Source: Bryobacterales bacterium
GTDB taxonomy: Bacteria > Acidobacteriota > Terriglobia > Bryobacterales > UBA6623
Assembly: GCA_965226385.1 (NCBI GenBank)
Contig: OZ245359.1
Location: 1,375,854 to 1,439,853, forward strand
Direction of reading: 5' to 3'
Length of the DNA stretch: 64,000 nt
Shown: piece by piece, positions 1 to 64,000 of the stretch
Layout of the letters: each line of letters begins with the position of its first letter
Position numbering within the stretch: position 1 is the stretch's first letter
The notes under the pieces: generated by a model
Database searches by the model: none
The model's input: only the letters and a program-made list of their open reading frames with translations
Told to the model about the DNA's origin: nothing
Translations under genes and position numbers: made by a program

Positions 1-440
1 TAAAGTCCCAGCGGAGCGCCGAGCCCTCCAGTGCCGATCATCAGGATACTGGAACCTTTCAGACGACGCTGTCCTATCAGTCCAACTTCAGGGAGGATCA
101 GGTGACGGCTATAGCGAAGAATTTCCTCGTTTGAGAGTTCAGGCAATTCTTCCTCTGCAATTGCCGTTGATCCGCCCGCAATAGATGGAACAATGCTGAT
201 CAAACTGCCGGGTTCGAGCTTTGTTTCCGCGCGGTTAAGGTAACGGATATCCTCATCATCCACGTAGACATTTACAAAACTACGCAATTTCTCTTCGTCA
301 TTGAACAGGTTGCGCCGGACCTGAGGATAGGCCTCAACAAGTTTTTGCAGTGCTTCCCCAACCGTCGAGGCTTCGACCTCAACAGCATCAAGTCCCTGCA
401 CAAACTGACGCAAGGGGGTTGGAATCAGTATGCTTGCCAT
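1..440 (-). CDS. moeB: ThiS/MoaD-type ubiquitin-like domain fused to a MoeB/ThiF (E1-like) adenylyltransferase; 3' end cut by the window edge
   Basis: Not in the ORF track; translated by hand from ATG at 440: [31 protein letters not shown]...[14 protein letters not shown]...[63 protein letters not shown]. This is a beta-grasp domain ending in AGG, followed by the RYSRH and GxGGLG motifs of MoeB/ThiF. Confidence 0.9.
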
Positions 441-456
441 AGCTTCTTACCCTTTG

Positions 457-485
457 ATCCTATCAATCACCCTATTTCCTGTCAA
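457..485 (-). promoter_or_regulatory. Sigma70-type promoter for the Ubl-E1 fusion gene
   Basis: The minus strand reads TTGACA-N17-TAGGAT, ending 16 nt upstream of the ATG at 440. Confidence 0.6.
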
Positions 486-533
486 CAAACTAGAGATTGC
501 TGGACAACCCGGCAGGTTCAATCAAAACCCTGA

Positions 534-1124
534 TCATTTTTTTGATTCTGCCTGTACTCCGGACGGCTGGAACATTCTGATTCCAGCAATAGCTGCGGCA
601 CCTGCTTCCGCACATAGTTCTTCACGTTCCATCGTTACCCCGCCCAGTGCCGCAATTGGTACAGAGACTGCCTGACAGGCCTCACGAAGTCCCTTCAACC
701 CAGGAATATCCTGCCAGTGGGGCTTTGAACTAGTGAGGAAAACAGGTCCGAAAACCACCAGGTTGGCCCCTTCCCGTTCAGCTTTCCTGACCTGCTCAAG
801 CGTATGCGTGGAGACAGCAATCGTAAAGCTATCAGGAGTGCGTACTCGCTGCCTTACCTCAACGACAGAAGGACCGTCTGATGGTAAATGGATACCATGT
901 GCCCCGGCAGCCAAGGCCACATCAATTTGTGCATTGACCAGCACTTGGGTTGGAAAGGCTGCGACCCGCATTACTGCTTCCATGGTCAACTCCAGCAAAT
1001 CGTCAACAGGCAGGTCCTTTTCACGAATCTGTATCCACTCAACCCCTTGCCGGGCGTTGGACTCAATGCAATCCAGCAGGTCCCCATGACAGGTTTTGCG
1101 ATCAGTGATGTAATACCGCTTCAT
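534..1124 (-). CDS. thiE: Thiamine-phosphate synthase family protein (ThiE/TenI)
   Basis: Motifs YYITD, QIREKDL, VAVSTHT and GPVFLTSSKP, plus the ALGGV...AIAGI phosphate-binding end. HLPS in place of HLGQ is TenI-like. Confidence 0.75.
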   Translation of the reverse strand: MKRYYITDRKTCHGDLLDCIESNARQGVEWIQIREKDLPVDDLLELTMEAVMRVAAFPTQVLVNAQIDVALAAGAHGIHLPSDGPSVVEVRQRVRTPDSFTIAVSTHTLEQVRKAEREGANLVVFGPVFLTSSKPHWQDIPGLKGLREACQAVSVPIAALGGVTMEREELCAEAGAAAIAGIRMFQPSGVQAESKK

Positions 1125-1316
1125 TAGACTTGGTCTTTTTTTGAATCCTTGAATGTGACCGATGATGAGCCTTCCTGAGCATCCAAGTCAATTTTCGGCT
1201 ATTTCTCTGAGAAATTTTCTGTTTTCCTTGAAAATGTGCTTCAAACCAGAAAACTTAAGCAAAAATCCATCCTCACCATATGATTTCTTACCCATGAGTA
1301 CTCAGGTTGACAATGA

Positions 1317-1346
1317 TTGACTAAAGTTTAGTCATAGGTTTATACT
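1317..1346 (+). promoter_or_regulatory. Sigma70-type promoter of the dnaK operon, overlapped by an inverted repeat
   Basis: TTGACT (1317-1322)-N18-TATACT (1341-1346). A perfect inverted repeat TGACTAA-AGT-TTAGTCA at 1318-1334 covers the -35 element and spacer. Confidence 0.6.
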
Positions 1347-1417
1347 AAGGATTCATCAACATGTCTTCTTTTCCCAAGAAAGATGTTGCAAAAAAGTCGT
1401 ATTTTCAGCCGAGCAAT

Positions 1418-1438
1418 CTTGAGTACTAGTAATTCAGG
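1418..1438 (+). promoter_or_regulatory. HAIR-like HspR operator
   Basis: CTTGAGT-ACTAGTA-ATTCAGG versus the HAIR consensus CTTGAGT-N7-ACTCAAG (left arm 7/7, right arm 5/7). It lies upstream of dnaK in an operon ending in hspR. Confidence 0.6.
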
Positions 1439-1485
1439 AGGTTACTGCCGGACACTAGACAAGCGACGGACGAAAGGAATATTGC

Positions 1486-3408
1486 ATGGGCAAAGTAATT
1501 GGAATTGATTTGGGGACAACCAACTCTGTCGTCGCCATAATGCAGGCTGGGCAACCCACCGTAATCGCAAACCAGGAAGGTACCAGGACGACACCTTCCG
1601 TGGTGGCATTTGCAAAGAAAGACGAGCGTCTGGTGGGGCATACCGCCAAGCGTCAGTCAGTCACAAACCCGGAAGCAACGATCTATTCAATCAAAAGATT
1701 CATGGGTCGCAGGCCGGAAGAAGTCTCTGAAGAGACCAAGCTGGTACCTTACAAGCTCAAGGCAGCGGGAGACCTGATCAAAGTCGTTGTTCAAGGCAAG
1801 GAATACTCACCACAAGAGATCTCGGCCATGGTGCTGGGCAAGCTCAAGGAATCCGCCGAAGCCTATCTGGGCGAAAAAGTCACGGATGCCGTCATTACCG
1901 TTCCAGCATATTTTAATGACTCACAACGCCAGGCTACCAAGGATGCTGGCAAGATCGCTGGCCTGAATGTGCAGCGCATCATCAACGAACCAACTGCTGC
2001 AGCCCTGGCGTACGGTCTTGACAAGAAGGGCAACGAAACGATTGCTGTCTACGATTTCGGAGGGGGGACGTTTGATATCTCGATCCTCGAAGTTGGCGAA
2101 GGTGTCGTTGAAGTAAAAGCAACCAATGGGGATACCCATCTGGGTGGCGACAACCTTGACAGCACAATCATCGAATGGATTATTGCTGAGTTCAAGAAAG
2201 ACCAGGGCATTGATATTTCAAAAGATACGATGGCATTACAGCGATTGCGGGAAGCAGCTGAGAAAGCCAAGATGGACCTTTCGACACTCCTGGAAAGCGA
2301 GATCAACCTGCCCTTCATCACCGCTGACGCAAGCGGACCGAAGCATCTGCAAATGAATCTGACACGGGCACATCTTGAGACTATGATTAGACCGCTGATC
2401 AACCGTACTCTCGACCCTTGCAAGAAAGCGCTGAAAGACGCCAGTCTCACACCACAGCAAATTGACCAGGTCGTGATGGTCGGTGGGTCCACGCGCATCC
2501 CGCTGGTCCTGAAGAAGGTGCAGGGCCTGTTCGGCAAGGAGCCCCACAAGGGCGTCAACCCTGACGAGGTCGTGGCCATCGGGGCTGCCGTCCAGGGCGG
2601 AGTACTGAGCGGGGAAGTCAAGGACGTATTGCTGCTTGACGTGACGCCCCTTTCACTGGGTATTGAGACCTTGGGTGGAGTGTTCACCAAGCTCATCGAA
2701 CGGAACACAACCATTCCAACACGCAAGTCCGAGGTTTTCTCGACTGCTGCTGACAACCAGAATTCCGTTGAGATCAAGGTCCAGCAAGGCGAGCGTTCCA
2801 TGGCAACTAATAACAGGCTGCTGGGCGTGTTCCAACTGGTTGGGATCCCACCCGCTCCACGGGGCATCCCGCAAGTCGAAGTGACCTTCGATATCGACGC
2901 CAACGGCATCCTGAATGTCTCGGCCAAGGACAAGGCTACTCACAAGCAACAGCAGATCACCATCACGAGTTCTTCCGGTCTCTCGCAGGAAGAGATCGAA
3001 AAAATGGCCAAGGATGCGGAGGTAAATTCCGCTGAAGATGAAAAACGACGCACAGAAGTTGAAGCTCGCAATCAGGCCGACTCGATGATCTACTCCACGG
3101 AGAAAACACTGAGCGAGCATCGCGACAAGATCAATGCGGCTGACGCGGAAAAGATTGAACAAGAGCTCGAAGCGGCCCGTTCTGCAGTCAAGGACGGCAC
3201 GGCAGAAGAGATCCAGAAGGCTCTCGACAACCTCACCCAGGCCACCCACAAGCTTTCCGAAGCGATGTACAAATCACAAGCCGAGAGTGCTGCATCAGAT
3301 TCTTCCTCTACAAGTACGGATGCCAGCAATGCCAGCGAATCAGGCGGGAGTGATGATGATGTTGTGGATGCAGAATTCGTGGATGCCGACGAGAATACGA
3401 AGTCCTAG
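1486..3408 (+). CDS. dnaK: Molecular chaperone DnaK (Hsp70)
   Basis: [43 protein letters not shown]; C-terminal DVVDAEF. Confidence 0.99.
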
Positions 3409-3444
3409 AATGCGTTTGATTATCTAGTCTTTTGATGCGGAAGG

Positions 3445-4596
3445 ATGGCAACTGACAGCAGTCCCGACTTTTACTCAAGGCTGAATGTCTCACGCGATGC
3501 GAAACAAGAAGTCATTCGCAAGTCCTATCGTCGACTGGCCCGGAAATATCACCCGGATGTCAATCCTGGCGACTCCGTTGCTGAGAAACGCTTCAAGGAA
3601 ATCCGTGAAGCCTATGATATTCTCAGCGACGCTAAAAAAAGAAAGTTCTATGACAAGTGGGGCTTTTACTCTGACCAGGCATACGCCCAGGGGAGCCGCG
3701 CAGGACCTGAGAGAACAGCACCTGGCGGGATCAACTTCGACGGTTTTGATTTTCCGGGTTATTCCGGGCAAACAGGGGGTAGCGGCGGGTTCGAAACCAT
3801 CTTTGATTCATTGTTAGGTCGAAGAAGGAGTTGGGCAGGGCAGGAGAAACGAACAGGTGAAGACCTCGAGTACTCCATGGAAATCGGCTTCGGGGAAGCC
3901 ATCAAGGGAACATCGGCTCGCCTGAACATCACACGACTCGCAAAATGCAGGCCATGTGGTGGATCAGGAACAACACGGGGAGCCAGTGCACAGGTCTGTC
4001 CAACCTGTAATGGTACCGGTCAAGGCCACCAACAGAGCCAGAACATGCGATTCAGTATCCCCTGCCCAACTTGCCGGGGACAGGGTTCGACTCTCAGCCC
4101 CTGTTCAAATTGCCGCGGAGAGGGTCGTACAAGCAAGAACAGTTTGATCGACGTGCGTATTCCCGCAGGCACCCAGGAAAACGGACGACTGCGTCTGCAG
4201 AGCAAGGGAAATGATGGGTTGAAGGGCGGACCACCTGGAGATCTTTACATCACAGCAGTTGTAGGCAAGCATCCTTTTTTCGAACGAAAGGGTTACGATA
4301 TTCACACTAAGGTTCCAATCACTCCGGCTGAAGCCATTCTGGGAGCAAAGATCGAGGTGCCGACCATTGATGGCACGGCCTTGCTCAAGATTCCACCAGC
4401 CACGAACTCGGGCAAGGTTTTTCGGGTTCGAGAACGAGGGATAAAACATCCCAACAGCGCTAAACGGGGACACCAGTTTGTGTGTATTTCGATCGTGGTG
4501 CCGGAAATTCCGGAAGAGAGTACCAAAAAACTGATGCAACGATACAAGGAACTCAATCCAGAGAATCCTCGTGAAAACCTGCTCGAGGAGTTTTGA
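3445..4596 (+). CDS. dnaJ: Co-chaperone DnaJ (class A, zinc finger)
   Basis: J domain with HPD, a G/F-rich region, four CxxCxGxG repeats (CRPCGGSG, CPTCNGTG, CPTCRGQG, CSNCRGEG) and the C-terminal GDLY domain. Confidence 0.97.
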   Translation: MATDSSPDFYSRLNVSRDAKQEVIRKSYRRLARKYHPDVNPGDSVAEKRFKEIREAYDILSDAKKRKFYDKWGFYSDQAYAQGSRAGPERTAPGGINFDGFDFPGYSGQTGGSGGFETIFDSLLGRRRSWAGQEKRTGEDLEYSMEIGFGEAIKGTSARLNITRLAKCRPCGGSGTTRGASAQVCPTCNGTGQGHQQSQNMRFSIPCPTCRGQGSTLSPCSNCRGEGRTSKNSLIDVRIPAGTQENGRLRLQSKGNDGLKGGPPGDLYITAVVGKHPFFERKGYDIHTKVPITPAEAILGAKIEVPTIDGTALLKIPPATNSGKVFRVRERGIKHPNSAKRGHQFVCISIVVPEIPEESTKKLMQRYKELNPENPRENLLEEF

Positions 4597-5039
4597 TGAT
4601 GGAGAGAAAGAACAGGATCAAGGGGTCCTACACGATCTCTGTTGTAGCGGAGCAGTTCAAGGTGCATCCACAGACCTTGCGGCTATACGAGCGAGAGGGC
4701 CTGCTACTGCCTTCACGCACTGAAGGCAACACGCGACTCTACACAGACAAGGACATTGAACGGCTGGACGTGATTCTCTCACTAACTAGGGACCTGGGAG
4801 TCAATCTTGCCGGGGTCGAGATTATCCTCAACATGCGCAACAAGATGGATGAGATGCAACGGCAGATCCAGGAATTTGTGCAGTACGTCAACAAGTCCAT
4901 GTCCTGGGCTGAGAATTTGAACGATGAAGAAATCTCGAATGCCTTGATCCCAGTCAAGAGCCGCCTGCCAGTACGCTCAAAGGCCAGTAAAGCAGAGGAT
5001 TCCCTTGTAAAACCAGGATTAAAAGCCAATAAATCCTGA
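4593..5039 (+). CDS. hspR: MerR-family heat-shock repressor HspR
   Basis: YTISVVAEQFKVHPQTLRLYEREGLLLPSRTEGNTRLY...GVNLAGVEIIL is the HspR signature. It overlaps the dnaJ stop codon. Confidence 0.9.
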   Translation: MMMERKNRIKGSYTISVVAEQFKVHPQTLRLYEREGLLLPSRTEGNTRLYTDKDIERLDVILSLTRDLGVNLAGVEIILNMRNKMDEMQRQIQEFVQYVNKSMSWAENLNDEEISNALIPVKSRLPVRSKASKAEDSLVKPGLKANKS

Positions 5040-5076
5040 CTTGGAAACCAGGCTGGAACCACCTGAACAGATCAGT

Positions 5077-6390
5077 TTAGATTATTTCGACCGAGTGCAG
5101 AATGATCAGCAGGATACTGATCGGTGCAGGGTATTTCAGCATCCAGAGCCAGAACCTGTAAAAGCGGGCCAGGGCACTGCCTTCCTCAAAGATACCCTGA
5201 CGCAGAGCTGCATCCATACGCCAGGCTACCAACAGGGCAATGCCCAGACCTCCAAAGGGCATCAAACACTTTGAAATCAGTATGTCAGCAATGCTGAACC
5301 ATTCTGCACTCAAGGTAGCGGGGATCCCACACGCCAAGATGGCTGTAGCAGAAATGAGAGATGCCTTGCGACGTAGCATTCCATGCTCGTCGATCAGGTA
5401 AGCAACAACAACCTCTAACAGGGCAATTGCACTGGTCAAGGCCGCAAAAACAAGCATCACGAAGAAGCTGACTGCCAGGATTGCGCCCCCTGTCATTTGT
5501 GACAAGGCAATCGGAACCGTAACAAACAGCAACCCCGGTCCCGCACCTGGCTCAAGACCAAAAGAAAAAACAATCGGGAACAGCATGGTGGAGGCAATCA
5601 TGGCAACCAGGGTGTCCATCCCTGCTGTCACCACGGAGGCAGTCGCTGCATCATCATTCACACGAAGATAGCTGCCATAAGTAACCATCATTCCCCCACC
5701 AAGACTCAGGGTAAAAAACGAATGACCAAGTGCTTCAAGCACACCTTGGCCTGTCAGCTTGTCCATGCGCATGCCAAACAGGAAATCCAGCCCCTCCCCC
5801 CAGCCGGACAGCGTCATGGCATTACCCAACATGATGAGTAACAAAACAAGCAAGCTGGGCATCATGATCATTGCCCATCTTTCCAGCCCCTTCGACACTC
5901 CAGCTGAAACAACTAGAAAAGTCACTGCCAGGAAGATGAATTGCCATGTGGCTCCAAGCCATCCAGTTTCCTGCAGTGTTTGAAACAATGCCGGGATACT
6001 ATCAGTACTTTGCCCTGAAATCTGGTTGGTAATGGCAAGGTACATATAGTGCAAGCCCCAGCCGGCAACCGTTGAGTAGATTGTCAGCAAGGCAAACGAA
6101 CACAGAATGGCCATCAACCCAACGAAGGTCCATACGGGATGTCCCCCCTGTACACGATAGGCACCAACAGCAGAACTCTTTGAGGCTTGCCCAAGCAGAA
6201 TCTCTCCGATCAAGACCGGGACACCGACAATCAGGATGCACAGAAGGTAAACAAGAACGAATGCACCACCCCCGTTCTCGCCAGTAATGTAGGGGAATTT
6301 CCAGATATTTCCCAGACCAACTGCAGAGCCTGCGGCCGCCATGATGAAGCCGGTTCTTGAATTCCAATGGGACCTGCCCCGTTCAGCCAT
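5077..6390 (-). CDS. Sodium-dependent transporter, NSS/SNF (LeuT-like) family
   Basis: GSAVGLGNIWKFPY, NGGGAF, FFTLSLG, GPGLLF, AALTS motifs; multiple transmembrane segments. Confidence 0.95.
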   Translation of the reverse strand: MAERGRSHWNSRTGFIMAAAGSAVGLGNIWKFPYITGENGGGAFVLVYLLCILIVGVPVLIGEILLGQASKSSAVGAYRVQGGHPVWTFVGLMAILCSFALLTIYSTVAGWGLHYMYLAITNQISGQSTDSIPALFQTLQETGWLGATWQFIFLAVTFLVVSAGVSKGLERWAMIMMPSLLVLLLIMLGNAMTLSGWGEGLDFLFGMRMDKLTGQGVLEALGHSFFTLSLGGGMMVTYGSYLRVNDDAATASVVTAGMDTLVAMIASTMLFPIVFSFGLEPGAGPGLLFVTVPIALSQMTGGAILAVSFFVMLVFAALTSAIALLEVVVAYLIDEHGMLRRKASLISATAILACGIPATLSAEWFSIADILISKCLMPFGGLGIALLVAWRMDAALRQGIFEEGSALARFYRFWLWMLKYPAPISILLIILHSVEII

Positions 6391-6460
6391 TCGTTTCTAA
6401 ATCCTTTTCAGTCAAGTTGCCTGCTACAGCTCAACAGCCTTGTATGACTGATCCGTAGCA

Positions 6461-7729
6461 CTATGCAGTTACGACCTCATCAATGCCTTGTTCCCCTTCA
6501 GACTTGGCAATGATGGCCGCTCCGCAAGAGTCAGAGAATACATTGACCACAGTACGGTACATATCCAGTGGCCGATCCACAGCCAGCATTGCACCGACGA
6601 CTAGTTCAACCTGAGGGCCCGTCAAGTTCACAGCGTTCAGAACAATGAAGATGACAACCAAACCTGCAGAAGGAACCGCAGCAGCACCAATCGAGGCAAG
6701 CAATGCCGTCACTACAACCATCACCTGCGCAGCAATTCCAAGATGGACATCCATGACCTGAGCGATGAACAGTACCCCAGCACACTCGTACAAGGCGGTG
6801 CCATCCATGTTCACCGTCGCACCCATGGGCAGGACGAAGCTAGTCACACGATTTGATGCTCCGACCTTGTTTTCAACAGCATTCATCGTCACTGGCAGGG
6901 TTGCACCGGAGGAACTTGTCGAGAAAGCCATTATGATCGGTTGCATCATGTTCTTGAAGTGAACAACAGGATTAATACCACCCAACAATTTCAGAGCGAG
7001 TGGAAGCGTGACCAAAAGGTGAATGGTCAGTCCGCAGACCAGCATCAAGGCGTAAAGTCCCAGTGCCTTGAACGCCCCGAGACCAGTTGTGCCAACAAGC
7101 TTGGCAATCAGTGCAAAGACTCCTATCGGTGCAGCAATATGGATGATCCCACTGGTCAGGCTCATCATGGCTTCGAAGCCGGACTCGAATATGCCCAGGA
7201 GTGTTTGGCTGTGCTCCGACTTGAGGCTACTGATGCTGATACCAAGCAGGATCGCGAAGAAAATGATGGACAGCATTTTCGTCTCGGCTGCGGCTGCCAC
7301 AAGGTTCTCCGGGACGATGTCCATAATCAGGTCCACTGGAGACTGGACGACAGTCAATTGGGGTATCTGTCCGGTTTCAGCATTACCCAAGTCAGCACCC
7401 ACACCCGGTTGAATCAGGTTGACCATCAGGAGTCCAACCAGGCAAGCAAAAAAGCTGGTCAGCATGTAGTAGCCGAGAGTCTTGCTAAACAAGCGCCCCA
7501 ACCCTGCTCCTCTGCCTACGGAAGCAACACCTGCAACAATTGAAGTGAGTACCAGTGGGACGATGATCATCTTCAGTAGCTTGATGAACAACTGACCAAT
7601 CCAGCCAACCTTGTCAGCCAACACCTCCCCCCCGATTAATCCAGCAATCACACCAAGCAGCATTGCAATAGCAATCCGCCAGTGCAGCTCCTGATGCCAC
7701 TTTCTTTCGGAATCCAGCAAGGTATTCAT
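6461..7729 (-). CDS. Dicarboxylate/amino acid:cation symporter (DAACS, GltP-like)
   Basis: FIKLLKMIIVPLV, AFSTSSSGATLP, GATVNMDGTALY, DMYRTVVNV. Confidence 0.95.
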   Translation of the reverse strand: MNTLLDSERKWHQELHWRIAIAMLLGVIAGLIGGEVLADKVGWIGQLFIKLLKMIIVPLVLTSIVAGVASVGRGAGLGRLFSKTLGYYMLTSFFACLVGLLMVNLIQPGVGADLGNAETGQIPQLTVVQSPVDLIMDIVPENLVAAAAETKMLSIIFFAILLGISISSLKSEHSQTLLGIFESGFEAMMSLTSGIIHIAAPIGVFALIAKLVGTTGLGAFKALGLYALMLVCGLTIHLLVTLPLALKLLGGINPVVHFKNMMQPIIMAFSTSSSGATLPVTMNAVENKVGASNRVTSFVLPMGATVNMDGTALYECAGVLFIAQVMDVHLGIAAQVMVVVTALLASIGAAAVPSAGLVVIFIVLNAVNLTGPQVELVVGAMLAVDRPLDMYRTVVNVFSDSCGAAIIAKSEGEQGIDEVVTA

Positions 7730-8149
7730 AATTCTTCTTTGCGAGTATTAAGCATGTATGCAGTCAATGGTGATCCAGCTAAACTTAAACATGCACGATT
7801 ATTGCATTTTCAGGCAACTTGACCATTACAACGATCCACAGCTGCACCATTTCAAGTGTAATTCCAGTAACTGAGCAAATACCAGCATGCTATCCTACGG
7901 GGCAAAAGAGTTAACGGAGGTTCGTTCGGGTAGGCACTCTAAGCAAGCTACTGAATCGTGGATAAGGAGACTGGGTTTTAACCTTACCTGTCATGAGAAT
8001 TTGTGTGACCTGATTTTGCCCGAAATCAAGGAATTCCTTGAAATAAGATAACTGCTGTACAGTCCAGGATTGCAATATGATACGGCCCTGAAAATAGTAC
8101 CCCTGGAAGAGAGATTTTTTCGAGGGCAGAAAGTTAGATAGAGATAGTA

Positions 8150-9805
8150 ATGAACGATATTTCCCTGAACGAGAGTTCACAAGAGCCAACTCCGACTCGC
8201 GTACGAGAAGTGTTGCGATTGGGTGCAAAAGTTTCTAAGTCTGCCAGGGCTCGCAAGATCATACTGGATTGGCTGGAAGAGCGTAGTAGTCAAAAACTAC
8301 CCACAGCAGCCATTGACGGTGAAGGGTTTAACCAGGAAAAAGACGGCTTCCATTTCGCTGCCATCCAGATCAAGGGTGATAATTCAAATACTTGGGCCTT
8401 GCGGTATATAGAGCCAGAAGAAGATTCACCCGACACCATCTGGATTTATGAGATTGCCATCCGGGAACAGTCTGAAGGCGAGACCACATTCAGTCTGCGT
8501 ACCCTGATCAAGTCCTGCGAGAATAAACTGCGTCTTCAACCCGAAGTACCCAGCCTCGTGGATGACCTGATCAGTGAGTGCGGCTTGAAGCAAGGCTCTG
8601 AGGAAGTGGAAACTGGACCTTGGGTCGTGGATTCCGATGATGCCGTCGAGAACCTGATCGAATACCTAACCAGTCCCAAGCGACAGATACCTGCAATCGT
8701 GATCACTGTCCCAGAAGAATCCGAGGATCCGGAATCAACCTTGCTCGACCCCGTGCCACTCGCAGAGTCCACCATCGGAATTGCTAAGGTCATCGTGCTT
8801 CCCGCCAATCACACCTGGAAGCTGACCAACCGCTTCGGAAAACGGTTATCAGTCTACAGGGGTGCAGTTCGCCTTTACCTGCCTGGATTCAAGGTAGAGG
8901 AGGATTCGGAAACCGGACACAACCTGTTCCTTGCAGCTCGCATGGAAACCCCTGAAAATGCCAGAACAGTCGAGTCGTTGCTGCGTTGGCTGGTTGCTCG
9001 CGAGAGCCTCAAGCAATTTGATCTCGGCAAGGATATCATTTCCTTTGCTTCTGTCCTGCTCCAGTCTGTTGAGCAACAGCAGGGCCTACTTGAGAAAAAG
9101 GGATCCAGCAACGAGTTGGTTGCTGCTGCCAAGGAACTTATTCCATTGCTGAGCGAGGAGCTGAGCCAATCGATATACATACAGCAGGGGCTAGAGCACG
9201 AACATTCTATGGCTGAAGAGCGGGCTAAATCCTTCGAAGCAAAGTGGAAAGCTTCGCAGTTTCGCTCACAGCGATTCCAGCGACCAACGGAGAGTGGTTC
9301 CCGTTCATACCAAGGGGGGTACAACAAGCCAAGTGGCTCTTATGGAGACGACAGACGTGACGACAGACGTGACGACAGACGTGACGACAGACGTGACGAC
9401 AGACGTGACGACAGACGTGACGACAGACGTGACGACAGACGTGATGACAGACGTGATGACAGACCACCTCGTGGCTCTTATGGAGAAAACAGACCACCTC
9501 GTGGCCCCTATCGTGGAGACGGTGGGGGCAGACCCCGATCCTCCTTTGACAACGACAGGCCACAGTACTCCCAAGGAAATGACCGTAGACGGTTTGATCG
9601 TAGTGATCGGGAAGGCGGCGGCAATCGTGGGCCTCGGGACTTTGAAGGCGGCAGGAGACGGCCGCCATCATCCGGTGACGGTAGCGGCGGTGGGCGTCGA
9701 AAGTTTGATGATGGACCTCGCAATCGTGAGAGGGACATACCTAAGCCGCAATACAACCGCAAGCGCTTTGCCCCAGATTTCGAGCAAGAAGACTTAGATG
9801 AATAG
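8150..9805 (+). CDS. Hypothetical protein: globular N-terminal region, coiled coil, and an Arg/Asp/Gly-rich low-complexity C-terminal tail
   Basis: 551-aa ORF. About 370 aa look folded (PAIVIT...GIAKVIVLP...SVYRGAVRLYLPG), followed by about 175 aa of (DDRR)n and RG/RD-rich sequence. Confidence 0.85.
   Translation: MNDISLNESSQEPTPTRVREVLRLGAKVSKSARARKIILDWLEERSSQKLPTAAIDGEGFNQEKDGFHFAAIQIKGDNSNTWALRYIEPEEDSPDTIWIYEIAIREQSEGETTFSLRTLIKSCENKLRLQPEVPSLVDDLISECGLKQGSEEVETGPWVVDSDDAVENLIEYLTSPKRQIPAIVITVPEESEDPESTLLDPVPLAESTIGIAKVIVLPANHTWKLTNRFGKRLSVYRGAVRLYLPGFKVEEDSETGHNLFLAARMETPENARTVESLLRWLVARESLKQFDLGKDIISFASVLLQSVEQQQGLLEKKGSSNELVAAAKELIPLLSEELSQSIYIQQGLEHEHSMAEERAKSFEAKWKASQFRSQRFQRPTESGSRSYQGGYNKPSGSYGDDRRDDRRDDRRDDRRDDRRDDRRDDRRDDRRDDRRDDRPPRGSYGENRPPRGPYRGDGGGRPRSSFDNDRPQYSQGNDRRRFDRSDREGGGNRGPRDFEGGRRRPPSSGDGSGGGRRKFDDGPRNRERDIPKPQYNRKRFAPDFEQEDLDE
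9347..9463 (+). repeat. 12-bp coding tandem repeat (GACGACAGACGT)n encoding DDRR
   Basis: Eight perfect GACGACAGACGT units, one GATGACAGACGT and a partial tenth unit. Flanked by duplicated GTGGCTCTTATGGAGA at 9333-9348 and 9471-9486. Confidence 0.98.
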
Positions 9806-9869
9806 CTTTAGTCACACTCCCTGCGACTGCAACAATCGTTGAAGCACAGCTCATCAAGCACACAAACCC

Positions 9870-10664
9870 ATGCCCTCAAGCCTGCCAGATGACTTAAGTG
9901 GCAAGACAGCCCTTGTAACTGGTGGATCCCGTGGTATTGGACGGGCAATCTGCCTGCAACTCGCTTCCCGTGGGGCCAATATCGCTGTGAATTACTTTCA
10001 GCAGACTGCTGCCGCAGAGGAAGTCGCCACGGCTGTCCGCTCTGAAGGCTGTTCTGCACTTGCAGTCCAAGCCGATGTCGCAGTCAAGTCGAGCGTACAA
10101 GCGATGATCGAGGCCATCACCAGGCAGTTGGGTGGGATTGACATTCTTGTCAACAACGCCGGCTTGCTCTATACCGGGCAGCTGCTTGATTACAAGCAAT
10201 CAGAATTCGAGAGCATGTGGCATACCAACGTCAACGGTGTGTTGCACTGTACTGCAGCAGTTGCTCCAGGCATGATTGAGCGCGGTTGGGGGCGTGTCGT
10301 GAACCTCTCCTCAAATGCAGCAATTGGCACAGCCATGGCCGGTACAACTCTCTATGCAGCTACGAAGGGAGCTGTCCTGACACTCACAAAGCGAATGGCA
10401 TTTGAGCTGTCTCCGCACGGAATCACTGTAAATGCAGTTTTGCCCGGGTTCACTAAAACTGACATGGTCTTGTCAGACAAGACCCGGGATGAAATCGATC
10501 AAATCCTGCAAGCCGTTTCAGCAAAGTCCCTGTTGGGCAGGACGGGCAATCCGGAAGATATCGCTGCTGTTGTCGGATTTCTTTGCTCACCGGCCAACAG
10601 CTTCATGACCGGACAGTTCTTGCTTGCCGATGGTGGTCGACAGGACTACCTGACCCACACCTGA
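9870..10664 (+). CDS. Short-chain dehydrogenase/reductase (FabG-like SDR)
   Basis: TGGSRGIG, NNAG, YAATK (YxxxK), VNAVLPG. Confidence 0.93.
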   Translation: MPSSLPDDLSGKTALVTGGSRGIGRAICLQLASRGANIAVNYFQQTAAAEEVATAVRSEGCSALAVQADVAVKSSVQAMIEAITRQLGGIDILVNNAGLLYTGQLLDYKQSEFESMWHTNVNGVLHCTAAVAPGMIERGWGRVVNLSSNAAIGTAMAGTTLYAATKGAVLTLTKRMAFELSPHGITVNAVLPGFTKTDMVLSDKTRDEIDQILQAVSAKSLLGRTGNPEDIAAVVGFLCSPANSFMTGQFLLADGGRQDYLTHT

Positions 10665-10711
10665 GATCAACTGCACTGCTTGATCAGTGTACCGTTTACA
10701 GGTTGTTACCC

Positions 10712-12118
10712 CTATGATCGATTTACGCGATACGGATAGCGATCCTCCGCCTTGCGTAAGTAATCCAGTACTTCTCTATCCAACTCATGCATCAGTTGCA
10801 AACGTGATAAATCATCAGCAAGATTGTGTTGCTGGTACGGGTCTTCCTGGTTGTCATACAGGCACCAGCGACCAATCTCACCACAGGCGTAGGTATATCG
10901 TTTCGTGCGGATTCCACGGAATAACGGAGCAGGATGATTGATCCCGTGGCTGGCGTAATTCTTGGCTATATGCATCAGGAACTGATGTTCCGGGCCATCG
11001 TTAGACTCACCTCTCGCAACACCGGACAAATCCTGCCCCTCGCAACTTTCAGGAACTGGAAGTCCTGCCATACCGCAAAGGGTGGGGTAAATATCAATTG
11101 CTCCAAGCATTACATCTGACTCTTGACCGGCTTTGATCCCCGGTCCCCGCACAATAAATGGCACATTGCAGGACTCTTGATATGGCAATCTCTTTCCGGT
11201 GCGATGATGTGCCCCAAGCATTTCCCCATGATCAGAGGTGTAAACGATAACAGTATTATCAGCCTGCCCGGTCTCATCCAGAGACTTCAATAGTCTGGCC
11301 ATTTCGATATCAATGCCCTCGATATGCGCGTTATAGCCCGCAAGGTCATAACGGGTTCCCCGGCTATTGCCTATAGCTCCACCGCGGGGCACTCTCTCAA
11401 CCGTATTCGGCCGCAATTGCAGGTCTCCCGGGATGTATTTCTTCACCAGGTCTGGAGGAGCGTCATTGAATGGCGGGTGCGGTGGATTCCAGGAAACCAC
11501 CAGCATCCAGGGTTTCTCGCGGTTGCGCTTGATGAACGAAATCGCATCATCAGTCATTAACGTGGCGTTATAACCATCAGGAATCTCTTGCCGTCCCGTC
11601 TGCTCGTTATACGTATGAGAGCGGTCATAATGCGGGTTTGTGTTGTACCAGGCTCGCCATTCCGCAAACCCATGACGTGACTCGCCGGTAGCTTTCAGGG
11701 AATACCCTTCAGTGCCTCTGGCATCAAGGTGCCACTTGCCGACATAACCAGTGTGATATCCACCATCCCGGAAGGCCTCACCGAGGCTGTATTCAGATTC
11801 CTTGAGCCGATGGGAGTTGTCTATGACACCCGTTTGGTAGGGCCAACGGCCACTCATCAGGATGCCCCGATATGGCGAGCAGACTGGATAGTTGGAGATA
11901 CAGTTCGAGAATGTTGTTCCCTGCGATGCAAGGCTTGTAAACGTGGGGGCATTGACATCGCTGTATTCCATTCCAGGCATGGAACAGGCCCGATGTTGGT
12001 CACTGAACACATAGAGAACATTCGGTTTTCTTACTGTCTGCGCCTGGACGGCTGTAGCAGTTGCCAGTCCCGTAAGAAGTTCCCGGCGTGTCGATTCCCG
12101 CTGTAACATGACCCACAT
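10712..12118 (-). CDS. Sulfatase (formylglycine-dependent) with Tat signal
   Basis: STRRELL twin-arginine motif, PNVLYVFSDQHR, CSPYR (CxPxR), GKWHL, SDHG. Confidence 0.93.
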   Translation of the reverse strand: MWVMLQRESTRRELLTGLATATAVQAQTVRKPNVLYVFSDQHRACSMPGMEYSDVNAPTFTSLASQGTTFSNCISNYPVCSPYRGILMSGRWPYQTGVIDNSHRLKESEYSLGEAFRDGGYHTGYVGKWHLDARGTEGYSLKATGESRHGFAEWRAWYNTNPHYDRSHTYNEQTGRQEIPDGYNATLMTDDAISFIKRNREKPWMLVVSWNPPHPPFNDAPPDLVKKYIPGDLQLRPNTVERVPRGGAIGNSRGTRYDLAGYNAHIEGIDIEMARLLKSLDETGQADNTVIVYTSDHGEMLGAHHRTGKRLPYQESCNVPFIVRGPGIKAGQESDVMLGAIDIYPTLCGMAGLPVPESCEGQDLSGVARGESNDGPEHQFLMHIAKNYASHGINHPAPLFRGIRTKRYTYACGEIGRWCLYDNQEDPYQQHNLADDLSRLQLMHELDREVLDYLRKAEDRYPYRVNRS

Positions 12119-12199
12119 TCTAGCAATGGATCTGTTGGCACCTACACCCTGGGAGCAAGCATTTTCATGCCATGCTTAAATCTGGAAACAGGACTTTTC

Positions 12200-13018
12200 A
12201 TGCCGACCAGGGAAAGCGAGGCACTGATCCTTCGCAGTTATCCGTATCAGGAAGCTGGGCTGATTGTGGTCTTCATGACCCGCGACAGGGGCAAGCTTCG
12301 CGGTGTGGCACGAGGTGTTCGTGGTCTAAAGAGTACTTATGGAGCATCCCTGGAGCGGCTTTCACACTCGCACATGCATTATGAGCAGAAGGACAGCCAG
12401 GAACTAGTCAAAATAAAACACGCCGAACTGCTGGGGTCTTCCCGGCTTTTCAAATCCGACTATACGACCACTGTCATTCTGGATGCAATCGCTGATACAG
12501 CAGACAGGTTACTGATTGATGAGGATCCCAACGAGGGATATTTCAGGCTGATGCTTCATGTTCTTGATGAGATTCAAGCTTGCATCGACAAGAAATTGCC
12601 CACAGATCAAATCGAGGAAATAGCGAAACGGGTAATGCTTTATTTCTTGATGTGGTCCATGCGGATCAACGGCTGGTTGCCACCGCTTGACTGTTGCATT
12701 GAAAGCGGCCAGAACTTCAGTGAACAACAACCAGCCTATTTCAGCCCTCAAAGAGAAGGATTGTACTGTGGCGAGTTCAGGGACCCGTACTCCAGGAAGC
12801 TGTCTTCAAGCAGCCGCAGCCTTGCAACCGCACTATTGAGCGACCGATTGGACAAGCTGGATCAATCTATCTGGCAAGTGGATGAGATGTCCGAGTTATT
12901 ATTGTTTCAACAGCTACAACTTGAGACACAGATTGAAGGGCATCTCAAGGTTGTCCGGACCTTGAAGTCCATCTGGTGCAGGGCATACACCAAGCTGCCA
13001 GGGGATAGCGCAGATTAG
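12200..13018 (+). CDS. recO: DNA repair protein RecO
   Basis: ALILRSYPYQEAGLIVVFMTRDRGKLRGVARG is the RecO N-terminal OB fold. The start is set at the second Met; the ORF track begins at 12167. Confidence 0.88.
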   Translation: MPTRESEALILRSYPYQEAGLIVVFMTRDRGKLRGVARGVRGLKSTYGASLERLSHSHMHYEQKDSQELVKIKHAELLGSSRLFKSDYTTTVILDAIADTADRLLIDEDPNEGYFRLMLHVLDEIQACIDKKLPTDQIEEIAKRVMLYFLMWSMRINGWLPPLDCCIESGQNFSEQQPAYFSPQREGLYCGEFRDPYSRKLSSSSRSLATALLSDRLDKLDQSIWQVDEMSELLLFQQLQLETQIEGHLKVVRTLKSIWCRAYTKLPGDSAD

Positions 13019-13842
13019 TGTTTGCCTGGGTGAGCGTTGTTTATTTCCAGCAGTTTGCTCTTCCGCTCGCTCATCACACCAAACACTACACTGCCGGAAC
13101 TGCCTGAATCGGTCCAAAACCGGATGACATCCCGTGTTTTCCGGACTGCTTTTCCATCAACAGAGGCAATTACATCGCCTGCACGCAAGCCAGCTTGTTC
13201 GGCCTTTGAATCACTTGCAACCGACCGCACCAGCACTCCGCTCTCTACACCAAAATATTTCGCCAGTTGACCGTCAATCTCTTCCAGTTCAACCCCAAGC
13301 ATCTTGTTATTGATGGACATCCTTATCCGGGGCAAATCAATGTTGATAGCAAAATCGATCCCATTTGCCAAGTCCCGTCCGATCTCCGATGCAATCACAT
13401 TGCAGCTCTCACAATGTTGCAGCTTGCCAGCAAATTCAAAATCTTTCTTGCCAATCTTCACAGGCACTTCGAGTAGTGTCCCGGCTCTCATGACATCCAG
13501 CATGATTTCTCTTCCAATCGGTGTCTCCTTGACCATGCGTGCAAAGTTTTCTATTCCATGGATACGGTCACCGCGATAGGCAAGTACGATATCTCCCACC
13601 TTCAGACCCGCAGCCTGAGCAGGACTGCCCTTGACAACGCTGGTGATCTCGACTCCATGCGGCTCAACCAGTCCGAGTTTGTGTGCTGCTGGTTCACTCA
13701 AATCAACAATTCCCAGACCGATGTAGCTTCCTTCTGTCGGCCACTCCCAAGCCTGTTTTTCCACTACTTGGTCCGCAAAACAGGGAACTGTCGTGAACAG
13801 CAGGATGATTAATAAGGGAACGAGCTTCATGGCATTCTTCAA
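13015..13842 (-). CDS. Exported protein with two PDZ domains and no protease domain
   Basis: Signal peptide, then YIGLGI...GSPAQAAGLKVGDIV and MLGVEL...SKAEQAGLRAGDVI. No trypsin catalytic domain. Confidence 0.88.
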   Translation of the reverse strand: MKNAMKLVPLLIILLFTTVPCFADQVVEKQAWEWPTEGSYIGLGIVDLSEPAAHKLGLVEPHGVEITSVVKGSPAQAAGLKVGDIVLAYRGDRIHGIENFARMVKETPIGREIMLDVMRAGTLLEVPVKIGKKDFEFAGKLQHCESCNVIASEIGRDLANGIDFAINIDLPRIRMSINNKMLGVELEEIDGQLAKYFGVESGVLVRSVASDSKAEQAGLRAGDVIASVDGKAVRKTRDVIRFWTDSGSSGSVVFGVMSERKSKLLEINNAHPGKH

Positions 13843-13866
13843 ATCTTCTGACAGACCAAGCTGGCC

Positions 13867-15081
13867 CTAACGCTGTTTTCTGATTTCAATGCGACCGATT
13901 TCGTTTCGAATTTGCAGCAGGGAGCCCCCACCGTTAATCTGCCCATCGGCCACAACTGAACCCGGTGCAAAGGACTCCACGCGGTGGATATTAATCGATG
14001 CAAAGTCGCTGATTATGCTACGCAAGCTGTTTGCCAGCCCAACACTGGCATCAATGGTCAGTGGTAGCAGCGCTGGTAGAGACACAATGATTGAACCACC
14101 TGTAGTCTCCAATAGTGAATTTGCAACAACTGCCCCCTTGAGGAACGAAGCCCGAATATTGCCAGCTGCACTCGAAGCAACAACCTTTCCAGCAGCCTGA
14201 TCAAGGCGGATATCACCAGCAGCCGTTTCGGCATAGATACCACCATGTGCTGCAACTGCCTCAATCGAACCACCAGCAGTCGATGCCCTGGTAACACCTC
14301 GGATATTTCCCAGGTAAATGGAACCTCCTGCAGTTGCAGCCAGAACGTTTCCGAGAGACTCCAGAATCCGGATACTGCCTCCACTGGTTTCAGCACGGAG
14401 ATCTCCTCCACTGCTTCCAACCTGGATCCCACCACCCCGTGTCATCAAGTTGGTTGGGCCACCGGATTGCTCAAGAGTAATACCTCCACCAGCAGTCTCG
14501 CAGTCTACTGAGCCACCGATTGTCCCAAGACGAACAAACCCGCCTGCTGTGATTGCCTGGACACTAGCACCAATGTCATCCATCACAATCGGACCGCCCA
14601 TGGAGCGGGCTAGAACTTCACCACTGACACCTTTTACTTCAATCAAGCCTCCCTGCGTATTGATACTCAAAAGGCGTGTCGCATTGGGAGTATCAATGAC
14701 AAGCTGCGCTTCAAATACACAGCTCTGGCAATCGGGACGCCGCAGGGAAATCAGGACCGTGCCATCTTCCTGTCGCTGGATCATGACCCCGGCGCTACTG
14801 AGTATCTGGCGAGCCCATTGCTCATCGCCTGAACCCTTTACACGCATCACTGCGTGGTACTGGATCTGGTCATGAGCGGCACCCCTGATGAAGATATTTC
14901 CTGTAGAGCGAACTAGCAGCTTCTTGGTGGCCTGTGTTGCACCGTTTCTTTCTGTTACCCAGAAACGCCCTTCCCTTCTTGGCTCAGGGTCAGACTGGCT
15001 GAACATTGGACCGGTTAGCAACAAAACAGTTACCACTGTCCAACCGATGTACTGCATTTGCCTTGTCACCGAATTGGACAT
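13867..15081 (-). CDS. DUF4097-like beta-strand-repeat exported protein
   Basis: Signal-like MQYIGWTVVTVLLLTG, then repeated T/S-x-G-G-x-I units (TAGGFV, TAGGGI, TSGGSI). The start is reset to 15081, just after the upstream gene's stop. Confidence 0.8.
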   Translation of the reverse strand: MSNSVTRQMQYIGWTVVTVLLLTGPMFSQSDPEPRREGRFWVTERNGATQATKKLLVRSTGNIFIRGAAHDQIQYHAVMRVKGSGDEQWARQILSSAGVMIQRQEDGTVLISLRRPDCQSCVFEAQLVIDTPNATRLLSINTQGGLIEVKGVSGEVLARSMGGPIVMDDIGASVQAITAGGFVRLGTIGGSVDCETAGGGITLEQSGGPTNLMTRGGGIQVGSSGGDLRAETSGGSIRILESLGNVLAATAGGSIYLGNIRGVTRASTAGGSIEAVAAHGGIYAETAAGDIRLDQAAGKVVASSAAGNIRASFLKGAVVANSLLETTGGSIIVSLPALLPLTIDASVGLANSLRSIISDFASINIHRVESFAPGSVVADGQINGGGSLLQIRNEIGRIEIRKQR

Positions 15082-15085
15082 GGAA

Positions 15086-16078
15086 CTAATAGTGCTCAAC
15101 TGAAGCCCCAAGGGCCTCAAGAATGCGCTCGCACTGCTTTTGGATAAACGGGTTGCTTTCCTGCTTAAGAATGTCCTGCAGGGCTCCGGCCATTTCCTTG
15201 CCCGGATTTTCCTGCAGGTGTTCAATGGCCAACACCCGCATACCTGCATTAGGATCCTCCCGCATGACTTGCAAAAGTGCCCTGCGGACCTCGGGTTGAT
15301 CACAGTGTTCATCCAGCACTTCGAGAGCCTTCAACCTCACCCCCAGATTCTCGTCCTCAAGCATTACCTTGAGCATCTGCTGCCGGACTTTGCTGTCAGA
15401 AGCTTGCCTGCCCAATGCTTCGAGGGAAGTCAATCGAGCCCCCGGATGTGATTCCCTGATTGTATCCAGCAACATCTCGCGAATATAGGGATCCGAAGAA
15501 TGGCCGGAAACTACCCTGCGTTCTTCAAGAACTATATTGACTTGACCGTCAGCGAGGCCATGCTGGACTGTTTGAATTTCAGAAAAGACAGATTCATTGC
15601 CCTGGTGTACAGCTTTGGCGGCAACACGAACTGCTTGTGGTGAATCCATCACTTGATAGGTGCCAGGATTGAAAGAGCGACCGATAAAGAAGCCCATTGC
15701 CACCAGGACAAGGGATATTGCCGGTTGCCAGACAAGTCCACCTGCAGTAAATCCTTTGCGCAGGAGGTCGCGGAGCCTATAGAAAAGGCCAGGAAGAGCC
15801 CCGGCCTTTATACATTGTTTTTCAACTGAAACTGATGCACTCAAATCACTTCGACAATTTTCCAGCAGAATTTCCACCTGGTCGGCTGGATTGTTGCCAC
15901 CAATCGATTCCAGAAACACCCTTTCCTGCTTGAACAACTCAGAGAAAGCTGTGTCTGTCACGCAGCTACGTTCGACTTCAAGACGCTCACGCAAGCTCAA
16001 CTCCCCGTACATGTAGAGCTGAATCTGCTGACGAGCCAGTTCACTATCGAGAGGCGGTCTATGCTCAGATGTGGACAT
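15086..16078 (-). CDS. Putative anti-sigma factor with one transmembrane helix and a periplasmic HEAT-repeat domain
   Basis: N-terminal YMYGEL...ERLEVE anti-sigma-like segment, a TM helix (AISLVLVAMGFFIG), and repeats ENLGVRLKAL and DPNAGMRVLAIE. Overlaps an ECF sigma gene. Confidence 0.75.
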   Translation of the reverse strand: MSTSEHRPPLDSELARQQIQLYMYGELSLRERLEVERSCVTDTAFSELFKQERVFLESIGGNNPADQVEILLENCRSDLSASVSVEKQCIKAGALPGLFYRLRDLLRKGFTAGGLVWQPAISLVLVAMGFFIGRSFNPGTYQVMDSPQAVRVAAKAVHQGNESVFSEIQTVQHGLADGQVNIVLEERRVVSGHSSDPYIREMLLDTIRESHPGARLTSLEALGRQASDSKVRQQMLKVMLEDENLGVRLKALEVLDEHCDQPEVRRALLQVMREDPNAGMRVLAIEHLQENPGKEMAGALQDILKQESNPFIQKQCERILEALGASVEHY

Positions 16079-16736
16079 CCTGCAGTTCCTCCCTTAGCTT
16101 GCGAGTTGCACGAAACAGGCAGTTTTTTGCAGCTTCCTCACTCATGGAGCAGGCTTCCCCAATGGCTCGAAGGCGCATGCCCTCATAATGTCTCAGAGTA
16201 AACACCATGCGTTCCTTATCGGATAGGGTGTTGATCGCCAACTCAATGCGGTTCGAGATTTCTCGACTACTACTAACTCGTTCCGGCGAACTGGTTGGCT
16301 TGTTATCGGCAGCATTGAGAAATGGCGACTGAACTGGGTTTTCGGAATTGTCGGCATAGGTTGATGGCACTTCCTTGCGAGCCTTTTTCCGTCGTAACAT
16401 GTCCAGACAAACATTGGTTGCAACCCGGTGCAGCCAAGTGTTGAAGCGGCACTGGTACTTGAAGCTGTCGAGCTTCCTGTAAACCTTCAGGAACGTTTCC
16501 TGGTAGGCATCACTAGCATCTTCCGGAGATCGCAATATCTGCAAGGCAATGCGCAAAACGGTGCGGTCGTAAAGACGCACCAAGTGTTCAAACGCCTGCT
16601 GATCACCGTGTTTAGCAGCAGTAATCAGTTGCACCTCTGCAGTGGAATCCCTGGGATTATCCAATGGCAAAGGGGCGCTTTGAACTTTTGCCATATGCAT
16701 AGCGCGTATGTCTCCTATAGCGTTACGACGTATCAA
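16065..16736 (-). CDS. ECF RNA polymerase sigma factor
   Basis: DAYQETFLKVYRKLDSF, FNTWLHRVATNVCLD; region 4 LSDKERMVFTLRHYEGM. Confidence 0.93.
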   Translation of the reverse strand: MIRRNAIGDIRAMHMAKVQSAPLPLDNPRDSTAEVQLITAAKHGDQQAFEHLVRLYDRTVLRIALQILRSPEDASDAYQETFLKVYRKLDSFKYQCRFNTWLHRVATNVCLDMLRRKKARKEVPSTYADNSENPVQSPFLNAADNKPTSSPERVSSSREISNRIELAINTLSDKERMVFTLRHYEGMRLRAIGEACSMSEEAAKNCLFRATRKLREELQDVHI

Positions 16737-16780
16737 GTAGTCGCAACGTTAGCAGACAAAATGCTTTTCTTATTGGTATC

Positions 16781-17893
16781 TCATTCGATCCAGCCGCCAC
16801 CCAGCACAACATCATCCTGGTAAAAAACGGCTGCCTGGCCCGGAGTTACTGCCCGTTGCGGTTCGTCGAAACTAACCTGCGCCTTGTCTGGTTCACCAGC
16901 AATGGGCTTCACATCACCAATTGCCGGGATCGACCGATAACGGATCTTGATGCTCGCTCGAATCGAGTTCTCAAGTGCTTTGAATCGGACCCAGTTCGAG
17001 TCCCTCACTGTAAAGCTCTTGTGGAGAAGCGATTCGGCAGGACCAACCACAACCCTGTGATCAGCGGGTTGGATCTCGGTGACATAAACCGGTTTGCCAG
17101 TCGCAATGCCAAGTCCCCGACGCTGGCCGATCGTAAATCCGTGTATCCCGTCATGTTCTCCGAGAACCTCGCCTTGCTCGGAAACGACTTGTCCACCTTC
17201 TGTTGCTCGTGGGCTGTCCTGCTGCCGGTTATAGATCTCGACAAAGGATGCATAATCCCCGTTCGGGACAAAACAAATTTCACGGCTTTCAGGCTTGGAA
17301 GCAATCCGGAGTCCAAGCTGGTCAGCCAACTGACGTACCTCGGGCTTTTGCATGTTGCCCAGCGGGAAGTGGGTATGCGCCAACTGTTCCTGCGTCAGGC
17401 CAAATAGAAAATACGACTGATCACGAGAATCATCTACACCCTTAAGTAATAGGTAGCGGCCAGAATCCTCGTCAAACTGAATCCGAGCATAATGCCCAGT
17501 CGCTATACTCTCTGCGCCGACCTGTCTGGCCGTCTCCAGGAAGCGGTCAAATTTGAGGAAATTGTTGCATAAAGTACAGGGGATAGGGGTACGTCCTGAA
17601 AGGTAATCTTCCACAAAAGGCTGAACAACCTGTCTCTCGAACTGCTCCTCGTAATTAACGACATAGTGAGGCACCCCCAGTTGATGCGCTACAGAGCGGG
17701 CATCATAGGTATCATCCAGGGAACAACACCGGCCAGAGGACCCGCCTTCCGGAATCAGTTCCGGCATGCGTTTCTGGTTCCAGAGCTGCATGGTCATGCC
17801 AACAATCGACTGGCTGCGACTATGCAACAAACCGGCAACAACGGAGGAGTCAACTCCCCCACTCATGGCCACAGCAATCAGTGAATTCGCCAC
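16781..17893 (-). CDS. mnmA: tRNA 2-thiouridine(34) synthase MnmA
   Basis: [60 protein letters not shown]. Confidence 0.98.
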
Positions 17894-17933
17894 TACTTCT
17901 CAGAGTAACGCGGTCAATCGAAGCAGCCTGCTG

Positions 17934-19733
17934 CTACCAACCCACTTCACGACCTTTATTCTGCTCCTGCAGGTATTCGATCAAAGGCTCGAAATACTCA
18001 AGCATTGCGCTGGTTGATATCGGCTCCCCGGTCATTTCCAAGAGCACCTCCTGCCAGTCGCGTGTTGCACCCAGACTGAGCAATTCCCAAAGAAACTTGC
18101 CGACCTCCTCGTTGCCATAGTAATTACAGTTACGAGGATCCTGCTTCAGGATGTTCCTGGCAATGTGATTATGCAACTGGTACTTGATGACGAATGCCAT
18201 CGCATAGTCGTAGTACTGCGCCGGATCATCCGTGATGTGCGTCTTGGTACATCCATCACAGTAGTCTTCACCACGCTGTGAGGGCGGTTCAATTCCCTGG
18301 AAGCGGCCGACGTATTCCCACCAACGCTTGTTGAACTCTTCAATCGGGAGTGCCTCCTCATAAAGATCATGCTCAAAGAACGACATCGTCCCGGCAGAAA
18401 ACGGAATGAAAACCACGGCCTGGTCGAGTGCCTCGTCCAGCAACCAGGCAACCTCGTCCAGTTCAGCATCCTGTTCTAGCAGGCCAATCTCCTTGAGGTA
18501 GGCCGGTTGCCGTGAAGCAATACCAATCAGGTCGCCAACCGCTTCATGAAAAGCTCTGTTGGCTCCACTTCTCAAGGTCAATGGAACATCAGCACCGCTA
18601 TAGGCCAGGTAATAGTAAATATGTCCCAGTTCATGGTGTGTAGTTTCAAACCAGCGCCAGTTGTTCTCGACACTCATCAGTGAACGTACATCCTGACCCA
18701 GATCCATATGCCAGGCAGATGCATGAGTATTCTTCTTGCGGGTTTCACCTGGCTCCAACGGGTAAAGATCGGACTTTTCATAAAAAGACCCAGGTAAGGA
18801 TGGCATCCCCATTGAGGTGTAGAACTCCTCGGCCTGTTCAACAATCCATTCCTTGTTCTTGTCTTTCACGAGATCGTCAAGATTAATGTTCTGAGTCAAT
18901 CCTGGCCATGCCTGAGCCCAACGATTACCAATCCAGTGCGCAGGAATGCGATCAGGGACAGGTTGCTTGTAACGGGTAGCAAGCTCGTAACGGGTCCAGG
19001 TATGCAACTGCTGGTAAAGAGGATTCAGGTCTTCAATCAGTTGCCCCATCAAGTTCATCATCTCTTCGACTTCCATGCCGTAATCGGCAACCTGCAATGC
19101 GAAAAAGGAGTTGTATCCCATTTCTTGAGCGACCTGATTGCGAAGGTCTCGGAGTTCAGCTATGCCTGGCTTCAATGCAGGGCCAACTTGCTTGGATACT
19201 TCCCAAATCTTGCGACGCTCAGGTTCCAGGCGTGAGTTCACAAGGACAGCATCAATCTGGTTCGGGGTTACAACAGCACGACAGACATTGTTCGCTCGGT
19301 CATTGCAGAATTCGAATGAGTCCAGGATGGCGCTCTGACGGGCTTCAGCGGTGACCCTCGCAGCTACTGTTTCCGGGATCGTTCCAGGATATTCTGCAGC
19401 ACTCAACAGGATCTTCAGCAGTTGCTTGTTTGTGACATCATCCAGTGTCTCCTGGTGTTCCAACAGTCCCTTAGCGTTCTTGATTACCCAAGGGCTGCCA
19501 CCAAATGCAGCAATGGATTTTTCAGCCCCGATCCGCTCGCCGACATGGAGTTCATTCACATCGGTCATTGACTTCCAATAGGCCTCGGAGGTGATGACAT
19601 AGAGTTTCGTATACAGATCTGAATATGTTTTCAGGAAATCATCCGCCTGTTGTTGCGGACTTGTTCCCGAGCAACCACATATTCCCAGCAAGACAAGGCA
19701 AAGTGCCCATTGAATTGTTCTCATAGTGCTCAT
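17934..19733 (-). CDS. Peptidyl-dipeptidase A (angiotensin-converting-enzyme-like, M2 family), probable lipoprotein
   Basis: THHELGHIYY (HEXXH), FHEAVGD (third Zn ligand), HASAW; N-terminal LLGICGC lipobox. Confidence 0.92.
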   Translation of the reverse strand: MSTMRTIQWALCLVLLGICGCSGTSPQQQADDFLKTYSDLYTKLYVITSEAYWKSMTDVNELHVGERIGAEKSIAAFGGSPWVIKNAKGLLEHQETLDDVTNKQLLKILLSAAEYPGTIPETVAARVTAEARQSAILDSFEFCNDRANNVCRAVVTPNQIDAVLVNSRLEPERRKIWEVSKQVGPALKPGIAELRDLRNQVAQEMGYNSFFALQVADYGMEVEEMMNLMGQLIEDLNPLYQQLHTWTRYELATRYKQPVPDRIPAHWIGNRWAQAWPGLTQNINLDDLVKDKNKEWIVEQAEEFYTSMGMPSLPGSFYEKSDLYPLEPGETRKKNTHASAWHMDLGQDVRSLMSVENNWRWFETTHHELGHIYYYLAYSGADVPLTLRSGANRAFHEAVGDLIGIASRQPAYLKEIGLLEQDAELDEVAWLLDEALDQAVVFIPFSAGTMSFFEHDLYEEALPIEEFNKRWWEYVGRFQGIEPPSQRGEDYCDGCTKTHITDDPAQYYDYAMAFVIKYQLHNHIARNILKQDPRNCNYYGNEEVGKFLWELLSLGATRDWQEVLLEMTGEPISTSAMLEYFEPLIEYLQEQNKGREVGW

Positions 19734-20099
19734 TCTCCCATGATGCCTTTGACAGAAACCCCGGATTTTAGGAGCAAGTTCTATTACAACCAGCCCAGGA
19801 CTATGAACAGGCGTTCAAGCAATCAAGGGAATTCAATGCGTGCCTGAAATTCACTGCACTCAAAAATTGCTTTCCAGTCATAGCCTGACGGACTTCTATG
19901 ACCCAGGGATGGACTATCTGGCGCTAACACGTTGTTAACTCCGACATGGAAGAGCGGGTGCGGACAAGGGTCCCGGAATTACCGTCATCTGTGCCATCGT
20001 GTGGTTGCAGTCTCCCCAAACGCTCATCAGAGCCACAAGTGCAGCGACATAACGACGAAACTCTGGAGTATCTACGAAGTTTCGGACTATTTGGGCTGT

Positions 20100-21044
20100 G
20101 GCAGCTATGGCAATCAAGTGGTCCCTCACACCTTGAAACATTCGATCCTAAGCCACGACTGGCGGAAATGCATGGCGAACCGATGCCCAAGTCCTTCACA
20201 CAGGGACAACAGATTGCGCAGCTTCAAGGAAAATAGCCGCTCGCCAGTGGTCTGCCGGTCAGTTGCCAAGCTAGTTCCAAGGAGTCAAGTTCAACTCGTT
20301 TGGAGATCCAGTACTACATATCAACAACCCCCCAGGAGTTAGCAGGGAGATGTAAGGGGTCTCAATTGAAGCCATCAACCGCATCAACCGTGCCAGTAAC
20401 GAATTGCTGGCAGACTCCGAGATACAGGCCCGTATTGCACAGTACGAAATGGCTTTCTGCATGCAGATGAGTGTTCCGGAACTCGTTGATTTGTCCAATG
20501 AGCCGCAGAACACTCTGGATGAGTACGGTGCAGTTCCAGGAGATGGGTCCTTTGCTTCGAACTGCTTGCTGGCAAGGCGCCTTGCAGAACGTGGCGTCAG
20601 TTTCATCCAGCTCTACCACCGTGACTGGGACCATCACGGAGATATCAAGTCAACCATCACATTGAAATCCAGGGAAGTTGATCGGCCCACAGCAGCACTA
20701 ATCCGGGACCTGAAAAATCGAGGCATGCTCGAAGACACCCTCGTGATCTGGGGTGGGGAGTTTGGCCGTACCCCAATGTCCCAGGGCAGTAGTGGGCGGA
20801 CCATCACATCAAGGGTTTTTCATACTTGATGGCCGGTGGCGGCATTCAGGGAGGCATCAGCTACGGTAACACCGATGAGTTGGGATATGCGGCCATTGAA
20901 AACCCGGTCAGTGTGCATGATTTTCATGCCACAATGCTCCCCCTGCTTGGTGTGGATCACGAACGACTGAGTGTCAAATTCCAGGGGTTCGATGTCCGAT
21001 TGACAGGAATTGCAGGGAAGGTTGTGCAGGGAATCCTTACCTGA
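20100..21044 (+). pseudogene. Fragmented DUF1501-family (sulfatase-like) gene
   Basis: Pieces GPSHLETFDPKP, GVKF...NPPGVS, FASNCLLARRLAERGV...WGGEFGRTP and MAGGG...VHDFHAT lie in different frames. There is an in-frame TAA at 20353-20355 and the middle is too short. The 5' boundary is approximate. Confidence 0.85.
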
Positions 21045-21216
21045 GATTGTTTCATCAAGAGCTTACCCCTGAAACAATTGAACAGTACCTTCCGATTCCC
21101 GGATATCGCCAGATTACAGGGCAACAGGGACTGGTTGATCCCCTCACCTGGATATTGACAGGCATTTCGTTTGCAGCAAGACTGCTTATTTTCTTATCCT
21201 GAAAGTTAAGAACTAG

Positions 21217-22937
21217 CCCGACCTTCTCACGAGTCTTAGATTCGGAGGCGTTTTGTCCATTTGGGGTGGATGGATAGCCTGGCAATGTTGCGTGGGGCGT
21301 CGGATCCGGGCAGATACCTGGTAAGGGTCGCCAGATCCGCGGTTGTTGGGGCTTGTTTTCGCTTGCAACCCGCCCTGCAGACGCACTGATCCCCGGCGAC
21401 CTCCGACGGGGCTCGAGACGATGGCTGGAGTGCAGCTGCTAACAGCGCAGGGGCAGGCTCTGGAGACGGGCCAACACCTGCCTGAAGAGGCCCGCTTCAG
21501 GGAAGCCCTCGTCGAACGACAGCCGCACGGCCCGCACGCTGACCCGGATCCGCACGCCGATCTTGAGCAGCTTCAGGCGGATCGTGCCGCATTGCGCCCG
21601 CGCCAGCCGCGTGCCCGACAGGCCCCAGCGCCGCAGTAACTCCAGCAGCGCGTAGGCGAACGAGGCGAAATACAGGCGCAACTGGTTGGCCCGCATCGTC
21701 TGCGCCGAGGTGCGATCGGCGAACAGCGCCAGCTGCTGTTCCTTGATGCGGTTCTCCATATCGCCCCGCGCGCAGTACACCTCCTCGTAGAGCGCGCGCG
21801 CCGCCATCCGCTCGGCCCCCAGCGACGTCACCACGAAGCGCGGGTTGGCCCCCCGCAGCAAATGCTCCGCCTTGCCGATCACGCGCCGCTCGCGGCTCCA
21901 GCTGTCCAGCGTCCGGTAGCGGAAGTCCTTGAACACCCGTGCCGCCTGCCCCGTCCGCTCGCATTCCTGCCGGGCCCGCTCCAGCTCCGGAGCCAGGCTC
22001 CGTTTCAAGCGCGGGTTCTGCGCGATTCCCAGCACATACTCCACCCCCTGCGCCTCGCACCAAGCCAACAATTCGTCGCGGCAGAACCCGCTGTCCCCGC
22101 GCAGCCAGATCGCGACCCCGGGCCAGCGCTTCCGGATCCGCCCCACGATGCGCTCCAGCTCCTCCACCGTGCCATCCGCCGCGTCCCGGTCCGCCGTCCG
22201 CAGGCGCGCCCCCAGCAACTGCTGGCCGCAGAAGATATAGAGCGGCAAGTAACAGTAGCTGCGATAGTACCCATGGAAGAAGCGGCCTTCCTGGCGGCCG
22301 TGCAGGGGATCGTCCGTCGCGTCCACGTCCAGCACGATGCGCTCCGGCTGCTCCCCGTGCCAGTCCAGGAACAGGTCCACCAGCAGGGCATCCAGCCGCG
22401 CGGTGTCCGCCACGATCTTCTTGTAACGTTCGCCGGCGTCCAGCGCCGGCCCCGTCAGCTCCAGCCGGTTCAGCGTGCTCTTGCCCGGCGGCAAACGCTC
22501 CCAGCTCGCCCTGCGCCGTCCCCGTCCTACCGCCCCGCATAGCAGCGACCACAGCTTGCTCTGGCGCAACGTGTCGTGATCGATCAAGTCCTCGTAGCCC
22601 AGCGCCAGCCCCAGCACGCGCGCTGCCACCAGCACTTCCACCGGATGCTGCGTCCGCTGCGGGTCGCGGTGATCCCGGAAACACGCACTCAACCGCCGGA
22701 ACAGCCCCGTCCGCTGCGCCAGCTCCCGCAGCAGCAGCCCGCCGCCATCCGACCCGAGCTCCCCGCCGTCAAACCGACCGACTACACGCTGCCTTCGAAA
22801 GCGTTCGAATTCCAGTCGTTCCGTGGTACACTCTGTAGTCATAAGGTCGTCGTCCTTCTACGTGGTAAGTTGTTCATAATAAACCAATTATACCACGAAA
22901 CACGGCCTTATTCTCTACCTCTGGTGAGAAATCCGGG
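21217..22937 (-). mobile_element. IS1380-family insertion sequence, apparently complete
   Basis: Imperfect terminal IRs CCCGACCTTCTCAC / GTGAGAAATCCGGG (11/14 match). CTAG occurs on both flanks (21213-21216 and 22938-22941). Sharply higher GC than the host sequence. Confidence 0.9.
21439..22842 (-). CDS. IS1380-family DDE transposase
   Basis: FDGGELGSDGGGLLL, LGYEDLIDHD, VLDVDATDDPLHG, LRGDSGF, RGDMENRIKEQQL; uninterrupted 467 aa. Confidence 0.95.
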   Translation of the reverse strand: MTTECTTERLEFERFRRQRVVGRFDGGELGSDGGGLLLRELAQRTGLFRRLSACFRDHRDPQRTQHPVEVLVAARVLGLALGYEDLIDHDTLRQSKLWSLLCGAVGRGRRRASWERLPPGKSTLNRLELTGPALDAGERYKKIVADTARLDALLVDLFLDWHGEQPERIVLDVDATDDPLHGRQEGRFFHGYYRSYCYLPLYIFCGQQLLGARLRTADRDAADGTVEELERIVGRIRKRWPGVAIWLRGDSGFCRDELLAWCEAQGVEYVLGIAQNPRLKRSLAPELERARQECERTGQAARVFKDFRYRTLDSWSRERRVIGKAEHLLRGANPRFVVTSLGAERMAARALYEEVYCARGDMENRIKEQQLALFADRTSAQTMRANQLRLYFASFAYALLELLRRWGLSGTRLARAQCGTIRLKLLKIGVRIRVSVRAVRLSFDEGFPEAGLFRQVLARLQSLPLRC

Positions 22938-23068
22938 CTAGTGGTTCCAGGACAATCAGGCAGCAGTGGACTGGAAATGAATCAGCCCTGCATCGTGCTG
23001 CAAAATGGCACCGCTTCAGGTTTTTAAAATAAGTCCTTTGAAAATAGGGGCTAAGGAGTATTCCTGAT

Positions 23069-24216
23069 ATGAAAAATTTCTTGTCAATCACAAGTGTCTT
23101 TTGTCTTGTTTTTTTGCATTCACTGGATGCGATTCAACCAAGCCAGAAGCTCCTTCCGGACCTGTGATGCCAGTAGGCGAAGTCATCATGATTGAGGCCC
23201 CGCTGGGATTACCTCCAGTGCCAGTTCCGGCAGACAATCCACCGACAAGCAAGGCAGTAGCCCTGGGGCGTGTTCTTTATTACGACAAGGCTCTTTCGAT
23301 CGACAACACAATTGCTTGCGCGAGTTGCCATGATCCAGAAGATGGCTTCGCGGACCCGAACCAGTTTTCAGAAGGAATCAACGGTCAAAAGGGCGACAGA
23401 CAGGCACCTCCTGTAGTGAATGCTGCATACTTCACAAGCCAGTTCTGGGACGGTCGTGCAGCAAGCCTTGAAGAGCAGGCCGGTGGACCGGTTGAGAACC
23501 CCATTGAGATGGGATTCACCCATGAAGGTGTCATCGAACGGCTTTCGTCCGATCCCGTGTATATGGAGATGTTCGAGGCTGCCTGGGGTGCAGGCCCCCT
23601 CCAATTCGAGATGGTTGCAAAATCAATCGCCAGTTTTGAAAGAACAGTTCTGGCAGGTAATTCTCCTTTTGACCAGTACCTGTTTGGTGGTGACAAGGAA
23701 GCAATGAGTGCAGAGGCTGTTCGAGGTCTCGAAATCTTCCGTGATCCCGAGAAAGGGAACTGTGAAGTTTGCCACACCATTAGCGAGGAAGAAGGTTATG
23801 CATTGTTCATGGACAACAAGTTCCATAACCTCGGAGTGGGAGCTGAACTGGACGGTTCACTGGCCGACATGGGTCGCTTCAAGGAAACCGAAGCCATTGA
23901 AGACAGCGGTGCATTCAAGACACCTCACCTGCGCAACATTGCTGATAGTGCGCCTTACATGCATGACGGACATCTGAAGACTCTGAAGGAAGTGCTCGAC
24001 TTCTACATCGGAGCTGGCAACTCAAATGATCACCGTGATGAGGAAATCAAAGAACTTGATTACCTCACGGCTAATGAACGCGCCGACCTAGTAGCCTTTA
24101 TGGAAGCCCTGAGTGGTGACTATCCAGAGAATGTCGGCCCTCCCGACGGTGACATGGCATATCTTGATGTGCCTGCATCTTCGTTCGCCAGGGGTTGTTT
24201 CCGAGGTGATCTATAA
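23069..24216 (+). CDS. Di-heme cytochrome c peroxidase (CcpA/MauG family), frameshifted in the signal peptide
   Basis: CASCH and CEVCH heme motifs, FWDGRA, FKTPHLRN, PYMHDG. The RBS AAGGAG plus ATG at 23069 is out of frame with the body ORF (23101-24216); one extra T in the T7 run at 23109-23115 would join them. Confidence 0.85.
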
Positions 24217-24238
24217 CCGTTTCACTAGCATGTTAACC

Positions 24239-24253
24239 ACAGCTTGAAGCTGT
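24239..24253. other. Perfect 7-1-7 palindrome after the peroxidase stop codon
   Basis: ACAGCTT-G-AAGCTGT. Confidence 0.5.
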
Positions 24254-24352
24254 CTTCACGCACTAACAGATACCACCTGTCAGGAGTCAATAAGTTCCTT
24301 ACAGGGATGTCCCACTGAGACCCTGTATCGATCCAGAATAACTAACTATTTC

Positions 24353-25165
24353 ATGAACCTCTCGACCCTGGCCTTGGCAATTATCCTTGGTGCAGGGGCT
24401 GTAGGGTTCTCCATGCACGGCCTTGGCGGTGGGGTTCTATATACACCAGTTCAGCTGCTATTCGGCATTGAATACCACACGGCTGTTCTGCAAAGCCAGT
24501 GGTTCACACTTCTCACGGCAATATCTGCAGTACTCATCTTCAGGAAAGTAGGGAAGGTCGACTGGTCATTGGCGCTCGTACTCGAATCGAACAGCTTTGC
24601 CGGTGCGTTTCTTGGCGGGTATTTTGTCAAGACAATTCCCGCAATGCCGTTGACGGTTCTATTGGCAGTGCTTGTCCTTGCAGCTGGCATCGTCATGAAG
24701 ATTAATTTCCAGCCCCCGAAACAATTTGGGAAAAAGGCCTCTTGGCACTGGCTACGGAATATTGGAGATGTTCAATACCACGCAAACCTGGCCGCAGGGT
24801 TGCCATTGGCATTTTTGATCGGGATTTGCTCAGGGCTGACCGGGGCGGCTGGTGGATTCCTTAAAATCCCCATGCTGGTTAGGCTTTTCGGAGCCCCTCT
24901 TGATGTCGCTTTCGCATCCTCCGCATTCATGGTTGGCATCACTGCAACAGGGGGTCTTCTTGGGCATCTGGCTCAGGGAGAAGTCAGTTGGCATAGCCCG
25001 GTGTTACTAAGTGTCTTTGTACTGGTTGGCTCCCAGATCGGACCACGGCTTACACTGCGGTCCAAACCAGCAGACATTAAGAAACGGTTTGCAATGTACC
25101 TGTTCGCTCTTGCAGGTTTGATCTTTGCCAGCCTGCTATATATTTCGATTTTCAATTCTGTTTAG
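24353..25165 (+). CDS. TauE/SafE (TSUP) family sulfite/organosulfur exporter
   Basis: Two repeats of the G-x-GGG-x-P motif (GLGGGVLYTP, GAAGGFLKIP); hydrophobic throughout. Confidence 0.88.
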   Translation: MNLSTLALAIILGAGAVGFSMHGLGGGVLYTPVQLLFGIEYHTAVLQSQWFTLLTAISAVLIFRKVGKVDWSLALVLESNSFAGAFLGGYFVKTIPAMPLTVLLAVLVLAAGIVMKINFQPPKQFGKKASWHWLRNIGDVQYHANLAAGLPLAFLIGICSGLTGAAGGFLKIPMLVRLFGAPLDVAFASSAFMVGITATGGLLGHLAQGEVSWHSPVLLSVFVLVGSQIGPRLTLRSKPADIKKRFAMYLFALAGLIFASLLYISIFNSV

Positions 25166-25208
25166 CCCCACGGCTTCTCAAACATTTCTCCTGCAGCAAC
25201 AGCCAGTT

Positions 25209-26093
25209 CTATGCCAGGACAACGATGGGGTGAAAAAGCTGCTGACTGACTGCCTTCCCCAGGCAAAGTAATCGGCCATCTGGTCCCACAGCCTTGATGA
25301 TCTTTTGGGAATCGCAATTTTCAACTGAAGTGGTCTTGAAATCCCGGCCATGTCCTATAAGCACTGCCACTGACTCATCCACATAGTGAACAGGCATGTC
25401 AGGAAGCAGTTGCACCGGAATTAGCAGAGCTGCCTCCAATTGTCCTTTCTCTTTCAACTCGTCCAGAGCTTCCAGTGAATACGCCTCTTCAATTCGAAAG
25501 TTTGCAACCTGGGTCCTGTGCAGCTCTGCCACATGAGCCATACAGCCCATCCTGGCACCCAGGTCATGGGCAATAGACCGGATATAGGTTCCTGCAGAAC
25601 ACAAACAGCGCAGTCTTGCCGTATTACCAGAAACTTCAAGCAACTCAAGTTCCTGGATCTCTATCTCCACAGGTGCAAGCTCAACCGGCTGGTTCTTGTG
25701 CGCAAGTTTGTAAGCTCGCACACCATCAACCTTCTTTGCAGAAACTGGAGGCGGAACCTGGCTGATAGATCCCCGAAAACTGTCCATTAGGTTCTCAAGC
25801 TCATCCGCATTCAATTCAACCTGCTTCTGTTCTCCAACCACATCACCATCACGGTCATAGGTTGTCGTTGCCCAGCCAAAACGGATGCTGGCTACATACT
25901 CACGCTTGTGATTCAAGTAGAAACGTGCAAAGCGCGTTGCCTGTCCCAGCAACATTGGTAAAACCCCGGTAGCGAGCGGATCTAGCGTGCCAAGATGTCC
26001 GATTTTCTTGAATTCAAGCAGCTTGCGAAGTTTCTGGACTGCAGTATTCGAAGTAATGCCTGTGGGCTTGTTCAGGATAATGGCACCATCCAT
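25209..26093 (-). CDS. truB: tRNA pseudouridine(55) synthase TruB
   Basis: LNKPTGITS, GHLGTLDPLATGVL, QVPPPVSAKKVDG, CSAGTYIRSIAHD. Confidence 0.97.
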   Translation of the reverse strand: MDGAIILNKPTGITSNTAVQKLRKLLEFKKIGHLGTLDPLATGVLPMLLGQATRFARFYLNHKREYVASIRFGWATTTYDRDGDVVGEQKQVELNADELENLMDSFRGSISQVPPPVSAKKVDGVRAYKLAHKNQPVELAPVEIEIQELELLEVSGNTARLRCLCSAGTYIRSIAHDLGARMGCMAHVAELHRTQVANFRIEEAYSLEALDELKEKGQLEAALLIPVQLLPDMPVHYVDESVAVLIGHGRDFKTTSVENCDSQKIIKAVGPDGRLLCLGKAVSQQLFHPIVVLA

Positions 26094-26104
26094 TTCAACT
26101 CTTC

Positions 26105-27166
26105 TTAGACACCGTCTTGATCCTTGAAAGAGCCTGACTCGGCAAGCAGTGCAAGTGCTTCATCAATGACTCTTTCACTACTCACATGCAGCATGCAAAG
26201 GTGTTCTTCAAGGGGACACTCTCGTAACAGGCAAGGAGAGCACTCGACCTCTTCCTCAATGATTCGCGCCCAAGGTGCCGAAGGTCCTGTTGCTTTTGCA
26301 TCCGTCGCCCCGAATATTGCAACCGTTGGTACTCCCAGGGCAGATACAACATGCATCGGGCCAGAGTCGTTTGTGAGATAAAGGCTGCAGGTCGCAGCCA
26401 ACTCAATGAATTCTGACAGCTTCGTCTTGCCTGCCAGGCAATGAGCGTTGCTCCCTGCCAGGGCAGCAACCTCGGCAGCTAATGCGGCTTCCTGAACTGA
26501 ACCAAAGACTGCAATCTTGGCGCCTGTTTCTACAGCTAACCTGTGGGCAACTGTGGCAAAACGGTCTGGCAACCAACGTTTGGCTGTCCCAAAAGCGGCT
26601 CCCGGACTGATACCGATCCAGGGGCCGTCCGGAAGCCCCAGATGTTTCCAGTTCTCAATCCCCCTGAGTCGCAGCTCGTTGACTCCTGCAAGCCGTATCT
26701 CATTGCATTCCGGAAGCTTACTAAAAAAATGAGCTCTTTTGAGGAGTTCCAGATAGTAGAAGCGTTGATGTTCCGGGATTTCACCTTTCTTTGGCTTGTC
26801 GATTCGATGGCTGAGTAATGCACTCCGTCCGTCTCGCTTGTATCCGATTCTCTGCCTTATCCCTGCGCGCCAGGCCAGCCACGCTGCATCAAATGCATTC
26901 TGTAACAGGATGGCGCGATCAAACCGGCGCTTCCGTAACTCCCTGACAAGTCTTTCCTTGCCAATTAAGCCACTATGCCTGCCATCATGCTCATACAGCA
27001 TCATTGTGTCGCAGAAGTCTTCCCTTTCATACAACGATGCCACCCAGGGACGGGCCAATATCGTAATATGCCATCCGGTGTGAAGCTGCCGGATCTCACG
27101 TAATGCAGGAATGGAAATGACTGCATCACCCAGCCAGTTGGTCGCACGTACTAGCAAGTGCCGCAT
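26105..27166 (-). CDS. waaF: LPS heptosyltransferase II (GT9)
   Basis: VRATNWLGDAV, PGAAFGTAKRW, LTNDSGPMH, AIFGAT. Confidence 0.9.
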   Translation of the reverse strand: MRHLLVRATNWLGDAVISIPALREIRQLHTGWHITILARPWVASLYEREDFCDTMMLYEHDGRHSGLIGKERLVRELRKRRFDRAILLQNAFDAAWLAWRAGIRQRIGYKRDGRSALLSHRIDKPKKGEIPEHQRFYYLELLKRAHFFSKLPECNEIRLAGVNELRLRGIENWKHLGLPDGPWIGISPGAAFGTAKRWLPDRFATVAHRLAVETGAKIAVFGSVQEAALAAEVAALAGSNAHCLAGKTKLSEFIELAATCSLYLTNDSGPMHVVSALGVPTVAIFGATDAKATGPSAPWARIIEEEVECSPCLLRECPLEEHLCMLHVSSERVIDEALALLAESGSFKDQDGV

Positions 27167-27269
27167 GGAGAACTTTTCTTAGCGTAACTTGCACATGCAC
27201 ATAACTCATTTGCAAAACAAAAAGCTTGATACCAACCCAGCGGTTTCAAAAGATCACTAAAATCAAATA

Positions 27270-28574
27270 ATGCTTCGTCTTATTGCTGTCAGCTGCCTGA
27301 TGTCCTGTATGCTGGTGGCTCAACAGATACCCCAGGCATTTACTGGTGGCCAGGTCCTGCCAATTACCGGAAGTCCGATTGAACCCGGCACAGTTTTGAT
27401 TCATCAGGGCAAGATACTGGCAGTAGGGCCAACAGCCGATGTCACAATCCCGTCGAATACGGTTCGTCACGATGCCAGCGGCAAAGTGATACTTCCAGGA
27501 TTAATCGATACACACACGCACGCAGGTAATGTGGAGGGAGGCGATTCGAGCAACTCCATGCACCCGGGCGTGAGGGCTCTGGACTCTATCAATGTTCGAG
27601 ACTCCTCTATTCAGAAAGCACAGGCAGGGGGTATCACCACGGCAAATATCATGTCAGGCTCGGGGCATTTGCTCAGTGGACAAACACTGTATGTAAAATA
27701 CCGCGATGTGAAAACCATTGAAGACATGCTTGTTTACAATTCCGATGGAACCCTGGCCCACGGAATCAAGATGGCCAATGGTACGAATTCAAGGAAAGAT
27801 CCACCATTCCCGGGTACCCGTGCCAAGTCAGCAGCACTTGTCCGTGAAAGGTTTGTCCAAGCCATCGAGTACCGCGATAAACAAACCCAGGCCGCCAATG
27901 ATACCGATAAGACACCTGCACGCGATTTGGGGCTTGAAGCACTCTCCGAAGTGCTGGCAGGCAAACGGGTCGTTCATTTTCATACTCACCGCCATGACGA
28001 TATCTTGACTATCCTGCGCCTGGCAAGGGAGTTTGATTTCAAGGTGGTCCTGCAACATGTCAGTGACGCCTGGTTGGTAGCAGAAGAAATTGCCGCTTCA
28101 CCGCATGTCGTGGGTTCATCTTTGATTCTCTTAGACAGTCCCGGAGGCAAGGTTGAAGCCAGGGACATCCGCTTTTCCAGTGGCCGCAGACTCGCTGAAA
28201 CCGGTGCTCTTGTTGGGTTCCACACTGATGATCCGATCACGGACTCCCGTTTTTTCAACCGCATGGCAGCCCTGGCAGTCCGAGAGGGCATGTCAAGGGA
28301 AAAGGCCCTGTACGGGTTGACCATGGCTGGAGCCATCATGCTTGGGCTTGAACAACGAATAGGTTCACTGGAAGCCGGGAAGGATGCTGATCTCGTCATA
28401 ATGTCGGGAGACCCATTGAGCGTCTACACGAAAGTACTTGAAACCTGGGTGGACGGAGTGCAGGTTTTCAACCGGTCTAATCCCCAGGATCAACTGTATG
28501 CAGAGGGTGGGTACGGAGCCACCCATGACCAGAGCCTTTCACTCCACAACATCGCAACAGCAGAACATCAATGA
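27270..28574 (+). CDS. Exported amidohydrolase-family protein with intact metal ligands
   Basis: Signal peptide, PGLIDTHTH (HxH), HFHTHR, QHVSD, HTDD, GSLEAGKDADLV. Confidence 0.88.
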   Translation: MLRLIAVSCLMSCMLVAQQIPQAFTGGQVLPITGSPIEPGTVLIHQGKILAVGPTADVTIPSNTVRHDASGKVILPGLIDTHTHAGNVEGGDSSNSMHPGVRALDSINVRDSSIQKAQAGGITTANIMSGSGHLLSGQTLYVKYRDVKTIEDMLVYNSDGTLAHGIKMANGTNSRKDPPFPGTRAKSAALVRERFVQAIEYRDKQTQAANDTDKTPARDLGLEALSEVLAGKRVVHFHTHRHDDILTILRLAREFDFKVVLQHVSDAWLVAEEIAASPHVVGSSLILLDSPGGKVEARDIRFSSGRRLAETGALVGFHTDDPITDSRFFNRMAALAVREGMSREKALYGLTMAGAIMLGLEQRIGSLEAGKDADLVIMSGDPLSVYTKVLETWVDGVQVFNRSNPQDQLYAEGGYGATHDQSLSLHNIATAEHQ

Positions 28575-29788
28575 CCCGAATAATTTTTATTGCAGTGTTG
28601 GCTGCGACACTTTGCGTTGATATACCAGTTTTTGCACAAGTTGCCATCCACGGAGATGTTGTCCACACTGCAGCCGGTGAGCCCCTGGACGACACCATCG
28701 TCCTGGTAGAGGATGGCAAGATCAGTGCTATTGGAGCCGCAGATGAGGTTTCTGTCCCGGATGGCTTCCGGATATTAAGAGCCAAAGTCGTCACTCCTGG
28801 TTTGATTGATGCCCGCTCGACCATTGGTGTGAGCGGTTATCTCAATGAGCCACATACACAGGACCAGTTTGAGAGGTCCCAGCCGATGCAGCCTGAGTTG
28901 CGTGCCATTGACGCCTACAACCCACGCGAGCCCCTGATCGAGTGGGCTCGTGGTTATGGAGTTACAACAATCCACACCGGCCATGCTCCCGGACCACTCA
29001 TCAGCGGGCAAACTGCCGTTGTAAAAACACGCGGTAAAACCGTCGACGAGGCCGTGATCAAACCTGTAGCGATGATCGCTGCCACATTTGGGGAAGGGGC
29101 CCGTGAAAGCAAGCCCAAAGCACCCGGGACAAGAGCGAAAATGGCAGCCATGCTGCGAAGCGAGTTCATCAAGGCCCGCGAGTACAAGTCCAAGCAATCC
29201 TCTGAAACAGAAGCGGACAAGCCAGCGCGTGATCTGCGTCTGGAGATGCTCGTAAAAATCCTGTCAGGTGAGTTGCCTCTACTGGTTACCGCACACCGCA
29301 CACAGGACCTGATGACTGTGCTTCGTATCCGATCCGAGTTCGATATACCGGTCGTTTTGGATGGCGCAACAGAAGCCTATGAAGTCCTTGATCAAATCCG
29401 GGACAGCGGGGTAGCAGTGATCGTCCATCCAACGATGATGCGGGCAAATGGTGAAACCGAAAACGCCAGTTTCGGAACCATTACCAAACTGTTTGAAGCC
29501 GGGATCCTGACAGCCCTGCAAGGAGGCTACGAAGGCTATGTTCCCAAGAGCCGACTCATTCTGTTTGAAGCAGGTATTGCAGCAGCCCATGGCCTGGGGT
29601 TTGACAATGCACTGCGTAGTATCACAATCAATGCCGCCAAAATACTGGGCGTCGACAGCCGAGTCGGATCCCTTGAAATCGGTAAGGATGGAGATTTTGC
29701 ACTTTACGATGGTGATCCGTTTGAATACACGACTCATTGCGTTGCAGTTGTTATAGAGGGTGATGTCGTCAGCGAAGAATCGCGATGA
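28571..29788 (+). CDS. Exported amidohydrolase-family protein with degenerate metal ligands
   Basis: Same fold motifs (VTPGLID, GSLEIGKDGDFAL), but the HxH is replaced by ARS. Start overlaps the upstream paralog's stop. Confidence 0.85.
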   Translation: MTRIIFIAVLAATLCVDIPVFAQVAIHGDVVHTAAGEPLDDTIVLVEDGKISAIGAADEVSVPDGFRILRAKVVTPGLIDARSTIGVSGYLNEPHTQDQFERSQPMQPELRAIDAYNPREPLIEWARGYGVTTIHTGHAPGPLISGQTAVVKTRGKTVDEAVIKPVAMIAATFGEGARESKPKAPGTRAKMAAMLRSEFIKAREYKSKQSSETEADKPARDLRLEMLVKILSGELPLLVTAHRTQDLMTVLRIRSEFDIPVVLDGATEAYEVLDQIRDSGVAVIVHPTMMRANGETENASFGTITKLFEAGILTALQGGYEGYVPKSRLILFEAGIAAAHGLGFDNALRSITINAAKILGVDSRVGSLEIGKDGDFALYDGDPFEYTTHCVAVVIEGDVVSEESR

Positions 29789-30786
29789 AACTCGTTCTGT
29801 ACCCAGCAGTCGAAGCCCGACGTCTTCAGCAAATTAAAGCAGTCGCAGTCCCCATGCATGTAGTCAACTGCGTTACCGAGGTGGATGCGACAAGGGAAGC
29901 AACCGATGCAGATGCCTTTTTTGGCAAGATCACTCCCGGGATCCTGGCTGTAGCCAGTCAAATGCGCTGGGTACAGTCCCCCACTGCCAGTCTTGAGCAC
30001 TACATCTTTCCGGAACTGGCCAATCACTCTCTACAGCTCACCAACATGCGCGGGCTGTTTCATGACAATATCGCTGACCATGTATTCGGCTACATGCTTT
30101 GCTTTGCCCGCAACCTGCACCACTACATCCGGTTGCAGTCCCAAAATACCTGGAAGCCGTTTGGAGGCAAGAAGGAAGGGCAGGTATTCTTCAGCGGACC
30201 TGCCATCACAACTGGTGTCGATCTTGCGCATACAACGCTTTCAGATGCCACGCTTGGCGTGATCGGGCTGGGTTCAATTGGCAGTGAAATTGCTCGACGG
30301 GGTGTATGTTTCGGGATGAGAGTAGTCGCTGTCGACAGTAATCCACGCAAAAAACCTGCAGGTGTTGATAAGCTCTGGAGTACCGACCAGTTGAACGATT
30401 TACTCAAGCAAAGCGACTACGTAGTAATTGCCGCTCCTCATACTCCACAGACCGAAAAGTTGTTTCGTGCGTCACAGTTCTCCCGGATGAAATCCAGCGC
30501 CATTCTCATCAACATAGGACGAGGTGTCATTGTCGATCTCATGGATCTTGTTGCAGCGCTCAGGACTCAGGAAATCGGGGGCGCTGCCCTTGATGTCTTT
30601 GAGACCGAACCACTACCTGCTGACCACCCGCTCTGGGGTTTTGACAACGTCATCCTGACTCCTCATGTTTCCGGGCACTCTCCCCGAATTGCAGAGCGGC
30701 ACCTGAACATACTACTTGCCAACATTCGCCACTTCAAAAGAGAAGAACCACTCGTGAATGTTGTCGACAAGTACAACTGGTTCTAG
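29785..30786 (+). CDS. D-2-hydroxyacid dehydrogenase (NAD-dependent)
   Basis: GVIGLGSIG, LINIGRG, ALDVFETEPLP, LTPHVSG. Confidence 0.93.
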   Translation: MKLVLYPAVEARRLQQIKAVAVPMHVVNCVTEVDATREATDADAFFGKITPGILAVASQMRWVQSPTASLEHYIFPELANHSLQLTNMRGLFHDNIADHVFGYMLCFARNLHHYIRLQSQNTWKPFGGKKEGQVFFSGPAITTGVDLAHTTLSDATLGVIGLGSIGSEIARRGVCFGMRVVAVDSNPRKKPAGVDKLWSTDQLNDLLKQSDYVVIAAPHTPQTEKLFRASQFSRMKSSAILINIGRGVIVDLMDLVAALRTQEIGGAALDVFETEPLPADHPLWGFDNVILTPHVSGHSPRIAERHLNILLANIRHFKREEPLVNVVDKYNWF

Positions 30787-30790
30787 CTGC

Positions 30791-31810
30791 TCACCGATTC
30801 GCTCTTAATACGTAGTTGCGCTCGTAGAACTGCTTGTACTCTCCCGAAAGTACATGGGAAACCCACTCGGAATTCTGGCGATACCACTCAATCGTTAACT
30901 GCAATCCCGTCTCGAATTCAACTTCTGGCTGCCATCCCGTCTGGGCAGTAATCTTCGCACTGGTCAGTGCATAACGCCGATCATGACCTGGGCGGTCTGG
31001 CACATGTGTTACCAGAGACTCAGGCTTGCCACAGATCTGCAGAATTTTACGCACTACTTCCAGGTTCGGGATAACACAGTTGCCTGAGATGTTATAAATC
31101 TCTCCTACACGGCCCTTCTCGATCACCGCATCAATTGCACGGCAATGATCATCGACATAAAGCCAGTCACGCTCGTTCAGACCATCTCCATAAACAGGCA
31201 AGGCTTTCTCTTCCAGTGCACGTGAAATCATCAGCGGGATCAGCTTTTCCGGAAACTGGAAAGGGCCATAGTTGTTTGAACAGCGTGTCACAACCACTGG
31301 TAATGAAAAAGTTTTGAAGTAGGAGAGCACCAGCAGGTCCGATCCAGCCTTTGATGCTGAATAGGGACTCGAAGCACGGAGCGGTGAATCTTCATTTGCT
31401 ACTGCAGGTGGCTCAATACTCCCATAGACTTCATCGGATGAGATGTACAGGAATAGCCGTGGAGTGTATCTCTGTGAAACTTCCAGCAGTACGGCAGTTC
31501 CAAGCAGGTTTGTGCCTACTGCACTGGCTGGGTCAATGATGCTGCGGTCAACATGGGATTCGGCAGCAAAGTGAACCACAACTTCAGGTTGATAACAGCG
31601 GAATACATCGTGCATCCCATCCGCATCACGGATATCCTTGTGTTCAAATTGAAACCCGGGAAGTTCTGCAACCTCTGACAGGTTCTCCAGATTTCCGGCA
31701 TAGGTGAGTGCATCCACTACACACACCTCGGCATCGGGCCGATTCTGAAACGTCCATCTCACAAACGCGGAGCCAATGAATCCGGCTCCACCTGTGACCA
31801 GGATTTTCAC
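30791..31810 (-). CDS. rfbB: dTDP-glucose 4,6-dehydratase
   Basis: VTGGAGFIGS, HFAAESHVDRSI, SSDEVYG, PYSASKA, RCSNNYGPFQFPEKLIP. Confidence 0.96.
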   Translation of the reverse strand: MKILVTGGAGFIGSAFVRWTFQNRPDAEVCVVDALTYAGNLENLSEVAELPGFQFEHKDIRDADGMHDVFRCYQPEVVVHFAAESHVDRSIIDPASAVGTNLLGTAVLLEVSQRYTPRLFLYISSDEVYGSIEPPAVANEDSPLRASSPYSASKAGSDLLVLSYFKTFSLPVVVTRCSNNYGPFQFPEKLIPLMISRALEEKALPVYGDGLNERDWLYVDDHCRAIDAVIEKGRVGEIYNISGNCVIPNLEVVRKILQICGKPESLVTHVPDRPGHDRRYALTSAKITAQTGWQPEVEFETGLQLTIEWYRQNSEWVSHVLSGEYKQFYERNYVLRANR

Positions 31811-32370
31811 TTGTGCTGGAACTCCCAGTCGTATGCCAGGTGCGGACTATCATACGGAATGCGTCCTTCATCCGAAGGATCGTAATGCCGGTCCGTCACA
31901 TAGACCAACATGGCCGGGGAATCACCAATTACCTTATAGCCATGAGCAACACCGGGTGGCACCAGCAGTTGCCATGGGCGCAATTCACCCACATAAAATG
32001 TGTTGCGCACTCCAAATGTCGGCGAGCCTTCCCTGAGGTCTGCAACCACTACCTGCAACATACCATTGCCCGGTACCCACAAGTCCGTCTGAAACATGTG
32101 GTAATGGAAGGCCTTGATCGTAGCCGGGTAGTTCTGAGCTGCAGAAACCTGTGTGGTTTCCGGTGGGAATGCTTTGGAAAGCCCCTGCCCTAAGCGGGCA
32201 ACTTCAAAAAAATATCCCCGGTCATCTGGCCAGAGAGAGAATTCTTCTACCCTTACACCAGCAATTAACTGGGCTGAGTCGGGCTGAAGGATGACTTCAC
32301 CAATGCCCTTTTCACACTGAGGCAGACTAGCCCGAATCCCATTGGACTCCCGAAGCAGTTCTCTGCCCAA
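31807..32370 (-). CDS. rfbC: dTDP-4-dehydrorhamnose 3,5-epimerase family protein
   Basis: DDRGYFFE, AFHYH, DLREGSPTFG, VPPGVAHGY. Confidence 0.88.
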   Translation of the reverse strand: MGRELLRESNGIRASLPQCEKGIGEVILQPDSAQLIAGVRVEEFSLWPDDRGYFFEVARLGQGLSKAFPPETTQVSAAQNYPATIKAFHYHMFQTDLWVPGNGMLQVVVADLREGSPTFGVRNTFYVGELRPWQLLVPPGVAHGYKVIGDSPAMLVYVTDRHYDPSDEGRIPYDSPHLAYDWEFQHK

Positions 32371-32393
32371 ACCGGACTCCTACCCAATCACCT

Positions 32394-33437
32394 TCAGACT
32401 ATAGCGTAGACCTGCTGCAGTCGATTCGCCTTCCAGAGTTCGACATAAGGCTTCAAGTCGTAAATGGTCTGCTTGAACTGTTCAAAAGTCAATGACTGTG
32501 CACCATCACTCCAGGCACGTTCCGGGTCCGGGTGAATCTCGATCATGATCCCGTCCGCACCGACTGCAGCAGCTGCCCTTGTCAGCGGCGGAATCAGCTT
32601 CCGCTTGCCAGTCGCATGTGCAGGATCCAGGATGATAGGCAAGTGTGTCAAATCGTTCAGAACGGGCACGGCATTGATGTCGAGTGTATTGCGGGTCGCT
32701 GTCTCGAACGTACGAATACCCCGCTCACACAGGATGACGTTAGGGTTACCGTTCGAGACGATGTACTCTGCCGATAGCAGGAATTCCTCAATGGTTGCAG
32801 CCTGCCCGCGCTTGAGCATAACTGGAGTCTTTGTTACGGCTCCTACTTCCTTGAGCAATGGGAAGTTCTGCATGTTGCGCGCACCGATCTGGAGAACATC
32901 TGTATAACTTGCCACCAAATCGACATTCTGAACCGTCATGACTTCCGTAATGACCTGCAGTCCGTAAGCATCTGCTGCCTGACGCAGCAACTTGAGTCCT
33001 ACATCTTCCAGACCCTGGAAACTGTACGGACTTGATCGGGGCTTGTAGGCACCACCACGAAGGAACCGAGCTCCGGATGCAGCAACTACAGCTGCACAAG
33101 CCATGATCTGCTCTTCTGTCTCCACAGAGCATGGACCTGCAATTACAACGAATTCGTCTCCGCCAACTGAAGTATTTCCGACAGTCACCACCGTGCGGTC
33201 ACTTTTGACTTGACGACTGACCAGCTTGTAGGGAGCGGTAATAGGCACCCCGTTTTCAACACCCTCGACTGAGCACAGTGCATCGATCGCATGAGTCACA
33301 TCACCAATACCAACCGCAGCAATTACGACTCGCTCATCACCCTGGATGGAATGAACCTTCAAATTCATTTCCTTGATCCGCTCACACACGCGTTCGATCT
33401 GCACCTGCGATGCTCCTAGCTTCATCGAAATAATCAT
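32394..33437 (-). CDS. aroF: DAHP synthase, class I-beta, with N-terminal regulatory domain
   Basis: [47 protein letters not shown]. Confidence 0.95.
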
Positions 33438-33881
33438 TTATTCAACCTTCGGATTCAGAATCCTGATAGATAATACAAGAAATTTCCCAGATGCAGGCGA
33501 TCCAACTGCACGTCAAGTTAAACAATTGTGAACCAGAAGCGATTCTGAGCAAGCATGCCCAGTTTGAGCGGCATCGTAAAGGCGATTCCATTCCCGCAAC
33601 GAAGCCGTTAAACTGCTGTTGAGTTTAAAGCCAAGCATTACACTTAGCTTTGGAAGTATTTTATCTTACATGCGTTTAGTCGGCTTGTCCACAACAGCTT
33701 GCATAAATCTGGTTCGGCCCATGAATCAGCTTCATGATTCGCACCACTGGCCATGTGGCCAGCGATTCCTGAAATTCAGACTGTTTTGCTATAGCCACAC
33801 GAATCGCCTCAATCGCATATTTTCCAATACTTTGGACATCTGCTCGTCCAGCAAATTCTCGTTTGGGCGGGTTGTGTTCTG

Positions 33882-36359
33882 ATGCTTCCGTCTACATCCG
33901 CAAGTGCAACTCTAGCAATTGAAGGGATGACTTGTGATCATTGCAGGCAATCAGTAGAGCACAGCCTACTTGAAACTCCAGGTGTGCAATCAGCCACCGT
34001 CAACCTTCAGTCAAACTCTGCCCAAGTGGAATACGATCCTGCTGTAGCAGATATTTCTGATCTGGAAGAAGCCATAAATTCAGCAGGATACAGCTTGCTT
34101 CCCAGTGAACTGCAACTACTAATTCCCGCTTCCGCATCTGCTCCAACCAAAGAAGCCCTTATAGGCACGAGGGAACACACACTCGCAATTCAAGGCATGA
34201 CATGTGCAAGCTGCGTACAGTCCGTTGAGAACGCAGTCATGAAGGTGCCAGGGGTAGTCTTCTGCGAGGTAAACCTGGCCAGCGAATCAGCAAGTCTGCA
34301 GTTTGAACCATATGTGGAAAGCATCACTGACGTTATACAGGCAGTACATGGTGCAGGCTACAAAGCAAGTATTCAGAGTGCAGAAACAATAATTCCTTTG
34401 GAAAGTCTCGAGTACGGGAGCCTCAAGCAGAGACTCCAGATATCAGCATTGCTGAGTATTCCATTACTGGTGCTGGCCATGTCTCATGGTCGACTGGATT
34501 TCATGCACTCTGTCTGGGTGCAGATGGCATTGGCTACGATTGTCGTCGTCTATGGTGGCGCACCTTTCTACAGGGGGGCATGGATAGCACTGAAACACCT
34601 GCGTGCCGACATGAACACTTTGATTGCCATAGGCACCGGGTCCGCATTTCTTTACAGTCTCACTGCCACCCTGGCAAGCAACCCAGTTACGCCCGTTCAA
34701 GTCTATTTCGAGACTTCTGCCGCCATCATCACTCTGGTGCTACTTGGCCGTTTGCTCGAAGCCCGTTCCCGTCAAAGGACAACGAATTCGATTTGCAAAC
34801 TTTTTGCGTTACAGGCAGTTACTACCCATATCCGCCGTAATGGACAGGACCAGGATGTGCCGTTACAAAAGGTGGTCGTCGGAGATATAGTACTGGTCCA
34901 TCCTGGAGAGAAAATCCCGGTTGATGGCAAAGTGATTGAAGGCACAGGAGCAGTCGATGAATCATCATTGACTGGCGAGAGCCTGCCAGTCGACAAAAAG
35001 CCCGGATCAAACTTGGTCAGTGGTTCCCTGAACAAGGATGGATTTTTTGTTTTCCGTGCTGAGAGCGTTGGAAAAGATACAGTGCTGTCTCGCATGATCG
35101 CCTATGTGCAACGTGCACAGGGTTCGAAAGCTCCAGCTGCCCAACTCGCTGACAGGATTTCTGCTGTTTTTGTCCCAATCATCCTGCTGGTTGCCGTGCT
35201 GACTTTTGCGGTCTGGTTCATCGTTTCTCCCTTTGACGAACGCTTTCAAATGGCCATAACCAGTGCGGTGGCTGTACTGGTCATTGCCTGCCCCTGTGCT
35301 TTGGGATTGGCAACTCCTGCCGCGCTGACAGTAGGAATCGGACGAGCAGCTGAATGCAACATACTGATCCGTGACGGTGCAGCACTGGAAGCTACCGGAA
35401 AAATCGACACCGTCGTTTTCGATAAGACCGGAACGATTACAAGTGGAAAGTTCCACCTGTCTGATATCAAGACATTCGGGGATTTGAGTAAAGAGCAACT
35501 ACTTTCAGCGACAGCCGCCATTGAGAGCCGCAGTGAGCACCCGTTGGCACAACCACTGGCTGCCACCAACAGTGGATCTGGCCTGGTTGTGAAGGAGTAT
35601 CGAACCCTGCCGGGTTCCGGAGTCAGTGCAAAAATACATGGCGATTCCTGGTTAATAGGTAAACCGGACTTGCTCAAGGTTCAGGGCATTGATATTACTG
35701 CCGCAAATGCAATGTTGGAGAGTTCCTTTCAGCAAGGCAAAACAATCATTCTCTCCGCCAAAAACAACTTGCTGGCAGGAGGCTTTGCACTGACAGATAC
35801 ATTGCATCCAGACGCCATTAATGCAGTCAAGGCCCTGCAAGCCAGAAACCTACGCACCATCATGATCAGTGGAGACAACGAGGCTTCTGCGAAAGCTGCT
35901 GCATCTCAAGTCGGGATTACTGATGTACTCGCTTCGGTACAGCCAACCGAGAAAGCGGACGCTATCCAACGTCTCCAGAAAGGTGGCAGCAAAGTGGCAA
36001 TGGTAGGTGACGGGATCAACGATGCTCCGGCACTTACCCAGTCTGATTTGGGAATTGCCATTGGAGCAGGAACCGATATTGCAATCGAATGTGCTGGCAT
36101 TATCCTGGTCAACAGCACACCAAGGGATGTTGATCGAGCAATAGAACTTTCCAGGCGTACATCAAGGACTATCCAACAGAATTACTTCTGGGCATTTGCA
36201 TACAACTTGCTCGGAGTGCCAATTGCAGCCGGAGTCTTGTTCCCCTGGACAGGGCTGTTGCTCTCGCCTGTCCTTGCTTCTGCAGCCATGGTGTTGTCCA
36301 GTTTGTCAGTGATTTCAAACAGCCTGCGTCTAAAAAGGGCACTCAAAACGACACTATGA
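33882..36359 (+). CDS. copA: Cu(I)-translocating P1B-type ATPase with two HMA domains
   Basis: GMTCDHC, GMTCASC, TGES, CPC, DKTGT, SEHP, GDGINDAP, YN and MxxSS ligands. Confidence 0.95.
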   Translation: MLPSTSASATLAIEGMTCDHCRQSVEHSLLETPGVQSATVNLQSNSAQVEYDPAVADISDLEEAINSAGYSLLPSELQLLIPASASAPTKEALIGTREHTLAIQGMTCASCVQSVENAVMKVPGVVFCEVNLASESASLQFEPYVESITDVIQAVHGAGYKASIQSAETIIPLESLEYGSLKQRLQISALLSIPLLVLAMSHGRLDFMHSVWVQMALATIVVVYGGAPFYRGAWIALKHLRADMNTLIAIGTGSAFLYSLTATLASNPVTPVQVYFETSAAIITLVLLGRLLEARSRQRTTNSICKLFALQAVTTHIRRNGQDQDVPLQKVVVGDIVLVHPGEKIPVDGKVIEGTGAVDESSLTGESLPVDKKPGSNLVSGSLNKDGFFVFRAESVGKDTVLSRMIAYVQRAQGSKAPAAQLADRISAVFVPIILLVAVLTFAVWFIVSPFDERFQMAITSAVAVLVIACPCALGLATPAALTVGIGRAAECNILIRDGAALEATGKIDTVVFDKTGTITSGKFHLSDIKTFGDLSKEQLLSATAAIESRSEHPLAQPLAATNSGSGLVVKEYRTLPGSGVSAKIHGDSWLIGKPDLLKVQGIDITAANAMLESSFQQGKTIILSAKNNLLAGGFALTDTLHPDAINAVKALQARNLRTIMISGDNEASAKAAASQVGITDVLASVQPTEKADAIQRLQKGGSKVAMVGDGINDAPALTQSDLGIAIGAGTDIAIECAGIILVNSTPRDVDRAIELSRRTSRTIQQNYFWAFAYNLLGVPIAAGVLFPWTGLLLSPVLASAAMVLSSLSVISNSLRLKRALKTTL

Positions 36360-36366
36360 ATTACTA

Positions 36367-36385
36367 CGGATTCTTGAAGAATCCG
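36367..36385. other. Perfect 9-1-9 palindrome just after the copA stop (possible terminator hairpin or operator)
   Basis: CGGATTCTT-G-AAGAATCCG; no U-tract follows. Confidence 0.5.
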
Positions 36386-36455
36386 AGCGCTCCAAACTGA
36401 GGATTTTGAATACAGCTAGGGATTCTTAGCCATTGCCTAGTAAAATAGTTATTCT

Positions 36456-37772
36456 GTGCCTGGAATCGGGGTTGGCATCATCGGGTTAGGTAACGTTGGC
36501 GGCGGGACACTGCGCCTGCTGCATGATAATGCTGCATCCATAGAGAATAAGCTTGGGTTTCCACTTGAAGTGCGTGCTGTGTGTTCGCGTCAGGTGATGG
36601 ACAATCCGGCTGAGACAGCCAACTTACACCCACAAGCATTCCGGACCAATGACTGGAAGGAGCTTATCGCCCGGTCTGATGTGCAGATCGTTGCTGAACT
36701 CATTGGCGGGACAACAACGGCGGGAAATATCATCACCACTGCGATCGACGCCAACAAGTCGGTGGTAACTGCAAACAAGGAACTGATTGCCGAACAAGGG
36801 GCTGAGTTGTGGTACCAAGCCAGTAAGCAAGGCGTCGGATTGGCAATGGAAGCCTCAGTTGGAGGTGGAATTCCTCTGCTGACAGCCTTGCGGGAAGGCA
36901 TAGCTGGTGACAGTATCGATGCCATGATGGGGATTCTGAATGGCACATCGAATTACATCCTTACTGAAATCGAACGCACTGGAGCTCCACTAGAAAATGT
37001 CCTGCGACAAGCACAGGAGCTTGGGTACGCAGAAGCTGAGCCGAGTGCAGACATTGACGGTTACGATGCTCGATCCAAACTTGCCATCCTGGCTGCTTTG
37101 GCTTTTGGTGTAAAGGTCTCTCCTGTAGACATTCCTATCGTTGGTATACGTCGAATCTTAAGCATTGATTTCGCCTATGCCAAACGGCTAGGACATACTA
37201 TACGCCTGCTTGCCACCGCCAGACAAAGCCCCGAGGGGTTACGCCTGGCCGTACGTCCTGCACTGGTTGAGAGAAGCACCATACTGTCCAAAGTCACAGG
37301 GTCTTACAACGCCCTTTGGGTGCACGGCCAAGGTGGGGATACGTTTTACTACGGTCGGGGAGCTGGAGGCGCTCCTACAGGAGTTGCAGTTGTCAGTGAC
37401 CTGATGTCTATGGCAAGGGGTATTCATTCAAAAGGGCTTGCCGGTGTTACACCATTTGCTCACCCAGCTCTTAGCCCCTACTCTCCAGTCTCATCAGATA
37501 GTGAGGAGCGCCAGTTCTACCTGCGCTTTCGTGTCATGGACAGACCAGGAATCCTTGCCAAACTGGCCGCCATTCTGGCTGATCAAGGTGTCAGTATCGA
37601 TGCTGTCCTGCAGGAACCACGTTTTGACAAGCAGGACCTGCCGTTCGTTACCACGGTCGAAAAAACTAGCCGCAAATCTTTGGGAATCGCACTTGAAGCA
37701 ATGCGCGGTCTGGATTTCCTGATTGATGATCCATTGTCCCTGCCAATGGAATCTGGCTTGATGGATATTTGA
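36456..37772 (+). CDS. hom: Homoserine dehydrogenase with C-terminal ACT domain
   Basis: GIIGLGNVGGG, VVTANK, EASVGGGIP, GILNGTSNYIL, DRPGILA. Confidence 0.96.
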   Translation: MPGIGVGIIGLGNVGGGTLRLLHDNAASIENKLGFPLEVRAVCSRQVMDNPAETANLHPQAFRTNDWKELIARSDVQIVAELIGGTTTAGNIITTAIDANKSVVTANKELIAEQGAELWYQASKQGVGLAMEASVGGGIPLLTALREGIAGDSIDAMMGILNGTSNYILTEIERTGAPLENVLRQAQELGYAEAEPSADIDGYDARSKLAILAALAFGVKVSPVDIPIVGIRRILSIDFAYAKRLGHTIRLLATARQSPEGLRLAVRPALVERSTILSKVTGSYNALWVHGQGGDTFYYGRGAGGAPTGVAVVSDLMSMARGIHSKGLAGVTPFAHPALSPYSPVSSDSEERQFYLRFRVMDRPGILAKLAAILADQGVSIDAVLQEPRFDKQDLPFVTTVEKTSRKSLGIALEAMRGLDFLIDDPLSLPMESGLMDI

Positions 37773-37919
37773 TCTGGTACAGGATGGATCCTCCCTGTTA
37801 CACAGATCTCAAAAACCAGTTTCAAGAACACAGTTTGCTCTCATTCCAGGAAATCAAGTGTGTGCCACAGCCCAACATTGGTTGTGGTTGGGCCGAGTCC
37901 CAGATCTATGGCTAATGTT

Positions 37920-38419
37920 TTACACCAGACTTAAATTCCGCAATGTCTGTATAACCATAGTGGCACCCTCGGAAAGAATAGCGGCAGCTAAAATACAGAT
38001 CAAGGCCCATCCCATCCTCTTTTGAGCGCATAATTCTGTAAAAATGCCATCAATCTTTCCTCAAGAGTTTCAAATTTGAAATCGATTAGTTTGAATTTCT
38101 CCTCAACAGCAGAAAAGCGTTTATTCATCTCGGTACACAGTTTGCTGAACTTCTAGTCAACTGCAGAGAAACGTGTGTTCATCACATCTCACAGCCTGTC
38201 AATTTTCTCATCAACGACAGCGAAACGACCAGCCATCTCGGGGCGGACACTCTCACTGACAATATCCTTGATTGATTCAACTGCATCTTGAACCAAATCC
38301 GGTTCAGCGTTCGCCAACCGTAGCGCATCAAAAATTGGCTTGGCTGGCACTTGAGTTGTCTTTTTGGAGATCTCTTGTGTTCTGTGCATCATAACCTGTA
38401 AGACGTCTGCAATACACAT
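37920..38419 (-). pseudogene. Degraded coiled-coil repeat protein with a C-terminal membrane anchor (DUF1640/Bdr-like architecture)
   Basis: Read through two stops (38189-38191, 38153-38155): EMAGRFAVVDEKIDRL*DVMNTRFSAVD*KFSKLCTEMNKRFSAVEEKF. After a frameshift: MGWALICILAAAILSEGATMVIQTLRNLSLV*. Confidence 0.65.
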
Positions 38420-38517
38420 TATGAATATAGTTTCAGTACTAATATTGATAGTTGTCTTGCCGGAACTGAATAAACCGCAGTACTGACTGATTCCCTCGAC
38501 ACATTAGCCAGAGGCTG

Positions 38518-40347
38518 CTACTCCCATTCAATGGTGGAAGGCGGCTTGTGTGAGATGTCGTAGAAAACAGCATCAATACCAGTAATTGACTTGAGACGTG
38601 CTGTGAGCACTTTCAAACCGTCCACAGGCAGTTCTGCCACAGCAGCTGTCATACCATCAACCGAGGTCACTGGCCGAATGACAATCGTTTCACCACCGGT
38701 TCTGCTCCAAGGCAACAGAACAACCGGGCATTGCCAGATTTCCCCGTAAAGTCCTGATTCATGCACAAAGTCTGTCACCTGACTATCAGCTGCCTGCAGT
38801 AACCCGATGCGTTCCCTGGTGAGTGAAGACCTCTTGATTGCCCACTCGGACATCTCCAATTCTTCAGGTTCAAGACTCAACACGATGCGATTTGTGCTCC
38901 GGAAGGCGTTTGTTAGCTCTGTTGCAAGGGTAAGAACTTGCCTATAATTGAATTCCCCACCATGCAAAACAGTGACTTTTGCATAGCTACGGCTGTCGCC
39001 CTGAACTCCGACACTTCGTAAAGGAAGCAGAAAGGCCTTGTAGCCTGACCGTCGAGCAAAACTGACTATGCCCTCATCCTGGTCCGCTTGTTGGTCATTG
39101 TCCGAGCACAAACAGCGGATCGCCAATCCAGGTCCCGGGAATGGGTGCCGATTCAACAACCTGTCAGGCAAGCCCAGTCCAATGCCTATTTCGCGTACCT
39201 CGTCTTTGTAAAACTCTGTCAGTGGTTCCAGAACCAAGCCAGCATCCATTAGTGCCTGAATACTGTCAACACGATTGTGATGCGTCTTGATGACTGCGGC
39301 AGATTGCGTACCACCCGATTCAATCGTGTCTGGGTAAATCGTTCCCTGCCCCAGCATCCACTCATGGCCTTCGAAATGACCGTTTTCTAAAATCCGGTCC
39401 TGAACATTCACAAATGCCTGTCCAATGATCATCCTTTTACGCTCAGGATCCATGATCCCTTGCAAACTGTTGAAAAATTGCTCTGAGGCATCAACGACAT
39501 TCAGCCGTCCTAGCCCCAGGGAACTGAATGCTTCTTCAATCTCGGCAGTCTCGCCATGCCTCATGAAGCCAGTATCGACATAGACCGCTTCCACAGACGC
39601 TGTGTCAAGTGCCTTAACTGTCAGAGCATAGGCAACAGTTGAATCCACTCCACCACTTAGGAAAAACAGGACCTTGCGGCCTTGCACCTGTTCACTGATG
39701 GATGCCTGAATTGATGCAATTCGATCACGGGGATGCCAATCCATTGAGCAATGGCAAGCATTTCGCAAGAAGTTCCCAAGGATCTCTGCACCTTGGGGAG
39801 TATGTATCACCTCCGGATGGAATTGAAGCCCATAAATGCCGCGCTCGACATCGCCCATGGCAGCTATTTGACAGTTATCAGTCTCACCAAGGATTTTAAA
39901 GCCCAAAGGCAGTCGGACTACTTGATCTCCATGACTCATCCAGACGCGGTTGTGTAATGGAAGACCATCAAACAGGCCAGCAGTTGACTGAATATGCAGG
40001 GTGGCACTGCCAAACTCATGGGTTTGCCCACGTTCTACAAGGCCTCCGAGCCCTTGAGCAATGAGTTGGTGACCATAGCAAATCCCCAACATTGGTTTGC
40101 CAATTTCAAACAGTCCAGGTTCCGGTTTGGGGCTCTGTTCATCAAATACACTGGACGGACCACCCGAGAGAATCAGACCACTGTATCGTTCAAGCTCAAC
40201 TATGGGTATGCCAACTGGGACTATCTCTGCATAGACGCCAAGTTCACGTACCTTGCGGGCAATCAGGTGAGCGTATTGTCCGCCGGAATCAAGTACTGCA
40301 ATTGTTTCCATGGTGTTCAATCTGGACACAGTCGGGAAGTCTATCAA
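38518..40347 (-). CDS. guaA: GMP synthase (glutamine-hydrolysing), long form
   Basis: LDSGGQYAHLIARKVRE, GICYG, QFHPEV, SGGVDS, QGTIYPDTIES, HPFPGPGLAIR, KPPSTIEWE. Confidence 0.97.
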   Translation of the reverse strand: MIDFPTVSRLNTMETIAVLDSGGQYAHLIARKVRELGVYAEIVPVGIPIVELERYSGLILSGGPSSVFDEQSPKPEPGLFEIGKPMLGICYGHQLIAQGLGGLVERGQTHEFGSATLHIQSTAGLFDGLPLHNRVWMSHGDQVVRLPLGFKILGETDNCQIAAMGDVERGIYGLQFHPEVIHTPQGAEILGNFLRNACHCSMDWHPRDRIASIQASISEQVQGRKVLFFLSGGVDSTVAYALTVKALDTASVEAVYVDTGFMRHGETAEIEEAFSSLGLGRLNVVDASEQFFNSLQGIMDPERKRMIIGQAFVNVQDRILENGHFEGHEWMLGQGTIYPDTIESGGTQSAAVIKTHHNRVDSIQALMDAGLVLEPLTEFYKDEVREIGIGLGLPDRLLNRHPFPGPGLAIRCLCSDNDQQADQDEGIVSFARRSGYKAFLLPLRSVGVQGDSRSYAKVTVLHGGEFNYRQVLTLATELTNAFRSTNRIVLSLEPEELEMSEWAIKRSSLTRERIGLLQAADSQVTDFVHESGLYGEIWQCPVVLLPWSRTGGETIVIRPVTSVDGMTAAVAELPVDGLKVLTARLKSITGIDAVFYDISHKPPSTIEWE

Positions 40348-41271
40348 GACAGCGAGAAGAAGTAGCTGAATGAATTCTAATCATACGAAGTGACTGTGAC
40401 TGGGGTGAAATCATCAATTAAAACCGAGTGTTCCTTAAGATGATTTGATCAGCCACCCATGTAGTTCCACTGACCCACAATAGTCTCAATAGCTTAATAA
40501 CTAAAAGATCATTGCAAATCCGGGATCAAGGACATTACTCCTTGCGCAACCTGGCACTGGTACACATTTCACCGGCAACAAAAACCTGTATCACGGGTGT
40601 TGGTTCGGATAGGGCTACGACTGCTAAAGTTGGCGACGGTTCAATGGTTACAGCAGGCACTTCGACTGGGAGAGATGTCTCGGGGCACTCTGCTGCGGGG
40701 CTTGTGTGAGCAGAGGACTGGCGCAACGCGACAGGCACGTTGTGCACAGCCCGGAGCGTAAGGCGCTGCAACAAGTGGTAGAGACGCTCGGCCTGGAGTT
40801 GCCGCAGCCCCAGTCAGCACCGCCAGATCAATCTCGGCAGCACGAGACGGCTCCCGCGACCCGCTTTGTAGGCTCACTTGACGGTACCCGATCCAAGATA
40901 GTCCACTCGGACGAGCGACAAGATTTCGCATTCAAGGTCCAGCCTGATCAGCAACGATTCGTTTTCCTCAGTCCTAAATGGGAACCGCTTCCGAATACCA
41001 AGCACAACGCATGTAGCCAACCCAAGCGATCCTGCCGAAGGGCCTGTCACTCGATCGACCGAGCCAGCGATAGTCGATGAAACCGTTGCAACTGTCTCCT
41101 GAGTGGCCGGACGGCGGAGCCCTCTCGCGCTGGGAAATCGATCCGCCGACGCCTTGAAACCGCTCAACCCTAGTTCGTCATACTGAAGCAAGCTATTCTT
41201 GCAACTGATTGAAAAAAAGTCGGTTCCGGGATATGGATCTGGCCAATTGGCACTACTTTTTGCAGATCCTG

Positions 41272-42100
41272 TCACTTTGTTACACAGCTTCTACTGCGAT
41301 GAATGCGCGGCTCAATACCGGCGGCCCAAGAGATTGTTGTAACTTTCGCTAGCGGACGGACATCCTGGCGGTTGACGATCAGAGCACCATTCACCTGGCG
41401 AACAGTAGTGGTGATGCTTACCCAGGAGCGCATACGAGTGCGGATCGATTGCCAGCTCAGGTTGATACCTTGGGCTTTTAGGCGGGTCCGGATCAGATGC
41501 ACCCTATGGTATGCGAGGACGGTGATGAAAAGGTGGCTTGAGATATGACTGTCCTTGCTATGCCAGATCGGGCGCAGACCCAATTCAGATTTCAAGGACC
41601 GGAACGTTGCCTCAATTTCAGTGAGCCTCCAATAGGCCCGCAGGATTCGCTCCAGATTCCAGTCCCCATGGCTGGTACGCAGCACATAGGAGCCGACCCC
41701 GGCAGCGGCATCATCGTATTGCTGCTTGCGGGAAAAGGTGACTGTGGAGGCTTTGGTACCGACCCCCCTGGTAGCGGTGCCCTTGGTGGCAGCGTCCTTG
41801 GTGACCTGGACATTATGCTGCTGCGATACTTTCGACTATCTCTCCTTGATGAGACCGGCACTCTGCTGGACCCGGTCATAGTTTTTTAGGCACACTGACT
41901 TGGAAAGGCCGTCGTGGAAGTGTTGCAGAGCGGTCTCGAATTTCTGGCGGTTTTTCTCAAGAATGGCGTTCGCGGTGATCTTCTTGCCTTCGCTCACCGC
42001 ATAGAGCCGTGCTTCGTCGTCCTTGCTTGCGAGTCTCCAGGCCTGTACCTGCTGACCAGCACTGGTGGTGAGTGTAAGTTCGGTGCGATCCCTGAGACCT
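41272..42100 (-). pseudogene. 3' half of an IS1634-family transposase (remnant)
   Basis: EARLYAVSEG...RQKFETALQHFHDGL, one in-frame TAG (41836-41838), then YVLRTSH...LTEIEATFRSLKSELGLRPIWH...HLFITVLAY. The 5' part is missing; the left boundary is approximate. Confidence 0.8.
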
Positions 42101-42373
42101 GATCAAAATACTGTTGTGCTTCAATTCCAGAAAGCAAACACCCGTCGCACTTTTGAAAGAGTTTGCAATTATCAAGGCTAGTGAGTCATACTGTTTCTTT
42201 GGGCTTTATGTAGTGTTACTTAAAAAGCTCAAGCTGCATGGTACAGGTATTTAGTACTTGCCCTTGCAGTATTCTTGCCGATACAGGCAGGGAATTCCAT
42301 TTAACACTGTTCAATTGGGTGAGGTGGGTTACACCTGCTCAAAATATTGATAACACGGAGGAATCTGAAAACA

Positions 42374-42664
42374 ATGGCAATCCAACCCCTTGGAAAACGC
42401 TTGGTCATAGAGCGTATTGAGGAAGATGAGCAGGTTTCGGGCGGCATCATCATTCCTGATTCAGCGAAAGAAAAAGGCCAGACAGCAAAGGTCATTGCGG
42501 CAGGTCCCGGAGCCAAGAATGATGATGGCGGTTTCATACCACTGGACGTAAAAGCCGGAGACACTATCTTGATCGGGAAATATGCCGGTAACGACATCAC
42601 GGTAGACGGCAACGATTACGTCATTGTGAGTGAGGATGAGGTCCTAGGAGTTCTTGAGGGATAG
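42374..42664 (+). CDS. groES: Co-chaperonin GroES
   Basis: MAIQPLGKRLVI...SGGIIIPDSAKEK...KYAG; GGAGG RBS upstream of ATG 42374. Confidence 0.97.
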   Translation: MAIQPLGKRLVIERIEEDEQVSGGIIIPDSAKEKGQTAKVIAAGPGAKNDDGGFIPLDVKAGDTILIGKYAGNDITVDGNDYVIVSEDEVLGVLEG

Positions 42665-42726
42665 TTTTACCTGACCAGGTTCCACCAAACAAGGAACACA
42701 GGTTGTATCCCTCTAAATATTTTTAG

Positions 42727-44358
<1,632 letters not shown>

Positions 44359-44442
44359 CCCATCGTTCCGAGGATCAGGGTTTAAAAAACACTCTGGCTT
44401 GACCTTGACTCAATGAAAGCCTGGGAATGGGTGTAATAATCA

Positions 44443-44481
44443 AATCCTGCCCTTGCCCGAAAGGTGGGACAGGGTGGGATT
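44443..44481. terminator. GC-rich hairpin downstream of groEL (possible terminator)
   Basis: AATCCTGCCCT pairs with AGGGTGGGATT (two G-U pairs) around a GAAA-containing loop; no clear U-tract. Confidence 0.35.
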
Positions 44482-44569
44482 GCAGCCAACATCCTTCTGA
44501 TGTTGAGTTTTCCCTCTTGTCACCTGCTTGCAACCGCCTGCACTTGCATTGCCTAACCCCAGACATCCT

Positions 44570-44990
44570 GACCTCTGAAACACATAATGTGTCGCAGTTT
44601 TCAACGAATTGATCACCAACTGGGCAGTTGTCAGCCCGCTAGCGTGGCAGTCAGGCCAGACGAGCCGCAGGTCGGTACCGGGATAGATAGTGTGGCTCGC
44701 GTCCAACTCGTCGCAGCGGGCATTAGCCCAAGTCTCCATGGTCTGCGTGCCGACCCCATGGAAGGCCTGGGTCACATCCCACAGGTGCTCCCCCTGACAT
44801 GAAATAAGTCGATGATCTGGATTGGCGCTGGAGAACTGCTCATTGGCCAAGTTCCAGATCAGCGGTGCGCCGTCCCCAATGACTATGCGCTGAGCAAACG
44901 GCGCGAGTTGCGACCGCTTCACGATAGTGGCGCCTTGAAAGGCTCACAGTCTCACTGCTACTCTCATCGTCGGTCCGCTGCTGCTGCAGC
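44570..44990 (-). pseudogene. Fragment of an ISKra4/UPF0236-like transposase
   Basis: VIGDGAPLIWNLANEQF...EHLWDV...WANARCDELD resembles the GDGAxWIW...HLW region of ISKra4-type transposases. Boundaries are approximate. Confidence 0.6.
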
Positions 44991-45060
44991 AGTCTACGAC
45001 AAGCCCCACAGCATGCGCAGCACCCAATCCGAGACCTGATAATTGCCCGTCAGAGCTAGT

Positions 45061-46485
45061 CGGAACTTCACCATCCCTTAAGCCCTAGCGCCGTCCACCA
45101 AATCATTGCAATAGCGCGGTTTACCGCTCCACAGACCGGACTGAAAACTGGATATTTGTTGCCATGTTCTGAGCGCACAATAATCTTTATTCATGCTTTA
45201 CTCACAGCATAACCATGTTTCATACTGTTTCCATGTAAGAGGCCTCGCCCTATGTCCTACCACGTCGACGTCATCCCCAACCGCAACAGCCCCCCCGCCA
45301 TCCTCTTCCGTCAAGCCCAACGCGACGGCAAGCGCATCCGCCGCACCACCCTCGCCAACCTCTCCAAACTGCCCCCCCAGATCGTCGACGGCACCCGCAG
45401 CCGCAGGCGTGACCTCGCCCTCGCCGCCATAGTCGCCCACGTGCTCCAACCCGGCTCCAAGCTCGCCACCGCTCGCAGCCTGTCCCCGCAGTCCGCCACC
45501 AGCAGCCTCGGTGCCCTGCTCGGCCTCGGTCCCGTCCGCGGCAACGAAATGCTCGACATGCTCGACTGGCTGCTGGGGCGGCAAGCGTGGATCGAGAAGA
45601 GCCTCGCCCGACGGTATCTCGAGGGCGCCACCCTGCTGCTCTACGATGTCGCGTCCAGCTATCTGGAGGGGCGCTGTTCTCCACTGACCGCGTTCGGCCA
45701 CAACCACGACGGCAAGCAGGGCAAGCAGCAGATCGTCTTCGGCCTGCTCTGCGTGGCCGTAGATGTGTTCGCCGGCAACACGGCGGATCCGAGCACGGTC
45801 GGGGTGCAAGTGAAGAAGGTCCAGCAGCGCTTCGGCCTCGAGTCCATCGCGCTGGTGGGCGATCTCGGCCTTGAAGACGGACGCCATCCGCAAGCTGCTG
45901 CGGGAGGCGCAGCTGGACGGCATATACGTCATCCGGACGAGCCTGCAGAGCTCCGCCCTGGGGGCTCCCGAGGCGGTCGAGGCCTACAAGAGCCTGGCGC
46001 ACGTCGAGCGGGCGGTGCGCCCGATCTTCGTCTATAGCGAGGACCATGTGCGCGGGCACATCCTGCTGTGCATGCTGGCGTATTACGTGGAATGGCACCT
46101 GCGGCGGCGTCTGGCGCCGCTGCTGTTCGAGGAGGAGGACCGGGCGGGAGCGCGGGCGCTACGGCAGTCGCCGGTGGAGAAAGCGCAGGTCTCGGCGAGC
46201 ACCAAGGCCAAGGCCGCCAGCAAGCAGACGCCCGAGGGGCTGCCCGTGCACAGCTTCCAGACGCTGCTGGCGGATCTGGGCACGCTCACGCTGAACGAGG
46301 TGACGCTGCCGGACGCCCCGCAGCACCCGTTTCCGATGGTCGCCAAGCCGACGCCGCTGCAGGCCAAGGCAGTCGACTTGCTCGGGGTCGATCCGAGCAA
46401 ATTTGTTGCCAGTAAATTGGCAGGTTGATTCAGTCTATCTGTCTGATATAGCTACGATTATTCGAATTTCGGAGGTGAAGTTCCG
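45061..46485 (+). mobile_element. IS1634-family element with intact ends and an internally deleted transposase
   Basis: Perfect 12-bp IRs CGGAACTTCACC / GGTGAAGTTCCG, with a 6-bp direct repeat GCTAGT at 45055-45060 and 46486-46491. High-GC interior. Confidence 0.9.
45252..46428 (+). pseudogene. IS1634 transposase, frameshifted and with several internal deletions
   Basis: IPNRNSPPAILFR...TLANLSKLP, LYDVASSYLEG, QIVFGLLC and VGD lie in one frame (45252-). LDGIYVIRTS...HVERA, VRGHILLCMLAYYV lie in another (45871-46428). Confidence 0.88.
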
Positions 46486-46690
46486 GCTAGTGGGCAAAAT
46501 GCAACAGCGACAGAAGGCTCACAGAAAACCTGACAGGGCCCAAATTCGAGAATCTCAGCGCTGAAAGGTGCGTCCAAACCGGCCGGATTGCAGGGAAGTC
46601 AAGACACACGCGCCGAATGCCACCGTAACCACCCACGCCAAACCCAGGTCTGCCAGCGGCTAGTCCCGTGGATACACGTAGCCCAGCTGA

Positions 46691-47515
46691 TCACTCAGTC
46701 GGGGCATTCGTTTCCTCGTGCTTCCGCTCCAGTTCGGCGGCAAGACGCTCTTCAAGGCGCCGCACCCGTTCATCGGACTGCTGCCGTAACTCCGCTTCCT
46801 GTCGGGCCCGTTCATCGGCCTGTCGAGCCCTGGTTTGTGCCTCCAGCTTGGCCCGTTCTCCTTCACGAGCGCCCAGTCCACGTCGGCTCCCGTTAGAACT
46901 TCCTGCCCGGTGGCGGGGTCCCGGAACGCCGCCACCGTTACGTCCTCAGACCACTTGGCCCGCAGGTGCAGTCCCAGTGCCTCGCTCCAGTACCACTCAC
47001 CTGCTTCCTCTAACTCGACCCGCTCCAACTGCTGATACCGGCCGCCCTGCAAGCGGTACCCCTCCAGGGACGACTCCAAGTGATGGACTCTTGGGCTCAG
47101 CCTCCAGTACTCACTCACACCCATCCGTGCATAGATCTCGGGCTTTACATCCCGGTCCCGCCACTCCGTTGATGCAGACCTCACCTCCAGCACGAAATCC
47201 GGCGCCTTGCCTTCCTCCCACACCTTGTAGGTGTCCCGCTCGCCAGTCTCCACGTCAAACGCCACGAACACGTCCGGTGCCAGCCACGCCTTGTTATTGC
47301 CCTTCTCGTAATACACGAACAGGTCGATGCCGATATAGAGATCCTTGCGCTCACGGAAGCAGCGGTCTAACGCCTCTTTGGCGAGAACCATCGCGACGGC
47401 CTGTCAACCGGATTCAGCCATTGCCAAGCCGTCCGAACTGGGGTATTCGACCGCCGCCGTTTCCTCGACAGCGGTCTCCAAGGCGGCCGGAATCAAAGAC
47501 TGCAGCACAGGTTCC
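46691..47515 (-). pseudogene. Uma2 (DUF820)-family endonuclease pseudogene
   Basis: EYPSSDGLAMAESG* (TGA at 47404-47406), then LAPDVFVAF...APDFVLEV...YARMGVSEYW. A frameshift near 46860 separates the coiled-coil tail ERAKLEAQTRARQADERARQE...APTE*. Confidence 0.85.
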
Positions 47516-47900
47516 ACCTGCTCAGTATATAGACTGGGGGGCGTACTGGATCGCAACCACACCGGGAATCTCAAAGTCAGCTACTCCTCGATCAGGGGCT
47601 GCGACTGGTGTGACGGGATCAGACATCTTGTCACACTTGATGCATAGGAGTTTTCGGCAGGATGGGCACCAAATTCAGACAGGCGGGCACCCAATACCCA
47701 TCAAGTGCTGGCGCTATGGGCTCTCGACAGCCGACAGGCCTGGTTCCAGCCCGCTTGGAGTAGCAAGACGCGACACCGCCAATGCGACAGAGCGGGGATC
47801 CGCACGGCATGGCCTGGGAGACTAAAGCCCTGTAGTCCCACGAGTTGCCTCATCCAGGCAAGCGAGCATTGAGTCAAGGGATCAGGATGTCTGAGCCCAG

Positions 47901-48509
47901 TCATCCGTACTTTGGCTTTAGACGGAAATAACATCTGATTTGCGCTTGCAGAATATTTGCAAGGTATAACTTTGGTGTTCGGCCTGATTCCATATTTTTA
48001 ATTTCTCCGTTTATGCTGCATGCAGAATCAAAGCTTCGACAAGTGAGATGGAATCGACAATACCGCGCAACGGTATGTAGTTTGACCCGGTTGAAGAATG
48101 TAGCCATACTCTCGTAAAAACGGCACGCCTGACTTGTCCAGTTGCACGAAGGAGAGTGGCATCCTCCACACGCAATGACCTTGCCCGTGTAACAGTCAGT
48201 TCCTGCATGAATAATGGTCACAATAAAAAGGTTTTCGGTCTGATCGGCATCATCAGCAGTGCCCCTGTCTGAACTCGTCGTTGCCATAAGCCAAGCCACC
48301 AGCCAGCCAATTGATCACACCCAAGCAAGTGAGGAGAAGTTCGCTTCAATATGCCGACAGGATGGCATCCCGGAGAACTGCATCAAAATACTTGTGTTCC
48401 GGTACCAGGCTGTGGACAACAACAACTCGCAGAAGTCACCGATCATGCGGAAGAGTTGTCTAGTACATAGCCAAAGTTCATTGCACAGTACCTGCAGGCG
48501 GTGGTGCAA
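47901..48509 (-). pseudogene. Possible remnant of a DUF1549-like (PVC-type cytochrome-associated) gene
   Basis: Only a weak resemblance: IACGGCH...FYESMATFF versus the CAQCH...YxxAAFF pattern. Many stops. Confidence 0.25.
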
Positions 48510-48718
48510 GCCGTTGATCCTTTAATCCTGGTCCCAAAACACGGAGACCTGCATCTGTAAAACTCTCAACTGTAAGAGCCTTGTCTTGAATTATTTGCGA
48601 GGGCATCTCACACTATCTCACTACTGCTCACAATCCAGTTTCTGCGGGCGAGTATGATATTTGAAGTTTAGTAGGAGGTTGCCGATAGCAGCATTCAACA
48701 CCCAATTGACGTAAGTTC

Positions 48719-50038
48719 TTGAGTGGTACTGTCGGCAGTTTGATGATGATACCCGGAGTACGCGGCGAGTCCAGAACCCGCAAAGTCGGCCTGATCGGAT
48801 CAGGCTGGTACGGAAAGATCGATCTATTTCGTCTCATTCAGGTTGAGCCAGTCGAGGTCGTTGCACTATGCGATGTGGACAGTCAGATGCTAAAGCACGC
48901 TGTGGAAGTGACCGCAACACGCCAGAAGTCTGTTAAACAACCTCGTGCCTTTTCCGATTACAGGGACATGCTCGCGCAAGAGGAAATGGATCTGGTTCTG
49001 ATTGGTACACCGGATCACTGGCACGCCCTGCCTATGATCGATGCATGCCGGGCAGGAATTGATGTTTATTGCCAGAAGCCAATCAGTGTTGACGTCATGG
49101 AATCCCAGGCGATGCTTGCTGCGGCACGCAAGTACAACCGGGTAGTCCAGATCGGCCTGCAACGTCGTTCGACCCCACACCTTGCTGACGCCAAAACACA
49201 AATTATCGAAGAAGGCCTGCTCGGAGATATCGGTCATATTGAAATCTGTTCTTACTACCACATGCGGAGTACAAGCATCCCTCCTGACATTGAGCCACCC
49301 AGCTATCTTGACTACGACGCATGGACGGGTCCTGCGCCAATGAGGCCTTACAACGAACTTTGCCATCCAAGAAGATGGCGCTCATTCATGGAATACGGCA
49401 ATGGCATTGTTGGAGACATGTGTGTCCATATGCTCGACATGGTGCGCTGGATGCTGGGCCTTGGATGGCCAAACAGGGTCTCATCTACTGGAGGTATCAA
49501 GATCCAAAAAGGTGTCAAAGCGAATATTACTGACACTCAAGTAGCAGTTTTCGACTATGCAAAGTTTCCGATTGTCTGGACCCACCGAACATGGGGCAAA
49601 GCAGCTGATACTGACTACCCTTGGTCAGCAATCATTTACGGCTCGAAGGGTACCTTGAAGGCTAGCGTAAATGGATACGACTTCATCCCCCTGGACAAGA
49701 ACGCCAAGACAATCCACAAGAATGTGACACTCGAACTGGAAGAGTATCCGGAGGACAAGACCGAACAGGATCTTGAACTTTTTGCAGCACCCGCAGTCCG
49801 CTATCACATGAAAGACTGGCTCAAGGCAATTGATGAACGCTCAAGGCCAGTTGCGGACATCGAGGAAGGCAGTATCTCGACCATCGCGTGCGTTCTCGCA
49901 AACATGGCATGTTCGCTGGGTCGCACACTTGAGTGGGATCCTCAACATGGCGAGATCCGAAATGATAAAGAAGCTAACAGATTGCTTGCCAGGCAATACC
50001 GTAAACCCTGGAAACACCCTGACCCAAAAACTGTGTAA
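48719..50038 (+). CDS. Gfo/Idh/MocA-family oxidoreductase with a broken Tat leader
   Basis: VGLIGSGWYG, GTPDHWHA, YCQKP, QIGLQRRS, CVHMLD. Upstream, in frame: N-*-R-K-F-L (TGA at 48707-48709). Confidence 0.9.
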   Translation: MSGTVGSLMMIPGVRGESRTRKVGLIGSGWYGKIDLFRLIQVEPVEVVALCDVDSQMLKHAVEVTATRQKSVKQPRAFSDYRDMLAQEEMDLVLIGTPDHWHALPMIDACRAGIDVYCQKPISVDVMESQAMLAAARKYNRVVQIGLQRRSTPHLADAKTQIIEEGLLGDIGHIEICSYYHMRSTSIPPDIEPPSYLDYDAWTGPAPMRPYNELCHPRRWRSFMEYGNGIVGDMCVHMLDMVRWMLGLGWPNRVSSTGGIKIQKGVKANITDTQVAVFDYAKFPIVWTHRTWGKAADTDYPWSAIIYGSKGTLKASVNGYDFIPLDKNAKTIHKNVTLELEEYPEDKTEQDLELFAAPAVRYHMKDWLKAIDERSRPVADIEEGSISTIACVLANMACSLGRTLEWDPQHGEIRNDKEANRLLARQYRKPWKHPDPKTV

Positions 50039-50154
50039 TCACGACAGTTTGTAGAAAGTGACTACCACTTGATGGAGCATTGCCTGTTTCTGTTAGAATT
50101 ATTAAGCGTCCTATAAGCCAACTACTGGCACTGGACTCAACGGAGGAATTAATC

Positions 50155-50805
50155 TTGAAACACACTACTCTTGTAATCGTTTGCATTCTTGCACTAGGGC
50201 TGCTGTCCCTGCCTGTCCAGGCTCAGGACTCCAAATTGAGCTTCTTTATCACAAGCATGGGATCCGGGAACGGAGCGAATCTCGGAGGTCTGGAAGGTGC
50301 TGATGCAATCTGCCAGGACCTTGCAGCTAAAGCCGGAGCAGGTAGCAAAACTTGGCAAGCATATCTGAGTGCAGGTGCACACAACGGAATGGCTGCTATC
50401 AATGCGCGCGACCGAATTGGAACCGGGCCCTGGTTCAACGCCAATGATGTACAGGTTGCGATGAACGTGGACGACCTTCACTCTGACAACAACAAGCTGA
50501 GCAAGGAGAACTCCTTGACCGAAATGGGCAAGGTTGTAAATGGACGAGGAGACTCCCCAAATATGCATGACATCATTACAGGATCCATGATTGATGGCAA
50601 CGCATACACAGATGGCGAGGATCACACCTGCAGTAACTGGACAAGTGAAGGTTCTGAAGGTAGTGCCCAAGTCGGTCATCATGATCGTCAGGGAGGTGGT
50701 GCTGCACCAACTTCCTGGAATGCAGCCCATGGGTCACGTGGCTGCAGCCAGGCCAATCTCGAAGCAACGGGAGGCAAAGGCTTCTTCTACTGTTTCGCAA
50801 AATAG
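50155..50805 (+). CDS. Secreted protein with an endostatin/C-type-lectin-like fold (DUF1554-like)
   Basis: GGAGG RBS plus TTG start, signal peptide ending VQAQ, and motifs FFITS, NLGGLEGADAICQ, AYLS, RIGTGPW, TCSNWT, FYCFA. Four cysteines in the mature part. Confidence 0.75.
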   Translation: MKHTTLVIVCILALGLLSLPVQAQDSKLSFFITSMGSGNGANLGGLEGADAICQDLAAKAGAGSKTWQAYLSAGAHNGMAAINARDRIGTGPWFNANDVQVAMNVDDLHSDNNKLSKENSLTEMGKVVNGRGDSPNMHDIITGSMIDGNAYTDGEDHTCSNWTSEGSEGSAQVGHHDRQGGGAAPTSWNAAHGSRGCSQANLEATGGKGFFYCFAK

Positions 50806-50872
50806 TTTCTGATCAATCCTCAGGCAGTTATCCATAACCTGCTGACAGGTCTAACAACTGGCATTTGATCAG

Positions 50873-51520
50873 ATGGAAGATCTTGATACGTTGAAAGCCC
50901 GGGTATCCCCGGGTGATTCAATCCGGTTTGACTTCAAGGGGCAGAAACTTGAAGGCTCTGTCTCGACGCTCGGGCTCAAGCGTGTCGTGGTCATTGCATT
51001 GGATGGAAACCTCTACAGGGTTCCTTACTCACGCATTGAACCGAATGGAGAACGAAAGGACCATGCAGTCCGGGAGCAAGAGGCACTCGAGAATTGCCGC
51101 AAACTCCTCGCCAAGTATGGCTTGAGTGACTGGTCAGCCGGATTGGATGACTCCTTGAATCGAGCAGGAGTCTGCCATTTCAGTAAGAAACACATCTCAT
51201 TTTCGCGTCTTTTTCTGCGAACAGCTCCCGAGGAAGAAATATTCAATACGATCCTGCATGAGATCGCTCATGCGCTGGTTGGCCCCAAACACAATCATGA
51301 CTCTTGCTGGCGTACTATAGCCCGCCAGATTGGGTGTAGCGGGGTCCGCTGTCACGAGATCAAGTTCAGCCAGCCACGCTGGATCGTACATTGCCCGAAT
51401 GGGTGCTTTACATTGTCCAGGAACAGACGTATGCGTGGAGTTTGCAAAAAATGCAGACAACCTCCCAGATTCCTACCGTGGACAAAAGAACTGGCTCTGG
51501 AACTTAACCTGCACGAGTGA
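50873..51520 (+). CDS. SprT-like zinc metalloprotease with an N-terminal SH3/KOW-like domain
   Basis: RAGVCHF, TILHEIAHAL (HEXXH), HNHDSCW, C-terminal CPNGC...CKKC zinc ribbon. Confidence 0.88.
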   Translation: MEDLDTLKARVSPGDSIRFDFKGQKLEGSVSTLGLKRVVVIALDGNLYRVPYSRIEPNGERKDHAVREQEALENCRKLLAKYGLSDWSAGLDDSLNRAGVCHFSKKHISFSRLFLRTAPEEEIFNTILHEIAHALVGPKHNHDSCWRTIARQIGCSGVRCHEIKFSQPRWIVHCPNGCFTLSRNRRMRGVCKKCRQPPRFLPWTKELALELNLHE

Positions 51521-51558
51521 ACCATATTATTGAATACTCCATACGATAGAATCCTTAC

Positions 51559-53421
51559 GTGCGTTTAATCTCTCTGCTCTTCCCAATCCTGACAATCACA
51601 CTGTTTGCTCAGGAATGGCACCACTATGGCAACGATCCCGGTGGTATGCGCTACTCACCGCTGAGCCAGATCAACCGCGAAAACGTTGACCAACTAGTAG
51701 TTGCCTGGGAGTTTGATAGCGACGATTATTCTGATGGCCAAGGGAAATACCCCACCCGTTCTGCATTTGAAGCCACACCGCTGATGATTGCGGATGAGCT
51801 TTATGTACCAACACCACTGAATCGGTTGCTCGCACTTGAAGCCGCAACAGGCAAGCTGTTATGGGATTTTGACCCTGAGATAGACCGCACCCTCCGTTTC
51901 AACCTCTTTATCGATCGTGGTATCGGTTACTGGAAGCAAGGACAAACCGAGCGACTAATACTCGGTGACCAGACCGGTCGAATCTTTTCGATCGACAGGA
52001 AGTCGGGTCGGCTTGACCCTGACTTTGGAGACAACGGAGTTCTCCACACCACGCCACACGTCATGAATGACGATGTGAGTGGACATTACTCACTGACTTC
52101 ACCAATCTCTCAATGCGCCGGAACCTTGATTGTTGGAGGCAGGGTCTCGGACGGGCTTTCAAAAGGCCCCAGCGGCGATATCCGCGGTTATGACATTCAC
52201 ACGGGCGAGTTGCGCTGGCGATTCCACACTGTCCCTCGACCCGGTGAGTTTGGACACAACACATGGCAGGGAGATTCCTGGAAAAATCGTGGCGGTAGCA
52301 ACTTGTGGTCTGTGTCCAGTGTGGACGAGGAACTGGGCCTTGTCTACATTCCACTGGGGTCACCCTCCTATGATTATTACGGAGGGGACCGGCATGGGGC
52401 CAACCTGTTCGGCAACAGTCTGGTAGCACTGGACTGCTCAACAGGAAGTCGTCGCTGGCACTTCCAGAGCATTCACCATGACATCTGGGACTGGGACCTG
52501 CCCTCCCAGCCGTCCCTGGTCGAGGTGGTTCACAACGGCCAGCCAGTCAAGGCAGTTGCCCTGGCGACCAAGACCGGATTCCTCTTTTTATTTGACCGAG
52601 CCACTGGAGAACCTTTGTTTGAGATCGAAGAGCACCCTGTTCCTGTTGGCGATATTCCAGGCGAATACTACCATCCAACCCAACCGAAACCTGTCAAACC
52701 TCCTCCGTTCATCCGCCAGACCATGCAGGAGAAAGAGGTGACCACGGTTACACCGGAATCACGAGCAGAGTGCCTTGAGATGCTCAAGGGTGCATCTATC
52801 GAAGGTCCCCTGTTCCGACCACGGCTTCGCCAGAAAACAGTGTTTTTCCCTGGAACTAATGGTGGTTCGAACTGGGGTGGAGGAGCATTCGACCCCGATT
52901 CCGGAATTTTCTACATCAACACCATGGATGTGGGGACCCTGTCTGCGATGGTCCCACGCGGCGAAGACGCTGAACTCCCTTGGCGCAGTCGCGGAGTTCC
53001 ACAGGGTCGATTCTGGGACTCCAACTTGTATCCCTGCCAGGAACCTCCCTGGGGCCAGTTGACAGCGATTGACCTGAACAAAGGAACATTCCGCTGGCAG
53101 GTAGTGCTTGGTGAATACGAGGAACTTACCAAAAAGGGAGTTCCTCCAACCGGAGCCTCAAATCTCGGAGGGCCTATTGTGACTGGTGGAGGGCTGGTTT
53201 TCATCGCAGCCACCAACGACCGTCGATTACGTGCTTTTGACAAGGAAACGGGCACATTGCTTTGGGAATATCGACTACCCGCCAGTGCCCATTCTACTCC
53301 CATGACCTATATGACTGATGGACAGCAATTCCTGGTCATTGCTGTGGGTGGTGGCAACAAGTACAACCCCGACAACTTTATGGCAAAAGTCATGGCATTC
53401 CGGTTGCCTGCCGGTCAATAA
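51559..53421 (+). CDS. PQQ-dependent (quinoprotein glucose-type) dehydrogenase, exported
   Basis: EWHHYGND, RYSPLSQINRENV, FEATPL, HHDIWDWD, PPWGQL, GGPIVTGGGLVFI. Confidence 0.93.
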   Translation: MRLISLLFPILTITLFAQEWHHYGNDPGGMRYSPLSQINRENVDQLVVAWEFDSDDYSDGQGKYPTRSAFEATPLMIADELYVPTPLNRLLALEAATGKLLWDFDPEIDRTLRFNLFIDRGIGYWKQGQTERLILGDQTGRIFSIDRKSGRLDPDFGDNGVLHTTPHVMNDDVSGHYSLTSPISQCAGTLIVGGRVSDGLSKGPSGDIRGYDIHTGELRWRFHTVPRPGEFGHNTWQGDSWKNRGGSNLWSVSSVDEELGLVYIPLGSPSYDYYGGDRHGANLFGNSLVALDCSTGSRRWHFQSIHHDIWDWDLPSQPSLVEVVHNGQPVKAVALATKTGFLFLFDRATGEPLFEIEEHPVPVGDIPGEYYHPTQPKPVKPPPFIRQTMQEKEVTTVTPESRAECLEMLKGASIEGPLFRPRLRQKTVFFPGTNGGSNWGGGAFDPDSGIFYINTMDVGTLSAMVPRGEDAELPWRSRGVPQGRFWDSNLYPCQEPPWGQLTAIDLNKGTFRWQVVLGEYEELTKKGVPPTGASNLGGPIVTGGGLVFIAATNDRRLRAFDKETGTLLWEYRLPASAHSTPMTYMTDGQQFLVIAVGGGNKYNPDNFMAKVMAFRLPAGQ

Positions 53422-53438
53422 GAATCAGTCTGTTGCAA

Positions 53439-54779
53439 CTACACTGTGTTGGCTAACGGAGCTGCACCCCATCCTGGCCAAATACGCAGAATCCCGGCCA
53501 ATGCCCGGATACTGGTCCACAACACAATCGCACACCATACCTGAATGAGCGCACTTGGTGAGGTCACATCAGTCAAAAGAATTATTAGCGCACCAGGCAA
53601 CAACGCTACCAGCACCGCATTTCGCAAGTAGCGATAATCGCCGCTTCCCCAGTGAATTCCATCGGTTGCAAAGGTCAGCCCGTTCAAGGGTTGGCTGAAT
53701 GCTGCGATCCACCAGGGAATGACAAATAGAGCAGCTGCTTCAGACGGGATATAAATCTTCTGCATCCATGACTGCGACAACAGCATTCCTGCACCGAGCA
53801 AGGCTCCTGTTGCCAGTGACCAGATGCAAACCACCCAGGCCACGTGTCGTGCCCGGCTAATCTTGCCAGTTCCAATAAAAAACGCCACCAGGCTCTGTCC
53901 TGAAATGGCAAATGCATCAAGAAACAGAGCTGTGAAGATCCAGGCGCTTCGAATTACCTGGTGCACCGCCCCTGCCCCGGGACCAATCAGTGTTGCCTGA
54001 CGTGTCCCCAGCACCAGGAGTGCGTTCAGGAATGCAGCTCGAAGGAAGAGGTTACCTCCCGGAGCAAGTACCCTGCGTGCAAGTCCCCAGTCAAGTGCTT
54101 CCGGCAGTCCAAATCTTTTTACCACTGCTGCTACTGCCCAAAACGCTCCGATCCACTGGCTGATTGCACTGGCCAAGGCTGCTCCAGCAACTCCAAGTGC
54201 GGGGATCCCGGCAAACCCAAAAATCAACACCGCATCCAGCAGGATGTTCAACCCATTGATACCGGCTGCAATCAACAATGGTCTGCGCATATCCTGAGCC
54301 CCTCTCAAAGCGCCAAATGCCGCAAGTCCAATTAAGATTGCCGGGGCTCCAATCATGCGTAGTCGCACATAGACCACTGCCATGGTCAGCAAATCACCTT
54401 CCGCACCCATGACACGTACCGCTGCGGGAGCCAACAGGACACCCATCACACAGAGCACGAGTCCAATCAGCAAGCCAAGGGTCATCGCAAGCACACTCAG
54501 TCGCGCAGCCTCATCGGCTGCTTTACGAACTTGCTGGCTTTTCCCATAGAGCGTACCGATCTGGGTCTGTACAGCAATTCCCAGAAAACTGAAACCCCAG
54601 AACAGTGCTGACAGCAGCATCGTCCCAACCCCCAGCGCAGCCAATGCATCCGTTCCAAGTCGCGCTATGAATGCCGTATCCACCATCCCTGTCAATGGTT
54701 CAGCAACCAGCGAACCAAGTACTGGGAGACTTAAGCCCAGAAAGGTTCGATGTGGACTCCTGCTGAAGGATTCAGACAC
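53439..54779 (-). CDS. MATE-family efflux transporter (DinF-like)
   Basis: EPLTGMVDTAFIARLG, GALRGAQDMRRPL, NILLDAVLIFG, GVAGAALAS. Confidence 0.93.
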   Translation of the reverse strand: MSESFSRSPHRTFLGLSLPVLGSLVAEPLTGMVDTAFIARLGTDALAALGVGTMLLSALFWGFSFLGIAVQTQIGTLYGKSQQVRKAADEAARLSVLAMTLGLLIGLVLCVMGVLLAPAAVRVMGAEGDLLTMAVVYVRLRMIGAPAILIGLAAFGALRGAQDMRRPLLIAAGINGLNILLDAVLIFGFAGIPALGVAGAALASAISQWIGAFWAVAAVVKRFGLPEALDWGLARRVLAPGGNLFLRAAFLNALLVLGTRQATLIGPGAGAVHQVIRSAWIFTALFLDAFAISGQSLVAFFIGTGKISRARHVAWVVCIWSLATGALLGAGMLLSQSWMQKIYIPSEAAALFVIPWWIAAFSQPLNGLTFATDGIHWGSGDYRYLRNAVLVALLPGALIILLTDVTSPSALIQVWCAIVLWTSIRALAGILRIWPGWGAAPLANTV

Positions 54780-54834
54780 TTGAAGCCCATTGTCTCAGTG
54801 AAGATTTGAGGCTGCATGAAACAATAATCACTTC

Positions 54835-55467
54835 GTGCCAACGGTAATGTATTTGCATGGGTTTGCCTCCAGCTCAGGCTCTGCAAAGGGTCAATTCTTC
54901 CGCGAACGATTCAAGGGACTGGGCGTGGATTTAATATTGCCAGACCTGGACGAGGGAGACTTTGAAACCCTGACGATCAGCAGCCAATTGCAACTGGTTT
55001 CAAAACTCTGCAAGGATACAGACCCCAGACTCCTGATGGGGTCAAGCTTGGGAGGTTATCTGGCCGCTTTGCATGCAGCACGCCCTGACACAGATCCAGT
55101 GCCGCTGGTGTTGCTTGCTCCTGCTTTCGATTTTGTCCGGAGATGGAACATCCGACTAGGAAAGGGAATGGAGCGCTGGAAACAAAATGGCTCCGTGGAA
55201 CTTTACCATTACGGTCTAAAAGCCCCAGCAAACCTTGGCTACTGGTTTTATCAGGATGCGCTGCAATATGAGCCATTCCCGGAAGTCACGACTGCAGTCA
55301 AGATATTGCATGGCCTCAAGGATGAAGTAGTTGATCCGGAACTATCAAAGACCTACGCAAACAGACAACCAAATGTTGCAGTGGAGTGGTTTGATTCCGA
55401 TCATCAGTTGCTCAATGTTACTGCCGGGCTTTGGAAAAGTGTGAAGAAGTTTTATCATCAACAATGA
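54835..55467 (+). CDS. YqiA/YcfP-family alpha/beta hydrolase (esterase)
   Basis: YLHGFASSSGS, GSSLGG nucleophile elbow, LHGLKDEVV, DSDHQL. Confidence 0.9.
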   Translation: MPTVMYLHGFASSSGSAKGQFFRERFKGLGVDLILPDLDEGDFETLTISSQLQLVSKLCKDTDPRLLMGSSLGGYLAALHAARPDTDPVPLVLLAPAFDFVRRWNIRLGKGMERWKQNGSVELYHYGLKAPANLGYWFYQDALQYEPFPEVTTAVKILHGLKDEVVDPELSKTYANRQPNVAVEWFDSDHQLLNVTAGLWKSVKKFYHQQ

Positions 55468-55552
55468 ACTTTATTTGCCTAACTATGCGTATTAGGCAAG
55501 TGAAAGAAAGGGAACCAGTAACGGCTCATAGAAGCTGCGTCTGATCAAGTCC

Positions 55553-56107
55553 ATGGAACCGGCGTCACGCCTACTGCTGGATAACGCGATCACAGATCGC
55601 GAGGCATTTGCCATGATTGTCAAACATACCGAGTCTATGGTCTTCAGCCTGGCGTTCAGGTTCTTCAGAAACCGTTCCCAGGCAGAAGACATTGCGCAGG
55701 AATCCTATATCGAACTCTTCCGCAATCTTCACAAGCTTGAGTCGGACAAGCATCTTGAAAACTGGCTCCGGATGACCGTCACACGAAAATGCATCGACTT
55801 CATACGACGCAAGAAGAATCGCATGCTTCAGGATCTCGAATCCGTACCGGAACAGAGTTTTGATCCAATGATGCGTGATCCCTTTCTAGTTGAAACCTTG
55901 CAGGAAAACGTGGCAATGCTGCCCGAAAGGATGCGGATGGTCATTGTTTTGAGGTTTCAGGAGGATCTAAAGCTTTCCGAAATTGCAGAAACGATGAACG
56001 TCCCCGTAAATACTGCAAAAACATTACTAAGACGTGCCCTGATTCGACTCAAACCGAAGGTTGAGCACATCAAGACCGAGATTTGTTATGAACCAGCAGG
56101 AAGATAA
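55553..56107 (+). CDS. ECF RNA polymerase sigma factor
   Basis: AEDIAQESYIEL, WLRMTVTRKCID; region 4 LPERMRMVIVLRFQEDL...VNTAKTLLRRA. Confidence 0.92.
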   Translation: MEPASRLLLDNAITDREAFAMIVKHTESMVFSLAFRFFRNRSQAEDIAQESYIELFRNLHKLESDKHLENWLRMTVTRKCIDFIRRKKNRMLQDLESVPEQSFDPMMRDPFLVETLQENVAMLPERMRMVIVLRFQEDLKLSEIAETMNVPVNTAKTLLRRALIRLKPKVEHIKTEICYEPAGR

Positions 56108-56465
56108 TCACAAGTTTGAACGCGAACTGTCAAGGATCCTGACCCGTTACGAGTCGCCGGACAGTCTCAGTGAGCGCGTCATGGCCAAAGTTCGACGCGA
56201 ACCCATTCCTGTGCACTTGACCGGGGGAGCACCGGAGTTACCACCTGGTCACTGGTACACATTTGCGTCCTGGGGGTTGATTGCAGTGACAGCCTGTCTG
56301 CTTGTCATCTTCAGTCTGCCTCACAACACACAAAACTCTTTTCAGGCCCAAAGTGAAGGAGTTGTCGCAGAACGTCAACTGGCCGAGGTCCTTCAACTGA
56401 CTGGCCAGAACTGGAATCGTGCCCGGAATACTGCCTTTCAAGATTCAAGGACAGACGAAAAATGA
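56088..56465 (+). CDS. Putative anti-sigma factor (one transmembrane helix)
   Basis: PDSLSERVMAKV motif, TM helix WGLIAVTACLLVIFSL; overlaps the ECF stop. Start set at MNQQE. Confidence 0.65.
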   Translation: MNQQEDNHKFERELSRILTRYESPDSLSERVMAKVRREPIPVHLTGGAPELPPGHWYTFASWGLIAVTACLLVIFSLPHNTQNSFQAQSEGVVAERQLAEVLQLTGQNWNRARNTAFQDSRTDEK

Positions 56466-57064
56466 AACAAAGTAGATTCACTTGGAACAAGCTACTGGCT
56501 ATATTCATTCTGGCTTGTGTAATACAAGCTATTCCCGCAATGGCACAGCAGGAGAACGAGATTCAGAATGCAGACAGTCAGTTCTCTGAACTCGAGGAAA
56601 AGGCAGACCAGGTGATCAAGGTCAACCTGTGGGGCCGTTCACTGGACCAAGCCAAGAAACTGCTCAGTCGCAGAAAGAATATAACCAGTCCGGTCAAGGG
56701 TTTTATTAACGGACTCACAGCTGTCCAGAGGTGGACCTTCCGATTTCGGCATAACCAGGCAAAGAAGGAAGATGTGGAACCTGTTTACCAACAGCTTGCA
56801 AATGACGGCTGGGTACCCATGATCGAAACCGAGGACAGGCAGAAGCCGGAATCCCTGTCCGTTTACTCCTACTATGAAGACGAACAGGTTGAAGGCATGA
56901 CGGTTATTTCAAGTGAGCCTCATGAGGTCACTGTCCTGAAGATATTCGGCCCCGTGGATTTTGACTCTCTCTCGGCGATCGGTAGCGGGCTGGGCTTGCC
57001 ACCTATCATGCGGGTTGCGACAAGGGAGCTGCCAGAGAGCAGCACCCAACCGTCAGAGAAGTAA
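56462..57064 (+). CDS. DUF4252-like exported protein
   Basis: Signal peptide, ELEEKADQVIKVNL, GLTAV, EVTVLKIFGPVD; ECF-linked context. Confidence 0.6.
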   Translation: MKQSRFTWNKLLAIFILACVIQAIPAMAQQENEIQNADSQFSELEEKADQVIKVNLWGRSLDQAKKLLSRRKNITSPVKGFINGLTAVQRWTFRFRHNQAKKEDVEPVYQQLANDGWVPMIETEDRQKPESLSVYSYYEDEQVEGMTVISSEPHEVTVLKIFGPVDFDSLSAIGSGLGLPPIMRVATRELPESSTQPSEK

Positions 57065-57067
57065 TGC

Positions 57068-59824
57068 TCAATCGAGTACTTCACCCTCAGGGCTGAGTCT
57101 ACGCACCTCTCCAAAGCCAAGTTCCCTGACCCCTGCCTCGATCTCACCCAGATCACCAACGACGATCCAGACCATCTTGTCCGGGTGAACGATTGCACGG
57201 GCGGCTCGCTCCATGTCTTCAAGCCCCAAGGCGAGGACATTGCCAGCATAGGTTTCAACGTAGTCGCCGGGCAAATCGTATACAAGGATTTTCCGCAGGG
57301 TAGAAAGGACAGATGCTTTGGTCTCGTACTGTCCAGGTAGCCTCAAGGTTCGGTTCAACTGGGCTTTATCAAGTTCTTCAGCTTCCGGTGGTCTTGCAGA
57401 GAGTATGCCCCGCAACTCCTTGTCCATCTCGATCATTGATTCCTTGGTCTTGTCAGTCTGAACCGGGGCGTAGGCCATGAACAGCCTCGGGCCTCGGGCA
57501 TCCACCAGAGTTGAGCGGGCCCCATAACTCCAGTGCTTGTCCTCGCGCAGGTTCATGTTGATCCGCGATGTGAAGCTGCCTCCGAGGATCGCATTCATTG
57601 TTTCAATGGCAATCTCGTCAGGATTGTTGGTTGGTGGAGCCGACAATCCGGCAATAATGACCGATTGCTGGCTGCCCGGCTTGTCCACCAGATAGACCGT
57701 ACGCTGATCAGCCATTGGCGTCACAGAGATATTCACGGCAGGCATCTCCCCTTTGCCAGTCCAACTTTTCAACCGCTGTTCCAAGAGCGGTTTCAGATCC
57801 TCAAGTAGTGTATCCCCAACCACAACCAGGGTGGCATTGTCTGGCCTGTACCACTTCTGATGGAAGGCAACGATATCATCGCGTGTCAGTGATTCTGTAG
57901 ACGCAACAGAGCCACTCCCGGTCAGAGGAGCTGAATAAGCATGATCCGATCCAAACAACAGGCCAGGCATCAGCCGCAGTGCGACAGTGAATGGCTGTGA
58001 CATCTCCTGCTGGATCGCTGCGATCTGTGATCTCTTCAAGCGGTCAAGTTCATTCTGTGGGAATGCAGGGTTCAGAATGATCTCTGCAAAAAGGTCCAGG
58101 GATTCGGCAAGGTTTTCCGACAGTGCCGAGAGCCGGACAGAAGAAGTGTCAAGAGAAGCTGAACTGCTTACACGCGCTCCTATGCGTGTCGCCTCGTCAC
58201 TGATCTCAATGGCTGTCATGCTATCGGTGCCTTCATCCAGCATGGATGACGTCATCTTTGCAAGGCCTGGAATCCCTGCCTGATCCGCCGCAAAGCCACC
58301 ATGGATCAACAAGGACATTTCGACTGTTGGTACCGAACTCATCGCAGCATGCACTACACGTAACCCATTTGAAAGCACTACTTCCTGTGTGCCAGGAAAC
58401 TTCAACTCCGGAAAACTGTCCGAAGACGGAAGTCCTGAACGGTCAACTTTGTTCTCCGAGACTTTTCTTTGCGGTTCCGGATGGATCTCAAGGACGTAGA
58501 CACCATCTGAAAGGTACTCTTCTGCAACTGCTCGGATATCCTCCGTTGTTGCTTCTGAAGCCCACTGCAGCATCTTTTTGTAAAAGTTCGAATCACCTGC
58601 ATAGATCTCTGATCGAGCCAGAATGTCTGACTTGCCACCAAATCCTCCAATTCGTTCGAGGCCTCTTATGAATCCTGCCCTGTGATCCGTTTTGACCCTT
58701 GCAAGCTCATCCTCCGTCGGGCCTTCAAGCAAGAACCGCTCCAATTCTTCATCAAGTGCTTGTTCAACTGCACCCAGGTCACCTCCTGGCTGAGCAACAG
58801 CCTGCAGGACAACCTGTCCTGCGATCTCACCACGGGAAATCGAAGCCCTGGCCGAAGTAGCGATCTGATCTTCATACACCAGCCGTTTAAATAGTCGTGA
58901 ACTCTTGCCTAGAGCGAGAATATCGGTCGCCAAATCCAGCAACACGGATTCCCGGTTTGCATATTGAGGAACATTCCAGACTTTCATCACCATGGACTGC
59001 GGGACGCGATCCTCGACAGTCTGTCTTTGCTCACCACTACGGCGTGCAACCCAAGCTCGATGGCGGGCGACAGGGGGCCCGGAGGGGATATTCCCGAAAT
59101 AGTGATTGACCAACTCAAGGGCACGATCTGCAGTAATGTCACCCGCTATCGAGATGACAGCATTGGCAGCTCCGTAGTAAGTGCGAAACCACTCATGGAC
59201 ATCTTCAAGTGAAGCTGCATCCAGATCCTCCATTTCACCGATCACGGTCCAGGAATACGGATGCCCGTGCGGGTACGTATTCTTGGTGACCAGTTCGTAA
59301 GCCACAGCATAGGGCTGGTTCTCGCCTTGCCGCTTTTCGTTCTGTACGACGCCACGCTGTTCATCCAGCTTTGCCTGGTCGACTGCCCCCAGCATGTTGC
59401 CCATGCGGTCTGATTCCATCCAGAGAGCAAGGTCCAGGGCCGGTGTGGGAACATTCTGAAAATAATTGGTGCGGTCTTCATTAGTCGTGCCGTTGAGGTT
59501 AGTCGCACCGACACGTTCCAGCGCCTGGAAATAGTCATCATTAAAATTTTCTGACCCGTTGAACATCAGGTGCTCAAACAAGTGTGCAAAGCCCGTTTTC
59601 CCTGGCTTTTCATTTTTTGAACCGACGTGATACCAGACATTGACAGAAACAATTGGTGCCTTGTGGTCTTCGTGCACCAACAGTGTCAAGCCGTTATCGA
59701 GCACAAATTTCTTGTGTGGGATCTCGATATCTGCAGATAGCGGAATCATAGCCAGTAGCATGATGCAGATTAATGCCATCTCAGACAACGGAAAAGATTT
59801 TAGTAAGTGCATTTCAAGTACCAT
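57068..59824 (-). CDS. M16 (pitrilysin/insulinase) family zinc peptidase, single-chain
   Basis: WYHVGSKNE, GFAHLFEHLMF (HXXEH), NGTTNEDRTNY, NLREDKHWSYG. Confidence 0.95.
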   Translation of the reverse strand: MVLEMHLLKSFPLSEMALICIMLLAMIPLSADIEIPHKKFVLDNGLTLLVHEDHKAPIVSVNVWYHVGSKNEKPGKTGFAHLFEHLMFNGSENFNDDYFQALERVGATNLNGTTNEDRTNYFQNVPTPALDLALWMESDRMGNMLGAVDQAKLDEQRGVVQNEKRQGENQPYAVAYELVTKNTYPHGHPYSWTVIGEMEDLDAASLEDVHEWFRTYYGAANAVISIAGDITADRALELVNHYFGNIPSGPPVARHRAWVARRSGEQRQTVEDRVPQSMVMKVWNVPQYANRESVLLDLATDILALGKSSRLFKRLVYEDQIATSARASISRGEIAGQVVLQAVAQPGGDLGAVEQALDEELERFLLEGPTEDELARVKTDHRAGFIRGLERIGGFGGKSDILARSEIYAGDSNFYKKMLQWASEATTEDIRAVAEEYLSDGVYVLEIHPEPQRKVSENKVDRSGLPSSDSFPELKFPGTQEVVLSNGLRVVHAAMSSVPTVEMSLLIHGGFAADQAGIPGLAKMTSSMLDEGTDSMTAIEISDEATRIGARVSSSASLDTSSVRLSALSENLAESLDLFAEIILNPAFPQNELDRLKRSQIAAIQQEMSQPFTVALRLMPGLLFGSDHAYSAPLTGSGSVASTESLTRDDIVAFHQKWYRPDNATLVVVGDTLLEDLKPLLEQRLKSWTGKGEMPAVNISVTPMADQRTVYLVDKPGSQQSVIIAGLSAPPTNNPDEIAIETMNAILGGSFTSRINMNLREDKHWSYGARSTLVDARGPRLFMAYAPVQTDKTKESMIEMDKELRGILSARPPEAEELDKAQLNRTLRLPGQYETKASVLSTLRKILVYDLPGDYVETYAGNVLALGLEDMERAARAIVHPDKMVWIVVGDLGEIEAGVRELGFGEVRRLSPEGEVLD

Positions 59825-59959
59825 TTCAGGGGAATATATTCATGGGCTGCAGAAAACCCGAACAACTCAGGGAACAGCTGCAACAACCGGACCAACTGTG
59901 CAATGAAAAGCACTGCTAAAGCCCTGTTCTGAGTATCACATGTGCAGGTGTAATGGACA

Positions 59960-62440
59960 ATGTTACATATCGGATGCCAACCCGAACAAACCCACTTCAA
60001 CTATGTTGCATTTGGATTAATTATCAAGGTATCCCGAAGCCTGATGATAAGATTCGTGGCAATGTCGCTTGAGTTGCGCTGGATGCTCGGGGTACTCACC
60101 TTGGGAACAAGCTTGATTGCAGCCGAAGAACCTGGTCTTCAAGTCACAAGTGACAACCAGATTCATTCTCACCCAACTCCGCGGCTCTTTCTGGAAAGCA
60201 ATGAAAGTATCATCCCCAACACCATGCCAGCATCCACTATCGACTGGTCTGGCAAGTTATCCGTTCTGAGAAGCGGGGATTACAGGTTCTACGCCAGCCA
60301 TGGAAATCTGTTCCTCAATGGCATGGAAGTCCAGGAAGGGCCAGTTCGTCTGGACGCAGTCGATCATAAATTCGAGTTGCATCAACCAGTCAGCCCAGGG
60401 TCAAGTCTTTTATCTGTTGAATGGGAAGGTCCCGGATTTAGTCGTGAACCGATCCCTGCCTGGCTCTTCAGTCACGAAAGTCTCGAACCGGGCAGACCGG
60501 ATGGCAGAAAACTCTACGAAGATCTGGGCTGTTCCAATTGCCACCTGTCAGACTCGCCTTCAATTCAGAAACGTTCTGGGCCGATTCTGACTGATATTGG
60601 TGACCAATCCAACCAAGTGTGGATTCGGCACTGGCTCAGCGAACCGAAGAGCTTCCGAAGTTGGGCAACGATGCCCAGGATGCTTTCGAGTAGTCAACGA
60701 ACTGATGTTGCAACTTTCCTGGTAACACAAAAGACCAGACCCCTCCAGGAGCCACGTTTTTCCAAAAGCCATGTGGAGTTGGGCAGGACCAGATTCCAGT
60801 CTTATGGCTGTGTTGCCTGCCACGGCACACTATTGCCATTAAATGGTCTGGGTTCCAAGACAACCGTTGGACACCTGCAACGTTACCTACTTGATCCTCT
60901 TGAATTTTCACCAGATGGCAGGATGCCATCGTTCCACCTCTCGGAAGAGGAAGCTCTGACACTTGCCGCATACCTTATCGATTCCAAAAATGAATTGTTT
61001 AAGGAACCGGTTCAAAACGGAGATGCAACCGCAGGGCGAAGGCTGGTCCAGTCTTCGGGCTGCCTGGCCTGCCATCAAATTGATGGCCTGGAATCCACTC
61101 ACCAAGCACCACGGCTGGAGTTACTTAAAAAGAATCTGGGCTGCCTGGCCAATGATGTTCCAGCACGGCTGCCACAGTACAGTCTCAGTGATCCAGACCG
61201 GGGAGCGCTTCAAAGATTCATTGCGGAATACCAGAACGCTCCGGATACAACTTCATCGCCTGTTTTTGATTTAACTCGTCGTCTATCCCAACTCCGCTGC
61301 AACGCCTGTCATGAACTTAACGGCAAACCCGCTACAGGTTCAATTACCGAGAGCACACCACCAATCACTGGTATCGGCAGCAAGCTAAATGTGGGTTGGC
61401 TTGAACATGTCATTAACTCAGAGACCCGTATCCTCGACTGGCAAGAGCTGCGAATGCCCAGTTACGGCACTGATCATGCTCAATGGCTGGCGAAGGCTCT
61501 CGCCAAAGCCAGTGGAATAAATCCATCTGAAACCAATCCATCTCCTAAAAATCTGCATCCGGAAGCCAGTTATGACAGACTCGGTGTTGATGGTGCGCAA
61601 GGAGGTCTGGGTTGCATCGGCTGTCACGGCTGGGATCGCTTCCCTGCCCTTGGAGAAGATGGCCCGAACCTGTACTCTGCAGGACAACGCCTCCGCTACA
61701 ACTGGTTCCTGCGCTGGATGCGTAATCCGGCTCGTGTACTACCCAATGCATCAATGCCTGCATTCTTCAGCAGTATGGACCCAGACAAGTCGAAAACAAT
61801 CATTGACGAACTCTGGAATGCTTTCCTGTCTGCCCCAGACTTGCCTCCACCTGCGGGCTTTCAATCAATAACGGCCTCACTTGGCAGCGAAGAAATGCCG
61901 GTTCCTGACGACAAGGCGATCGTGATCCGGTGGGATATGCCCGAGGCAACACCTGCTGCTATTGCGGTTGGATTACCAGGCAAAATCTCATATTGCTTCG
62001 ATGCCGGTGAGTCACGATTGCGCTATGCATGGCAAGGCGGTTTCATTGACACGTCATCCGTTCTGTTCGCAAAAAAGAACAGGGAGACCAACCTGACCGA
62101 AACTGCACGGATTCTTGGAGATATTTTCTTTCGGGAGGGCCGCTTCCCGATCCGGGTGCAGGACAGGGATCGCATACCCCAACGAAGGTTTCTGGGTTAC
62201 AAGATTGTTGATACGTTCCCTGAGTTTCATTACCAGGTCGACGGGATTGATGTTTATGAACGCATCCTGCCAGTTGCACATGGAATTGTCCGCAAGTTCA
62301 GAGTTGCATCTGTCGAGCAACCCATGTGGTTCATTCCAGCAGAAAATCCGGGTGTCCAGATCCACAGCAATCTGAATCAATTCAAGATTCCCCTAGGGAA
62401 AGATGTTTCATTCGAGGTCAGTGTTGTTGCCGGAGATTAA
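59960..62440 (+). CDS. Penta-heme c-type cytochrome with an N-terminal PA14-like beta domain
   Basis: CSNCH, CVACH, CLACH, CNACH, CIGCH; WSGKL...GDYRF and LSVEWEGPGF PA14-like motifs. The true start is probably at or after 60044. Confidence 0.88.
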   Translation: MLHIGCQPEQTHFNYVAFGLIIKVSRSLMIRFVAMSLELRWMLGVLTLGTSLIAAEEPGLQVTSDNQIHSHPTPRLFLESNESIIPNTMPASTIDWSGKLSVLRSGDYRFYASHGNLFLNGMEVQEGPVRLDAVDHKFELHQPVSPGSSLLSVEWEGPGFSREPIPAWLFSHESLEPGRPDGRKLYEDLGCSNCHLSDSPSIQKRSGPILTDIGDQSNQVWIRHWLSEPKSFRSWATMPRMLSSSQRTDVATFLVTQKTRPLQEPRFSKSHVELGRTRFQSYGCVACHGTLLPLNGLGSKTTVGHLQRYLLDPLEFSPDGRMPSFHLSEEEALTLAAYLIDSKNELFKEPVQNGDATAGRRLVQSSGCLACHQIDGLESTHQAPRLELLKKNLGCLANDVPARLPQYSLSDPDRGALQRFIAEYQNAPDTTSSPVFDLTRRLSQLRCNACHELNGKPATGSITESTPPITGIGSKLNVGWLEHVINSETRILDWQELRMPSYGTDHAQWLAKALAKASGINPSETNPSPKNLHPEASYDRLGVDGAQGGLGCIGCHGWDRFPALGEDGPNLYSAGQRLRYNWFLRWMRNPARVLPNASMPAFFSSMDPDKSKTIIDELWNAFLSAPDLPPPAGFQSITASLGSEEMPVPDDKAIVIRWDMPEATPAAIAVGLPGKISYCFDAGESRLRYAWQGGFIDTSSVLFAKKNRETNLTETARILGDIFFREGRFPIRVQDRDRIPQRRFLGYKIVDTFPEFHYQVDGIDVYERILPVAHGIVRKFRVASVEQPMWFIPAENPGVQIHSNLNQFKIPLGKDVSFEVSVVAGD

Positions 62441-62459
62441 GCGAGTCCTGCTGAAGCAC

Positions 62460-63959
62460 ATGGTCATTACGGCAATGGTCCTAGGCATGTGTATGGTGGC
62501 AATTGCCCAAGTTTCAAGCGACACCTACAAGGTTGAAACCATCACCGGGCCAAGGGATGTCGCATTTGAAGTCAGCGCCATCACTGTTGGACATGACAAC
62601 AAGTTGTATCTAGCTTTCCGACGGGGATATATCTACCGCTATGATCCTGATTCCAAACATTGGAGCCGTTTTGCTGAAGGACTGCACACACCGCTGGGAA
62701 TTACAAAAGGGGACATTCCAGGTGAGTTTTATGTCGCTCAGGTGCCTGAATTAACGAGAGTTGTTGATACTGACAACGACGGTACTGCCGACCTGTTCGC
62801 AACCATTTCGGACGGTTGGGGGCTATCCGGCAACTATCACGAATTCATTGCCGGCCCGGTTCGCGACTCTTCCGGGAATTTTTATATTTCTCTTGGACTG
62901 GCTTCTGGAAACGCCGACCCGCGCCCGCCAACACGTGGTGAGCGGACACGTCAACTACGCAAGGCACCTCAGCAGATCAAGGGCAAGGTCAATCAAGTCG
63001 GTCATTATTCACCTGTTCCCTACCGTGGCTGCGCACTACAAATCCGACCCGACGGCGGTCTCAAGTTATTCGCATGCGGTTTTCGACAGCCAAACGGCTT
63101 GGTGATTAGCCCGGATGGTGAGATTTTCGCAACGGACAACCAAGGAGGATGGGTTGGTACATCTCCGCTGCATCATGTTACAGAAGGAGCATTCCACGGT
63201 CACCCGGCATCCCTGCACTGGCACCCGGAATTTCTTGGAGTGAATCCGGTGGAAGCAGATGTCTCTGAATTGAACCGCAAGCGCAAGAAACCGGCAATTC
63301 TGTTCCCACAAGGAGACATGGGAGGATCCGTTACAGAGCCGATCTTCGATCTCACTCGAGGAGCATTCGGGCCATATTCCGGCCAGATGTTAGTTGCAGA
63401 GTGGGCATATCCACGGATTCTTCGAGTAGACCTGGAAAAGGTCCAGAACGAATACCAGGGTGCTGCATTCCTGTTCATCGAAGGGAACGGTCTGCGAATG
63501 GCCAACAACCGAATGGTATTTTCCGCTGATGGGCGAAGCCTGTATGTAGCTCAGACTTCACGCATCTGGGGCTCAACCGAAGGACTCCAACGAATCAGCT
63601 GGCAGCAAAAGATTCCATTCGAGATCCTGAGGATGCGGTTGACGAAGACCGGCTTCGATCTGACCTTCACAAAACCTGTCAACCGGCTGAGTGCTTCAAA
63701 CCCCAAAAACTACTCTTTCACTCGGTACTACTACCTCTATCATTCAACGTACGGCTCCCCGAAGACAGATATTACTCCAGTCCTGGTCAGGTCTGCTGTA
63801 GTTTCCGAAGATGGACTGATGGTTTCACTTGAGCTTGCCAACCTGCTGGAAGGCTGGCTATATGACCTGCGCCCGGATCATATAGTCAGCGAGGATAGTG
63901 CTCCACTGGTAACGAAAATTGCAGCTTATACGTTGAACCGCCTACAGGGCAGAAATTAA
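62460..63959 (+). CDS. Exported beta-propeller protein (glucose/sorbosone-dehydrogenase-like, PVC type)
   Basis: Signal peptide; AEGLHTPLG, DTDNDGTAD, GNYHEF, ACGFRQPNG, DNQGGW, YQGAAF motifs. The start is reset from 62403 to avoid overlap. Confidence 0.8.
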   Translation: MVITAMVLGMCMVAIAQVSSDTYKVETITGPRDVAFEVSAITVGHDNKLYLAFRRGYIYRYDPDSKHWSRFAEGLHTPLGITKGDIPGEFYVAQVPELTRVVDTDNDGTADLFATISDGWGLSGNYHEFIAGPVRDSSGNFYISLGLASGNADPRPPTRGERTRQLRKAPQQIKGKVNQVGHYSPVPYRGCALQIRPDGGLKLFACGFRQPNGLVISPDGEIFATDNQGGWVGTSPLHHVTEGAFHGHPASLHWHPEFLGVNPVEADVSELNRKRKKPAILFPQGDMGGSVTEPIFDLTRGAFGPYSGQMLVAEWAYPRILRVDLEKVQNEYQGAAFLFIEGNGLRMANNRMVFSADGRSLYVAQTSRIWGSTEGLQRISWQQKIPFEILRMRLTKTGFDLTFTKPVNRLSASNPKNYSFTRYYYLYHSTYGSPKTDITPVLVRSAVVSEDGLMVSLELANLLEGWLYDLRPDHIVSEDSAPLVTKIAAYTLNRLQGRN

Positions 63960-64000
63960 CATCCATAGATTCCTAGATGAAGCATTATTCGCACAAGAGA

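Follow-up and report, generated by a model that had tools for sequence, protein, structure and literature searches.

A gene in the 64,000-nt window (the whole stretch of Bryobacterales DNA analyzed here) encodes a HEC-07-family protein in which a disordered, Arg-rich tail stands in the place of the C-terminal toxin domain. Comparison with homologs has shown that the toxin domain was swapped for such a tail a single time, in the common ancestor of a Bryobacterales genus, and by the same comparison the swap is old and fixed in that genus. The sensor module, consisting of two N-terminal domains and a long helix, is intact. Every member of the genus carries the toxin-less form under strong selection, at one site in the ~28 loci compared, and the defense protein therefore appears to have been repurposed. 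We somewhat favor the reading that the gene is a HEC-07 derivative that kept its sensor, exchanged its toxin domain for the Arg-rich tail, and may have a nonlethal output involving RNA or condensates.

Family membership and predicted fold

HEC-07 is an experimentally tested phage defense formed by a single protein from a stand-alone gene, and its canonical form ends in a domain described as an RNase of the RelE family, in which a His is conserved (H543 in the assayed protein) (Payne et al. 2024, bioRxiv 10.1101/2024.01.29.577857). Residues 10-379 of the window's protein matched the PADLOC HEC-07 profile PDLC04161 (E = 1.7e-93, 312 bits), with an alignment that covered profile positions 14-394 of 553 and ended there; canonical relatives align over the full profile. 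The three remaining HEC-07 models (the set is PDLC04158-04161) also matched, with E = 1.8e-29 to 4.3e-14. The N-terminal ~370 residues are thus homologous to HEC-07 and share its domain order, whereas the ~155-aa C-domain of HEC-07, a reported RelE-family RNase to which that protein's presumed activity is ascribed, has its place taken by the Arg-rich tail. An earlier note, made from the sequence alone, had called the protein an orphan, and this no longer holds, as the family contained 61 clusters in one homolog search and 1,420 representatives in another. The same note had likened the N-terminal part to a defense-associated family whose members continue into a RelE-like effector; the PADLOC match bears out the first point, and the published description of HEC-07 the second.

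The feature boundaries are given in Table 1. The open reading frame was first described as a globular part with a coiled coil followed by an R/D/G/P-rich tail, and the AlphaFold2 model (62-sequence alignment) agrees with this layout: residues 12-380 form a folded part of two domains and a long helix, with pLDDT mostly 84-96, and residues 381-551, where pLDDT was <50 at every position, are predicted to be disordered. Domain 1 is modeled as one helix on an antiparallel sheet of five to six strands (E17-28, H31-46, E60-122). Its Foldseek matches were weak and START/Bet v 1-like (E ~3e-3, target TM ~0.3), and in HEC-07 this domain was termed AdoMetDC-like (Payne et al. 2024, bioRxiv 10.1101/2024.01.29.577857). 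Domain 2 matched thioredoxins with a probability of 0.97-1.00 and a target TM of 0.5-0.65; its region lacks a Cys pair and contains the top conserved block of the HEC-07 family, TWKLTNRFGKRLSVYRGAVRLYLPGF (residues 222-247). Helices were predicted at 268-289, 299-317, and 321-376, the last being the long helix.

Table 1. Features of the tail-form gene, numbered from the first nucleotide of the window
Feature	Position	Strand	Basis
Complete gene, HEC-07-family protein, tail form	8150..9805	+	551 aa plus stop; ORF and PADLOC PDLC04161
Domain 1, ~residues 12-130, alpha+beta	8183..8539	+	pLDDT 73-95, predicted secondary structure
Domain 2, ~residues 131-265, thioredoxin-like fold without CxxC	8540..8944	+	Foldseek
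Helical region and long coiled-coil-like helix, residues 266-372	8945..9265	+	AlphaFold2, homology limit
Disordered (predicted) Arg-rich polyampholyte tail, residues 373-551	9266..9802	+	Occupies place of RelE-type domain
(DDRR)n array, ten 12-nt units	9347..9466	+	TRF and unit-by-unit comparison
First motif copy, RPQY, residues 469-472	9554..9565	+	Coordinates derived from tail offset
Second motif copy, KPQY (residues 531-534), then acidic C-terminus ...FAPDFEQEDLDE	9740..9802	+	Tail listing, motif test

Across the sensor, 58 of the 64 positions conserved in RelE forms were unchanged in the tail form, and 37 of these 58 shared positions lie in domain 2. Homology with RelE-bearing relatives stops right after R372 (~nt 9265): R372 is conserved in both groups, and positions 373 and 376 are conserved in RelE forms only. 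The abrupt switch that had been remarked on at ...RFQRPTES coincides with this limit.

Scans of the 551-aa protein against Pfam, NCBIfam, and PHROGs returned nothing useful, a sequence search of the PDB returned only noise, and a Foldseek search of the PDB with the whole chain yielded no match at E ≤ 0.001. Promoter and terminator counts around the gene were within shuffle expectation, with none on the + strand. The RelE label of the canonical C-domain is taken from the preprint, there being no Pfam or PDB sequence match: the canonical C-domain profile had no RelE/ParE relation among PDB sequences or in Pfam, and a whole-chain Foldseek search of the canonical P0049 model against the PDB had no match at E ≤ 0.001 and did not list RelE. 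The RelE/ParE toxins of type II toxin-antitoxin systems, with their RelE fold and catalytic basic, Tyr, and His residues, are tied to the tail form by gene-family ancestry only, these features being absent from the tail-form protein.

Distribution, locus, and origin of the tail form

Two classes of C-terminus were found in the family, a low-complexity tail in 48 clusters and a ~155-aa globular domain in 14. All 48 of the nearest clusters carry tails, and in the window's own GTDB genus, within Bryobacterales, 31/31 genomes have one tail-form copy each, so the swap, at first thought particular to one protein, belongs to a whole genus. The question raised in the earlier note of whether homologs routinely carry such tails has a divided answer: within the clade they do, and among 148 family representatives no other lineage has a comparable tail. 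Outside the genus, 18 genomes had matches (270 of the order were searched), all to full-length forms only. Within it, one or more full-length RelE copies accompany the tail form elsewhere in 10/31 genomes, and 21/31 have the tail form alone (cut-off E ≤ 1e-20). In the window's own genome the HEC-07-family gene is single copy, and a decayed canonical-type relic is also present.

The tail forms constitute one clade (branch support 100/98), within which a long branch (0.86) leads to the window's lineage, and a single change of C-terminus suffices in 100% of 200 bootstrap trees. One locus that had seemed to be a non-syntenic tail form, L029, was rejected as such, being a canonical RelE form.

The proposal that a disordered R/D/G-rich tail supplanted the effector domain stands. 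When four RelE-type domains were searched by tblastn against every frame of the window and of 28 tail-form loci, no RelE remnant was detected, and the same search recovered the RelE-type domain in 17/17 RelE-type loci as a positive control. A frameshifted or relic RelE domain as the source of the tail is thereby contradicted. The further concern that the junction was an assembly join or a frameshift is contradicted by this result and by the same junction recurring among close relatives (three independent assemblies) and at ~28 further loci.

The gene had also been placed in an accessory or defense-island setting, but it sits among housekeeping genes. The ~28 tail-form loci compared share one neighborhood (dnaK, dnaJ, a MerR-family gene, SNF and SDF transporters, an SDR, a sulfatase, and recO), which is common to none of the RelE-type loci; since conservation extends to the entire synteny block, the neighbors are uninformative on function. 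Neither a defense gene nor an antitoxin-like gene adjoins the tail-form gene. HEC-07, on the other hand, is accessory and embedded in or near defense systems, and the RelE forms are patchy and non-syntenic, unlike the syntenic, genus-wide tail form. A 54-aa ORF upstream of the gene in two close relatives (loci L057 and L058) was considered as a partner or antitoxin and discarded, since neither this ORF nor the upstream DNA is conserved in other genus members. Conversion of a RelE form in place was likewise rejected: the RelE copies of the sister genus g2 lie far from the syntenic site and no intermediate was found. In g2 the syntenic site is occupied by a 3-keto-disaccharide hydrolase gene.

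Composition, repeats, and selection in the tail

The tail consists of 26% R, 19% D, 14% G, and 9% P, with a hydrophobic fraction of 0.06, a fraction of charged residues of 0.51, and a net charge per residue of +0.04. Lysine is scarce (K/(R+K) = 0.08, versus 0.51 in the folded part), aromatic residues make up 8%, and there are 7 RG/GR dipeptides. The tail is net basic and the folded part slightly acidic. In composition, it is an Arg-rich mixed-charge/RGG-type disordered region (Arg >> Lys, net charge ≥ 0, aromatics, predicted disorder), and among the genome's 7,034 ORFs no other 50-aa segment is as extremely rich in R/D/G. Pfam identified the proteins of four further R/D/G-rich segments of this genome as PNPase (ending in a (GGGGSRDS)n tail), RNase E/G, Rho, and bS18.

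Mixed-charge R/D proteins are exemplified by U1-70K and NELF-E. In eukaryotic cells R/D repeats condense in a length-dependent and Arg-dependent manner tuned by net charge, and Arg/Asp alternation, Arg preference, net charge, and length are the features that control condensation (Greig et al., bioRxiv 10.1101/771592). The tail resembles these Arg-enriched mixed-charge domains of nuclear speckles in its alternating Arg/Asp, its use of Arg over Lys, its near-neutral to positive charge, and a length set by repeat number; they are eukaryotic and condensing, however, and the bacterial tail form is alike in composition only, without homology. In bacteria, the C-terminal domain of RNase E is a disordered Arg-rich region that forms BR-bodies (bioRxiv 10.1101/272286; PMC10412687). 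Both this protein type and the tail form have a charged, low-hydrophobicity tail on a folded module, but the module is an RNA enzyme in the former and, in the latter, a defense-type sensor with no recognized RNA-binding domain. Binding of RNA or condensates by the tail is plausible by this likeness, which is an analogy in composition and not homology.

Throughout the clade the tails keep an Arg/Asp/Gly/Pro/Tyr composition, net positive and with almost no Lys or Ala, while their length ranges from 1 to 179 aa and their repeat arrays vary by lineage, most members being RG/Y/P-rich and not pure R/D. They share a short motif, RP[RKQ]Y; in the form [RK]P[RKQ][YF] it was present in 40/47 tails, versus 3.4 ± 1.8 expected from composition-preserving shuffles. 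The arrangement of KPQY followed by an acidic C-terminus in the window's protein is shared with the P0017/P0023/P0025 subgroup (RPKPRYSQYGEDDDD...), and the proximal tail sequence of the window's lineage is unlike that of other clade members.

The nine DDRR repeats reported from the window were confirmed as an array, with ten units by DNA-level count, but not as a general feature, the number being strain specific. TRF returned a 12-nt tandem repeat, GACGACAGACGT, with 9.8 copies and a 99% match (9347-9464), and the unit-by-unit count gave ten DDRx units, 8 of them identical. The window's protein has 10 DDRR units, that of L058 (99% identical) has 3, and that of L057 (96% identical) has 2. The array is a recent in-frame copy-number expansion, the latest in the repeat turnover of the clade.

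The tail is under purifying selection, and so is the folded part. In related pairs of the clade (dS 0.11-0.4), taken from one multiple alignment, the folded part had a dN/dS of ~0.06-0.10 and the tail one of 0.05-0.25. Between the window and L057 the tail had a value of 0.30-0.34. Over ~105 aligned codons the tail had a dN/dS of ~0.1 with every indel in frame, and selection at short range is therefore purifying, not diversifying.

Candidate functions

If the protein is a repurposed HEC-07 derivative, its mechanism can be sketched only tentatively, by analogy with other Arg-rich tails. The sensor would still recognize the same target as the HEC-07 sensor, the protein would self-associate via the long helix, and the multivalent Arg/Tyr tail would either attach to a polyanion such as RNA or ribosomes or enter an RNA-protein condensate. 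In place of abortive infection by mRNA cutting, the result would be nonlethal sequestration or scaffolding. A narrower version, which we regard as somewhat doubtful, is that of a domesticated genus-wide sensor whose tail recruits the sensor or its target to RNA/ribosome condensates; tandem-repeat slippage (near-identical strains have from 2 to 10 DDRR units) would let the strength of condensation be tuned quickly.

It is unlikely, though not by a wide measure, that the protein is still anti-phage, with the triggered sensor freeing the tail as a non-enzymatic effector that coats or condenses phage nucleic acid or jams ribosomes, i.e., stoichiometric inhibition in place of RelE-type mRNA cleavage. 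The almost fully conserved sensor fits a protein still active in defense just as well as a repurposed one, given 58/64 sensor positions unchanged relative to active defense relatives and a retained long helix. A slightly acidic folded part and a net-basic tail would permit auto-inhibition, an arms race could lie behind the fast change of repeats from lineage to lineage, and HEC-07 is itself a single-gene, stand-alone defense. What counts against a new effector is that the gene is present in 31/31 genus genomes at one syntenic housekeeping site in the ~28 loci compared, without adjacent defense genes, whereas the RelE forms, present in 10 of those genomes too, are patchy and non-syntenic; the tail's dN/dS of ~0.1 also indicates purifying and not diversifying selection.

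We think it very improbable that the tail form is a dominant-negative brake that pairs with RelE-bearing HEC-07 paralogs via the shared long helix and lowers their toxicity. The tail and RelE forms share a conserved helix and sensor, at least one full-length RelE copy stands beside the tail form in 10/31 genus genomes, and the window's genome retains a decayed canonical-type relic. Yet the 21/31 genomes with the tail form only (E ≤ 1e-20) preserve it intact, with selection on it strongly purifying, and a brake would leave no role for the conserved Arg-rich tail and its motif. Heteromer formation is also made less likely because the RelE paralogs in the same genomes fall in a distant subclade (~33-37% identical) with a long inserted linker. 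That the tail is a decaying remnant or artefact (read-through into junk, a RelE domain thrown out of frame, or a false join in the assembly) has a negligible chance, for although it is of low complexity, differs in length between relatives (1 to 179 aa), and contains an unstable repeat array, its junction recurs in three independent close-relative assemblies and ~28 other loci, tblastn found no RelE similarity in any frame, the ~105 aligned codons evolve at a dN/dS of ~0.1 with all indels in frame, and the motif is conserved well above composition expectation.

HEC-07 is a recently described defense, and the tail clade is a natural separation-of-function variant of it, with the sensor intact and the toxin gone. 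It is a well-documented candidate for takeover of a defense gene, in which architecture, single origin, synteny, and selection have all been measured. A toxin-less sensor should express easily and could be used to find the ligand of the HEC-07 sensor, since expression and purification of this form should not be toxic. The tails are a natural series of 19 to 179 aa with differing repeat units, one composition, and one short motif, which suits tests of the grammar of Arg-rich mixed-charge sequences, and the near-identical proteins with 2, 3, and 10 DDRR units form a series for the effect of repeat number. If the narrower version, with recruitment to condensates, is true, the tail form would be a natural bacterial example of a defense protein turned host scaffold, and a bacterial counterpart to the mixed-charge condensate domains of eukaryotes.

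A HEC-07 relative with a disordered tail

The earlier note had described a globular part followed by an R/D/G-rich tail, and both were recovered in an ORF with exactly those boundaries (see table). An AlphaFold2 model on 62 homologs, a check the note had proposed for the N-terminal part, was confident over residues 12 to 380 (pLDDT mostly 84-96), where two alpha/beta domains are followed by a helical segment and then a helix of 56 residues (321-376); pLDDT was below 50 at each residue from 381 to 551. The tail contains 26% R, 19% D, 14% G, and 9% P, with a hydrophobic fraction of 0.06, and tops the genome for R/D/G-rich 50-aa segments (7,034 ORFs, 4.43 Mb).

Scans of Pfam, NCBIfam, and PHROGs returned nothing for this protein. 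The PADLOC HEC-07 model PDLC04161 matched residues 10-379 (E = 1.7e-93), and the match covers no more of the 553-position profile than positions 14-394. Payne et al. (bioRxiv 10.1101/2024.01.29.577857) list HEC-07 among their "Hma-embedded candidates"; this single protein lowered phage plaquing in E. coli, and they describe an AdoMetDC-like domain followed by a thioredoxin-like domain that lacks CxxC and, at the C terminus, a RelE-family RNase whose His is conserved. The profile match and this description bear out the note's proposal of a defense-linked family that continues into a RelE-like effector. In fold searches, the second domain was thioredoxin-like (probability 0.97-1.0, target TM 0.5-0.65) and the first gave only weak START/Bet v 1-like matches. 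The canonical C-terminal domain had no match in Pfam or among PDB sequences, and RelE was not among the whole-chain Foldseek matches of the model of P0049, a canonical member; the invariant Arg, Tyr-Tyr, and His of this domain would be compatible with a RelE-type site. Although homologous to HEC-07, the protein lacks the RelE domain and its gene lacks the accessory context, both defining for HEC-07, and the tail form is therefore a variant, not a HEC-07 system. We found no description of its clade in the literature.

Coordinates of the tail-form gene and other features (bare numbers, window positions; G000:C1, contig of the window's own genome; L numbers, compared loci)
Feature	Position	Strand	Detail
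Tail-form ORF	8150..9805	+	551 aa; ORF call
DDRR tract	9347-9464		12-nt tandem repeat GACGACAGACGT, 9.8 copies, 99% match
Upstream 54-aa ORF	7887-8051	+	L057/L058 2738-2902
MerR-family regulator	4593-5039	+	4-nt overlap with dnaJ end
Transposase-like ORF	21439-22842	-	467 aa; 63-65% GC patch
Second GC-rich patch	45000-47800		57-63% GC
Decayed HEC-07-like gene	G000:C1:4148195-4149534	-	L056 4854-6568
Flanking transposase-like ORFs	L056 3744-4700, 6624-7319
Hydrolase gene, sister genus	L063 2499-3806, L064 2952-4172
Tail-form gene, Chloroflexi-labelled MAG	L026 7020-8384		contig VXPS01000130.1
PNPase	G000:C1:4132950-4135406	-	C-terminal (GGGGSRDS)n Arg/Asp/Gly tail
RNase E/G	G000:C1:1621733-1624165	+	Arg/acid-rich insertion, ~380 aa
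Rho	G000:C1:2778086-2779864	-	Arg/Glu/Asp-rich N-terminal extension, ~180 aa
bS18	G000:C1:1955902-1956366	-	Arg-rich N-terminal extension
Sulfatase-like protein	G000:C1:3317254-3318708	+	Arg-rich C-terminal tail ...RGGRQRRGDREQGTRRRRQNRESRGQGNQ

Distribution and origin of the two architectures

The protein is not the orphan it had been taken for, as 61 homologous clusters were found in a search of 5.8 billion proteins. After alignment, two C-terminal types separated cleanly: 48 clusters whose low-complexity tails span 1-179 aa (about 25% R, 12% D, 15% G, 13% P, and 8% Y; hydrophobic fraction ≤0.21) versus 14 with a globular domain of ~155 aa ("...CLRIYYFWD...VIIASMPAH"). An exhaustive search of 1.84 billion representatives yielded 1,420 family members (E ≤ 0.001), and C termini outside the tail clade were surveyed in 148 listed representatives of these. 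The RelE-type domain was present in 116; 24 were apparent fragments or ended soon after the N-terminal region, and eight carried other stretches, 49-152 aa long and of unremarkable hydrophobicity; some of these eight may be partial genes. The tail, which the note had proposed to look for in relatives, is kept in the 48 clusters and in 31/31 genomes of the window's GTDB genus, but a tail rich in Arg and low in hydrophobicity was absent from all 148 representatives listed from outside the clade. Among the 150 listed representatives, RelE is therefore essentially the family's sole effector, and the tail is the one alternative architecture seen.

Named tail-form loci come from Bryobacterales (Acidobacteriota) MAGs, several of them sponge-derived, and RelE forms from Alphaproteobacteria, Vicinamibacteria, and other groups. 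In a HEC-07 profile search of GTDB representatives, each of the 31 genus genomes had a single truncated copy (about 13-387 in profile positions), and 10 of them also carry full-length RelE copies elsewhere; in the rest of the order, 18 of 270 genomes had matches, all full-length forms. In a maximum-likelihood tree of the shared region, the 48 tail forms fell on one side of a branch (UFBoot/SH-aLRT, 100/98) with alphaproteobacterial RelE forms as sister group, and a single architecture change sufficed in 200/200 bootstrap trees. The window protein and clusters P0002 and P0003 formed the deepest, longest branch (0.86) of the tail clade.

The window's genome holds a second, distant HEC-07-like gene that is decayed, in contrast to the intact tail form: its N-terminal piece is split from a coiled-coil and RelE-like piece, with an internal stop, and transposase-like ORFs lie on either side. 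In a sponge MAG labelled Chloroflexi (L026), one tail-form gene shares 84% identity with its counterpart in Bryobacterales locus L020. Its 14.9-kb contig shows no synteny and carries no further Bryobacterales-like gene; the explanation is either horizontal transfer among sponge symbionts or a contig that is chimeric or mis-binned.

Identical neighbors flank the tail-form gene in about 28 loci, with thiE-like, dnaK, dnaJ, MerR-family, and SNF and SDF transporter genes upstream and SDR, then sulfatase, recO, and a PDZ protein downstream; no RelE-type locus compared had a neighbor in common with the window. The sister genus retains the SNF-SDF-SDR order, with a gene for a two-domain, apparently secreted 3-keto-disaccharide hydrolase (PF06439) between SDF and SDR, and its RelE copies lie hundreds of kilobases from this site. 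It was therefore in the genus ancestor that the tail-form gene came to the site or displaced another gene there, and no intermediate with RelE persists at this locus. We hold this account of architecture and evolution with high confidence.

The MerR-family regulator, directly after dnaK-dnaJ, is kept in about 24 compared loci, a layout that recalls HspR-type heat-shock operons. Elsewhere in the window, which is otherwise about 51% GC, a transposase-like ORF in a GC-rich patch probably marks the recent arrival of an insertion sequence; a second such patch is not a copy of the first, and no direct or inverted repeat of at least 60 nt links them.

Junction, selection, and tail anatomy

Searches by tblastn with four RelE-type domains recovered the domain in 17/17 RelE-type loci, and no frame of 28 tail-form loci or the window contained a remnant. 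The junction was identical across three independent assemblies of close relatives, and these results make the assembly join or frameshift that the note had allowed for very unlikely. Homology ends directly after R372, and positions 373 and 376 are conserved in RelE forms only. The sensor has been maintained in the tail clade, since its members keep the same residue at 58 of the 64 positions with conservation of 90% or more among RelE forms. Among close pairs (dS 0.11-0.4), dN/dS ranged from 0.06 to 0.10 in the folded part and from 0.05 to 0.25 in the tail (about 105 aligned codons), the latter values arguing that the tail is translated and constrained; for the window and its 96%-identical relative, both parts gave 0.34 from small counts. 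A 54-aa ORF just upstream, called in the 99% (L058) and 96% (L057) identical relatives, is probably spurious: it has no Pfam match, and other genus members conserve neither the ORF nor the DNA upstream.

Tails have a median charged fraction of 0.41, a net charge per residue that is positive throughout (+0.02 to +0.26), 11% aromatic residues, for the most part Tyr, and 0.6% Ala. Their basic residues are nearly all Arg (median K/(R+K), 0). Codon bias was excluded as the source of this preference because K/(R+K) in the window protein is 0.08 in the tail versus 0.51 in the folded part. The motif [RK]P[RKQ][YF] occurred in 40/47 tails versus 3.4 ± 1.8 in composition-preserving shuffles, and the shortest tails (~19 aa beyond R372) contain little else. 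Longer tails add lineage-specific tandem repeats whose units differ at constant composition, including (GYDRESR)n, (EDRGRPSF)n, (GGGGYRQ)n, (RGERRPDY)n, and one 24-residue unit. The DDRR array is a recent slippage expansion, given 10 units in the window (eight identical 12-mers), three in the 99% relative, and two in the 96% relative; it makes up the entire 28-aa length difference.

Possible roles of the tail form

Four other R/D/G-rich segments in this genome belong to Pfam-identified proteins (PNPase, RNase E/G, Rho, and bS18), in what looks like a genome-wide habit of Arg-rich disordered regions on RNA-handling proteins. A putative sulfatase-like protein is the exception among tail-bearing proteins, the others of which handle RNA. 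R/D repeats condense in a length-dependent manner that requires Arg, not Lys, and is tuned by net charge (Greig et al., bioRxiv 10.1101/771592), and disordered regions of RNase E build bacterial RNP bodies (bioRxiv 10.1101/272286; PMC10412687). The resemblance of the tail to mixed-charge domains of eukaryotes and to disordered regions of bacterial RNA-decay proteins does not go beyond composition.

The conserved sensor would suit a protein still engaged in defense, with the tail as a non-enzymatic effector, but we consider this unlikely for a core, syntenic gene whose tail is under purifying selection. Action as a dominant-negative brake on RelE paralogs is improbable, as 21/31 genus genomes have no such paralog. 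The lack of RelE in any frame, the shared junction, the 58/64 retained positions, and the low dN/dS make a relic or artefact barely credible.

The tail form combines an intact HEC-07 sensor and long helix with a constrained, Arg/Tyr-rich tail, lacks the toxin domain, and behaves as a core gene. By analogy, we tentatively favor an RNA- or condensate-based mechanism, though at somewhat less than even odds: the protein would still recognize the HEC-07 signal and self-associate via the long helix, and the tail would bind RNA, ribosomes, or another polyanion multivalently, or partition into an RNA-protein condensate, so that the output may be non-lethal.
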